DNA of 63,532 nucleotides, the filler included, from Octopus bimaculoides (taxonomy: Eukaryota): the NCBI RefSeq assembly GCF_001194135.2. It is 5 parts of 4 records of this genome, joined end to end, with 100 filler letters (N's around TTAATTAATTAA, not from the genome) between each part and the next. Parts side by side here need not be neighbours in the genome. Positions count along the whole stretch, not along the records: positions 58,043 to 63,532 come from NC_068985.1; 4 more parts are not named here. One strand, 5' to 3'. The position numbers and the translations under genes are program-made. Of the stretch, positions 1 through 63,532 are shown one piece after another; positions within the stretch are counted from its first letter, which is position 1; each line of letters starts with the position of its first letter. Under the pieces are notes generated by a model. It made no database searches, was not told the DNA's origin, and saw nothing but the letters and a program-made list of their open reading frames with translations.

Positions 1-1484
1 AGACATGAGGTAAATACCATCATGAGATTGGGAAGGCAACTACTTGACAAGCATTCCCTATTCGACAACCCTGAACTCTTACCCAAAGAAATTGCAAGAC
101 TCTACCGTAACATAACATCAGAGGAGAGGATGAATGCATTCCAGCAGAAGACCATGCATGGATACGTTAACGGAAAGCTCCAGGGTGATAACAACCTTGA
201 CAACCAGAGCAGTCTATCGTGGGCAAACAATCGGGTCACCAACTCTCACTTTGAAGGGTATGCCTTTGCTATTCAAGAACAAGAAATAACAACCAAATTT
301 CTAATAAACAAACGGGACAAAGAGGCGGGCAAAGCGTCACAATGTAATAATCGATGCAGAATCTGTGGAATCAGTATCGAAGATAACACCCACATCATTA
401 GCAGCTGTCCAAAAATGTCATCACGGTATTACCTAACCATGAGACATGATGTTGTGGCCAAGACACTGTACAATGAAATCCGCCGACAGGATAACCCCGA
501 GGCTAAGGAGATGAAAACCCATAATGAGGTAGAGGCCATTACCACTCACAATATGAAAGAGTATTGGTGGAATGTCCCAATAAAAACCTCAATAAAGTGC
601 AGACATAATAGACCGGATATAGTAATCTGGGACAGAGAAGAGAAACTCTGTACAGTAGTAGAAATCAGCTGTCCTGCGGATGTCAACATCCCACTNNNNN
701 NNNNNNNNNNNNNNNNNNNNNNNNNNNNNNNNNNNNNNNNNNNNNNNNNNNNNNNNNNNNNNNNNNNNNNNNNNNNNNNNNNNNNNNNNNNNNNNNNNNN
801 NNNNNNNNNNNNNNNNNNNNNNNNNNNNNNNNNNNNNNNNNNNNNNNNNNNNNNNNNNNNNNNNNNNNNNNNNNNNNNNNNNNNNNNNNNNNNNNNNNNN
901 NNNNNNNNNNNNNNNNNNNNNNNNNNNNNNNNNNNNNNNNNNNNNNNNNNNNNNNNNNNNNNNNNNNNNNNNNNNNNNNNNNNNNNNNNNNNNNNNNNNN
1001 NNNNNNNNNNNNNNNNNNNNNNNNNNNNNNNNNNNNNNNNNNNNNNNNNNNNNNNNNNNNNNNNNNNNNNNNNNNNNNNNNNNNNNNNNNNNNNNCAGAT
1101 TCATACCCGTGATTGTTGGGGCATTGGGATATGTAACGAACTGCCTCAACAAAAACCTGGAAAAATTAGGGTTCTCAAAACCTGAAAGAAAAAGGCTGAT
1201 TAGAAGACTACAGATTCAAGTCATCAATGGAACTGTAAAGATATGTAAAACTTTCCAAAAAATTAGCACATAAATACATATGCATGCATCTAGACATAAA
1301 AACGCATCCATAAAACAAACATACAAATCTGCGCATACACTAACACCAAATACTTCACACACACACATATGCACAAATACTTAGATGATGTTGATAAAAG
1401 TTCCAATGAAGGAGCCTTGAATTTATGTTAGAGTCCGGCTCTTTTTCTATGAACAAGAAATACAGAAATGAAACTGGTTGATAA
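1..1484 (+). mobile_element. 3' portion of an R4-clade (Dong/Rex6-like) non-LTR retrotransposon: CCHC zinc knuckle, restriction-like endonuclease and 3' UTR; 5' end lies outside the window
   Basis: Translation shows FEGYAFAIQEQEITT, CRICGISIEDNTHIISSC (C-x2-C-x8-H-x4-C), RHDVVA, RPDIVIWDREEKLCTVVEISCP (PD-(D/E)xK) and, after the gap, RFIPVIVGALG...RLQIQVINGTVKICKTF with a stop ending at 1273. The UTR runs into CATACATACAT at 1485-1495. Confidence 0.9.
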
Positions 1485-1495
1485 CATACATACAT

Positions 1496-1670
1496 ATGAA
1501 GGAAAATGTTCTCTATGTGGCCTGTGTGTTTTCTGTACTCTGGTTATTATTATTTTTTGTCTACGTTTTGTTTGCAACGTCCTGTATCCAGATATGCACC
1601 TATATATACAGGTAGATGTAGGTATGCACACACTTGTACGTATATATGCATATACTCATTTACTATTTGC

Positions 1671-1672
<2 letters not shown>
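1496..1672 (+). repeat. Dispersed ~180-bp repeat 'X' (probable retroelement terminal fragment) followed by (TACA)n
   Basis: Near-identical reverse-complement copy at about 9577-9752 (GAAGGAAAATGTTCTCTA...TACTCATTTA). Confidence 0.8.
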
Positions 1673-1702
<30 letters not shown>

Positions 1703-1882
1703 CATACCAGGTTATGTAAAGGAAGACTTTCGGATTTTTACTTGTGTTTGGCAACTTGTATCGCCATGCTGAGTTTTTAATTTGATACCACTTGTTCTCC
1801 AATCGATGCTAAATTCTTTCTTCTTTGTTTTCATATATACCGTAGACATTAATTGCTTATTCTGCACTTTACATCGTTGATA

Positions 1883-2150
1883 ATGAGTGGTGAAAAGATT
1901 GCAATTAGGGCCATTTTATGCTAACTTTCGAAAACAGGACTGCGCCCAAGTGCTGCGGCAAAAGAAATTAACGAATGGAAACGCCCGGGAAGTGTCAGTG
2001 AACGTATGGCATAAAACTGGTTCAGATGATTCAAAGAAGGGGACACCAGCCTCAAAGACAAGACAAGGTCAGGGAGACCTGCTATTGAAAATGAAGCCTT
2101 TTTGGATGAAGTGATCGAATAACAACCAGTTGAACATTTTTGGCAGAATC
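1883..2150 (+). pseudogene. Mariner transposase N-terminal (HTH) relic
   Basis: MSGEKIAIRAILC*...AAAKEINE...SVSERMA*NWFR*FKEGDTSLKDKTRSGRP, matching the mariner WF.RFK.G..SLED.PRSGRP motif, with in-frame stops. Confidence 0.8.
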
Positions 2151-2159
2151 TGATCGTTC

Positions 2160-3510
2160 AAAAAAGCTCCATCATTTGTCATCCAATATAGCGGATGCAT
2201 AATTTTTGAAGAGGACAATAAACGTTAAGGCAAGACAAACATCTTAAGTCATATACGCTGTTATTATTGGAAAAATTCAAAGTCTTACAGAGTATGGGAT
2301 ATTCCGTCATCGGAGAGCAATAGGGAAAATGAGAAGGGTGTAGATTAATGAAAAGACGATACAGAGGACAGGAGAAAAGGAATACGAAGAAGAAGGAAGA
2401 GAAGAATAAAGAAGCATAAAAGTTCACAGTTCAACTTTCCGATCATGTAGAAGTAAATCCGTAAGTCCTTAGGTGCAATCCTTTGTAATTCCATATCGGT
2501 TGGAGTCCTAATAGTGTAAATATCCAGACATACACGCGAACATATCAACGTTCAATGAGAGCAGAAGTGGCTATTAAATGGTAAAAAGAAAGAAAAATAA
2601 ATAGAAAGAGAGGTAGAGAGAGTGAGGGAGGAAATTAAAGATTGGCATTAAGGATAAAATGTGGTATATAAGAATATAGTGTATAAAAATAGAGTGTTCA
2701 AGAATAACCAAGAAGATAAATAAATAAATATATAAGGGGGGGGGGGAAAGAGAGAGGAGGAGGAGGTAAATGAAGATAACGTAAAAAACATAAGTAAAAT
2801 GAAAATAATTCAAAGAGAATAGTAGGTGCCAGTAGTATTCTTCTAGTCTGTATTGGTTGGGGAGGAAATCTAGTAGTAAGTGCTTGTGTTCGCTTTATTG
2901 CTAAGGTCAGTGGCTGTAGAAATATTTTTAGCAATAGGGTATGTGTGTAGATATCCGTGAATCGAGAAACCAGTTGAATGTTAAGTTATTTAGGAATAAG
3001 AGTTAGAATTAAATATTAGGGGATTTATTAGATTACGGTTTAAGAATAAATCAAAGAATTAACACTTATAAAGTGATGAGGTAAGGTTGATAGAATAGAT
3101 ACACAGATGTTTGTACGTGAGTTTTATTCGTGGGGGCTGAATTTACATTTGGATTTATGGGAGAATTTAAAAGTGCGGAATAATTTGTGTTTACATGTTG
3201 TGAAGGCTTCGTTGTGTTAAACAATTGTGGTGAGTTATGAGTTAAAATTTTGAGGGCTTCTTTTAAGCAGAGTCCACAAGTGGAGCGCTGGTGCTGATAT
3301 GGGATACCAGAATCTATTATAGCCCAGGAAAGTCTATATTGTATTTTCTATTAATTAGATGGTGTACGTGGCTGGCTAATGATGGGAATTGCTATTTATA
3401 TTTAAACGAATTTAAATGTGCATAATATCTTTGCTTAAAAGGTGTGGTAGAGCCAATCTAGTAGCTATTGGATTTATTCACTCTGTGAAAGGCGCATAGG
3501 TATACGACGT
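2160..3510 (-). mobile_element. Penelope-like element 3' remnant: degenerate GIY-YIG endonuclease (~3160-3510) followed by UTR/terminal repeat
   Basis: Minus-strand translation gives GSTTPFKQRYYAHLNSF...SLASHVHHL...WAII...CGLCLKEALKIL...LFN. The downstream 2160-2420 segment has a second copy at 12450-12735 and carries a hammerhead remnant. Confidence 0.75.
2283..2317 (-). ncRNA. Internally deleted hammerhead-like motif (CCGAUGA core variant)
   Basis: TCT-CCGATGA-CGGAATATCCCATACT//CTGT-A-AGA; the GAAAC half is missing relative to the copy at 12568-12619. Confidence 0.45.
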
Positions 3511-3550
3511 TGAATCTTCTGCAATGGGCTCGCAGAGGTGCAGTCGGTTA

Positions 3551-3596
<46 letters not shown>

Positions 3597-3749
3597 TGTA
3601 GTAGTGCTGCTAGTGAACAAGCTCAAGGCTAGGGTAGTATTAGGTGAATCGCTCGTGATATTCCTATCATCACTATCGTCATTTCTATTATCAATATCAA
3701 CGCCACCGTTAGCATTATTATGATCAACGTCATTATCGCTATCGGCATC

Positions 3750-3751
3750 GC

Positions 3752-3815
<64 letters not shown>

Positions 3816-3821
3816 GTAATA

Positions 3822-3859
<38 letters not shown>

Positions 3860-3873
3860 TAATAATAATAATA

Positions 3874-3916
<43 letters not shown>

Positions 3917-3934
3917 TTATTTATTATTATTATT

Positions 3935-3996
<62 letters not shown>

Positions 3997-4015
3997 ATAG
4001 TATTAGTAGTAGTGT
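3750..4015. repeat. Compound (ATA)n/(TTA)n/(TAG)n microsatellite
   Basis: Directly visible. Confidence 0.97.
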
Positions 4016-4071
4016 TAGTATCAGCAATGGTAGTGAAGGTGGTATTAGTGATATAACTGTTATATAACTGT

Positions 4072-4393
4072 TATCTTTTGCTTGTTTCAGTCACTTCACT
4101 CCACTGTGGAGTACCGCCTTGAAGACTTTTTAGTCGAAGGAATCGACCACAGTACTTATGTTTTAAGCATCGTACTTAGTTTATCGATCTCTTTTGCCGA
4201 ACCGCAACTGGTTGTCAAGTGGTGATGGAAGGCATACACCCACATTCAGACACACACACACACTCTCTCTCTCTCTCTCACACACACACGCTCTGTTATA
4301 CAAACCCACACACATGCACATAAACATACACAGACTCACATACGCGTGCGCGCACGCAAACGCATACACACACACACGCACACACACAGACAT

Positions 4394-4491
<98 letters not shown>

Positions 4492-4640
4492 TGGATGGGA
4501 TTTCAGTTTCCGTCTACCAAATCCACTCACATTCAGGCTTTGGTCGGTCCGAGGTTCTCGTTGAAGACGATTGCCCAAGGAGCCACGCAGTGGGACTGAA
4601 CACATAGCCATGAAGGTGGGAAGCAAATTTCTTACCAACA
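4072..4640 (-). mobile_element. tRNA-derived SINE family B with an expanded internal (CA)n tract
   Basis: Reverse complement matches the full copy at 56354-56814 (GGGACTGAAC, CCAAGG, GTCTACCAAATCCACTCAC, TTTTGCCGAACCGC, CTTGTTTCAGTCA). Confidence 0.85.
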
Positions 4641-4650
4641 TGTCACACCT

Positions 4651-4880
4651 GTGCATGTATGTATGTACGTATGTATGTATGTATGTATGCATGTATGTAT
4701 ATATGTAAGTATGTATGTATGTCTCTTGTATGTATGTATGTGTGTATGTATGTATGCATGTATGTGTGTATGTATGCATGTGTGTGTGTGCATGTGTGTG
4801 TGTGTGTATGCCTGTGTGTGTTTGTATGTGTTTGTGTGTGTTTGTGTGTTTGATTGTGCACGCACACATACGTGTGTGTA
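4651..4880. repeat. (TATG)n/(TG)n microsatellite
   Basis: Directly visible. Confidence 0.95.
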
Positions 4881-5146
4881 CATATAGTGTTTCCCTGAAA
4901 TACTACATACTTAAAGCTAATGACAGTATTGCATGTAACTGAAGAAGATATTTTCATAGACGAGGATTGTTTGAGAATGACTTAAATGATTATAATTCTA
5001 AGTGCTGAGAATGATGATTATGAGACGGGACAGTTGTTTAAAAATTCATGCACAGCATAGGTGCAGGCATTTTCGTTTGTAAACTGTACAGTTTGCTTGG
5101 AGAGGATGCAAGTACAACGCGTATAGGTCTTCATACAGCTAGCTGA

Positions 5147-5532
5147 GGAGGCGCAATGGCCCAGTGGTTAGGGCAGCGGACACGCGGTCATAGGATCACG
5201 GTTTCGATTCCCAGACCGGGCGTTGTGAGTGTTTATTGAGCGAAAGCACCTAAAGCTCCACGAGGCTCCGACAGGGGATGGTGGCGAACCTTGGTGTACT
5301 CTTCCACCACAACTTTCTTTCACTCTTACTTCCTGTTTCTGTTGTGCCTGTAATTCAAAGGGTCAGCCTTGTCACACTGTGTCACGCTGAATATCGCCGA
5401 GAACTTCGTTAAGGGAACACGTGTCTGTGGAGTGCTCAGCCACTTGCACGTTAACTTCACGAGCAGGCTGTTCCGTTGATCTGATCAACTGGAACCCTCG
5501 ACGTCGTAGGCAATGGAGTGCCATCAAAAAAC
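5147..5532 (+). mobile_element. Full-length tRNA-derived SINE family A with a 12-bp target-site duplication
   Basis: A-box-like TGGCCCAGTGG and B-box-like GGTTTCGATTCCC; flanked by ACAGCTAGCTGA at 5135-5146 and 5533-5544; second copy at 59312-59616 (-). Confidence 0.92.
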
Positions 5533-6546
5533 ACAGCTAGCTGAAGTAAAGCATTTAAGACATAGCAGTATGAATATGATGCCTTAGATAGTTTTCTATT
5601 TCAAATTTGCTTTTGTACTGTACATTTACTATGACCGTCGCATTCATTTGGGTTTTGCGGTAATACAGGGCTAAAAAAACGCTAAAGTATCCCTCTCATT
5701 TATTTTGCGTCGACACTTAATAGCTGAGGTATACTATAAAGTTGTTATTCATAAACACTGCTACATCAAAGTTATTAGTTCATCCTTGTATGATTTTTTT
5801 ATTGTTTCAAAAACAATCAATACTAACCCTACAATAGTTTTATATATGTCTTATTCAGAAAGAGAACGATTTGTCTGAGTGTTAGCTTGAACTCTTCATT
5901 GATTACTCGGTTTGTACTACTTACAAGCGCACTTGATACTTCACATCCAAACCATCAACTCTCTCACCCATATGGAATTACTTTGCTTTTCATATATATC
6001 ATATTTAATATTTAATATCTTATATTTTAAATATTATGCTATATCATCAACACTTTCCTTTCCTTTCTAATCTTGTTCATTTCATTCTCCCCCATCTGCC
6101 CCGACCGAAATTTTAATTAGATAGAGAAAAAAATTAATATTAGATATGTAAATCGATAAAAACGTTATGTATCCAACTATTAAACATTATAATTATTCTT
6201 TTTTTTTTTTTCGTTTTCGTTTTCTCTTTTTTTCTTTCGCTTTCGGGATGGTTCAGTAACGACTAAACGAACACTCACAATACCATGCGTATGTATCTTT
6301 ATACATCATCTACTATCTTTTAAAATTACATGACATATGTTTTAATGTACACAACCACATTGATGGCTGTATATACTGAATTAAATCCTAAAATATTCGT
6401 AGCCATTGTTGCTTCAAATTTTCTTTTCTTTGGACCGAGAACTTTATAAAGCATTTTTACTTGTGTACATTGCAAGGACACGGTCGCGCGTTCACAGACT
6501 CACACACGCGCGGATATATAAATACACACACACACACACACACACA

Positions 6547-6753
6547 TGACGCCATGATTAATCACTGACCAAACACCATCCAATTTTTTTTCTCCGTGTT
6601 TTTCTCCTTGTTTTCTCCATATTCTTTCTGTTGAAGAGCGTAGCTCGAAACGTTAAAGACTTTCTGTATTCCCGAGCGTCAAACTAATACATCCTTTTGT
6701 TGTTTACACCACCTGTCCTCGTTTGTTGTTGTTTTTTTTTCGTACTTTCTCCC
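6547..6753 (+). mobile_element. PLE-type terminal repeat (family P1) ending in (AT)n
   Basis: Near-identical copies at 29998-30154 and 57839-57911; contains a hammerhead-like motif. The PLE assignment is inferred from that motif. Confidence 0.7.
6623..6659 (+). ncRNA. Variant minimal type I hammerhead ribozyme motif (CUGUUGA core)
   Basis: TCTTT-CTGTTGA-A-GAG(cgtag)CTC-GAAAC-GT-T-AAAGA: stem I TCTTT/AAAGA, stem II GAG/CTC, palindromic ACGT stem III. Confidence 0.6.
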
Positions 6754-7196
6754 ATATATATATATATATATACATACGTATTCACGTTCATACATACATA
6801 CATTCATTGCAGACACGGATGCAGCAAAAGTATTCATCTAAATATAAAGACACACACAGCTCCAGAAATAAAATACTGATGAAATCTCTGAAATATACAT
6901 TCTATCCTACCTTGTTAAATAATGTCTGCGTCAGAGGATATCCCACAGGCTTCACCACGATAAAGATATTTTCTCTCCAATGTAACTAGGTTTATGGATA
7001 ACGTTTCGAATTTTTAGTGAAACCTTTCTTATTTATTTCGCAGTGGAAGGATTTTACTTAAGTACCATTTTTTTTTTTTTTTTTTTTTTTTTTTGTATTT
7101 TGTTCACCATTCAGGGCGTGTTTTCTTGGAAACAATATTTTTATTCATCTTTGTAGTCTAGATCGCTATTTTGGTTGAACTAACACTTTTTGTGAC

Positions 7197-7500
7197 ATCT
7201 TGGGCAAGTGTCTTCAACCATTGCCCGGGGACGACCAAAGCTTTGTGCTTGTATTTGGTAGTCGAAAACTGAAACAAACTTGTCGTGTAAATATCTATGT
7301 GAGAGTGTGTGCGAACACGTGTGTGTATCTTTGTGTCTGCATTTGTCCCCCGCCACCGCTTGACAACTGGTGTTGATTTGTTTACGCCTCAGTAACTTTT
7401 AAAGTACCAGTCGATTCATTCGACTAAAAGTTCTTCAAGGCAGAGCTACAGCATGGCCACAGTCAAATGGATGAAGTAGGTAAAACACAGAATATAAAAG
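7197..7500 (+). mobile_element. SINE family B, 5'-truncated and diverged
   Basis: CTTGGGCAAGTGTCTTC...GACCAAAG...CGACTAAAAG...CAGCATGGCC match 56354-56814. Confidence 0.8.
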
Positions 7501-7779
7501 ATAATATCAGATCCGGTTACGTTTGCTCTCAGGAAAATAGGAAATAACTTTTTTACGCTTAATTGTACATGCAGAACAAATGAAAAAAATATTTGAAATA
7601 AACTTTTCCATCTACAAACAAGTGTAACGTTACGTGATTGTTAAGATGAAATAAATAATTATGATGCAACTCCATGAAATTTCAGGAAACAAGTTTTACC
7701 AACTTTTGCCACACACACACACACACACACACACCTGAAACTTAAAGCTGACAAATTATGTCCGACATTAACAACAATC

Positions 7780-8660
7780 CATCTTGTACCGGTTATTGGT
7801 AGACTTTACAGACCAGTGACCAATATTGTTGAAACGAACTGATTCTGGAACTGTTGATGCTTTCAGTGATCGTACTTTCCTGGCAGGAACGTCAAATTTA
7901 TTTGCACTGCCATTTTTCTTGTTCTCGTTGTATCAGGCTTCTGAAAATATCAGTGTGGAAATAAACGAAACAACTTATACCTCCGAATTGGTGATAGATG
8001 ACAAATACGCTGACAATAACTAAGGAGATCATATTAAGAGGAATACCATGATAACATTTCTTGGTACGTATCTTGGTTCGATGAAATGCTTGACGTGCAT
8101 CAGCTTTATCTACCCAACTCTTGTAGCGGTTGTAATTTTCAACACTTTCAGAATGATTTACTTTCAGTTCCTTGCAATTCTTGCCTCGCAGAACTTGACC
8201 AATGATACAGGAACCTTACCAACAAATTTGGACATTTTCAGGACCTAGTGATTATATCATGCCATCCACAAATCACAGGATTATGTTTTTGCTTGACAAA
8301 CACAACACACATATGGATCCACGTCCCTCCTTTCTCATTACTGATTATGTAGGTATAGGGAACATTTTGACCCTTTAGTTCTGAGTGTGCCAACAGCAAA
8401 GTTTCCTTGACGTCTAACCTGAATAATAATTTCAAGTCTTGCTAATAGAATATGAAACAAAATCTTATGCATATGCTTTTCAAGATCGTTTGTAAGACGG
8501 GCACCACAATCTCGCTCTCTCCAAACTCATACAGAATCTGAACATTTGTAGATGGTTCTTTTGCATCGTTTTCTCTGAGGACTTAAAAATCGTAAATACA
8601 GCCCGACATTTCGGCAATACACCATATAATGTAAATTTGCTTCGGTTGTAAAAGGAACTG
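7780..8660 (-). pseudogene. piggyBac-family transposase relic
   Basis: Minus strand, in the expected order: IWCIAEMSGCIYDF (~8600-8628), GTLRT (~8377-8391), NYNRYKSWVDKAD (~8101-8140; cf. YN..MGGVD..D), HRTKIRTKKCYH (cf. YR..IR.KKWY); multiple stops and frameshifts. Confidence 0.75.
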
Positions 8661-9527
8661 AGATAAAATAAAAATACAAATAAGTGCAGAACATATTGTT
8701 GATGAAATATGTATCACGACTTCAGAAGTAACTCGTATGAAACACTACATCACCATTTAGATCCAATATATTTATTGAAACATTCCACATTTACAAGCAA
8801 AAAATGCAAGCAATGACGTTCTGTTCTCCATATTTTCTTGATGTACACTTAAATGTACAAAAACTTTTCATGATGATCTACTCTTATATATAAAATAAAA
8901 CGAAAGCAAACTTATAAATAAGAAAGAATGAACATATCTAAAGATAATACAACAGAAAAATAACAAAAGTAAGTTTTCACTAACTTATATTTTCAGGAAT
9001 GTCTGCTCAGCAGACTGGGAACTAATTTTACGTCTATCCTAGTTGAGGCTGCCATTTTGGAAGTACTTCACGATTATATCAAAACGCAATTGATTGTATA
9101 CTATAAAATTTGATGTAAGTGGTTTAAAATTATGACAGCTGAAACGGGACCTGTTCAAAATCAACAGACATTTTAATTTCGTACACTTATGTGTGCGTCA
9201 GACCTTAAAGTGTTAAAATGCAGATATGAAAGAAATATTTTCCACATATATCCGTGTGAGTATTTTTTCCCCTATTGTGAATTTATTTGTGCTTAAAGAC
9301 TTGACACTTCAAAGAGAATATTATCCCCATACGAAGAAAAAAAGAAAAAGAAAAATAGGGTTAACAAATTTTATTTTTATACGTTTAGTGAAAAACGAGA
9401 GAAAATATACTCATTGTAGATTTAGGTTCTCATTTCTGTTGAAAATTCAAACCAATGCTACTTGCGGACAATGTATAATAGCTAGGGAGTTGGGTGCAGG
9501 GCGTAGTGTAAATCTTTAAACACCGAC

Positions 9528-9530
9528 GAA

Positions 9531-9577
<47 letters not shown>

Positions 9578-9764
9578 CAAATAATAAATGAGTATATGCA
9601 TATATACGTACAGGTATGTGCATACCTACCTCTACCTGTATATATAGGTGCATATCTGGGTACAGGACATTGCAAACAAAACGTAGACAAGAAAATAATA
9701 ATAACCAGAGTACAGAAAACACACAAGCCAAATAGAGAACATTTTCCTTCATCAGCTACCCCCG
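9528..9764 (-). mobile_element. Repeat 'X' copy with (TA)n tail, inserted into the Tc1 left end
   Basis: Reverse complement of 1496-1672; flanked by TTTAAACACCGAC (9515-9527) and TTTTAACACCGAC (9765-9777), a 12/13 match. Confidence 0.7.
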
Positions 9765-9770
9765 TTTTAA

Positions 9771-10978
9771 CACCGACAGGAAGTAAATAGACACCTTTAA
9801 TTTTCAAAATGTCTGACCTAAGCGTCTTAATATGTTTTCAGCGGTGTAGAAGGTGCCATTATATTAAACATTTGCGAAGAGTTACCATGCCACGCACAAA
9901 AAAAATCAGCAGAACTCTCAGATTTTCAAAAGGTCGTATTGTTGGGCAATCTGAGGCTGGTCTTAGCCAGCGAAAAATTAACGAAAATCTTCAAATTCCT
10001 CTTGCTACTGTTAATAGAATTATAGTGCAATTCAAAAGCCAAGGAAAAGAATCAACAGATTCTCGTTCTGGCCGAAATGGGCCTTCGGAAAATAAAGCTT
10101 CGCTGTTTGAAGAGAATTGTGGAAAACGAACCCCGTTCGAAGGCTTCTGACATTGCAAAACAGCTAGAAGTTACTCCAAGAACGTGTTTTACATATCCGC
10201 ATAAGCTTGGGTATTATGGACGAGCAGCTAGAAGAAAACCTCTCTTTCAGCCAATTAATATCATGAAAAGAAAGAAATGGACTAAGGAGATGTCAGAAAA
10301 ATCCAGTTCATTTTGGAATAGAGTGATTTTCTAAGATGAATCCAGATTTGCATTATTTTCATACAGTGGACGTGTTTGGGTCTGGAGGCTTCCCAATCAA
10401 GAATTTGATTTGAAACGACTCCAACCAACTGTGAAACATAGCAGTATAACTGTAAGGGTATGGAGAGCTGACACCAGCAATGGTCGTTCTGAACTGATCG
10501 AATGTGTTGGAACCATAAACTCTGAAAAATACATCGAATACTTAAGCAAGGACTATTTCTGATGTATTCACATGATAACATAACGAAAAATGAGGTTTTA
10601 TTCATGGAAGATGGGGTTCCATGCCACACAGCGAAAAACAATCAACAATGGCTGACTGAAAATGGGATCAAAAAGCTTACTTGGCCGAGCCAATCTCCTG
10701 ACATGAACCCAATTGGAAATCTTTGGGGCATACTACATAGAACTATACGAAAAACTCGACAGAAACCGAAATTTAAAGATGAATTTTTTCGATTATTGCG
10801 TGAAAAGTGGGAAGAAATTCCACAAGAGACAATCACAAAGCTCATCAGTTCAATGCCAAAAAGAGTTTCTGAATTAAAAACTGCAAACCTATCCATTACA
10901 TTTCAATTATTCACTTTGCGTAATAAATAAAAGATTTTGAAAATTAAAGGTGTCTATTTACTACCTGCATGTCTGTGT
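9771..10978 (+). mobile_element. Near full-length Tc1 (DD34E-type) DNA transposon with ~40-bp TIRs
   Basis: Left TIR CACCGACAGGAAGTAAATAGACACCTTTAATTTTCAAAAT (9771-9810); right TIR ATTTTGAAAATTAAAGGTGTCTATTTACTACCTG..TCTGTG (10934-10978) followed by TA. Confidence 0.93.
9887..10900 (+). pseudogene. Tc1 transposase, disrupted
   Basis: MPRTKK...SGR, AARRKP, WNRVIF*DESRF, FMEDGVPCH, WPSQSPDMNPIGNLW (catalytic E replaced by G), SMPKRV; frameshifts split it over three track ORFs. Confidence 0.93.
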
Positions 10979-11044
10979 ATATACATAGATACATACACAC
11001 ATATGTATATTTTATATACGTGTGTGGTGGGAGAGAGAGGGCGA

Positions 11045-11120
11045 GAAGAAGAAGCAGAAGAAGAAGAAGAAGAAGAAGAAGAAGAAGAAGAAGAAGAAGA
11101 AGAAGAAGAAGAAGAAGAAG

Positions 11121-11160
<40 letters not shown>

Positions 11161-11161
11161 C

Positions 11162-11193
<32 letters not shown>

Positions 11194-11207
11194 TGATGAT
11201 GATGATG
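11045..11207. repeat. (GAA)n then (GAT/GAC)n microsatellite
   Basis: Directly visible. Confidence 0.95.
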
Positions 11208-11351
11208 TGACAGCTGTTTGGGAAGAAAATGGAAAATGTAGCAGATTATTAAATGTAACGTACTAAATATTAGTACTCCCGTTTCTCATTCGGATGTACC
11301 AACAGTTTGCAGCTCTAGTTGCTAAAACGTAGCTGAGTCCTTAGTCCTGAG

Positions 11352-11609
11352 CAGGGCTGGCCAACCTGAGGTCCGTAGTCCGCATGCGGCCCGCAGACTT
11401 TTATCTTGCGGCCCGTTTGATACTGTCTTGAAATGGGGGTTATATAAAAACGATAATATTTCATGTTGAATCAACGATCATTCATTCATTATTGTAATAA
11501 CAGCATGAGAAAGCAAAAATGCTTTCAATTCTGTCAGTATACAAACGTCCCTCAAAAGACTTTCTGTAATTAAAGTGGCCCTCAGTCTAATTCGAATTGG
11601 CCAGGCTTG
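11352..11609. mobile_element. hAT (Charlie-like) MITE, 258 bp
   Basis: TIRs CAGGGCTGGCCAA / TTGGCCAGGCTTG; 8-bp TSD GTCCTGAG (11344-11351) vs GTCTTGAG (11610-11617); subterminal CGGCCCG repeats. Confidence 0.85.
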
Positions 11610-11799
11610 GTCTTGAGGATGGAGAAAAATCTGCAGGCTTTCAGCAGAAATGTTTTATCCGTTAAACGAACAGTTGATGGCCGATATTGTCCGATCCCGA
11701 TGAGAGCAATAGCCGAACAGCTCAGTGGAGCTCTCCATTGTTAGATGTATGAGGACGTCAGGTAAAAGTCTTATAGTAAGAAGAAAAGGCAGCTGATGT

Positions 11800-12040
11800 C
11801 TGACTAGAGACAGTAGATCTATGTAAACATATGAACCACGGAGCCATGAAGCTCTCTCGCTCTCCAGACTTGATTCACTTCGACTGCAAAGAATAGGACT
11901 TCAAGGCAAAGTATTAACAAGTGTCACTGCGATATCAGACTTGGTGGAAGCAGCTGTTACGGATGTGATGGCCATGAGGTTTTAGCACAAAGACATTTCC
12001 ATAGCCATATAAAGACTATCCTTCATTGTGTGGACCATTG
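11800..12040 (+). pseudogene. Possible mariner/Tc1-superfamily C-terminal relic
   Basis: RSPDLIHFDC at ~11858-11887 resembles SPDLNPLDY; otherwise heavily decayed. Confidence 0.35.
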
Positions 12041-12449
12041 TTTTCCCATTTTTCGGTGAATAGCCGACAAATTCCTTCTAATTTCTTTCATTAAGGGTTT
12101 TCTCAAGCAGTAAAAATAACAATAATCACTGGATGGAATTTATGAACATTTAATGCAGCTACGCGCGTATCTACAAGTCACATGTTTCTTGAGGTCACAA
12201 TCCGTATTCCTGGGGTTGATGACAGGGTAGTCCGTAGTATCCGTGGGCATCCGGTAGATCATCTTCATGGATTCATTTCTTCAGGCGATATCACATTAAT
12301 GGATGTTTGTCAGAAGGATGTTTATCTTTTTAACCAGTGAGAGAAGGTTGGTTGAGTTATACTGACACATCTATCCATCCATCCATCCATCCATACATAC
12401 ATACATACATACATACATACATGCATATCGGAGATGAAGAAAAAGAAGA

Positions 12450-12735
12450 AAGCGAAGAGAAAAGAAGCCTTCTTTCTTCATTTTTCTTTATCTCTTTACT
12501 CCTTTTCTCCTGTCCTCTCTGTCGTAGTTTGATTAATCTATACCCGTCACATGTACTCCATTTGTTTCCGCTCACGGAATATCCCATACTCTGGGATATC
12601 ACAGAAACAGCTTTAAGACTTTGAATTTTTCCAATTATAATAACGTATATGAATTTGAGATGTCTTGCTTTAACGTTTGTTATACTTTTTAACAATTATA
12701 TATCCGCTATATTGGAAATCTACAATGGCTCCATA
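12450..12735 (+). mobile_element. PLE terminal-repeat copy (same family as 2160-2420) with a degenerate hammerhead
   Basis: Reverse-complement similarity to 2160-2420; hairpin ATATCCCA/TGGGATAT (12579-12599) followed by GAAACAGCT. Confidence 0.7.
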
Positions 12736-13011
12736 ACTTCCGTTACAGCGCTTACCCAGCATACCTAGTCGTGTAGATCACCTGTGAACCCAAACTACAT
12801 GTTTTGTGTGTATATATANNNNNNNNNNNNNNNNNNNNNNNNNNNNNNNNNNNNNNNNNNNNNNNNNNNNNNNNNNNNNNNNNNNNNNNNNNNNNNNNNN
12901 NNNNNNNNNNNNNNNNNNNNNNNNNNNNNNNNNNNNNNNNNNNNNNNNNNNNNNNNNNNNNNNNNNNNNNNNNNNNNNNNNNNNNNNNNNNNNNNNNNNN
13001 NNNNNNNNNNN

Positions 13012-13085
<74 letters not shown>

Positions 13086-13580
13086 GGTCCATAGATAGAG
13101 ATACATTAGAAGCACATAAACATCTATATAAACTCAGACATACATTCACATGCATATATGTGTGTATGTCTGTATGTGTGTATGTGCCTATGTGTTTTGT
13201 GTTTGTGTGTGTGTATGTTTCTGTGTCTATGTATTTGTATGTGTCTGAGCGCGCGCGCGTGTGAGTGCATGTTTGTGTGCGCGCATGTTTGTGTGCATTT
13301 ATGTAGATGTATATGCTTAGAAATATGGTACATATACCGTAAAATGCTATAAATTCAATTAATAATATGGGATACATGTAGATTTGAATAAATGTTTGAG
13401 CTCGTATCGCACGTATTTCGTAGTTTGTGTGGGACAGTAAATATATTCTCAGTTGGACTGTGCCTACGTGGTCCAGCAACTCCCCGTATGTAATAACACC
13501 CATACACGTACATACAGACATGCAGAAACGCACACAAACATATACCTATTTACTGCAGAATAGAGAATCGAAATTTAAAC

Positions 13581-13612
<32 letters not shown>

Positions 13613-14501
13613 NNNNNNNNNNNNNNNNNNNNNNNNNNNNNNNNNNNNNNNNNNNNNNNNNNNNNNNNNNNNNNNNNNNNNNNNNNNNNNNNNNNNNNNN
13701 NNNNNNNNNNNNNNNNNNNNNNNNNNNNNNNNNNNNNNNNNNNNNNNNNNNNNNNNNNNNNNNNNNNNNNNNNNNNNNNNNNNNNNNNNNNNNNNNNNNN
13801 NNNNNNNNNNNNNNNNNNNNNNNNNNNNNNNNNNNNNNNNNNNNNNNNNNNNNNNNNNNNNNNNNNNNNNNNNNNNNNNNNNNNNNNNNNNNNNNNNNNN
13901 NNNNNNNNNNNNNNNNNNNNNNNNNNNNNNNNNNNNNNNNNNNNNNNNNNNNNNNNNNNNNNNNNNNNNNNNNNNNNNNNNNNNNNNNNNNNNNNNNNNN
14001 NNNNNNNNNNNNNNNNNNNNNNNNNNNNNNNNNNNNNNNNNNNNNNNNNNNNNNNNNNNNNNNNNNNNNNNNNNNNNNNNNNNNNNNNNNNNNNNNNNNN
14101 NNNNNNNNNNNNNNNNNNNNNNNNNNNNNNNNNNNNNNNNNNNNNNNNNNNNNNNNNNNNNNNNNNNNNNNNNNNNNNNNNNNNNNNNNNNNNNNNNNNN
14201 NNNNNNNNNNNNNNNNNNNNNNNNNNNNNNNNNNNNNNNNNNNNNNNNNNNNNNNNNNNNNNNNNNNNNNNNNNNNNNNNNNNNNNNNNNNNNNNNNNNN
14301 NNNNNNNNNNNNNNNNNNNNNNNNNNNNNNNNNNNNNNNNNNNNNNNNNNNNNNNNNNNNNNNNNNNNNNNNNNNNNNNNNNNNNNNNNNNNNNNNNNNN
14401 NNNNNNNNNNNNNNNNNNNNNNNNNNNNNNNNNNNNNNNNNNNNNNNNNNNNNNNNNNNNNNNNNNNNNNNNNNNNNNNNNNNNNNNNNNNNNNNNNNNN
14501 N

Positions 14502-14547
<46 letters not shown>

Positions 14548-14793
14548 TGTGTGTGTGAGTGCATACACACACGCACACATATATATATGATAAGTATGTA
14601 TATGTACATATATATAAATATATATCTATCTATATATATGCATATATGTATATATATATATATATACAATATATATATGTGTTTGTGTGTGTGTGTGTGT
14701 GTATGTGTGTTTACACATACACGCACAAAATATGATAGATACATAAATAGATAGAAAACAAGGAAGTTATCAGTGGGAATCTTTGGGCAATGC

Positions 14794-14837
<44 letters not shown>

Positions 14838-14847
14838 NNNNNNNNNN

Positions 14848-14884
<37 letters not shown>

Positions 14885-15028
14885 ATGTAGTAGTAGTTGT
14901 AGTAGTAAGAGAAGGAGAAGGGAGGGAAGGAGGTGGAAGAGGCTGCTATATATATATTTATATTATATACATATGCGTATTTATGTGTGTCTACATATAC
15001 ATATGTATGTGTGTGCATATGTATGCAT

Positions 15029-15068
<40 letters not shown>

Positions 15069-15079
15069 ACATGTATGCA

Positions 15080-15129
<50 letters not shown>

Positions 15130-15719
15130 TGCATACATGTATACATACATACATACATACATGCATACACGAGTGTATACGTCTATATGTCTGTATGTCT
15201 ATAAAGAGTCAGACAGACATGCAGACATTGAATAAGAAAGCAAGAGAATGTGAGAAATAAAGAAAGCCGAGCAGGAATTGCATTGAGAATGGGGTGGGGG
15301 AATAGATGAGGAAGGCAGAGGGCGGTATAAACCCGACGAAGTGAAGTTTAAATAGGAATAGGAATAGCAAGGATTGGAAGGGGGAGGAAGACATATATGG
15401 AAGGAATGTGAAAGAGAAGAAAATGAGACTTGAAACCTGTCATGGTAGACAACGACCTCTGTGTTCTACGCAACTTGCGATATCTGCCATTACCAAGGAA
15501 TGAGCTTCTGACGTCAGCGGTTGCAGGTGCTTCTACGTCTTAGCAAGGAGAGTAATTACAATTGGGCGTCAATTTGCTGCGTAGACGAGGCGCTTGTGTG
15601 GCGTGGGGATTGTTCCGGGACGCGCACTGAGCGGCCCTTCTCTAATTAGTGTTCCCCGATAAGAAGAGACAAAGGGGGTAAAGGAAGTTGTAAACCGAAG
15701 AGAAGTGAATTAGCTTGGT

Positions 15720-15747
15720 AGACAGACAGTCAGACAGGCAGATAGAC

Positions 15748-15814
<67 letters not shown>

Positions 15815-15873
15815 CACATAAACCGGCCGAGAGATAGACCGTCAAGTAAATAGATAGATAGATAGATAGATAG

Positions 15874-15950
<77 letters not shown>

Positions 15951-15954
15951 AGGC

Positions 15955-16024
<70 letters not shown>

Positions 16025-16025
16025 G
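15720..16025. repeat. (AGAT)n/(TGAT)n/(AGAC)n tetranucleotide arrays
   Basis: Directly visible. Confidence 0.95.
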
Positions 16026-17629
16026 CAGCGTTGATATAAAAAGAGACAGCTGGATATTTGGGACAGTGACAGTACAAGGAACATTGTAGGTTATAGAAAG
16101 TCATAAAATCGAGAATGTAAATATACATACATATATATGTTTGTGGGAGGGGTGAGACAGAGAGAGATAATATATATAGAGAGAGCATGAATATTGAGAA
16201 GGTGACTTTACAATACTGAAAGATAAAAAAGAGAGATAATGAAAAATATGGTAGTTTAGCATGATAGTTTAGACAATAATACTGAAATGCTAGTAAGAAC
16301 GATACAAAGTGTTGGACAGAGGAAAACTGTCAACGAAGTGCGAGAGACGGATAAGTAGATGGATATGTTGAGAGAGAGAGAAAGGAAGAGAGAATAAAAA
16401 TAATTGAAAGGAAAAGAAACAGACATACGGGCTCGGAGAAACAATAATATAAAAAAGAATTGAAAAGTTTAGTCAGAGGAGAAGAGGGAGAGAGATAGAT
16501 GGCTGAGCGTATAACTGAAATAAAAGGACTGGGTTTAGCGAATGGGAAGAGAGAAAACGTCAGAAAGAAAGGAAAGTAAATTGCGGGGAAATAGTGAAAT
16601 AGCAATGGAGGTAGTGAGAGGTAGGGAAAGAGAAAGAGAGGTGGAATGAAGGAGGGAGAGTAAAAGGAGTAAATAGGTGTGAATGTAAGGGAAAGAAAAG
16701 TATGTTGATAGAATCGACTCTAATGAATGTAGTATTTCATTCATAAGAACCCGAGACATTTGTCAGATTCTTGAAGAGAAGAGGTGAGACATGGAGATAA
16801 AGAAAGGCAAAGAGAGAGGAGAAGAGACAGAGAGTGTAAAGGAGCGTAAGTAGAAAAAGGAAAGCGATGGGAAACAGAAACTAATGCCTGTAGAATATCG
16901 AAGAAATATTGTGTAGACAGTTTTGTGTGTGTGAGTGTGTGTGTATGTGTGAAAGGAAGGTGACTGTGGAAGTGGTGTTACTTGGAATTTAAGCAAAGTG
17001 CGAAATTCTCTGCTCAGCGTGTGTGTGTGTAGGGGCGGAGGTGTATGTATGTGCAAATGTTTATGTGTGTAAATATGTTTACGTGTGTGTCTGTCTGCGT
17101 TTGCATCAGTATATTGATGGTTTTTTTGTGTGTGCTTGTATGCGCTCGCACGTGTGTGAGTTGTAAGAGTATAGTGTTAGGAGTCCAAATAGAAAATGAA
17201 ACTAAGGGGAGAGTGAAGGAGAGAAAAGTGTAAAATGTACCATTTGCTTTAATTAACTGTTGTAATATTTGCTGTTGTTTGTGGATGTTAGCTCTTACTG
17301 CAGTTTAGCTCCAATTCCATTCTGATAGCGAAAATCCTACGATAATATGCGCTCCCTCCGTGACCATGCAGTCATTTGATATTGTTAAATACTATATTGT
17401 ATGCTGTGTGCATTACTTTAAGCTGATAGAATGTTTGATGAAAGATATTTTGGCTGGTATTTCTCTAGTTTTCTCAGCCTCATTGCTGTTCATAACAGCG
17501 TGGTGTTGATGGCTGCTAATTTGTAGCGTTACAAGAGAAACGTTGTATGATTATTCTTTTCTGTTGATGGTGTTGTAACTGTTATTTTCTCTCCCCAGAT
17601 CATTTCCGACTGAACATAGATATGATGAA

Positions 17630-18150
17630 AGACATCCTAATCATGACTTATGATGACAGGCATTTCACTTATGATTTATAAGTGACTATGCTTTATGATA
17701 ACTGGCAGACGTTCTATAATGATTTCTGATACATGACTATAATTTATGATAAACGACTGACGTCTCAGCCATGTTAAATAATAAATTACTTTAATCTATG
17801 ATAAATGACAGCCGTTCCAGTTATAATTTTATGATAAACGACTATCATTTATGATAAATTCCTACCGTATATGATAACTGACAGACGTTCCAGTTATGAT
17901 TTAGGATACATGACTATCATTTCTGACAAATGTCTACGATTTATGATAAATGGTAAACGTTCCAGTTATGACTTAGGATGTTCTATTTATAAATTATGAT
18001 ATCAGAAGTTCCAGGCATGGGTCTAGCACGTCTTATAACAGTCATTGCTTTTATGACTTATGATAAAAGACGTTCCAAGTATGACTTATGATTACAGACA
18101 CTCCATCGATGATTTATGATAACAGATATTCCAGACATGATTTATATGTA
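17630..18150. repeat. Degenerate two-module minisatellite
   Basis: Recurrent TTTATGATAAATGAC-like and AGACGTTCCAGTTATGA-like modules. Confidence 0.8.
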
Positions 18151-18473
18151 ACTTTCTCCAAATTTGATCCGTGAACAATGTTGATTAAACTACAGTAACC
18201 AATCTGTTATTTTCTATTTTAAGACAACATAATTATGATGTCATATATATTTGACTCCTATTGAGACCATTCTGGTTGTTGTTGATACCATGTTGTGATC
18301 GAAGTTGCTGGTGGTGGTATTAGTGTTAGTGTTTGTCTTCGGTATTTTCTTGGTTTTCGTACGTCGGTTAGAAAAATGTTTTGCTGTAGTTGTAACGCTT
18401 TGTTGTAGTTGTAATAGAGAGGCTTGTAGCACAAATAGTAGTCGCAGTCATAGTAGTTATTGTTTAATACAAG

Positions 18474-18559
<86 letters not shown>

Positions 18560-18605
18560 ATATAAATATATATATGTATGTATATCTATCTATGTGTGTG
18601 TGTGT

Positions 18606-18783
18606 GTGTCTTTGTGTCTATGTTTGTGCCCCACCATCACTTGGCGGTTCGGCATAACAGATCGATAGAATAATTACTAGGCTTACAAAGAATAAGTCTG
18701 TGGGGCGATTTCTTCGACTAAAGGCTATGCTCTAGCATGGCCGTTGTCAAATGACTGAAACGTGTAAAAGAGTAAAAGAGTAA
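18606..18783 (+). mobile_element. SINE family B 3' half
   Basis: GGCGGTTCGGC...ACTAGGCTTACAAAGAATAAGTC...CGACTAAAGG...AATGACTGAAAC...(TAAAAGAG)n. Confidence 0.85.
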
Positions 18784-18899
18784 TATATTCCTGCCCTGCC
18801 GGCATTTTAATGGCCGGAGGGCAGCGTTCCTTTCCTACATTTGCATTATTCTTCAAGCTGCAATCGAAAAGGTGAAAAGAAATTTTGCCGGAAAGAAAA

Positions 18900-19800
18900 T
18901 ATCCTGCATACATTTCGCTTGGTCACCTTTACTATACTATCGATTTCTCTATAGCCAATGGATACTGCAAAACTGCTCGCACATGCTTTTCAAAAGCAGA
19001 AGGCGATATTTACGATGCTTTACACATAGATGGGAAAATCGTACTGTGATGTTGCCATGACTATTTTTTTTAGCTTGAATCGAAAATTGTAACACACAAC
19101 TTGTTAGGACTGGAGTTTGGATGTTTAGACGTTGTCCTTTATTGCAGAGATGTGAGTTCTCGATAAGATACTGTTGAATTGATCGTCGATACGCAGTCAT
19201 TGCTGACTTTGGACATCTACTGGGACACTTTAGTATCGCATCGAATAATCCTGCAAATGACTTTCCATACATTCCACCGGTATATCTGGACAGTTCGTAG
19301 AGAGATTTTACGCATATGAAATTGTGTTCTACCGGTACCCAGACATCGCATATGATTATGTCTCTCTCAAAATAGTATGACATGCATAGCAAACCAAAAC
19401 TGCACTAGTTCTCAATCCGGAATTATTATCTTGTTTTCGCAGCCTTGGTGTATGCCTGCCAGTCGTTATTTACAGCATTCCGAAGTGTTCTTGCAGAGGA
19501 TGTAGAGCGAAGATGTATCTTCAGCTCAATGGGACCTTCTCCACCTACAGTTATGGAAATAATCTTATCTGAACAGAATCCGACCACTTTTGCCATAGTT
19601 GTTGTTATCTGCCATTCACAAAACTTTCTCTTTCTTGGTAATAATCAAAGAATGTTAAGATCTCCATTTCTAACCTTCTGCTTCCCACAGTTGAGTACAA
19701 TTTCGCTAAAAAATGTAGCTGGCAGTGGATTCCACCTACCCATTACTGTCCTTTATAAACCGTATTAAGAATTTCTTTTCAGAATTCGTCTGCGCTACCA
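18900..19800 (-). pseudogene. Possible hAT (Charlie/Buster-like) transposase relic
   Basis: Weak motifs in the expected order on the minus strand: FLIRFI, KIISITVGG (cf. KLISITTDGA), RWNVWKVICR (cf. RWLSRGKVL), QYPLAIEK. Each is individually weak. Confidence 0.3.
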
Positions 19801-20234
19801 TTACATGGATTTCTTTCTTTTCTTTTTTAACAGCATGCGTATGACTTGCATGACTCAAACATTTTGTTTTGTGTAGTGGAAATACTCTGTCTGCAACGCC
19901 TTTTATTTAGCATCCACGTTTTAGCTCAGTCTGCAAGATACTAGTACCTTAGTTAGTAGACGAAACCGGTTCTGCTTCTCATTCGCAAGATACACCAACA
20001 TTTATTTATACTTGTTCTCCGTGACTGAATTTCTTAACTACGACACAAGATCACAAATTTCGTAGGGAGGTAACATTCTATTTTCTAATCTCCAGAATTT
20101 GATTCGTTCTTATTTACAGATAGAAAATACACGAAAGACAAAGACGAACTGTGCGAAAATGATAATCAGTATGTAAAGCGGTGAAATTCTGTTATAGAAT
20201 TTGTCAATTTACGAAGTTTTAGGAGCAGAAAGGG

Positions 20235-20295
20235 GAGGATGACGAGGACGAGGAGGATGACGAGGACGAGGAGGATGACGAGGACGAGGAGGATG
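20235..20295. repeat. 18-bp tandem repeat GAGGATGACGAGGACGAG, about 3 copies
   Basis: Directly visible. Confidence 0.9.
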
Positions 20296-23226
20296 AGAAT
20301 GGGTGGGTTAATATATAAGAAATCAAAACGAAATAGAAATATATAAGAATTACTGATCTATTTTGAGATATTTTTATATTTATAGCACCATCTATAAGTT
20401 GAAATTGTACTTGTTGACGCATTTACAACGGATATTCTACGGATAAAGAAAAGAGATTAAAAGTCTCCAAAATTTTAACTTCATATTTTCTCTCCGTAAC
20501 TTGCTGACGCAAGTGCATGTAATGCAGTTGGATTCAACTTTCTTTTATTTTGTCTTCAGTAGAAGAAATTTATTTGTGTACTTCGTCGATATTCAGTTTC
20601 CAGAAATACAAGTATGTCCCGATATATATTCACTTCAATACCTTCAAACAGAGTTGTATTTTTTAAGTTCGATTTGAGTACATAATATACTAAAATACAT
20701 CACTTGAAACTCTTCACTGTGGAATAATCAGGTAGATTTTACGTAGAAATATATGTTAGAAGTGTGGTTAATGGAGCCTGTTCAAAATTATTTGGTTCTG
20801 ATTTCAACCTTATTAAGTGTGTTTTGAGCAAGGATTATTTACGCCTCGAGTCAACCAATTACGTTTCAGTGACTGTGGTAAATGGAAATTGACCTGAAGG
20901 TTATGGTGTTGCATTCATGAGATGGTTATTTCAGTTTTATGATTTACAACTGATGCAACATTTGATTTCCGCAGATGATGTAATACTTTTCATTTGTTCT
21001 TTATCACATGTATACAGAAATATGTAGCTATGGATATGTGTGTGTGCGCGCGTGTGAGTGTATGCATACGCACATATATGTGTATACATATGTATATGCA
21101 TACATATTTATAAACATTTATGTGTGTGTGTGAGTGTGTGTGTGTGCTGTGAGTGTGTGTATGTGTGTGTGCATACAAACATATGTACATGCATATATAT
21201 GGATACATATTTATAAATATTTATATGTGTGTGTTTATGTATATATATGTGTGTATGTGCTTATGTATATATATGTGTGTGTTTGTGTGTGTGCATCATT
21301 TAATGTACACAGTTAAACATACGTTATTTTAACAGTTTCTTTAAAGACATGATCTAGACAGGTTTTTATGGCATGCCTTGGGTTTCCAAGCAATTTCGAT
21401 CTCTGAGTACATGGTCTTTTCTATTTGCAAATCAAGACGCAGGTACAAGACAAATCACGAGAAAAAAATGTAGGTAGATGCAAAATATGGAAAGGTGAAT
21501 AAAAACAAAAAAAGAAGAAAAGGAAATTAGTAATATATGTCTTTTCGTCGTAAAGCTATAAGTAAGCTAATTGTAGTAGTTTCATAAAAAGGGGTCCAAC
21601 TGTTCAATCCGGAGATAGTGGTATCTTCCAAATCCATTAAAAGCAAATTGTCCATATGATTGCATTTCTTGCAAATTTCGGGTGTGAAATTCAGTAGTGC
21701 GTCGGAATTCTTAGAGTTAAAAAGAGTGTACTATATTTCAGCTACATATAAATTATATATTTTAGATGCATGTGACATGGATTTCTCTACGATTCTGCAC
21801 TTGATTGTATGTGGTTGGTTTTCAAACCTTTGTCATGGTTAGCAAACTTAGCGTTCTAATTTCTCTCGATGTGCCGGTAAAAAAAATAGGTGGTGAGTAC
21901 CTCGTATTCTCATACAGAGTATATTAAAATATGTTTATCTCTCTCGATACTTTTTCATGATCTTACATTAACGAAACGGTAAAATATGTATGCATGTATG
22001 CATATATTTATATGTATGTGCGTGTGCGTGTGTGTGAGTGTGTGTGTGTGTGTGTGTGTGAGTGTGTGTGTGTGTGTGTGTGCGTGTGTGTGTGTGTGTG
22101 TGTCTGTGTTTTGCTCTTTGAATTTTGATCTTTATTTGAACACCAGCTGACAAATGACATAGGTTTACTAATGTGCGTGTAACTTAGCGTTTCGACAAAA
22201 AAGAAACCGACAGTAGAACAAGACATACATAAGCAGAGGAGTCGATTTTCTCGAACACGTCAAGATAGTGCCCCACCATGTCTACACATCTCTGACTAAG
22301 ACCAGTGAATGCAAATATGCACATGCACATAAGTACGCACACAGACACACATACACACTTACACTTATACATACATGTGTGCGTATTTCAAAATAAAACT
22401 GGAAACAAGAAGAAGAAATTGTTGATGTCTGAGAAGAAGCATGCGGTAAGCGGATTAAGATGATAATGATGATGTCAATGTTAAGGACGCTGATTACAAT
22501 GACAGTGATGACAAATGTCCTCATGGTTCTTGATGGAAATAAAACAGTGACAAATTGTGGTAAGGTGCTCACGTGTAAAAGTGAAATTAAATGGCGGTGA
22601 CGTTAGTATATGTGGCAGATTTGCGTGGGTATGTAATTGCGCTGTGTGCGTACAACAAAAGAGTAAAAACAATAATAACATTAAAAAATGAATACAGATA
22701 TAAAACTTTCCGTATAGAAAAACAGTGCATAAAATAAAATGATAAGTAATTAAATAAATAAATGAATAAACATAAAAAAAAATCGTCACGAAACAAAAAA
22801 GAATCAAAAACAACATGTCAACAGACATTTGGGGTGTGAACATGCAATTGGAAATGGTAGGAGAGAAGAATTTGAGAAAAGATGACGAGTTGGAATTTTA
22901 TTCAGCCACTTAATTCTGAAAGTATGCCGGTGAGAAATGGTCGCTGTGTTTGCAGTCTGACATGTCTGGTGCCAAAAGTTTCAGAGTGACTTTTCGGTTC
23001 GACGGGGAGATATTTAGAGGAAAGGATAGAAGGGTGCTCCAACACAGAGAGGGGGGGGTTCCCCTCCCCAAACACAGACACATACGCATGTAGCAGTACA
23101 AATCTCTCTCTCTCTGCGTATACATATTTACATACATACATACATACTTACACACACACACATATATATATACACACACACATATACATATATATATATG
23201 TATATGTATATATGTATATATATACT

Positions 23227-23267
<41 letters not shown>

Positions 23268-23311
23268 NNNNNNNNNNNNNNNNNNNNNNNNNNNNNNNNN
23301 NNNNNNNNNNN

Positions 23312-23323
23312 TTAATTAATTAA
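23312..23323. other. Assembly spacer TTAATTAATTAA in a 100-bp placeholder gap (also at 32184-32195, 39379-39390, 57987-57998)
   Basis: Counted 44 N + 12-mer + 44 N at 23268-23367 and 32140-32239; the 12-mer is a six-frame stop linker. Confidence 0.95.
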
Positions 23324-24435
23324 NNNNNNNNNNNNNNNNNNNNNNNNNNNNNNNNNNNNNNNNNNNNACCACCACCAGCACCCCACCACCAACACCAGCA
23401 CCAGCACCAGCACCAACACCACCAGCATCACCACCACCACCAGCACCACCACCAGCACCACCACCAGCACCACCACCACAACCAGCACAATAACAACAAA
23501 AACAACAACATCACCAGCACCTATTGTGCATTACCACCACCATCATCACAACGAGTACCACCATCTAGTCAAATCCGAGGAACAGAGGCCATTACAATAC
23601 CAGTAGAAAAAGTATATAGAGAGGAGAAAGATTGCTGCGCATTTGGGCAAGAGGATGGTAAATGTCTGCTTGTGATTCATTGCCAAACAGTTGGATGTAG
23701 CCTACGTTTTCTGGGTGTAGCTTAACCCATTACCTACCAGTGATCTCATATGTGATCACTTAAAAATTACAAATTTCGTAATTATCTGTCAATATTGACA
23801 CATATCTAACCTTTTTGCTATATTTACTAGGTATATTTCTCTGATATTCAAATGAGTTTTGCTAATTTTTCACCCAGTATCTCGCTTATTTCTATTTAAA
23901 ATGCTATTTTGAAATATTATTTTGATCATTTCAGCGTGTTTCTAAGGCTGTTTTATGCTAGAAATCAAAGTTTCATAAAAAAAAATTCCAGTTAATAGAA
24001 TTATGGGAGGTAATGGGTTAAGTTATCTTTATTGTAACCTTGTAATTTCTAAAGTAGAGGCAATGATATGTGTTTCAATTTTAGTTGAATTCCCTTATCT
24101 TCATTTATTCTTCTGATATGATAACCTTAAGAAGGAAATAAACCTTGTATTTTCACTTTATGGCCCTCTCTCAAACTAAAAGAACTTCAGTGTTTAGCGT
24201 AAAATTAAAGAATAAAGAGTTAAAATGAGAGCAAAATAGAAAATATTCTCTACAAATACATAATAAAAAGCAAAAAAATTAAAATTACGGAGGGAAATTT
24301 GTTTAATCGATTAGTCTATAGTTCGTTTACCTCCATGTCTGAGATATAGTCACGTGACAGACAAAGTGACTCCATTTGTGAAAAGTGTCATTCTAGTTAA
24401 TGTCTAAATCCACGCCTCTCTGGAACAGGCGACAT

Positions 24436-24475
<40 letters not shown>

Positions 24476-24709
24476 CAAATGAAAGTCTAGTATTAACAGA
24501 ATCTTCTGCAGAAATACAGTTCAGTCGACAATTTTACCGAACCCATCACTTCAGGACACACCACAGCCTCTACGAATAACAAAAAATGGGTAAATGGGTA
24601 AATGAAGTGGGTAAAAAAGCAGCGAAAGATAAAAATTTTAAAACCCCCATAGATTCTAACGTATTCTTTCTCCTCCTCCTACTCTCTTTCTTTGTCTTGT
24701 TGTTACTGT

Positions 24710-24761
<52 letters not shown>

Positions 24762-24810
24762 CTTCTTCTTCTTCTTCTTCTTCTTCTTCTTCTTCTTCTT
24801 CTTCTTCTTC

Positions 24811-25455
24811 TTCCGCCGAGGTCGACTTTGTCTTTCATCTTTTCGGGGTCGATAAATTAAGTACCAGTGAAATACTGGAGTCAATGTATTCGACTAGTCA
24901 CTTCCCCACAAATTTCAGGCCATGTGCCTTTAATAGAAAGGATAATTATTATTAAGGCGGCGCACTGGCAGTCACCGAGGTCGACTTATCCGTTTATCCT
25001 TTCAGTAGTACTACTAATTTATTAATATTAATTTCTTCAGGCAGTGAGCAGACAGAATCGCTATCACGCCGGGCGAAATGCTAAGCGATATTTCGTCTGT
25101 CTTTACGTTTTGAGTTCAAATTCCGCCGAGGTCGACTTTGCCTTTCATCCTTTCAGGGTCGATAAATTAAGTACCAGTTGCGTACTGGGGTCGATCTAAT
25201 CGACTGGCCCCCTCCTACAAAATTTCGGACGTTGTACCTAGAATAGAAACGAATCGTTAGCACGCCGGGCGAAATGCTTAGCGGAATTTCGTCTGTCTTC
25301 ACGTTCTGAGTTCAAATTCCGCCGAGGTCGACTTTGCGTTTCATCCTTTCGGGGTCAATAAATTAAGTACCAGTTGCGTACTGGGATCGATCTAATTGAC
25401 TGGCCTCCTCCCCCAAAATTTCGGGCCTTGTTCCTAGAGTAGAAAAGAGTATTAA
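24811..25455 (+). mobile_element. Head-to-tail cluster of four SINE family C copies
   Basis: CCGAGGTCGACTT occurs four times; copies at ~24811-24952, 24954-25005, 25039-25250 and 25251-25455; B-box-like GAGTTCAAATTCC. Confidence 0.9.
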
Positions 25456-26399
25456 TTTCTTCGATTGCCTTTTAACAAAAGACTTCCTACCTACACACAC
25501 TCCTCCTCTCTGTTGTTTCTTCTCTNNNNNNNNNNNNNNNNNNNNNNNNNNNNNNNNNNNNNNNNNNNNNNNNNNNNNNNNNNNNNNNNNNNNNNNNNNN
25601 NNNNNNNNNNNNNNNNNNNNNNNNNNNNNNNNNNNNNNNNNNNNNNNNNNNNNNNNNNNNNNNNNNNNNNNNNNNNNNNNNNNNNNNNNNNNNNNNNNNN
25701 NNNNNNNNNNNNNNNNNNNNNNNNNNNNNNNNNNNNNNNNNNNNNNNNNNNNNNNNNNNNNNNNNNNNNNNNNNNNNNNNNNNNNNNNNNNNNNNNNNNN
25801 NNNNNNNNNNNNNNNNNNNNNNNNNNNNNNNNNNNNNNNNNNNNNNNNNNNNNNNNNNNNNNNNNNNNNNNNNNNNNNNNNNNNNNNNNNNNNNNNNNNN
25901 NNNNNNNNNNNNNNNNNNNNNNNNNNNNNNNNNNNNNNNNNNNNNNNNNNNNNNNNNNNNNNNNNNNNNNNNNNNNNNNNNNNNNNNNNNNNNNNNNNNN
26001 NNNNNNNNNNNNNNNNNNNNNNNNNNNNNNNNNNNNNNNNNNNNNNNNNNNNNNNNNNNNNNNNNNNNNNNNNNNNNNNNNNNNNNNNNNNNNNNNNNNN
26101 NNNNNNNNNNNNNNNNNNNNNNNNNNNNNNNNNNNNNNNNNNNNNNNNNNNNNNNNNNNNNNNNNNNNNNNNNNNNNNNNNNNNNNNNNNNNNNNNNNNN
26201 NNNNNNNNNNNNNNNNNNNNNNNNNNNNNNNNNNNNNNNNNNNNNNNNNNNNNNNNNNNNNNNNNNNNNNNNNNNNNNNNNNNNNNNNNNNNNNNNNNNN
26301 NNNNNNNNNNNNNNNNNNNNNNNNNNNNNNNNNNNNNNNNNNNNNNNNNNNNNNNNNNNNNNNNNNNNNNNNNNNNNNNNNNNNNNNNNNNNNNNNNNA

Positions 26400-26770
26400 A
26401 CAATTCAAAGTGAATTACTCCTTTGCAATCCCACCAGATAGAGAGAAGAACCTTTTTCCCATGAAGTTCCCTTCTCGGTTGTGGTTGAGCCTTTTCCTGT
26501 TACCAAGCCACTGTTTATGACGTTTAACATTTCGATAGAAGATCCATTTTTCGTCACCAGTCACAAGTCTATCCCAAAAGGCTGAAATGAGTTCGCGAGA
26601 ACGGAGAGAAGAGCAGATGTCAACTCGGGATTTGCGATTGCTTTCGGACAATGCACGAGGCACCCATTTTCCAAGTTTAGGAACCTTTCCAAGTTGTTGA
26701 AGATAACGATGAACAGTTGTATGGTTTGAACTAAGCTTTATTGCCAATTCTTCAACTGGTAAAGAGTGAG
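26400..26770 (-). pseudogene. Mariner (DD34D-type) transposase central fragment
   Basis: TVHRYLQQLGKVPKLGKWVPRAL...RLVTGDEKWIFYRN.KR..QW and WWDCKGVIHFEL; truncated by the gap. Confidence 0.9.
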
Positions 26771-26829
26771 GGAGAGTTCTGTCCGATTTTACCTTTTGTA
26801 AAATTGAATGAAATTTAATAGTATTTTCT

Positions 26830-27030
26830 AATGTCTAATGCTTTTTCTGCTTTGATACTGGTGATACGTTTCCCTCTTCAGTCTCTAGCTCCTTACAAAC
26901 TTTGTAGACGAAAGATTTGACAACTTTTAAAAATCGAAATATTTCTAAATCACTATGCTCAACCTTTATAACCACAATAACAGCATGCCTCTTCATTTCT
27001 TGAGTAAGCTGAGGGTCTGGCATTATTAGT
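26830..27030 (-). pseudogene. Tc1/mariner-superfamily transposase N-terminus (possibly DD37D/maT-like)
   Basis: MKRHAVIV...LEIFRFLKVVKSFVYKVCKEL is an HTH-like start; the family assignment rests on recall only. Confidence 0.45.
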
Positions 27031-27131
27031 TTCTGAAACAGAGATTATACACAGTTAGCAAAATATGCAGCAATAACCCCAAAAAGTATGTCCTCAAATA
27101 CCTTACGCGCCCTGTATCTATCTATATATAT

Positions 27132-27511
27132 CAGGGACGTGCCATCTAGGCAGGCAAGGTAGGCACTGCCTACCTTGGGTAAAATAGATCGATAGCAACA
27201 TTTTCTTATCATGGCAACATATGCACCTAATTCCATAAAATCCCGAAGGTTACTCTGATTACTATGTATAAAATGCAAAATAGGTAGGCAAAATTAGGTA
27301 GGCATAATTCGTCCCTGCTTTTCACTCCCAGTATTTAAGTTACGCACAATACTGATGTAGTGCATGTGCCGCGTACATTCTTACAACGAAGTTTCCTTTA
27401 CGTGCTATAAAGGCAGAAGTAAATCTGCCTTCAACTCAGTCGCGCGCCTGTGTTTCGCTTATTTTTTGTGTGTGTTTTACTACATAAAGGTCAGCTACTG
27501 ACGGCACGTGC

Positions 27512-27514
<3 letters not shown>
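27132..27514. mobile_element. hAT-type MITE, 383 bp, in an (AT)n site
   Basis: TIRs CAGGGACGTGCCATC / GACGGCACGTGCCTG (13/15); 8-bp ATATATAT on both sides; subterminal TAGGCA repeats. Confidence 0.8.
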
Positions 27515-27559
<45 letters not shown>

Positions 27560-27811
27560 TATATACTTCTAACTTATATATATTTATATATAATAGTATT
27601 GTTATGCAATTTCAACCATATATATAAGTACATAACACACCGGAGTGAATACTTCGTGGCATTTCTCCCCTCTTTACATTCTCAGCTCAATTTCCACCGA
27701 AGTGTGTATCGGTTGAGCACTGGGGTCAAATGTATTCAAGGAACCCCCTTTCCCCTAAATTCCTGGATTTGTGGCTATAACAGAAAAAAATAGTCTATGT
27801 ATGTATGTATG

Positions 27812-27901
27812 TCTCTTCGTTTGTTTAATTATTATAAATCTTCCTCTGTGGAGGAAACCGGTTTCCAACAAAAATACAAGGCTCCATCTTTGGGATGTGG
27901 G
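27812..27901 (-). mobile_element. 90-bp 3'-terminal fragment related to the R4-family 3' UTR, embedded in (CATA)n
   Basis: Minus strand GGAGCCTTGTATTTTTGTTGGAAACCGG aligns with GGAGCCTTGAATTTATGTTAGAGTCCGG at 1411-1438; (TATG)n on both flanks. Confidence 0.6.
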
Positions 27902-28064
27902 TATGTATGTATGCATGTATGTATGTATTTATGTTTGTATGTATATATGTATGTATGTTTAGATAAATATATAGACAGGTATAAAGGGAGAAAGAGAGAG
28001 GAGGATGAAGACAAAGAGTGACAGGGGAACGGAAAACCAGAGAGACAGAGTGAGTGTGAGAGAC

Positions 28065-28250
28065 ATTTGTCCCCTTCATAGATAATGGTCGTATTTTGAA
28101 ACACAGAAGGAGCAGAGAGCTGGGATCTGAATCGAGGAGTAGGGGTCACCTGCACTTATCATACGAGGATGTGTGAAAGTGTGACATCAAAGCGACTGGC
28201 ATCAACCCTGACACGTGCGAAGCAGCAGCCACAGAGAGCAGCACTCAAAT
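28065..28250 (+). mobile_element. RTE-clade (BovB-like) LINE C-terminal fragment
   Basis: DNGRILK...RGHLHLSYEDV*KCDIKATGINPDTCEAAA (cf. DGRIPK...GRP.LRYKDVCKRD). Confidence 0.7.
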
Positions 28251-28846
28251 CTAACTGCATGTGACACACGGATTAAGTTGTATGTATCTCTTCCCCCTCT
28301 GTCTATCTCTCTTTCTCTCTCTCTTTCTCTNNNNNNNNNNNNNNNNNNNNNNNNNNNNNNNNNNNNNNNNNNNNNNNNNNNNNNNNNNNNNNNNNNNNNN
28401 NNNNNNNNNNNNNNNNNNNNNNNNNNNNNNNNNNNNNNNNNNNNNNNNNNNNNNNNNNNNNNNNNNNNNNNNNNNNNNNNNNNNNNNNNNNNNNNNNNNN
28501 NNNNNNNNNNNNNNNNNNNNNNNNNNNNNNNNNNNNNNNNNNNNNNNNNNNNNNNNNNNNNNNNNNNNNNNNNNNNNNNNNNNNNNNNNNNNNNNNNNNN
28601 NNNNNNNNNNNNNNNNNNNNNNNNNNNNNNNNNNNNNNNNNNNNNNNNNNNNNNNNNNNNNNNNNNNNNNNNNNNNNNNNNNNNNNNNNNNNNNNNNNNN
28701 NNNNNNNNNNNNNNNNNNNNNNNNNNNNNNNNNNNNNNNNNNNNNNNNNTATATATATATATACAGAAGGAGGGAGAGAGGTGGGAAAATGGGAAAATAG
28801 AGAGAGAGTGAGTGGGAGGGAGAGAGAGTAAAAGATAGAGATAGAA

Positions 28847-28898
<52 letters not shown>

Positions 28899-28899
28899 T

Positions 28900-29035
28900 C
28901 TACTATTTGTTTCAGTCATTGGACTGCAGCCATGCTGGGGTTTTCAGCCTGGTAGTAATTCTATTGGTCTCTTGCCGACCAACTGAAAAATTACGGCGAC
29001 GTAAACACGCCAACTGCTTTCAAGTGTTGCTAGGA
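28900..29035 (-). mobile_element. SINE family B 3' fragment
   Basis: TTTGTTTCAGTCATTGGACTGCAGCCATGCTGG...GACGTAAACAC. Confidence 0.75.
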
Positions 29036-29997
29036 AAAAACTCAATGACATACATACATACATGTATATATATATATCAGAGGCGACTCCAAGTCATCAG
29101 CGTCAATCGGTCTCATCACAGATATTACATAAGACACATGCCTGCTCGAAGTATTTCACTTTTTTCTAACCCAAAATGGCTTACGTTTTTTTTTTATATC
29201 TAGCAGTATGTCTTTCTCCATTTCTAGTTAAGGTTAAAAATAAAACAACCCTGCAAAACACAACTGATCGTGACACACAGACGAACAGAATTACAGCAAT
29301 CAAATAACGACAGCGGTGTCCATAACAAGCATCGTCGATCTGACTGTCACCTGTACTCTTGACAAGAGATACCACAATTAGTCTTTTATATCTACCAGGC
29401 TCGTTCGTATGAGCCTGAGTTGCTGGATAATTTTTGGTTTCTTTAAGAATATTGTGGAAGGGAAAGTTTTCATATATTGGAATCTAAATTCTAATCCCTA
29501 TAGAAATCTGTTTCAAGATTATAGATAACAACTCGGGCTGTAGCTTTTGAACCCGAGTCAGGCGGGTGCGAACGATGTCTGTCCTTGTTTGTCCCTTCTA
29601 TATTTAAACTCGTGTGGGCAATAAAGACATAAGAAGACATTTGTTCAAGATGCGAACTAGTGGGACTGAACCTTGAAGCATGTGGATGAGAAGCTAACTT
29701 CTTTTCCCTATGCCACACACACACACACATTCAGTTTCCAGACATCTACATAAATTGGGTTGTTTCACGAAGATTAGACCTGTCTCAATCTGGAAGTCTA
29801 TTCAATGCAGTTTGGTTAAAACAACACTGATGTCACATCTGTCCTAACGTAATCGTTGGTGGCAAAATACAACTCGAACAATGCATGCCTTAAAAATTAT
29901 CTCTCATGTTTTCTACTCGCCAACATTGTTAAATGAGAACCCCTGCGCAACACTGGTTGGCTCAAAGAATAGTATCATATGTGTATATATATATGTG

Positions 29998-30154
29998 TGT
30001 GTTTTTCTCCTTGTTTTCTCCTTATTCTTTCTGTTGAAGAGCGTAGCTCGAAACGTTAAAGATATTCTCTATTTCCGAGCGTTAAACTAATACATCCTTT
30101 TGTTGTTTACACCACCTGTCCTCGTCTGTTGTTGTATTTTTCGTAAATTCTCCC
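29998..30154 (+). mobile_element. PLE-type terminal repeat P1, copy 2, with hammerhead motif at 30026-30062, ending in (AT)n
   Basis: Hammerhead motif identical to 6623-6659 over 37 nt. Confidence 0.7.
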
Positions 30155-30231
<77 letters not shown>

Positions 30232-30839
30232 ACGATATGGTTCCTGCTTCGAATTCACTGCTCAGTATGTTGACCAATTATTTTTTTTTCTATAACCGTG
30301 CCAGCGACAACCCATTCTTTTTATCTGATATTAGGAATAAACAAACTGTGTGAAAGTCTACTAAGTGGGTTGTTAATTCTTTGGCTGGAAGAATTTACCT
30401 CTCACCCAGTTTAACACTATTCAGATAAAACTCCTATTCAGGTAACAATCACATTATTACAAACCTACCGATTCAAATCTCCAGTGTATGGTTTAACAAA
30501 GGGCCCCGGTGTTTCCCTATATTTCTTCCATGTGTCTCAGGGACCCTAATGCAAAATTTAGTGGGATGAGTGCTGGCCACAGCTACTCTGACTAACGCAT
30601 AGAACAATGCAGAGAACCGCACGATGTATGAATAATGTGTAAATAAACGAAGAAGTGTAGGCGTGTATTTGCAAGTTAGTTGTTGACATGTGAATAAAAT
30701 ATGCTATATTAACACATGTTTACAGAAATACATTCCGAATAATGGGGGTGATTATCTCACAAAAGACTTGCATTTAATAATCTGCCTTTACCAAGGTACT
30801 AGGCTTCTTCACTCCACCCTCACTCACATCTCTCTCACA

Positions 30840-30879
<40 letters not shown>

Positions 30880-31111
30880 ATATATATGTATATGTGTGTG
30901 TGTGTGTGTCGATATAAATATAGATATATATAGCTAGATAGATAAGCATAGATAGATTTATAGATAGATATACATACATATACATATATATATAAATATC
31001 TATGTATTTATTATATAATACGTATATATGTGCGTGTATATGCTTATCCAGCTATTTTTCCATTTGCATATAACTACACAAACGTTTAAGTATATATATA
31101 TATATGTGAGG

Positions 31112-31162
<51 letters not shown>

Positions 31163-31714
31163 NNNNNNNNNNNNNNNNNNNNNNNNNNNNNNNNNNNNNN
31201 NNNNNNNNNNNNNNNNNNNNNNNNNNNNNNNNNNNNNNNNNNNNNNNNNNNNNNNNNNNNNNNNNNNNNNNNNNNNNNNNNNNNNNNNNNNNNNNNNNNN
31301 NNNNNNNNNNNNNNNNNNNNNNNNNNNNNNNNNNNNNNNNNNNNNNNNNNNNNNNNNNNNNNNNNNNNNNNNNNNNNNNNNNNNNNNNNNNNNNNNNNNN
31401 NNNNNNNNNNNNNNNNNNNNNNNNNNNNNNNNNNNNNNNNNNNNNNNNNNNNNNNNNNGGGGGGGGGAGGTGAAGGGGAGAGATGGGGTTTAGGATGAAA
31501 GCAAGAAAGGAAGAGGTACCGAGTAAATAGAACATTGATGGAGAGGATAGAGACAGATTATTGCGAAAAAGGGAGAGAGAAATAATCATATATGTATAGA
31601 TAGCAGTTGATGTATGTGTGTGTATATGTGTGTATGGGCGTGTATGTGTATCTATAGGACAGGATAGGATAAAGTATCCTATACTATCCCATTCTATGTA
31701 TGTATGTATGTATG

Positions 31715-31745
<31 letters not shown>

Positions 31746-31792
31746 GTATGTATGTATGTGTGTATCTATCTATCTATCTATCTATCTATCTA

Positions 31793-32139
31793 ATGGGCGG
31801 TAGTGGCACGGCGGTACTCTTTCGCAAGAGTCTGGATCTCGAAGTAAAGACAGTATTCATAGACCCGGAGGGTAGATTGGTTGTTCTGGATGTCGATGGC
31901 AGCGATGGGTGTGCTTTTCGACTCATATCAGTATACGCACCACCTTTAACAGGTAGGCCGGATTTCTTTCGACGTCTAGAAGTATTCCTAGGAACGTCTC
32001 GTCCTTTACTTTTAGTGGGGGATTGGAATGCTACCTTGGACACGCATCTAGACTATGTTGGCAGAGATAGGAATAGACGGGGATGCAAATGCCTCAAAGA
32101 CCTGCTCAGACGCTTTCAACTGTCTGACAGGTACCGACT
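31793..32139 (+). mobile_element. Tx1/L1-clade LINE fragment: apurinic-type endonuclease (APE) domain, uninterrupted frame, cut by a gap
   Basis: GTAVLFRKSL...DPEGRLVVLDV...FRLISVYAP...LVGDWNATLD...LSDRYR. Confidence 0.85.
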
Positions 32140-32239
32140 NNNNNNNNNNNNNNNNNNNNNNNNNNNNNNNNNNNNNNNNNNNNTTAATTAATTAANNNNN
32201 NNNNNNNNNNNNNNNNNNNNNNNNNNNNNNNNNNNNNNN

Positions 32240-32304
32240 AACTCAGACGGACGAAATACTGCTAAGCATTTTACTTGGCGTGCTGACGATTCTGTCAGTT
32301 CGCC
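32240..32304 (-). mobile_element. SINE family C 5' end
   Basis: Reverse complement GGCGAACTGACAGAATCGTCAGCACGCC...CTGAGTT. Confidence 0.8.
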
Positions 32305-32341
<37 letters not shown>

Positions 32342-32342
<1 letters not shown>

Positions 32343-32540
32343 GCCCTGGGAACAGTGACGTGGAACAGACAGGGAGACAGGGGCTGCAATAAGGGCGGAG
32401 CACTTGCAGAAAACAGCTCTGCTTGGAACCGCTCGAATACTCCGGAAGGTGCTCGAAAAATAAGAGGTGTTACCTTAGTTCACTGGTAGTGAACAGCTGA
32501 CACTGTAGTACATCTCCAGCGTTAAAAGCTGTGCAAAGGC
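32342..32540 (+). mobile_element. 5'-truncated Dong-type (R4 clade) retrotransposon end inside (TAA)n
   Basis: ALGTVT...EHLQKTALLGTARILRKVLEK* (stop 32461-32463), the typical R4/Dong C-terminus; (TAA)n at 32305-32341 and (CAA)3(TAA)n from 32541. Confidence 0.85.
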
Positions 32541-32549
32541 AACAACAAC

Positions 32550-32635
<86 letters not shown>

Positions 32636-33204
32636 CAACAAAAAGATTTACGAATCAAATTATACCAAATACAAACCAGAACAAAAATAGTGACGAAGTG
32701 TATGTATGTATGGGGCGGGCGGCTATAAGCAGTAGAGCGTCCTTAATGTCGTATTGTGTTGAGTGTAGAGTCTCATTGTGTTATTTTGTAAACTGAAGCG
32801 GTTTTCCTGTCTTTGACGTTTGGTCGCGGGGTTTCTGTCATCATGTGAGCGATCCAGAAATAGGGGTTTGTTCATCAAGAACAATAGACGAACAGAATTA
32901 GAGAATTGGTGGGGGTTTTTTATGTTTTTTTATCGAATATAATGTCACCTGAAATGTCAATGTACATGTACATACATATATATGTACATGCATACACACA
33001 CACACACATACAAGCGCACGAGTGCGCCACATTCATTCATAGTTATGTATATGTACATACACAAATACACGTGTACATAGTACATATACATATACATACA
33101 TATATCTCACATAGACACATATACATACACATACTCAGACATATATTTATACACCGCTTACACATTTACAGATATACAACTACACTCACATACAAATATA
33201 TATG

Positions 33205-33252
<48 letters not shown>

Positions 33253-34216
33253 NNNNNNNNNNNNNNNNNNNNNNNNNNNNNNNNNNNNNNNNNNNNNNNN
33301 NNNNNNNNNNNNNNNNNNNNNNNNNNNNNNNNNNNNNNNNNNNNNNNNNNNNNNNNNNNNNNNNNNNNNNNNNNNNNNNNNNNNNNNNNNNNNNNNNNNN
33401 NNNNNNNNNNNNNNNNNNNNNNNNNNNNNNNNNNNNNNNNNNNNNNNNNNNNNNNNNNNNNNNNNNNNNNNNNNNNNNNNNNNNNNNNNNNNNNNNNNNN
33501 NNNNNNNNNNNNNNNNNNNNNNNNNNNNNNNNNNNNNNNNNNNNNNNNNNNNNNNNNNNNNNNNNNNNNNNNNNNNNNNNNNNNNNNNNNNNNNNNNNNN
33601 NNNNNNNNNNNNNNNNNNNNNNNNNNNNNNNNNNNNNNNNNNNNNNNNNNNNNNNNNNNNNNNNNNNNNNNNNNNNNNNNNNNNNNNNNNNNNNNNNNNN
33701 NNNNNNNNNNNNNNNNNNNNNNNNNNNNNNNNNNNNNNNNNNNNNNNNNNNNNNNNNNNNNNNNNNNNNNNNNNNNNNNNNNNNNNNNNNNNNNNNNNNN
33801 NNNNNNNNNNNNNNNNNNNNNNNNNNNNNNNNNNNNNNNNNNNNNNNNNNNNNNNNNNNNNNNNNNNNNNNNNNNNNNNNNNNNNNNNNNNNNNNNNNNN
33901 NNNNNNNNNNNNNNNNNNNNNNNNNNNNNNNNNNNNNNNNNNNNNNNNNNNNNNNNNNNNNNNNNNNNNNNNNNNNNNNNNNNNNNNNNNNNNNNNNNNN
34001 NNNNNNNNNNNNNNNNNNNNNNNNNNNNNNNNNNNNNNNNNNNNNNNNNNNNNNNNNNNNNNNNNNNNNNNNNNNNNNNNNNNNNNNNNNNNNNNNNNNN
34101 NNNNNNNNNNNNNNNNNNNNNNNNNNNNNNNNNNNNNNNNNNNNNNNNNNNNNNNNNNNNNNNNNNNNNNNNNNNNNNNNNNNNNNNNNNNNNNNNNNNN
34201 NNATATATATGTATAT

Positions 34217-35090
34217 ATAACGAAGCATTGGCGCAAAGCAGTGTTTAGGTATGGGCACAATTCAGGCTAGTTGAAATATGTTTGTCACATATTTCAACTA
34301 CTTAAGGCAAATACACTGCAGTTACCTTGGAGAAAAAAAACCTCTCTTATGTTAAAAAAACACGTTCACTGATTCGCGCTAGTAGCTTGCCCGATCGAGA
34401 TAAATAACGAAGTATTGGCGCAAAACAGTGTTTATGTATAATCACAATTTTGGTTAGTTGAAATATGTTTGTCATATATTTCAACTGCTAAAGGCAAATA
34501 CACTGCAGCTACCGTGGAGAAAAAATCTCTCTTATGGTAAAAAGGTGCAGTGTGTTTGCCTTTAGCAGTTGACAGATGGCGACACCGAACGAACTAGGTG
34601 TTTTCACACCTTTTTACTATAAGATAGATTTTTCTCCACGGTAACTACAGTGTATTTGCCTTTGGCAGTTGAAATATGTGACATATTTCAACTAATCTAA
34701 ATTGTGCCCATACCTAAACATTGCTTTGCGCCAATGCTTAGTTATTTACCTCGATCGGGCGATCTACTAGTGCAAATCACTCAACGTGTTGACTGAATTA
34801 TATGTAATACTACAAGTTTTATTTAGTTCGTTCAGAGTTCCCTCCTATAGGTACATCTCATTGACAAGATTCAAAAACTCGAAACATTGATGTCTGAGAT
34901 TCCTGACAGATGCCGACACTGAACGAAATAGCTGTTTTCACACTTTTGTTTCTTTTTACCACAAGAGAGATTTTTCTCCATGGTAACTGCAGTGTATTTA
35001 CCTTAGCAGTTGAAATAATGTACAAACATATTTCAACTAATCTAAATTGTGCTCATACCTAAACACTGCTTTGCGCCAATGCTTCGTTAT
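34217..35090. mobile_element. Foldback-like non-autonomous DNA element: four ~140-bp modules, two direct then two inverted
   Basis: The terminal 37 nt form a perfect inverted repeat (ATAACGAAGCATTGGCGCAAAGCAGTGTTTAGGTATG); (TA)n on both flanks. Confidence 0.85.
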
Positions 35091-35213
35091 ATATATACAC
35101 ACACATATACACACATATACACATGCATATACATATGTGCACTCACCAATTAGGTATTGCATTCACCCACAAACGTCTGCCCGTGTGAAAGGCTGTTGCT
35201 GCTGCTGCTGCTG

Positions 35214-35272
<59 letters not shown>

Positions 35273-35328
35273 ACTACTACTACTACTAATACTGTTACCC
35301 ATCACCACCACCACCACCATCACCACCT

Positions 35329-35378
<50 letters not shown>

Positions 35379-36212
35379 GTTGCTACTGCTACTCCTGCTG
35401 CTGTTGCTGTTTCTATTGCACCTATACAACTGATGGAAGTGCTGTTAGGCAAAATGTTGCAGCAACAGCTCATCTGTGTTCATAATCAGATAAATAGATG
35501 CTGAGAAGAAGAAGAAGAAGAAGAAGAAGAAGAAGAAGAAGAAGAAGAAGAAGAAGAAGAACAACAACAACAACAACAATGTCGTTATCAGCAACAGTTA
35601 CAACAACGACATCCACCATTTATAACACCGCTATCGTCAATAACAATAACAAAAACAATGCCAAAACAAACGCAAAACACAAAACAAGACAAAACCAGGA
35701 GAAGATCAAAAACCAAAACCAAAATATCTCCCAAACGAATATATATATATATAAAAGAAAAGAACAAGAGAACAAAACAAAACAACGTTCTAAATTTTAG
35801 AGATAANNNNNNNNNNNNNNNNNNNNNNNNNNNNNNNNNNNNNNNNNNNNNNNNNNNNNNNNNNNNNNNNNNNNNNNNNNNNNNNNNNNNNNNNNNNNNN
35901 NNNNNNNNNNNNNNNNNNNNNNNNNNNNNNNNNNNNNNNNNNNNNNNNNNNNNNNNNNNNNNNNNNNNNNNNNNNNNNNNNNNNNNNNNNNNNNNNNNNN
36001 NNNNNNNNNNNNNNNNNNNNNNNNNNNNNNNNNNNNNNNNNNNNNNNNNNNNNNNNNNNNNNNNNNNNNNNNNNNNNNNNNNNNNNNNNNNNNNNNNNNN
36101 NNNNNNNNNNNNNNNNNNNNNNNNNNNNNNNNNNNNNNNNNNNNNNNNNNNNNNNNNNNNNNNNNNNNNNNNNNNNNNNNNNNNNNNNNNNNNNNNNNNN
36201 NNNNNNNNNNNN

Positions 36213-36249
<37 letters not shown>

Positions 36250-36469
36250 ATATATATATATATATATGTACATACATACATATATACATACACACACACA
36301 CACATGTATATGCATATGTATATATATAGATATATATATGTATATATATATACATATATGTATATATATACATATACACACATATATATATATACACATG
36401 TATAAGTATATGTATGTATATATATACATATATATGCATATATATACATATATATGTGTAAATATATAT

Positions 36470-36502
<33 letters not shown>

Positions 36503-37089
36503 NNNNNNNNNNATATATATGTATATATAGATATATATGTATATATATATATGTATGTATATACATGTATGTCTATATATGTATATATATATATATATGT
36601 ATTTATATATATGTATCATATATATGTATATATATGTATCATATATCGTATATGTTGTATTATATGTACTTTAAATATCATATGAAACGTATATAACATT
36701 AACAATGTAAAGAAAAAATGTTCTGTAACCAACTCAGACTTTCTATAGTTGCATCGCTTTAAGTTAATAATAGAAGATGGTAAAATTTTTTTCTGAAATC
36801 TTTACTAATTTTAAACAACCTGATGATATTTTGCAGATAATTCAAATTCCAGTTCCGTAAGGAGAATTTTAAAATGTTTAAATTGTCCAAATGTGTTCAA
36901 TAATATGTATTTTATGCTGCTTATTTTTTGCTACTCTATTTTCCTTTGAAGCAGTAACTTTGGAATGAATATACATACATGCACACACACACACACATAT
37001 AAAATGTAGAGTAATATATAAATGTAGGATCCAAGGATCAAGGTGTAGGAAGATAGTAAGCCTCGATCTGTCCGTAGAAGATATAAAAA

Positions 37090-37922
37090 CCATTTTCAGG
37101 AACAATGGTGGTTTATCGATGTAGAAGATTGTAAATTTTTCGCGTATCGAAGTTCGAGAAGCTGAAGAAATTGTTTTATGGTTTACGGTTAGCAACCGGA
37201 ATTGCTGTGTATGCGAATAGAGATCCAAAATTGGGGAATGAAGTAGATAAGATCCAGGCTGCATATGTTTCATAGCAAGCAGAACTTCGGAAGTTGAAAT
37301 TATCCAAACGATGGGTAACCCGCTTGCTACTCGTCAAAGATAGCTTACTTAAAAGAAGGTAACATTATTCTGAAAGGATCCTGTGTTGATACACAGAAGA
37401 TTCGATTGGANNNNNNNNNNNNNNNNNNNNNNNNNNNNNNNNNNNNNNNNNNNNNNNNNNNNNNNNNNNNNNNNNNNNNNNNNNNNNNNNNNNNNNNNNN
37501 NNNNNNNNNNNNNNNNNNNNNNNNNNNNNNNNNNNNNNNNNNNNNNNNNNNNNNNNNNNNNNNNNNNNNNNNNNNNNNNNNNNNNNNNNNNNNNNNNNNN
37601 NNNNNNNNNNNNNNNNNNNNNNNNNNNNNNNNNNNNNNNNNNNNNNNNNNNNNNNNNNNNNNNNNNNNNNNNNNNNNNNNNNNNNNNNNNNNNNNAGAGA
37701 TATGTGCGTGCGTATATGGATATATGCGTGCATGCGATAATATACGCAGTTTTAGACGCGTTTTCTCACTACACAGTAATTTCCCTTTGTTTTTAACGGT
37801 CATTTTTCACAGGAATTTTCAATTGGCCGGATAACTGAAGAGATGTTGGCGTGGGCTCCCTCCCTGGCATCCGAAACTCGGAGTTTTATCATGGCTACTG
37901 AATAAGTGTCACATATTTTTAC
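37090..37922 (+). mobile_element. Probable PLE 3' remnant: decayed GIY-YIG-like segment, gap, then a hammerhead-bearing terminus ending in (AT)n
   Basis: VVY..EDCK..Y.SSRS and RLLLVKDSLLKR (cf. KESLLIK) are weak matches; the hammerhead at 37830-37890 is the stronger support. Confidence 0.45.
37830..37890 (+). ncRNA. Type I hammerhead ribozyme-like motif
   Basis: GATAA-CTGAAGA-GATGTTGG...CTGGCATC-C-GAAAC-TC-G-GA-GT-T-TTATC: stem I 5 bp, stem II 8 bp with three G-U pairs, near-palindromic stem III. Confidence 0.7.
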
Positions 37923-37947
37923 AGATATATATATATATATATATATA

Positions 37948-38012
37948 TTCTTTTATTCTTTTACTTGTTTCAGTCATTTGACTGCGGCCATGCTGGAGCA
38001 CCGCCTTTAGTC
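37948..38012 (-). mobile_element. SINE family B 3' tail
   Basis: CTTTTACTTGTTTCAGTCATTTGACTGCGGCCATGCTGGAGCACCGCCTTTAGTC. Confidence 0.85.
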
Positions 38013-38171
38013 TACACTTACAATTTTTTCCTTTTCTTATACTTCATTTACTGTTCTTGCAAATATAGAAAATATTTTTATATAGTATAAAAAGTTTAGA
38101 ATGATACAACAATGCACTAAAATACAAAAAAATGGACTATATACCTGTTGTAATTTGGTTATCTATAGTCC

Positions 38172-38207
38172 GATGATATTTCGGAATTACAATTCCTTCT
38201 TCAGATC
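38172..38207 (-). ncRNA. Minimal type I hammerhead motif with canonical core plus one extra A
   Basis: Minus strand: GAT-CTGAAGA-A-GGAAT(tgta)ATTCC-GAAAT-AT-C-ATC; AUC cleavage triplet, palindromic AUAU stem III. Confidence 0.7.
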
Positions 38208-38349
38208 TTCTTAGCTCTATTTTTATATATATTCTTTACTTGGACTGTACCGGCGGACAGGGATGTTTGAGATCCCTTTCAAGGATTTCGGTCCTCATTT
38301 CTTTTATCATCGTTTTGCTACTACGGTAGTCTTGTGTTATTCAACCCAA

Positions 38350-39090
38350 CAGAATGAAAAAAATTGATGTCGACGTATCTATGAAGAATATTCCAGTTCC
38401 ACCTAAGAAGGAATTTCTGAAAGACCTGGTAATAATAACTACTGACTACTCTATTAATGAAAAGAAATTATCCAGTTTTTAGCTTCAAGATAACTTAGTT
38501 AATACTAACGAGACTGATTCCATGAGTACCAATGTTAATGATTTTCCTAATAGCCACGTTAGCAGAGATGGTTTGAATTCTATTTCTAATATAAGTTTCA
38601 ATAAAAGTGGAGGTAACAGTCTTTCAGCTAATGATAATTTAATTGATGAAGGTGCAAATAGGGGTGAGAATTCCTAATTTTTGTAAGCGTAGGGAAGTAA
38701 TCTGTCATGCTAAAGTTATTTCTGAATGTAATGATTACTTTTATATTGGTTCTTATACTAATTATATTAAGAAAAGGGTTTCAAATCATTACCATTCCTT
38801 TAGGAACAGAAATAGGGCTCCTTCTACTTGTCTTAGTAATTTCATCTGGAATAATAATAAAACATACTTTATTGAATGGAGCATTTTAGGGATGGCCCCG
38901 GCTTATAGGATTGGTAATAGGTTTTGCTCTCTTTGTTCTGAGGAATTATTTTTGATTCTATTTTCTAGAAGAAAGCTGCTAAACTCTAAATCTGAAACGG
39001 GTTTTTTTTTTTTTTCTGTGTTCATCAGAATAAATGCGTGTTTAAACATTTTAAATAAGGTTGTCTATTATAAGTGTTTTATTAGATAAT
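38350..39090 (+). mobile_element. Internally deleted PLE: ORF N-terminal motif joined to the GIY-YIG endonuclease
   Basis: SMKNIPVPPKKEFLKDLV at ~38380-38435; VICHAKV...YIGSYTNYIKKRVSNHYHSF...LSNFIW...EWSIL...CSLCSEE...LLNSKSE in ORF 38643-39089; no RT domain between them. Confidence 0.85.
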
Positions 39091-39204
39091 TTTGAGTGTT
39101 TGATAATTTGAACAAGATTCAAAATGAAGTACAGAACAATCACAGATACAAGCATTCAAATATTTCGCAATCACATATATACATACACATTCTTTTTTAT
39201 TAAT

Positions 39205-39334
39205 GCGTCCTTTTAAAGCCTAGCCAAGCTCATGGGCCCAGTTTCCCGGTTTCTATGGCGTATGTGTTCCCCCCAAGCTGGACAGGACGCCAATCCATCG
39301 CAGCGTTACCCAAGAAACAGGAAAAAAGAGTGGG
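39205..39334 (-). mobile_element. Probable SINE A sister-subfamily 3' part, cut by a gap
   Basis: Ends in AGAAACAGGAAAAAAGAGTG, similar to the SINE A body at ~59421-59450; the remainder differs. Confidence 0.45.
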
Positions 39335-39434
39335 NNNNNNNNNNNNNNNNNNNNNNNNNNNNNNNNNNNNNNNNNNNNTTAATTAATTAANNNNNNNNNN
39401 NNNNNNNNNNNNNNNNNNNNNNNNNNNNNNNNNN

Positions 39435-39485
<51 letters not shown>

Positions 39486-42400
39486 ATGTGTGTGTGTGTA
39501 TATCATTCCTCATGACACGATTGAAATCATCTGTTCAAATACGGGTTTTGGAATTACTTGTCACCTATCACAAACGCATACTCATTTACATAATCATTTT
39601 CAAACATATAAATGCAGACATATGTATACACAAACATGCATATACGATAATACACACACAAACATACACACACGCACGTACACACACACGACACACACAC
39701 ACACACACACACACACAATCTACATACACACCTAACACCTAAATACACACGTATACACATCAATATACATGCATACATATAGTTTTGTTTCACATGATGA
39801 TATAAAATATACATATTTACATACATATACATGCACACACATACATCCAGAAATACATACACATTTACGTCACAGTTACATAGTCATGATAAAAAATCCC
39901 TAATACAACGACAAAACTTTTAAAATCGGCAAACGAACTCTAATCCTTCATATTTGTGTAATTTCTAAGTCACTTACAATTTTCTATTAAATTATTTTTT
40001 TAACGAAGAAATAAATTACGAAAAAAAAAAACATCCAAAATAAAAAAAAATAATAAAACAAACAAGTTTTCAAACGTTGATTATCACACGACCAAACCGA
40101 GAAATTTGACAGGAAGTCGATCGCTGTTATTCGAATATAAATGTCGCTAACAGCTTCTAAAAACTGTTAATCAGAGAAAATTTTGATGAGTCTCTTCTGT
40201 GAGATAAAGTAAAATACAAATCATAATAACAGCAACAGCAGCAGTAGCAACAACAACAGCAGCAACAATATATACAACAACAACAAACACGTTAAAAACG
40301 CTTTCAATTGTAGGTGAACAACATTAAAAACCCATATTGAAGGCTTCCCTCCCCTCGCCATACACAAACACATACACGCACAAATACACACTCATATCCA
40401 CACACACACATAAAAAATTCAAATAAAATATAAATTAACAAAAAGCAATTAAAAAAAGATAGCAACAACAATAACAAGAAAAATATATAGAGATAAAATA
40501 AATATTGAAAAAAAATAATAAAAATAAAAACAACTTGAATAACAACAAAAAGATAAAAAAAAATATTTTTATTTCATTCCAGTTTTTCATTTTTATTTTA
40601 TTGCTGTGAAACACTAAAATGATTGGCTTTTAGAAATAAATTAAGAACGTAAAAACCGAAATAAAAATGTATTTTAGTTGACTTCGAAAATGGATGCTGT
40701 TAGTGAAAAGAGAAAATAACCACACACAGATATACACACGGACGCGCAATCGCTCGCCTCATGTGTGTGTGTGTGTGTGAGAGAGAGAGAGTGTGTGTGT
40801 GTGTGTATACAAAGACAAGTAAAACACGCTGTCATATATAAATGTATACACACATATATATATATGAATATATATGAATAGATATACGTGTATATANNNN
40901 NNNNNNNNNNNNNNNNNNNNNNNNNNNNNNNNNNNNNNNNNNNNNNNNNNNNNNNNNNNNNNNNNNNNNNNNNNNNNNNNNNNNNNNNNNNNNNNNNNNN
41001 NNNNNNNNNNNNNNNNNNNNNNNNNNNNNNNNNNNNNNNNNNNNNNNNNNNNNNNNNNNNNNNNNNNNNNNNNNNNNNNNNNNNNNNNNNNNNNNNNNNN
41101 NNNNNNNNNNNNNNNNNNNNNNNNNNATATATATATATATATATATATACATATATATAATTATATATATATGTATATATGATTATATATAAATATATAT
41201 ATATATGAGAGAGAGAAAGACAGAAAGAGAGAGAGAGAGAAAGGGAAAAAAAGAAAGAGGGAATATTTTAAAAATAAAACTATGAAAACGTAATGAAAAA
41301 TCAATAAAAATAAACGAAGTAATGTGCAAAAATAAATAAATAAAAAAATGAAATTTAATCAATAAAAAGAAAAGAGAAATATATCAACAAAAATACAGGG
41401 GTGATAAAAATAAGCCTGGAATGTTTGTAGCTGAATGAAATGCTGAAATTGTGATCTCTATGGAAATCATAGTAGATTATAAGGCAGTCCATTGCCATGG
41501 TAACATTAAATAATAATTTTGAATTTTCATTAATATTGTATATTTTATACCTCTTGAGTTCCGCCGAAAAATAAAACAGTAAAAAGAAACAAGAAGAAGA
41601 AAAATGGTGAGTCTGTACACGTAACTAAAATATTCAGTTAAAAAAAAATAGGACCAATTAGATAAAAAACATATAAAAAATAAATCATTATAAAGGTGAG
41701 AGAAAGGGTGAAATAGAGAGAGAGAGAGAGGGGTGAAGAAAGGGGGGAGTAGGGAGAAGCCGAGTGAAATTAGTTTAAACCTAATTTCTACAGTGTATAA
41801 AGTGTATTGTGAAGGGAGGTAATTGTGGCAAATTGTTTAATTGTTCTGTGATATATATANNNNNNNNNNNNNNNNNNNNNNNNNNNNNNNNNNNNNNNNN
41901 NNNNNNNNNNNNNNNNNNNNNNNNNNNNNNNNNNNNNNNNNNNNNNNNNNNNNNNNNNNNNNNNNNNNNNNNNNNNNNNNNNNNNNNNNNNNNNNNNNNN
42001 NNNNNNNNNNNNNNNNNNNNNNNNNNNNNNNNNNNNNNNNNNNNNNNNNNNNNNNNNNNNNNNNNNNNNNNNNNNNNNNNNNNNNNNNNNNNNNNNNNNN
42101 NNNNTATGAAATAAACCTTTATCGGTAAGACCATTTATCATCATAAATATAAGGGATTAGCAATTGAGAAGCAACTCAATTGCTAATCCCTTATATTTAT
42201 GATATAATATATATATATATATATATATGTATGTATATATATATATACATGTATGTATATATATATATATAATATATATATATATATGTATGTATATATA
42301 TATACATGTATGTATATATATATATACATGTATGTATATATATATGTATATATATACATGTATGTATATATATATATATATGTATGTATATTTATATATG

Positions 42401-42728
42401 CATGCATACATATATACACACATATATACATACATATATACAAGCATATATCTATATTATATCTATATAACCTTATACTATTGTATTGAAGTTGAACATA
42501 ATTCGCAAACTTACTCAGAGTTTAAAGTAACCCATCGTCAGGCAGTCTAGATACTTACGATTGTCTGCCGAGCGGCTTATGTGAAAACCTGCACAACAGT
42601 GTGTGCAATCGTTTCATCTTACTTCAATAAATTTCTGAATTTGGAAGTGGAGTGCTATTTTTTCACCATGTTTTGCATATCTTTGTTTACATTTTGTGGA
42701 TATACATACAACACCCCACATGTATACA

Positions 42729-42768
<40 letters not shown>

Positions 42769-42889
42769 ATATGCATACATACCTACGTACATGTAACTGT
42801 ATAATATATTGTTCCATTGTTGGTGGCATCAACAAAAAGTGCTCCATCAAGTGAGAGATAAATTTCATTTGATAAACACGTAATTTAAA

Positions 42890-43105
42890 GCAGCGAGTTG
42901 GCAGAATCGTTACTACACCGGGAAAAATCCTTAGCACCATTTCGTCCTTCTTTACACTCTGAGTTCAAATTTCACCGCGGTCGACTTTGCCCTTCACTTT
43001 TTCGGGGTCAATAAAAGAAGTACCATTTAAATACGGTGGTCGATACCATCGACTTATCATCTCATCACTCGAATTTACTGGCCTCGTACCAAAATTTGAA
43101 ACCAA
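42890..43105 (+). mobile_element. SINE family C, diverged
   Basis: GCGAGTTGGCAGAATCGTTA...GAGTTCAAATTT...GGTCGACTTTGCC...GGGGTCAATAAA. Confidence 0.85.
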
Positions 43106-43115
43106 TATACATAAG

Positions 43116-43247
43116 ATTTGAATATGAGCTAATATAAGTTTTATGCCTTTTTTCAGTCTAAATATTGCCCGATGAGATTCGCTGTAGAAGCTTGTCCGAC
43201 TATTGTATTATCAGAGGCATAAAACTTATAGTAGCTCGCATTTAAAT
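43116..43247. repeat. 132-bp hairpin/MITE-like element with 33-bp inverted termini
   Basis: ATTTGAATATGAGCTAATATAAGTTTTATGCCT vs AGGCATAAAACTTATAGTAGCTCGCATTTAAAT (29/33 complementary). Confidence 0.8.
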
Positions 43248-43325
43248 CCAACTGGCCTCCAGAACCCTGACACGAGTTATGGATGTTCTATATTTTAGAG
43301 ATGTGGAATTCTGTACATTATTTAC

Positions 43326-43477
43326 ATTATTTACATTGGACGGATATGTGTCCTCATCTTGTTCGTTGGGTTCAAAATTCTACCAGGACACCTGATGAAG
43401 GCTGGAGAGTAAATCAGCCGAAACGCTGTTGTATCAACAAACAAGATGAGGACACACATCCGCCCAATGTAAATAAT
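43326..43477 (+). mobile_element. PLE-type inverted terminal junction enclosing a hammerhead motif
   Basis: 43-bp inverted repeat (43326-43368 / 43435-43477, 3 mismatches) around CTGATGA-A-GGCTG...CAGCC-GAAAC (43392-43424). Confidence 0.75.
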
Positions 43478-43779
43478 GGGGTATGGATGTTGTTTTTTCC
43501 CCCGCTAAGGTATATGAAGAACAGAACAATGCAAAAAGATACCCTTTAATATTTGGTAGACTCTTAGGATTCCTTGGAAATCAGCGCGGATTCCTATTCA
43601 GCGTCTATGACGGTAGAGGTATTACAGACCAGTGATTCGTCTTGGAAAGAACGAAATCTATCACAAATAAAAATTCCTCGGAAAAACGAAACCCTAGATA
43701 GTGAGGAAATTAGCGAAATTCTGTACTGGAAAATGTGTACAAAATATTTATAAAGCGGACTGAATGATTATTTTCGATG

Positions 43780-43899
<120 letters not shown>

Positions 43900-44529
43900 A
43901 AAATTATTTATCTGTATATCGATAGTTGTACAAAGAAAAGAACATTGAACAGGTGTTGGAGGAGTTTGAATATTAACATTCACAGGTTAACTAAATATGC
44001 TTTAGTTAAATTTTTACAGACGTGAAAAAATCCGCTTGATCATTCGTTCGCTGAAATATATATTGTTGGACATTGTTGAAACTAAACGAAATAAAGCGTT
44101 AGGTAGCGACCCAGAGACAAATATGTGTGTTGATGCAACAACAATCTCTCTTAATTAATATTGGATGTAGGTAATGTAGAAAAGGGTCTGTAGAAAATGA
44201 GTTGTGGTATAGAAAAAAAGAAACAGATTTTTCTTAAGCTTTACCATAAAATACGAACATTTATTTTGACTGACCAAATTCATCTTTGTATCGGGTGCAA
44301 ATCTTTCTCAGCATTAGATACGTTCTCAGTTTAGATTTTTAGATCTCCAACGAATTGAGCATTAAACTAGAGTCTGTCATTGTTGTTATTGTTGTTGTCA
44401 TTGTTGTTATCGTTGTCGTCGTTGTTAGCCATTATTCGTCTCTGATCGAGTAGACCATTATCAAGAGTTCTAGTTGCAACCAACTTGTATTTTTGATCTG
44501 AGATCTAATGTACCCTGGATAATCTAGGT

Positions 44530-45080
44530 CAAACGAGAGAGGTTGGTATAACAACCAAACTAAATCGGTTCTTGTGCCTAATCTCATCAATGGCTACAAA
44601 TGTTGGGTAAGGACCGAAAGGGAACGACCGCGAATACAAGCAGCTGAAACGGTGTTCTACGGAAAGGATTTCTGGAGTGATGTTACTCGACAGGGTGTGT
44701 ATCTGGGGTATCAGGGAGACTCTCCAAGTCGCACAGCTACTACTCCGCATTGAGAAGTCACCGCTCTGGTACCATGGACATGTGATTAGAATGTCACAGG
44801 AACGAATCACAAGACAGATTCCTCTAACCGAGCGAACCAGCAGAAAACCCAAGGATAGACCAAGAACAAGATGGTTGGATATTATTCATAATCTCAGTTG
44901 GCCATGTTAGGGAATTCAGCTGGAAAGTTTAATTTAGCCGGAAAGCTTAAAAGCTTAATGCTTCTGAAAGGATCCTTTGGAGGAAGTGCCTGAAGACTCT
45001 ACCCCTACGACCTTCTCAAAAATAGCAGACTGAGAAGACGGATGGCTGGATGGATGGCTGGATGGATGAATGGATGGATA
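44530..45080 (+). mobile_element. RTE-clade LINE 3' end with (GGAT)n tail
   Basis: RIQAAE...LLDRV..IRETLQV..LLLRIEKS.L.YHGHVIRM.QER...DRPRTRWLD. Confidence 0.85.
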
Positions 45081-45214
45081 TTTGGTTATATTCTCCATTA
45101 TGTACTTATATAGCAAGATATTAGGTCACTAAGGGAATGAATGAGATTGCTATGTCTATCAGATTAAATGATTGCACAGAATCTGCATTAAAGCAAAAAA
45201 CTGGCATTCCGTCA

Positions 45215-45513
45215 GTTACGATGATGAGGTTCCTCTTGATCGATCAACGGAACAGTCTGATCGTGAAATTGATCGTGGCTGAGTACTCCGCAGACATGCG
45301 TCCCTTTAACATAGTTCTCAGGGAGATTCAGTGTGACACAGAACGGGGCAAAAGTGGCCTTGAATTACAAGTACAACTGATTTTTCCAGCTGAGTGAACT
45401 GAAGCCACGTGAAATAAAGTGTCTTGCTCTAGGACACAACGTGCCGCTAGGAATCGAACTCACGATCTTACGATCATGAGCCAAATACATTAATCACTAA
45501 GCCACGCTCCTTC
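45215..45513 (-). mobile_element. SINE sharing the SINE A 3' body but with a different tRNA-like head
   Basis: GATCAACGGAACAG, GTTCTCAGGGAGATTCAG, TTGAATTACA are shared with SINE A; head reads GTGGCTTAGTG...GAGTTCGATTCC on the minus strand. Confidence 0.75.
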
Positions 45514-45899
45514 GCACTGTGTCAACAAAACAACAGCACGACACAGAAGGTTGTGTTTTGCTGCCGTTGCCTTTATCATATTAACCAGTGGATATTCCTA
45601 AAAGAAATGACACTTGTTGTATCTCGGGAAGGTTATTATGCCGTTATTAAACACTAACACCTGTCCTATTTCACTTCTTTATTATTTTCAATTAGTTTAC
45701 TATTTAACAAAACAATTGTTTGATTAATCATTCTTTTAATCAAGCAGTTTCTTTTTTTTTGTCATTCCTTTCGTTACGACTCTATCAGTTAACTGGTTAA
45801 ATATTGAACTAGTTCGCAAATAATAAAGAATAAAATAGAATCAATGCGTGTGTTTATCGATTGATATAATGACCCCCACCACATGCAACAAAACCTATT

Positions 45900-46370
45900 T
45901 CAACTCAGGACCTCACATCAAGAACCTTGCAAACCAAATAGAAAAATGACACTTGGCTTAGTGTCAAAAATAAACAGAACCCTAGACAATCTTACTTCTT
46001 GAAATATTCCTTTTGAAAGATTCCCAGTTTCAGGAACAATTGTTCTTCTTTCAGTTACAAGGTTGACCAGTTTTGTGGAAGTATTTCAATGATAGCAATT
46101 AAGACAGCCGTTACTTTTGCCAAACGCAGTAATCCCATCAGCCATTAGTGGGGAATAATGTCCAATGTCCTTTTGTAATTAAACTATATTGTCGCACCAC
46201 TTCTGCAATCTGTTTTTTCTTCTTCACATAAGAGAGCGTAGATTTATTAACTGGAAACGATTCGGTACATTCACAGACTCTCTTCTCTCTACTTCGCTGC
46301 TCATTAGCCATTCTCTACTTAGTTGGACTCGCAATGGTCTTGGAGGAATTGGCTTGCGACATTTTGTGTA
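45900..46370 (-). mobile_element. R4-clade reverse transcriptase fragment, decayed
   Basis: Minus strand: QLIN..., YKRTLDIIPH*WLMGLLRLAKV (cf. DYKKAFDSVPHSWL), KGIFQEVRLSRVLF (cf. RGIFQGDSLSPLLF). Confidence 0.65.
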
Positions 46371-46757
46371 AAGCTTAAACATATTGTTTAATCAAGCGTG
46401 TGTCTATAGTTTTCTGCTAGGTGGATAGTTTTCATTCTTGGCCACTACGTTTGCGCTTGCTATGAAGCTATGTGTGGCAAGCCAATTTGCTGTCTTGATT
46501 TTGTCTTCAGCAGTCTTTTTCTTTTTTTTTTTTATATAAATGTACAAGTGAATGGATCTCAGTAGAATCTCAGTTTCTTGTGCGAGCAGCGGTTTTCGGG
46601 TGCGTTGATGTCCAATCTGGATGTTGGTTGTATATAGGTGAAAGATAGGGGAAGAAGTTGAGAGCAAGAAAGAGGAATAGAGAAAAGCATGGAAGATGTA
46701 CATGTGAATGCAAGATGAGAGATGCATGTGTGAATACAAGAAAGATAGACAATCTCA

Positions 46758-46806
<49 letters not shown>

Positions 46807-46968
46807 AGAGAGGGAGAGAGAGGGGAAGAAAGGATGAAGGAGAAAGAAGAAAGAGATACAGCAAAAGAGACACCAAGGGAAGCAAGAAGAGATAGAAAAA
46901 CGAGAGAAGTAGAGAAAGAGTGAGAAGCAGAGATATTGATAAGCGAGAAGAGCGAGAGAGAAAGAAAG

Positions 46969-47016
<48 letters not shown>

Positions 47017-47631
47017 GGGGATAGAGAAGGAAAGAGCGAGAGAGAGAGAGAGGGAGAGAGAAAGAAAGAGAAAGTGAGAAGAAAGTCAGTGAAAGAGAAT
47101 GAAAGTGAGAGGATGTGTGTATATATTTGAAGATAATGAAGAAAAATTGTGTGAGATTTGTGTATGTGTTAATGGGAGTTTGTAAGTTTGAAAAGGAAAG
47201 AGTAAAGATTAGAATAAGGAGAAAAAAGGGAGTCTGTCTATAGTACTGTTTAAAAATGGTATGTAGAAACAGATAGAGAAAGACAGGAAATATAAAGAAA
47301 TCCTGCCTTGATATTTAGTCCCAATTTCATTCATTGAAATCGAATTAGCTTTTTTCATTATTTTTCTTGCTCTTCCCCAGGTCAGCTCTGACTGAAGAGA
47401 TATATGATAAAAAAATGTTCTAACCAGGGCCACCCAATGTTTCTTGCTCAAACAGAGTCTAACTCAAATTATATTTTCCAAAGTGTCCCTTTTTTAACGG
47501 TAGGTTGTACTTTGAGTGAGATTTGTTAGTTATTTCTAGCAGGAGGTGAGACCACAATCGCGGCCACATAAAGGATTCCTTACTGGCTTGTTGTTATCAT
47601 TGGTCCTGTTGTTACTATAGTTGTTGTTGCT

Positions 47632-47850
47632 AAGGCGATGAGCTGACTGAGTAATTAGCACGGCGAACAAAATGCTTTGCGGTATTTCACCCGCCTTTAC
47701 TCTCTTTGTTCAAATTCCGCTGAGCTTAACTTTGTCTTTCTTTCTTTCTTTCTTTTGGGGTCGATAAAACAAGTTGAGCACTGAGGTTGATGTTTTTAAC
47801 AATACCTTTCCTTTAAAATTGCTGACCTTGTAATCAAAAATTGAAACAAC
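47632..47850 (+). mobile_element. SINE family C, diverged
   Basis: AAGGCGATGAGCTG...GTTCAAATTCCGCTGAG...GGGGTCGATAAAA. Confidence 0.75.
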
Positions 47851-48459
47851 TGTTGTTGTTACTAACGCGTGTGTGTATGTGTGTTGTGAGTATGTGTGTA
47901 TGTGTTGAGTGTATGTGCGTGCGGGTTTTAATCATTGCGGTTGCTAACACTTGTTACTATTTTTATTGCTACTGTCGTTATCAACGGTAGCTGTTACCGT
48001 TAATAGTTTTCTGGAGCAGTTACACGAGATTTAACGGCTTCTTTCTGATTTGAACGCTTCAGCGTACAGTTCTTTTGTTTCAATAAAAGTCTGAGTAGGT
48101 TAGTAGCATAGGTATATAATATTACACTATTGTATAAAGTTATTGTAAAACGGTAAGAATCGATTATTAGCCGAAAGGCAAACGAGCTGTTGGGCGGTTC
48201 GTAGTAGTTACATTCCACTCTCAAAAGCCGAGTTCATATTGCGATTTAGCATATAATTCACTAAGTATTGAACTATACGTTGAAATGTAATATGATTTAT
48301 CACTGTAAGTAGCAGGCGCACTAAGAAGTTGATGACTGCTTCTTTGGTTTTCTGTGGTATATTTAATTCTTACTGTGACTGAATAACATCCTGTCATAAC
48401 CCATCGTCTCGTTACAGGCCACCAGGCATTGACATGCAGTTATATCATAATAAACCATT

Positions 48460-48715
48460 ATTCGCATATTTACAGAATCATTTGGGGAACATAACTTTCG
48501 CCAGCCAGGAGGAGGTGGAAACTGACCTTTCAGAGTTCCTCGCTTAGAAACCAAAAGAGCTTTACATTGATGGGATTAAAAAGCATGTAAATAGATGGAA
48601 GGAAGTCATAGATAATCAGGAAAAGTACATTGGTGATTAAAGTTCAATCAAATATAACATTTGATCACTTGCTTTCTTTATTCAAAATTCAGACAGAACT
48701 TATGGGATGACCTGG
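48460..48715 (+). mobile_element. Mariner 3' end with right TIR
   Basis: YLQNHLGNITFASQEEVETDLSEFLA*KPKELYIDGI...RWKEVIDNQEKYI; ends GACAGAACTTATGGGATGACCTGG followed by TATA. Confidence 0.8.
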
Positions 48716-49764
48716 TATATATATNNNNNNNNNNNNNNNNNNNNNNNNNNNNNNNNNNNNNNNNNNNNNNNNNNNNNNNNNNNNNNNNNNNNNNNNNNNN
48801 NNNNNNNNNNNNNNNNNNNNNNNNNNNNNNNNNNNNNNNNNNNNNNNNNNNNNNNNNNNNNNNNNNNNNNNNNNNNNNNNNNNNNNNNNNNNNNNNNNNN
48901 NNNNNNNNNNNNNNNNNNNNNNNNNNNNNNNNNNNNNNNNNNNNNNNNNNNNNNNNNNNNNNNNNNNNNNNNNNNNNNNNNNNNNNNNNNNNNNNNNNNN
49001 NNNNNNNNNNNNNNNNNNNNNNNNNNNNNNNNNNNNNNNNNNNNNNNNNNNNNNNNNNNNNNNNNNNNNNNNNNNNNNNNNNNNNNNNNNNNNNNNNNNN
49101 NNNNNNNNNNNNNNNNNNNNNNNNNNNNNNNNNNNNNNNNNNNNNNNNNNNNNNNNNNNNNNNNNNNNNNNNNNNNNNNNNNNNNNNNNNNNNNNNNNNN
49201 NNNNNNNNNNNNNNNNNNNNNNNNNNNNNNNNNNNNNNNNNNNNNNNNNNNNNNNNNNNNNNNNNNNNNNNNNNNNNNNNNNNNNNNNNNNNNNNNNNNN
49301 NNNNNNNNNNNNNNNNNNNNNNNNNNNNNNNNNNNNNNNNNNNNNNNNNNNNNNNNNNNNNNNNNNNNNNNNNNNNNNNNNNNNNNNNNNNNNNNNNNNN
49401 NNNNNNNNNNNNNNNNNNNNNNNNNNNNNNNNNNNNNNNNNNNNNNNNNNNNNNNNNNNNNNNNNNNNNNNNNNNNNNNNNNNNNNNNNNNNNNNNNNNN
49501 NNNNNNNNNNNNNNNNNNNNNNNNNNNNNNNNNNNNNNNNNNNNNNNNNNNNNNNNNNNNNNNNNNNNNNNNNNNNNNNNNNNNNNNNNNNNNNNNNNNN
49601 NNNNNNNNNNNNNNNNNNNNNNNNNNNNNNNNNNNNNNNNNNNNNNNNNNNNNNNNNNNNNNNNNNNNNNNNNNNNNNNNNNNNNNNNNNNNNNNNNTTC
49701 AAATATTTAAATTATTTCAATTACCTGAATCTAGTAGAGAAGGGAGACTGAATGAATTATACTA

Positions 49765-49959
49765 GTTTGCTGATGGTGATGTTGATGATGATGATGATGG
49801 TGATACAGATGATGGTGATAATGATGCTGAAAATGGTGATGATGATGGTGATGATGATGATGATGTTGATGATAATGGTGATGATAATGGTGATGATGAT
49901 GATGATAATGATGATGATGATGATGATGGTGATGGTGATGGTGATGGTGATGATGATGG

Positions 49960-50003
<44 letters not shown>

Positions 50004-50761
50004 GTGGTGATGGTGTTAGTGATGATGATGATGATGATGATGATGAGGAGGAGGAGGACGACGACGACGACGACGACGATGATGGTGATGATGATGATGC
50101 TAAAAATGGTGATGATGATGATGGTGATGATGATGATGATGTTGATGATAATGGTGATGATGATGATGAGGATGATGATGATGGTGATGATGATGACGTT
50201 GAGGATAATGGTGATGATGATGATGATGATGATGGTGATGGTGATGGTGATGGTGATGATGATGAAGATCATTTTGAAGGTGATTTTAAGGGTGATGATG
50301 ATGGTTGTAAGGGGAGTAACAGTGATGATTATAGTAATCATGATGGTCATGATATTGAAGATGAGGTCTGTAATGATTGAACTGCGTATGAAAATGACGG
50401 TGACGGTGACGATGATGACGGTGATGATGATGATGACAACGAGGATGCAGGCGATGATGAAGGCAACGAAGATGACGATGATGATAATAATTATGCTCGT
50501 GGTGGCGATAGAGGTGGCGAAGGAGGTGGTGGTGGTGTTGATGATGATGATGATGACGATGATGATGATCGATGATGATGATGATGATGATGACTACGAC
50601 ATAGATAATGGTGGTGGTGGTGATGATGATGATGATGGTGGTGGTGATGATGATGATGATGGTGGTGATGATGATGCTGATGGTGGTGGTGATGATGATG
50701 ATGATGGTGGTGATGATGATGATGATGATGGTGGTGATGATGATGATGATGATGGTGGTGG

Positions 50762-50792
<31 letters not shown>

Positions 50793-51279
50793 GATGAGGA
50801 TAAGGATGACGATCGATGATGATGATGATTGGTGTGCTGTTGTTGGTAATGATGATGATGGTGATAATTCTTGTAGCCAAGTTGATGATATTAATGATGA
50901 TGATTGCGGTCGTGTTAGTGGTGGTGACGGTATTAATTGACTTTGGAGATGATGATGATGATGATGATGATAATGATGATGGTGATGATGATGATGATGT
51001 TGAGGTTAATGATTATGATTTTGGTAAAGAGGTTAGTGGTTTGTAGGCGGAAATGGTAACGTCGGTAATTAGGCTAATTGTGATGATGATGATGATGATG
51101 GTTAAGGATGACGACAATCGTCTTAATGGAAAGATAACAGTGGTGGCGGTGGCGATGATGAAGATAATGATGGAGACGACGACGACGACGATGATGATGA
51201 TGATGATATTGATGATGAGGACGATGAGGATGACGAAGACGACGACGACGACGACGACGACGACGATGATGATGATAAA

Positions 51280-51312
<33 letters not shown>

Positions 51313-51438
51313 ATTTNNNNNNNNNNNNNNNNNNNNNNNNNNNNNNNNNNNNNNNNNNNNNNNNNNNNNNNNNNNNNNNNNNNNNNNNNNNNNNNNNACG
51401 ACGACGACGACGACGACGACGACGATGATGATGATAAA

Positions 51439-51471
<33 letters not shown>

Positions 51472-51543
51472 ATTGATGATGAGGACGATGAGGATGACGA
51501 AGACGACGACGACGACGACGACGACGACGATGATGATGATAAA

Positions 51544-51576
<33 letters not shown>

Positions 51577-51650
51577 ATTTATGATGAGGATGATGAGGAT
51601 GACGAAGACGATGATGATGATAAAGATGATGATGATGATGATGATGATCA
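49765..51650. repeat. ~1.9-kb compound (GAT/GGT/GAC)n array with higher-order duplications
   Basis: Directly visible; blocks recur at ~49815 and ~50095, and at ~51175-51316 and ~51398-51640. Confidence 0.95.
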
Positions 51651-52139
51651 GTCTCGAGAGACAAATCAATATGGCTAGACTAAGGAGAAAATAATAACGA
51701 AAAAAGAAAACCTGATACTGTTTTTTTCCTTTATACAGATTAGCTGAAGAGAGCTATGTTAGCTTGTTATTGTTGTTGTTATTCTTGTTGTTGGTGTTTG
51801 TTGCTGTAACTGCTGTTGCTTTCGGTATTGTTGTTGGTTTTGTTGTTGTTGTTGTGTAGCTCTAGGTCAGTTTGAATACTTGTTCATGTATCGATGTTTT
51901 AATTGTTGTTGCGGCGTCTGGTGGCTGTTGTTTTTGCTGCTGTTGTTATTACTGTTTAGCTGCAGGTCATCCTGATCGTGCAAATTTATGATGCGTTCCA
52001 ACCGTACCTATCCCGCCCTCTGTAAGAATGTCTACAACAGCTAAGTACATTTTCTAATTCATCGTATTCTGATTCTGAAGTTGTTAGGGTGTGCATTGAG
52101 GATTATGTTAGCGGCTATTTTGAGCAGGGTGTGTTACTA

Positions 52140-52620
52140 CGTAGAAGCATCCTTGTCGGTTCATAATTGCTTTTGTTATTATTTCTAACGTTGTTGTTGT
52201 TGATGTTGTTGTTGTTATTCGTGTTGGTACTACTGCACTTGTTGCTATTGTTGCTTGTAGTGCTACTGTTATTGTTACACATGGCATTGCTGCTATTTTT
52301 CTTGTTGCTAATTTTCTTGCTGTTAATGTTGTCGGTGGTGCTATTTCTGTTGTTATTGCTAAAATTGTTTCTGTTGTTTCTAACGCCTCTGTCAATGCCG
52401 TTGTTGCTAACGTTGTTACAGCAACTTTTTTCTTGTTGCTAATGCTGTTGTTGGTGCTACTGCTGTCGTTATTGCTAATATTGCTGCTGTTGTTTCTAAT
52501 GTTACCACTTATGCTTTTGTTGTTACCTTCTTGTTGCTACTGTTCATGTTTTCGGTTCCCCTGGTTCCATTGCTAATCTTGTTGTTGCTGATATTCTTCA
52601 TGATGTTGTAAATGTTGTCC
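52140..52620. repeat. Decayed (GTT/GCT)n low-complexity tract
   Basis: Directly visible. Confidence 0.8.
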
Positions 52621-53212
52621 TAATCGTAGTTATTATCGTGTTATTGTTATCTTCTGTTGATTTTCTTGCCGTGACACTTCATGGCTGCATTGACCTTATT
52701 GGTGTTTACCCTCAGGCTAGCCCACTTCGAACAGAATCCGCCCCCCCCCCCAACACCACCACTAAGAGCTCAGCATAAAACAAACCAGCAAAAATCTTCA
52801 AAAACCAGTTTGAGCGGGGGACGGTTTGTCTTTTCAAACTCCAAGAAAGAAGTGGTCAATGTCCTCATCAGAGACATTACCTGTAACAAACCTGGAATTC
52901 CTTATTCGTGAAATAGACTCACGCCAGCAGATTTGTAAATCGTCACGGTTGGAACCGATGTAAGGAATATAAACCCGTCCCACCTGAAACCCTACATGCA
53001 GAGTCATTCCGGATATTATTTTTTGTTCGCAAAACTAACTGACCATAACGTCTTCATTCCTCCGAATGTATAAACGTGATATGTCTCCGGCCATTTGGGC
53101 CTGACGTGTCGCCTACACAGCTAAGCGCATTATAGGTGAGGTGCGAAACCAATAGTCACTCTCTGACCGCCTTAAAAATCAGCCTTCTTCTCTCTCTTTC
53201 TCTCTCTCTTTC

Positions 53213-53298
<86 letters not shown>

Positions 53299-53606
53299 TA
53301 TACATATATATATATATATAGGACAGACCTTTATATACTGCCGGATACAGATATGTATGTATGTATGTATATATGTATGCATACATGTAGATATGTATAT
53401 ATATATTTTATATNNNNNNNNNNNNNNNNNNNNNNNNNNNNNNNNNNNNNNNNNNNNNNNNNNNNNNNNNNNNNNNNNNNNNNNNNNNNNNNNNNNNNNN
53501 NNNNNNNNNNNNNNNNNNNNNNNNNNNNNNNNNNNNNNNNNNNNNNNNNNNNNNNNNNNNNNNNNNNNNNNNNNNNNNNNNNNNNNNNNNNNNNNNNNNN
53601 NNNNNN

Positions 53607-53691
<85 letters not shown>

Positions 53692-53752
53692 CGAGGGCAA
53701 TGGCAATATAAATAATTGATAATAACAACAATACTAATATGATTTGTTGCAG

Positions 53753-53880
53753 GCCTAAATTAGCATTATATACCCATACAATTGAAGCTGCTCTGATTTG
53801 GCCCCAAACAATTCCAAGGGCAAACAGATTTCAATGTAGTGGGTTGGGAAGATTTTTCAAATGGTCGACATGTGATGAAG
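53753..53880 (+). other. Candidate internal exon (128 nt), unidentified
   Basis: ctaat...ttgttgcag acceptor and GAAG|gtaaga donor; one open frame PKLALYTHTIEAALIWPQ...STCDE. No homology recognised. Confidence 0.25.
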
Positions 53881-54090
53881 GTAAGATTTATGTTAAACCA
53901 GAAACCGGTTCACATACATATTAATACCAAGAAATATATAGCATTCTGCTATATGGGTATGTGAAAGACTTTTTCGAACCATTTCTCCGAATACTGTTGT
54001 TTTCTGTTGTTATTTTCAGTGTGGTTTAATGAGGCTTTTTGCTCTTATTTCTAACAGGCAGGCACATTCGTGTTCCCTTGTGATATGAAT

Positions 54091-54142
<52 letters not shown>

Positions 54143-54284
54143 CACACGACAGGTTTCTTCAGTTTCCGTCCACCATATCCACTCAAAAACATTTGGCCTG
54201 CCCGGGCTGCCGCGCAGTCGAACTGAACTCGAAACCACTTGGTTGCAAAGCGAGCTTCTTAACCACCCAGCATTCCCTGCGCCT
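54143..54284 (-). mobile_element. SINE family B 5' half, diverged
   Basis: CGACAGGTTTCTTCAGTTTCCGTC...ACTGAACTCGAAACC...CCTGCGCC. Confidence 0.75.
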
Positions 54285-54289
54285 AAACA

Positions 54290-54335
<46 letters not shown>

Positions 54336-55839
54336 TGTTTGTGTATGTATACGTATGTGTATATACAGACATTTTTACACGCTTAGACACACATACGCTT
54401 ATGTGTATCTACGTAAATGAAGTTTGGTGTAATGGTTAAAACTTAAATGCAATGAACAAAGTGAAGAATTAATGAAACTAATAATGTACAACTAGAGCAA
54501 CAGCAGCGGCGGCGGCAGCGGCGCGTGTGATGGTGAACGTGCAAATTAGAAGATGATTATAGCGATGGCGATGGTGTTAGCGATGGTGGATTGATATTTG
54601 GCGCAATTCCAAATGCCCGCGAGTTGGCAAGTGTTTTAAATACTAGCCAAAGCTTTGATGTCTAACAGCAGCCATTCGTAAACCCCTCTTCTAATTCTAT
54701 CTTTGCTCCCCCACCTCTCTCTCTCTCTCTCTGTCTCTTTTTTTCTTTCTCTAATATCATCCTTTCCTTTGGCTGTCTATCTGCCTGTTTCTGCTATGTT
54801 GATCTTTGTCTATCGCTCTCACTCCCTATCCGTATAGCTACACCGCTTTCATTATCTGTCTGTCTGTTTCTCTCATTCTTTACTCATTCTCTCTCTCTGT
54901 CTTTTCGTTTTCCTCTGATAAATGCACTTTCCTTTTGCTGTGTGTTTCAATCTTTGTCTGTCTATCTATATGTTTATCTCTCTCTCTCTCTCTATCGATC
55001 AATCGATCAGTCTATCAATTTATATATGTATCCACCCACCTATCTGTGTATCTGTCATTTTATCTACCTACCTATATATCTATCGATCAATCTATCAATT
55101 TATGTATCTATACACCAATCTGACTTTCTGTCTGTCTGTCTATCTTACTCAGTTTCAACCCTCTCTGTCTCTCTTTCTTTCATTTTTTCTCCAAATACCA
55201 CCCGAATTTTCTTGCTGTCTGTTTCCATCTCTCTCGATTTCCATTATTACCTCTCTTTTACTATCTGACAATTTTTCTCATTCAATTCCATAATTCCTCT
55301 CTTCCCCATTGCTTGTGTCTTTCTGTCTACGATACTACCTCTTTCTCTCCCCCCCTTCTTTCTGTCTGTCTCTGTCTCTCTCTTTCTCTCTTTCTCTCTC
55401 TCTCTCTCTGTCTCTCTCCCTATCTTTCACCACATCCCTCCTGTCTTTCCTTCCAGCGTCATCTTCTTGCAATGGCGTCTACATTGTTTCTATCAAAAGT
55501 AATGGCTGACATTTCTGAGACGTTATCACACACTTTGTATCCAACAGTTTTTCTGTACCGCCTCTTTATTTCACATTTATATCATCCGCCCGTTTGTCCG
55601 TTCGTCCGTCCGTTCCTCCGTGCGTCTATCGACCTCGCTGTCCGTTTGTCTGTCTGACTATGAACATACTTCACGTGTTCTGTCAGTGATTTGTCTCTCT
55701 GTCTGTTTGTAATTCTCTCGTTTTGTCTGACATTCCATCCGTTTCTCTGTCCGTTTGTGTCTCTGTGTGCATCTCTGTTGTTCTTGTGCTATACTTGCTC
55801 AAATTTATAACCAATTGAAACATATGAATTACCCGTAAC

Positions 55840-56150
55840 AATAGCAACAACAAGAAGAACAACAAAAACGTGAACAGCAAAAGTAACAACCTCACGAAGA
55901 GCAACAACAACAACAATAAAAACAACAATGTTGACACGAACAACGAAGACGACACCAATAACAAAACCAATGACGAAAACAACAACAACAACAACAACAC
56001 AGCAACGGCAACAACAATACCAACAGCGACAACAGCAACAACAACAACATCAAATACAGTAGCAGCAGCAGCAGATGCAACAGCAGCAACAAGAACAAGA
56101 ACAACAATAATAAAAATCAACAACAGCGACAACAGCGATGACTATATTTG
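55840..56150. repeat. Decayed (AAC/AGC)n tract
   Basis: Directly visible. Confidence 0.85.
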
Positions 56151-56353
56151 ATAGTGTGATCTCAAATACAATGGTTTTGAAAATAAAGATGAGATGGTCA
56201 CGGCCGGAGCATCTTTGTTTATATTAGTGCTGAGCTGTTCCGGAAAGGAACACAGATATAAGAAAAACTAACAACACAAAAAGTAAGATAATCCTCCATG
56301 TAGTCACGCCATCTTCTGGAAATAGAAATCAAATCTTTTCAAAATATTCTTTC

Positions 56354-56518
56354 GGTGCAGGAGTGGCTGTGTGGTAAGTAGCTTGCTTACGAACCACATG
56401 GTTCTGGGTTCAGTCCCACTGCGTGGCACCTTGGGCAAGTGTCTTCTACTATAGCTTCGGGCCGACCAAAGCCTTGTGAGTGGATTTGGTAGACGGAAAC
56501 TGAAAGAAGCCCGTCGTA

Positions 56519-56587
<69 letters not shown>

Positions 56588-56814
56588 GTGCATATGTTTG
56601 TGTGTCTGTTTGTCCCCCCAGCTTCGCGTGACAACAGAGGCTGGTGTGTTTACGTCCCCGTAACTTAGCGGTTCGGCAAAAATAGACCGATAGCATAAGT
56701 ACTAGGCTTACAAAGATTAAGTCCTGGGGTCGATTTGCTCGACTAAAAAGCGGTGCCCCAGCATGGCTGCAGTTAAATGACTGAAACATGTAAAAGAATA
56801 AAAGAATAAAAGAG
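56354..56814 (+). mobile_element. Full-length tRNA-derived SINE family B with internal (TA)n
   Basis: A-box-like TGGCTGTGTGG, B-box-like GGTTCAGTCCC, internal (TA)n from ~56517, (TAAAAGAA)n tail. Confidence 0.92.
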
Positions 56815-57838
56815 ATTACTTAATAAATGGATGGAAACATTGGATGTCGTAGATGATTATAAGGTATAGTTGTGGTTGGCACCTCTTTTATCATAGGTAT
56901 ACCTGAATATGAATAGTCTTAAATTCATATTCACCCATGTGGAAATACCCATGTAAATCTTTGTGTGTATCTAACTTACACACGCGCGCACACACACACG
57001 CACGCATACATGCCAGTTGGTTTGGGTCATGTCGATCGTAGTTATTAGTCAGTAGCTTCCAGCATGTTGGCTATTAGTTTACACTGTGGGAAGATTAATG
57101 AATTAATCAGTTTAAACAGTTAATTAAATCAATTAATAATATTTCTTCATTTCCTTATAAAATTAGGAGCGATTATTTAAAGATAACAAGTACTCCACGG
57201 CACCAATTCCAGTAGTAAACATTAGTTGTATATAACATGCGGTACATAAAAACAATAAAAAGATAAGGATGGACGACAACAGTTCGATTCATGTAACACA
57301 TGTTTCAGGAGCATGGCGTTTTATTCATTCTTCGTGCATTAGCTCACAGGAAAATATCTACCATTTCTTCCGGCATCCTTCGGATGTCTGAATATGAGAG
57401 GTAATGCAAAAATAATAAATAAAATGGCTTGCTACTGAAACATGAGTAACATGGACTGAACTGCGATCGTCCATTCTAAACCTTTTTGTGTGCGTGTGTG
57501 TGTGTGTGCGTGTGTGCATGTGTAAGAATGTATTTATTGTCTATATATATATATGCATGAATATAAATGTTTATCAACACAAGCGTGCTCTGGCTCACAC
57601 ACACACGTACATGCACAATACACATATTAACTGGCGTCACATTGTTTTTGTATCACCTCTTTCTCCTGCCATCAACCTTCACAGGGGGATTTTAATTCCG
57701 TTGTATATGTCGATGAAACACAACGCAGTTTACAGTCCTGTAACAGCTCTCGTTCCATAATAATGATCTATTGTACCCTTTTGATTGCTTAGTGGACTGC
57801 GTCGTACACATATATTAACACTAATACAAACATTTATC

Positions 57839-57909
57839 TTAAACTAATACATCCTTTTGTTGTTTACACCACCTGTCCTCGTCTGTTGTTGTTTTTTTCG
57901 TAAATTCTT

Positions 57910-57911
<2 letters not shown>
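57839..57911 (+). mobile_element. PLE-type terminal repeat P1, copy 3 (tail only), ending in (AT)n
   Basis: TTAAACTAATACATCCTTTTGTTGTTTACACCACCTGTCCTCG shared with the copies at ~6680 and ~30082. Confidence 0.8.
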
Positions 57912-57942
<31 letters not shown>

Positions 57943-58140
57943 NNNNNNNNNNNNNNNNNNNNNNNNNNNNNNNNNNNNNNNNNNNNTTAATTAATTAANN
58001 NNNNNNNNNNNNNNNNNNNNNNNNNNNNNNNNNNNNNNNNNNCCTCTCTCACTCTCTCTTTTTCATATGCATACATTCGAACACCTATTCTTATATATAT
58101 ATATATATATATATATTGACAGATAGACAGACATAGATAG

Positions 58141-58179
<39 letters not shown>

Positions 58180-58335
58180 TAGCATCCACTCTAGCTCTGA
58201 CATGCACGTGCATACAAACAGATTTAAATGCATAAATACAAACAGATATAAATACATACATGCATGCATACATACATACATACATGCATACATACATACA
58301 TACATACATACATACATACATACATACATACATAC

Positions 58336-58870
58336 TAGAATACTGGTGGAATGTAGCAGTGAAGACCTCGATAAAATGTAAGCATAACAGACCTGATATA
58401 ATGATTTTGGATAGAGAAGAGATACTGTGTACAGTTGTGGAAATTAGGTGCCCAGCGGATGTTAACATAAAGCTGAAGATCATTGAAAAAGTGAACACCT
58501 ATGCTAAACTGTTAAAAAATCTGCAGCTACTCTATCCAGATTACAAATTCAGGTTTATACCTGTAATTATTGGGGACCTGAGATTTGTAACACACTGCCT
58601 AAATACCAATCTTGAGAAATTAGGCTTCTCAAAACCAGGAAAGAGAAAAGTAATTTGAAGACTACAGATCCAATCCATCACTGGAACTATAAAAATCTGT
58701 AAAACTTTCCAGAAGTTTATCATTTAAATATTTTATATATTGGCATGTCTAGATATGCAACGATATGCATACATACATGAAGCAAATAGAGAATACATAC
58801 ATAAAGCAAAACATACAAATATGCACATACATACACACATACATACATACATACATACATACATACATAN
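58336..58870 (+). mobile_element. 5'-truncated copy of the R4-clade family, beginning directly after (CATA)n
   Basis: EYWWNVAVKTSIKCKHNRPDIMILDREE.LCTVVEIRCPADVNI...RFIPVIIG...GTIKICKTFQK, collinear with 1-1273; one internal stop. Confidence 0.92.
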
Positions 58871-59311
58871 NNNNNNNNNNNNNNNNNNNNNNNNNNNNNN
58901 NNNNNNNNNNNNNNNNNNNNNNNNNNNNNNNNNNNNNNNNNNNNNNNNNNNNNNNNNNNNNNNNNNNNNNNNNNNNNNNNNNNNNNNNNNNNNNNNNNNN
59001 NNNNNNNNNNNNNNNNNNNNNNNNNNNNNNNNNNNNNNNNNNNNNNNNNNNNNNNNNNNNNNNNNNNNNNNNNNNNNNNNNNNNNNNNNNNNNNNNNNNN
59101 NNNNNNNNNNNNNNNNNNNNNNNNNNNNNNNNNNNNNNNNNNNNNNNNNNNNNNNNNNNNNNNNNNNNNNNNNNNNNNNNNNNNNNNNNNNNNNNNNNNN
59201 NNNNNNNNNNNNNNNNNNNNNNNNNNNNNNNNNNNNNNNNNNNNNNNNNNNNNNNNNNNNNNNNNNNNNNNNNNNNNNNNNNNNNNNNNNNNNNNNNNNN
59301 NNNNNNNNNNN

Positions 59312-59616
59312 NCGTGCAAGTGGCTGAGCACTCCACAGACACGTGTACCCTTAACGTAGTTCTCGGGGAGATTCAGCGTGGCACAGTGTGACAAGGCTGA
59401 CCCTTTGAATTACAGGCACAACAGAAACAGGAAGTAAGAATAAGAGAAAGTTGTGGTGAAAGAGTACAGCAGGGTTCGCCACTATCCCCTGCCGGAGCCT
59501 CGTGGAGCTTTAGGTGTTTTCGCTCAATAAACACTCACAACGCCCGATCTGGGAATCGAAACCACGATCCTATGACCGCGAGTCCGCTGCCCTAACCACT
59601 GGGCCATTGTGCCTCC
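59312..59616 (-). mobile_element. SINE family A copy (3' end lost in gap)
   Basis: Reverse complement of 5147-5450. Confidence 0.92.
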
Positions 59617-59899
59617 ATACCTGCTATCATATATCCATGAAAAACCCATAAAAGACACCTACAGAGTACGTTGTAGTGGAATAATTCTTCATAAATATCC
59701 GAGTAGATAGCGAGACCAGAATTTAATATAGTTAATGTCAACGGCAGAATTAGACTTTAAAATACCATCGAACGGTGTAAGGTAAATAATAAATTCACAG
59801 TAGTTCAATTTCATTTTAAGAGAAGATTGAGAAAAATGTACTGGGATTGTACGCAGCAAAATTTGGGAAAATCTGATAACTTTAAAACTTCGTCATATT

Positions 59900-62080
59900 G
59901 CAATGGGGAAAAACTTCGTTTTTGGAGGAAAAATATATTATAACTAACCAGCGTTTACTAATTTGCTTCTAAACCACAAACTGTATACAAGACGGTAAAG
60001 AAAGTATTTCCTTAAAAGAAAGCTCCTTCTCTGGTATATCTTTAATGATATAGGCTAAAATCTGGAAGGAAAATAACGATTTTAATCCAAATATTGCATG
60101 GCCAGATACTATCAAAAATTAATTCTGTACTTCATCGACAGAAAAACTTAATCCGCTTTGGAATTTTCACTGAAGCTGTATGAAAGCTACATAACAGAAA
60201 TTTACCAGGAAGAGACCTGGTAGTTGAACACTAGTATTAGGTGTTAATGGTCACCAGAAAGTTATCAATATGTATATTTCAAAGTAATAAAGAAGGTCAG
60301 CTTGACATACTAAATTGGCTTGATATAGTACAAACAAATCTTGTAGCCAAGAACGACATAGCAAAAAATTATAGCCTCGTTGTTCGCTTGAAATTATATA
60401 CAGATTTTACGTAAGCTGTCTCAACCAATTATTCCAAGACTAGAACTGCAAGTTCTAGAAGATTAGCGACCGACGAGCCGGCAGGTTGGAAGGAGTCAAT
60501 GTGACGTCTTCCAAACAACTTTTGATACAGCTGTACTGTCTATAATAAGAAAACAATATGGACACCTTGTAACAGCATGACTTGATAACAGGAAGACATT
60601 TGATTCCATTCTTCAAGCATAAGTGCTCAAGTCACTGCAATTGGCAAAAGTTCCTGCTGTCTTAGTTACGATTATTTAAAGATTCCCAAATACTTGGTTA
60701 ACAATCCGCACAAGGATACTTGAAAACCAAAGTATTGTCTCTATTGTTATATTTCAACGGAAATATTCCAGGAAGCACTCTGTGCTTCTCTTTATTTTCA
60801 TATTAAATCCATTAGTATTTTTATTTCAAAATTCAGTAATTCTATGCTTGGGTCCACAAGAGACACTAATGTAACGAACTAAAGAGCCATTTTAGAAGTA
60901 CTTACAATTATAATTTTCAATCATGAGAAACAGCTGTATTTACTAACAATATTTTCAGCTGATATAGGGATAGAATTTCCCATCCATGCTCATATTTGAT
61001 AGCTGAACTTTTCCAAACCCTAAATCTTTCGCATCAATGATCTCCCTATATCTCCTGTTCCACAAAACGAGTGCTACAGAAACTTTGCTATTGGGGAAAA
61101 TATACCAACAAATGGGCTTTAAATAAAGACAAAGTGACCTAGAATGGTATTCCAAAATAAAAAAAATATGGTAACCAAAGCTTTCTTCTTACAACAAGGG
61201 AATATCCAAAAATGCATTTACAGCACCTGTACTGGAAACAACATTTCAGATTCCTGACTGGTTTTTTGAAGAAATATGCTCCATAGATATTACAATCCAC
61301 AAGATAATTGCATTAAGTGCAAGCTTCGACACACAGTGGAAGTAACAAGTTCTGTCTCAAAAGAAAAAAATGAAGAGAAGATGATTCAAGTCAATGTAAA
61401 TAGCTATTGAGTATTAAATATGTCAGACATCATCTACTAAACAACGGCAGCAAGAATAAATATATCAACAAAGTAGTCAAAAGTGAAATAAATAGCATCG
61501 GCCTGTGGGTCAGCAATGAGTTCCTCATGAAGTAATCCTTTTACACTTACCTCCCATGCGATCTTAAAACCGCTGGACTGGTGAACCCCAACAAAGACTT
61601 GGAAATGAAGCGCTCTCCCTACCACAAAAAATTGTGCATGTCTTGAGGATGAGGCGAACAATAACAGGAACTATCTCTCTTGAGCACGTGACCGTTGCAT
61701 CACATTGTACTTTGACCATTATGTTTCTTCAGTCCAAGAATCAGTTACAAAAATATCGAAGTAACGGAGACTATGGTGGTTTTGAATTCCCAAGATGCTA
61801 CAAAAATTCTCGATTATGTCACATTTCTGTGGAAGATATTACACACGTGATCAGCTGCTTCCCAGAAATATCATAAAGGTACAATCTTATAATATAGCTT
61901 AAAAAATACAATTCTACCCGTAAGAATAAATACCTTGGGGAAAATACAGAAAATATTTCTATTTTTGAACAAAAAGTTACATTTCTTCACAAAGAGTATT
62001 GGTGAAACATCCTCATCGAAAATTTTGGTAAAGCTTTGTTAACAGACCTGATATAGTTGTAAGGGACACAAAAGTAAATC
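59900..62080 (+). mobile_element. Old, heavily decayed long R4-clade copy (RT through endonuclease)
   Basis: In order: KIWKENNDFN..AW (~60058), KLHN..LPGRD, A*LDNRKTFDSI (60575-60612), FS.DIGIEF, KIW..LSSYNK...NAF..PVL, RLCHISVEDITHVISC (~61811-61858), NRPDIVVRD (62041-62067). Confidence 0.7.
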
Positions 62081-62384
62081 TGTTGTGTCGACGCCCCCAG
62101 GCGAAGAAGTAGGATCTTCCAAGACATATAAATAGAGGTAGTCTGGCCGTGGTAGGAGTGTTGAGTAGCAGTCGAGTAGCAGTTGTGTAGCTGTTGAGTA
62201 GAGATCATCCGAAGGTGCTAGATAGCAGTAGCTTGAGACATAACAAAATCTATCTGCAGTTATCAGCTACCCTACAGATGTAAACCTTTTTTTTTTTTTG
62301 AATATCAGTGAGAATACTTACACGTAGCTTCTTCGAAACTTGCTGCATCGCGACTCAAAATACAAATTCACATTGGCACCTATA

Positions 62385-62615
62385 ATTATTGGTTTCAAAT
62401 TTTGGCACAAGGCCCGCAATTTCGGGGGACGGGTTAAGTCGATTACATCGACACCAATACTCAACTGGTATTCATTTTATCTCCAGTGAAAGGATGAAAA
62501 GCAAAGTCGACCTCGGCGGAATCTGAACTTAGAACGTAAAAATGGACGAAATACCGTTAAGCATTTTGCCCTGAGTGCTAACGATTCTGTTAGATCGCAG
62601 ACTCATCGGCACTTA
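62385..62615 (-). mobile_element. SINE family C copy
   Basis: AAAGTCGACCTCGGCGG...CTAACGATTCTG is the reverse complement of the family C body. Confidence 0.85.
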
Positions 62616-63111
62616 TAGTTATTGTTTCATTTGGTCATGGTAGTAAATATAAAAAGGGGCAATCACAACTAAAAAAAAAAGACCAAATGGATTTTCAGAC
62701 AAAGAAAGCCCCCAGCTAACGCACACTTTACAAATACAGTAAGTGGAGTAATAAAAATATTCAAAACTTCGCTAAGTTCAACTTATAACTCTGCACCATT
62801 GTTGTTATCTAAATTCCAGCAACGAAGCTTTGTATCTTTATCAAAGACCAGTTCCTTCTTTGTAGAAAGAATCTAAATAATCGCAATAAGATAGATACTT
62901 GGAACATATACACAGAAAATGGTAAACATATTTTTTCCAACATACATAAGCATACGAATGCTCTCTCTCTCTCTCTCATTATCTCACTCTCTCTCTCTCT
63001 CCTTCTCTCTCCCATTTCTCTCTCTCTCTCTCTCTCTCTCTCACTACCTATCTATCTCTAGTTCTCTCTGTCACCCTCTAATTATTTCCAACTTTCTCTT
63101 TCTCTCTCCCT

Positions 63112-63153
<42 letters not shown>

Positions 63154-63265
63154 ATTGTGCATCTCACTCTCTTTTCTAAACTCTGCTGATTCTAGAATTA
63201 CTGTTCTCTGCTCTGTCAAAAACACCATACAATAAATACACACAAACAGACACATTCAAACATAC

Positions 63266-63358
63266 ATAATGGATGTAATTCGTCATCTTCAGTTGACGTG
63301 TTCAAATTCCGTCTTGGTTGAAAGAGTGGAGACGACAGAAGCATCCAGTTGATGATAC
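63266..63358 (-). other. Candidate internal exon (93 nt, symmetric phase 1), unidentified
   Basis: tcttctacacag acceptor and T|gtatgt donor on the minus strand; a single open frame IINWMLLSSPLFQPRRNLNTSTEDDELHPL. No homology recognised. Confidence 0.25.
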
Positions 63359-63483
63359 CTGTGTAGAAGATACTAATTAATCAGGTGAGACATTGACATC
63401 TCTATTATCTTCTTCAAGTCAAGTAAAGGTCACATCCCATATTCAAATTCGCGTGTTTCAGTATGTGTGTGAATATGTATAAG

Positions 63484-63532
<49 letters not shown>

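What the first reader, a model, noticed from the sequence alone, without database searches (positions are those of the whole stretch)
58250..58870. Putative (CATA)n-microsatellite-targeting R4-clade retrotransposon family
Seen: a 5'-truncated RLE-type copy starts immediately after a pure (CATA)n tract (58250-58335); the related copy at 1-1484 ends in CATACATACAT; a 90-bp 3' tip at 27812-27901 is flanked on both sides by (CATA)n in the same relative orientation. Established: R4-clade elements are sequence-specific (R4 in 28S rDNA, Dong in TAA repeats). Inference: this lineage has a tetranucleotide (TACA/CATA) target, which I do not recall being described. That would mean an endonuclease with altered specificity and could help explain the abundance of CATA arrays here. 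Caveats: CATA tracts are very common in this genome, and the element's own UTR contains CATA-like runs.
Basis: partly seen in the sequence, partly recalled or inferred. Interest (0 to 1): 0.75.

Follow-up and report, generated by a model that had tools for sequence, protein, structure and literature searches.

The report
Retrotransposon that inserts into (CATA)n microsatellites
The octopus sequence holds a dead, front-truncated copy of a jumping gene whose family inserts specifically into (CATA)n simple repeats. This is a new target for a known kind of repeat-targeting element, and sister lineages target other four-letter repeats.

Summary
Window 58336-58824 is a 5'-truncated copy of a non-LTR retrotransposon with a restriction-like endonuclease (RLE). 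It lies between a (CATA)n array (58231-58335) and an (ACAT)n array (58825-58869) that runs into an assembly gap.

The pattern repeats in copies fetched by protein homology alone:
- Two further octopus-type copies, L001 (O. vulgaris) and L024, are truncated at other points.
- L014 is a full-length 1161-aa element.
- L021 carries three insertions in a row.
All abut (CATA)n on the sense strand.

Sister lineages are flanked in the same way by (CTTA)n or (CTGA)n. Of 12 observable 5' junctions, 11 abut the lineage's own repeat.

The C-terminal domain model matches the R2 endonuclease fold (Foldseek E 1e-6). Full-length relatives have an RT, a CCHC motif and a zinc-finger-free three-helix N-terminal domain.

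The "R4 clade" label is plausible but was not tested by phylogeny, and HERO remains possible. "Altered endonuclease specificity" is not shown.

Microsatellite targeting by RLE elements is already known: Dong (TAA)n, Togen (TG)n and some HERO families. (ACAY)n is targeted by the unrelated Waldo. I therefore rate this a new variant of a known kind. Repbase and Dfam could not be checked.

The parts
58231..58335 (+). (CATA)n microsatellite directly 5' of the element: the upstream half of the target array
   Evidence: TRF reports period 4, 26.2 copies, score 154. It is pure from 58287. All (CATA)4 hits are on the + strand and 0 are expected by chance.
58336..58824 (+). 5'-truncated, dead copy (copy A) of an RLE-type non-LTR retrotransposon. 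Only the last ~130 codons and the 3' UTR remain.
   Evidence: Translation. tblastn gives 53% identity to aa 1032-1159 of the L014 ORF. It is 70% identical to P0001 and 85% to P0005. It is 86.7% nt identical to an O. vulgaris copy.
58338..58727 (+). Remnant of the endonuclease coding region, with the RPD, E and K..EK...Y motifs. An in-frame TGA lies at 58656-58658. The family stop TAA is at 58725-58727. The CCHC and RH motifs and the whole RT are missing.
   Evidence: The motifs correspond to the R2 RLE motifs RH, PD, D/E and K..KY (PMC4838377). The fold of the intact domain matches the R2 RLE.
58728..58824 (+). Short 3' UTR with CATA-like runs. The true 3' end may lie as early as ~58762 (...gatatg|catacatacat).
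   Evidence: Alignment with the 3' ends of L001 and L024, and the sequence itself.
58825..58869 (+). (ACAT)n array at the 3' end, which is the element tail and/or the downstream half of the target. It runs into the assembly gap 58870-59312.
   Evidence: TRF reports 11.2 copies at 95% matches. The N run is visible.
60169..62790 (+). Second, older and heavily degraded copy (copy B) of a related RLE family. It spans the RT through to the C-terminus and carries a SINE-like insertion at about 62395-62600. Its 3' side ends near 62950 in 'acatacataagcatac', followed by (CT)n.
   Evidence: tblastn with P0155, P0158, P0001 and the L014 ORF. By-eye match to L006.

Best explanation
Window 58336-58824 is a dead-on-arrival, 5'-truncated copy of a non-LTR retrotransposon family that integrates specifically into (CATA)n microsatellites.

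The element has a single ORF. It encodes an N-terminal three-helix (Myb/SANT-like) domain without zinc fingers, a reverse transcriptase, a CCHC motif and a C-terminal PD-(D/E)xK restriction-like endonuclease.

Likely mechanism, inferred by analogy with R2 and Dong:
1. The protein recognises the repeat.
2. The RLE nicks the (TATG)n strand.
3. The RNA's own 3' (ACAU)n tail pairs with the nicked repeat.
4. Target-primed reverse transcription copies the RNA.
5. Reverse transcription often stops early, so truncated copies join the upstream (CATA)n at variable points.

The family belongs to a well-supported clade whose members each use one tetranucleotide repeat: (CATA)n, (CTTA)n or (CTGA)n. It is most likely Dong-like (R4 clade).
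For: Shown here:
- Copy A lies exactly between same-strand CATA arrays.
- Octopus-type copies found by protein homology are truncated at different points and abut CATA arrays on both sides. L001 (O. vulgaris) reads (CCAT)n(CATA)3|body...(ACAT)4. L024 is bounded by (ACAT)5 and (CATA)5.
- L014 is a full-length element with an intact 1161-aa ORF and the closest full-length relative. Its contig starts with (CATA)19 and ends with (ATAC)8(ACAT)9.
- L021 has three same-orientation insertions separated by arrays of 49-57 CATA units. Their 5' junctions fall at aa 872 and aa 294, directly after the array.
- Sister lineages behave the same way. (CTTA)n lies on both sides in L016 and L002, on the 5' side in L015 and L019, and on the 3' side in L017 and L018. 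(ACTG/CTGA)n flanks L009-L012 and L013.
- Overall, 11 of 12 observable 5' junctions abut the lineage's own repeat, always on the sense strand.
- In 46 kb of octopod DNA I found only about 3 short CATA arrays away from element junctions.
- Architecture: RVT_1 plus zf-RVT/CCHC. The C-terminal model (pLDDT 83) matches the R2 RLE at E 1e-6 to 3e-4 and TM 0.60-0.70. There is no C2H2 motif. The conserved N-terminal domain is predicted as three helices.
- All tetranucleotide-flanked elements form one clade with 100% bootstrap support.

From the literature:
- Dong targets (TAA)n, and R4/Dong elements carry an N-terminal Myb-like domain (PMC7998251).
- RLE clades are mostly target-specific (PMC4640811).
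Against: - Only three octopus-type copies with readable junctions could be obtained. No genome-wide census was possible.
- L013 has (CTGA)62 at its 3' end but no repeat at its undefined 5' side.
- The Argonauta copy (L008) and copy B are too degraded to score.
- L025 shows only a degenerate CA-rich 3' region.
- Short-read contigs tend to end in microsatellites, so 'contig bounded by repeat' shows adjacency but not array length.
- No step of the mechanism was observed: not the nick site, the tail pairing, or the role of the N-terminal domain.
- Clade membership rests on indirect evidence.
Confidence: 0.85

Rival explanations
1. The element inserts without sequence specificity and merely makes its own 3' (ACAT)n tail, as many CR1, L2 and RTE elements make 3' microsatellites. 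On this view the 5' CATA arrays are chance, or the tails of upstream copies.
For: The 3' array cannot be separated from an element-encoded tail. L021 shows copies sitting in the tails of upstream copies. RTE elements in octopus carry 3' microsatellites (PMC9115989).
Against: - 11 of 12 independent 5' junctions, at different truncation points, abut the same repeat on the same strand.
- Copy A's 5' array has no element upstream of it.
- The full-length L014 and L016 have the repeat directly 5' of their 5' UTR.
- Even insertion into a predecessor's tail is still targeting of (CATA)n.
Confidence: 0.06
2. Passive co-accumulation. Both the elements and the microsatellites pile up in the same repeat-rich, low-recombination regions, without any targeting. 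This has been proposed for Waldo-A and Waldo-B near CA repeats in Drosophila.
For: The piece is repeat-rich, with (TA)n, (ATAG)n, (AG)n, (CT)n and (TG)n arrays and SINE-like repeats. The precedent is cited in PMC3812793.
Against: - The junctions are exact to the base and strand-consistent.
- The flanking repeat is lineage-specific (CATA, CTTA or CTGA), not whatever repeat happens to be nearby.
- The other microsatellites in the piece are not at element ends.
Confidence: 0.03
3. The targeting reading holds, but the family belongs to the HERO clade (or an unnamed RLE clade) rather than to R4/Dong.
For: - Some HERO families are microsatellite-specific (Kapitonov & Jurka 2014, cited in PMC4640811).
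- O. vulgaris has both Dong-R4 and Hero families (PMC13282606).
- No reference tree was built here.
- No HDV-like ribozyme was detected at the 5' end, although Dong and R4 have one (PMC3774820).
Against: - In O. vulgaris, Dong-R4 is far more abundant than Hero: 1129 versus 13 recent insertions.
- A full-length 'Dong' element is in the O. bimaculoides library.
- The N-terminal three-helix domain without zinc fingers matches the description of R4/Dong.
- Rfam models rarely detect HDV-like ribozymes, so their absence is weak evidence.
Confidence: 0.3

Closest known systems
Dong (R4 clade; Bombyx mori, Anopheles, Biomphalaria, Darwinula)
   Same: - Single-ORF non-LTR retrotransposon with an RT, a CCHC motif and a C-terminal restriction-like endonuclease.
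- Inserts in one orientation into a simple microsatellite, and the element's 3' end runs into the same repeat.
[quoted passage not shown]
   Different: - The target is the tetranucleotide (CATA)n, with (CTTA)n or (CTGA)n in sister lineages, not (TAA)n. [quoted passage not shown]
- The 5' HDV-like ribozyme of Dong was not detected here.
- Phylogenetic membership was not tested.
R2 (28S rDNA-specific RLE element; cryo-EM structures 8gh6, 9dou, 9nl2)
   Same: - The RT is recognisably related (phmmer E 1e-21).
- The C-terminal endonuclease has the same fold (Foldseek E 1e-6, TM ~0.7).
- The RH, PD, D/E and K..KY-type motifs are present.
- Target-primed reverse transcription is presumed.
   Different: - There are no N-terminal zinc fingers.
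- The target is a microsatellite, not rDNA.
- The RLE and N-terminus are not detectable by sequence against R2.
Waldo (R1 clade, APE-type) targeting (ACAY)n
   Same: It inserts specifically into an ACAT/ACAC-type tetranucleotide microsatellite (PMC3812793).
   Different: It has an unrelated endonuclease (apurinic/apyrimidinic-type, N-terminal), belongs to a different clade and is found in insects. The shared target is convergent.
Togen ((TG)n, near NeSL) and microsatellite-specific HERO families
   Same: They are RLE-type elements with microsatellite targets (PMC4640811).
   Different: They use different repeats. The relationship to this clade was not tested, and HERO remains a possible home for it.

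Membership tests
RLE-type non-LTR retrotransposon (R2/R4/HERO/NeSL/CRE group) | Reverse transcriptase domain of non-LTR type in a single ORF | tested here: met
   Pfam RVT_1 in the full-length relatives P0008, P0018, P0042, P0051 and P0128. YVDD lies at aa 639 of the L014 ORF. phmmer to the R2 RT gives E 1e-21. Copy A itself lacks the RT because of 5' truncation.
RLE-type non-LTR retrotransposon (R2/R4/HERO/NeSL/CRE group) | C-terminal CCHC motif followed by a PD-(D/E)xK restriction-like endonuclease; no N-terminal APE domain | tested here: met
   CRLCKIKPEDVSHVIAGC lies at aa 961, RHD at 990 and RPD at 1049 of the L014 ORF. The AF2 model (pLDDT 83) matches the R2 RLE in 9dou, 9nl2, 9nl3, 8gh6 and 8iby at E 1e-6 to 3e-4. 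Pfam found no Exo_endo_phos domain in the full-length relatives it scanned.
Target-specific (microsatellite) non-LTR retrotransposon | Independent copies, including 5'-truncated ones, flanked on both sides by the same repeat in one orientation | tested here: met
   Copy A, L001, L024, L014 and L021 (three insertions) for CATA. L016, L002, L015, L019, L017 and L018 for CTTA. L009-L012 and L013 for CTGA. 11 of 12 5' junctions fit. This is a small sample, not a genome-wide census.
R4 clade (R4, Dong, Rex6) | Placement within the R4 clade in an RT phylogeny with reference elements | not testable with these tools
   No reference R4, Dong, Rex6 or HERO protein sequences could be fetched, and Repbase/Dfam are not on hand. 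The internal NJ tree only shows that the tetranucleotide-flanked elements form one clade.
R4 clade (R4, Dong, Rex6) | N-terminal Myb/SANT-like domain without zinc fingers (PMC7998251) | tested here: inconclusive
   A conserved motif, RPNRxY..W..EL..D...GY.KRLK.LWD..HP, is present. AF2 predicts three helices at pLDDT 74. There is no C2H2 motif. However, Foldseek has no significant hit, only weak SANT/Myb matches (2m2e TM 0.53/0.60, 1wgx, 3osf at E>6). Pfam and PDB sequence searches are empty.
R4 clade (R4, Dong, Rex6) | HDV-like self-cleaving ribozyme at the 5' end (shown for R4 and Dong, PMC3774820) | tested here: inconclusive
   An Rfam scan at E<=1 of five loci with 5' ends found no ribozyme family. 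MFE folds of the first ~110 nt show no common or unusually stable structure. Sequence-based models often miss HDV-like ribozymes, and no pseudoknot descriptor search was done.
Dong | (TAA)n as the insertion target | tested here: not met
   No (TAA)n was found at any junction. The targets are (CATA)n, (CTTA)n or (CTGA)n.

The most novel reading that the evidence does not exclude
A so far undescribed radiation of Dong-like RLE retrotransposons exists in cephalopods and other marine animals. In it, lineages have repeatedly switched between tetranucleotide microsatellite targets: (CATA)n, (CTTA)n and (CTGA)n. CATA users appear at two places in the tree. Specificity may be carried by helix 3 of the N-terminal Myb-like domain (L-N-E-x-A-K-R in CATA lineages versus L-R-D-Q-A-S/T-R in CTTA lineages) together with the RNA's repeat tail. 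The elements may themselves seed and lengthen the arrays they target. This would offer a natural series for learning how RLE retrotransposons are re-aimed.
Probability: 0.4. Interest if true: 0.65.

Novelty: new variant of a known kind. Interest (0 to 1): 0.55.

Why it matters
Site-specific RLE retrotransposons such as R2 are the best-understood models of target-primed reverse transcription. They have solved cryo-EM structures (8gh6, 9dou, 9nl2), and I understand they are being developed as gene-insertion tools (my own knowledge, not a source read here).

A clade of close relatives that each aim at a different four-base repeat gives a ready-made comparison for finding what encodes the target choice. 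The candidates are the N-terminal domain, the endonuclease and RNA-tail pairing.

For cephalopod genomics, it would mean that the class labelled 'Dong-R4' is not randomly placed but confined to, and possibly feeding, (CATA)n arrays. PMC13282606 counts over a thousand recent Dong-R4 insertions in O. vulgaris. This bears on microsatellite abundance, on assembly gaps such as the one at 58870-59312, and on marker design. If Repbase already lists the target, only the genome-annotation point remains.

Tried and rejected
- Pfam on the 107-aa fragment: no hit.
- Exact-pattern scan of JGI metagenome contigs with an octopus-specific 26-mer: nothing.
- IMG/VR scans: one alignment was unusable; the other found no relatives.
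- PDB sequence searches with the N-terminal and C-terminal profiles: only noise.
- Pfam on N-terminal regions: noise.
- Foldseek of the N-terminal model: no significant match.
- Rfam for a 5' ribozyme: only sub-threshold mir-297 false hits on the CATA arrays.
- MFE folds of the 5' ends: uninformative.
- Old papers with reference alignments (R4, Dong, RTclass1) are not held, so no reference tree could be built.
- ARAGORN does not call the SINE-like repeat a tRNA.
- I considered and rejected the idea that the (CAT)10 array upstream of the Argonauta copy is its target. That array belongs to an inserted SINE-like repeat.
- I first read L022 and L023 as lacking a microsatellite. On comparison with L002, they end in a short degenerate (CTTA) run after a ~1 kb 3' UTR.

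Full report
**What is in the window**

The piece (58043-63532) is octopod DNA. The one named close protein hit is a hypothetical protein of Octopus vulgaris (P0004).

TRF finds a (CATA)n array at 58231-58335 and an (ACAT)n array at 58825-58869. The second array runs into 443 N (58870-59312). That gap is presumably an assembly break inside a long repeat. (CATA)4 with at most one mismatch occurs 23 times. Every hit is on the + strand and inside these two arrays, and none is expected from shuffles.

Between the arrays, 58336-58824 reads in one frame LEYWWNVAVKTSIKCKHNRPDIMILD...VEIRCPADVN...KIIEKVNTY...IPVIIG.... After an in-frame TGA (58656-58658) the same frame continues to the family's conserved end...LQIQSITGTIKICKTFQKFII, with a stop at 58725-58727. 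About 100 bp of 3' UTR follows.

**What the element is**

An exhaustive profile search found 2616 relatives. The long ones carry Pfam RVT_1 and a zf-RVT/CCHC motif upstream of the region homologous to copy A.

The closest full-length relative is in a JGI metagenome contig, L014. It has an intact 1161-aa ORF with these landmarks:
- YVDD at aa 639;
- CCHC at aa 961;
- RHD at aa 990;
- RPD at aa 1049;
- no C2H2 zinc finger anywhere.

Copy A corresponds to aa 1032-1159 of this ORF at 53% identity. It keeps only the core of the nuclease and cannot be functional.

An AlphaFold model of the intact C-terminal domain was built from P0001 plus 37 relatives (pLDDT 83, pTM 0.80). It matches the endonuclease domain of R2 cryo-EM structures 9dou, 9nl2, 9nl3, 8gh6 and 8iby at Foldseek E 1e-6 to 3e-4 and TM 0.60-0.70. 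The motifs line up with the RH, PD, D/E and K..KY motifs defined experimentally in R2Bm (PMC4838377). The RT alone is detectable against R2 by sequence (E 1e-21).

Full-length relatives share an N-terminal motif, RPNRxY..W..EL..D...GY.KRLK.LWD..HP. It is predicted as three helices (pLDDT 74). Foldseek gives only weak SANT/Myb resemblances, so I score that feature as inconclusive.

**Is (CATA)n the target?**

All further copies were fetched by protein homology, not by their flanks.

CATA-flanked copies:
- *L001 (O. vulgaris).* A more deeply truncated copy, 86.7% nt identical to copy A. It begins directly after (CCAT)n(CATA)3 and ends in (ACAT)4.
- *L024 (Logan contig).* A degraded octopus-type copy truncated further upstream. 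The contig starts with (ACAT)5 and ends with (CATA)5.
- *L014.* The full-length element lies between (CATA)19 and (ATAC)8(ACAT)9.
- *L021 (long-read contig).* Three insertions in the same orientation, separated by arrays of 49 and 57 units. Their 5' junctions fall at aa 872 and aa 294, immediately after the array.
- *P0028.* An unrelated fragment from the profile search carries the peptide [10 protein letters not shown], which is translated (CATA)n, just upstream of its truncated homology.

Sister lineages show the same anatomy with other repeats:
- (CTTA)n lies on both sides of L016 and of the Tara contig L002.
- (CTTA)n lies 5' of L015 and L019, and 3' of L017 and L018.
- (ACTG/CTGA)n lies around L009-L012 and 3' of L013.

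In total, 11 of 12 observable 5' junctions abut the lineage's own repeat on the sense strand. The exception is L013, whose 5' boundary is undefined.

In 46 kb of octopod DNA (the piece, L001 and L008), only about three short CATA arrays lie away from element junctions. Chance adjacency at base precision is therefore very unlikely.

Variable truncation points joined to the repeat, together with lineage-specific repeats, argue against two rivals: a self-made 3' tail alone, and passive co-accumulation.

**Relationships**

I built a neighbour-joining tree on 669 columns from the RT to the C-terminus. It places all tetranucleotide-flanked elements in one clade with 100% bootstrap support.
- The CTTA users form a subclade (83%).
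- CATA users appear in two places: L014 groups with P0154, P0155 and P0008 (100%), and L021 sits elsewhere.
So either CATA is ancestral or the targets switched more than once. Copy A can be placed only on its 130 residues. There it groups loosely with P0001, P0002, the Argonauta copy and the L014 group.

**Mechanism**

The following are shown:
- the domain set;
- the one-orientation, both-flank repeat anatomy;
- the variable 5' truncation.

The following are inferred by analogy with R2 and Dong:
- the RLE nicks the (TATG)n strand;
- the RNA's (ACAU)n tail pairs with the nicked repeat to prime reverse transcription;
- incomplete reverse transcription yields truncated copies such as copy A.

In R2 the nuclease is described as non-specific and coupled to separate DNA-binding domains (PMC4838377), and the N-terminal Myb domain is reported to direct site choice (PMC7998251). 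Here helix 3 of the N-terminal domain differs between CATA and CTTA lineages. That difference is confounded with phylogeny.

**Comparison with what is known**

- RLE clades are mostly target-specific (PMC4640811).
- Dong targets (TAA)n, including in a snail, and this is described as the rule in molluscs (PMC3812793; PMC7998251).
- Togen targets (TG)n, and some HERO families target microsatellites.
- (ACAY)n is targeted by Waldo, an APE-type R1-clade element.
- Octopus RLE elements are catalogued as Dong-R4, with 5 families and 1129 recent insertions in O. vulgaris (PMC13282606). A full-length Dong is in the O. bimaculoides library (PMC9115989).
- No paper I could search gives their target.
- Dong and R4 carry a 5' HDV-like ribozyme (PMC3774820). 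I detected none, but the test is weak.

Membership in the RLE group and in the class of microsatellite-specific elements is met. R4-clade membership is plausible but could not be tested by phylogeny. Identity with Dong proper fails on the (TAA)n criterion.

**Verdict**

The clade label and the endonuclease-specificity claim are not established.

I rate this a new variant of a known kind, with moderate interest. The main caveat is that Repbase and Dfam could not be consulted.

Noticed in passing
window 60169-62790 (+): A second, older and heavily degraded RLE retrotransposon copy lies in the same orientation. It is closer to P0001 and L006 than to copy A. A SINE-like insertion interrupts it at about 62395-62600. 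Its 3' side ends in 'acatacataagcatac', followed by a long (CT)n array (62961-63150).
   Followed up: partly
window 59313-59610 (- strand): A SINE-like repeat with a tRNA-like head (judged by eye) sits directly after the assembly gap. ARAGORN calls no tRNA there.
   Followed up: partly
window 58656-58658 and L001 10326-10328: Copy A and the O. vulgaris copy share an in-frame TGA (probably CGA>TGA at a CpG) 22 codons before the family's conserved stop. L024 has CGT at that codon. The cause is either a shared defective source copy or parallel CpG decay.
   Followed up: no
L009 / L010 / L011, 8883-9560: The same insertion locus, assembled from three samples, has very different upstream array lengths: about 25, 29 and 165 units of (TGAC)n(TCAC)n(ACTC)n. 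The target arrays are hypervariable.
   Followed up: no
window 58261-58333 and 58812-58868; L014 and L021 arrays: The Rfam mir-297 model gives sub-threshold hits (34-60 bits against a gathering score of 90) on the minus strand of the window, L014 and L021 (CATA)n arrays. This is a repeat artefact, not a microRNA gene.
   Followed up: yes
L021 1690-2010; L014 4100-4400; L002 6251-6419: The 3' UTRs of several relatives contain their own internal tandem repeats: units of about 17-18 bp in L021 copy 2, and of about 58-60 bp in L014 and L002.
   Followed up: no
L016 93-135, L019 60-95, L014 88-112: Each full-length element has a short GC-rich hairpin within the first ~50 nt after the 5' repeat, followed by a T-rich ...TAG/TAAGG motif. 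No common fold or ribozyme could be shown.
   Followed up: partly
L008 7998-8160 and 11450-11500 (Argonauta hians): Another SINE-like repeat begins (CAT)n CCATTTAACGTCCGCTTTCCATGC. It is inserted at the 5' edge of the Argonauta copy and occurs again 3 kb downstream.
   Followed up: no
window 58763-58824: The 3' UTR of copy A contains 'agcaaatagagaATACATACATA'. This resembles the family's terminal '...atatgaga' plus array as seen in L001. It may be a second, extremely truncated insertion within the tail array.
   Followed up: no
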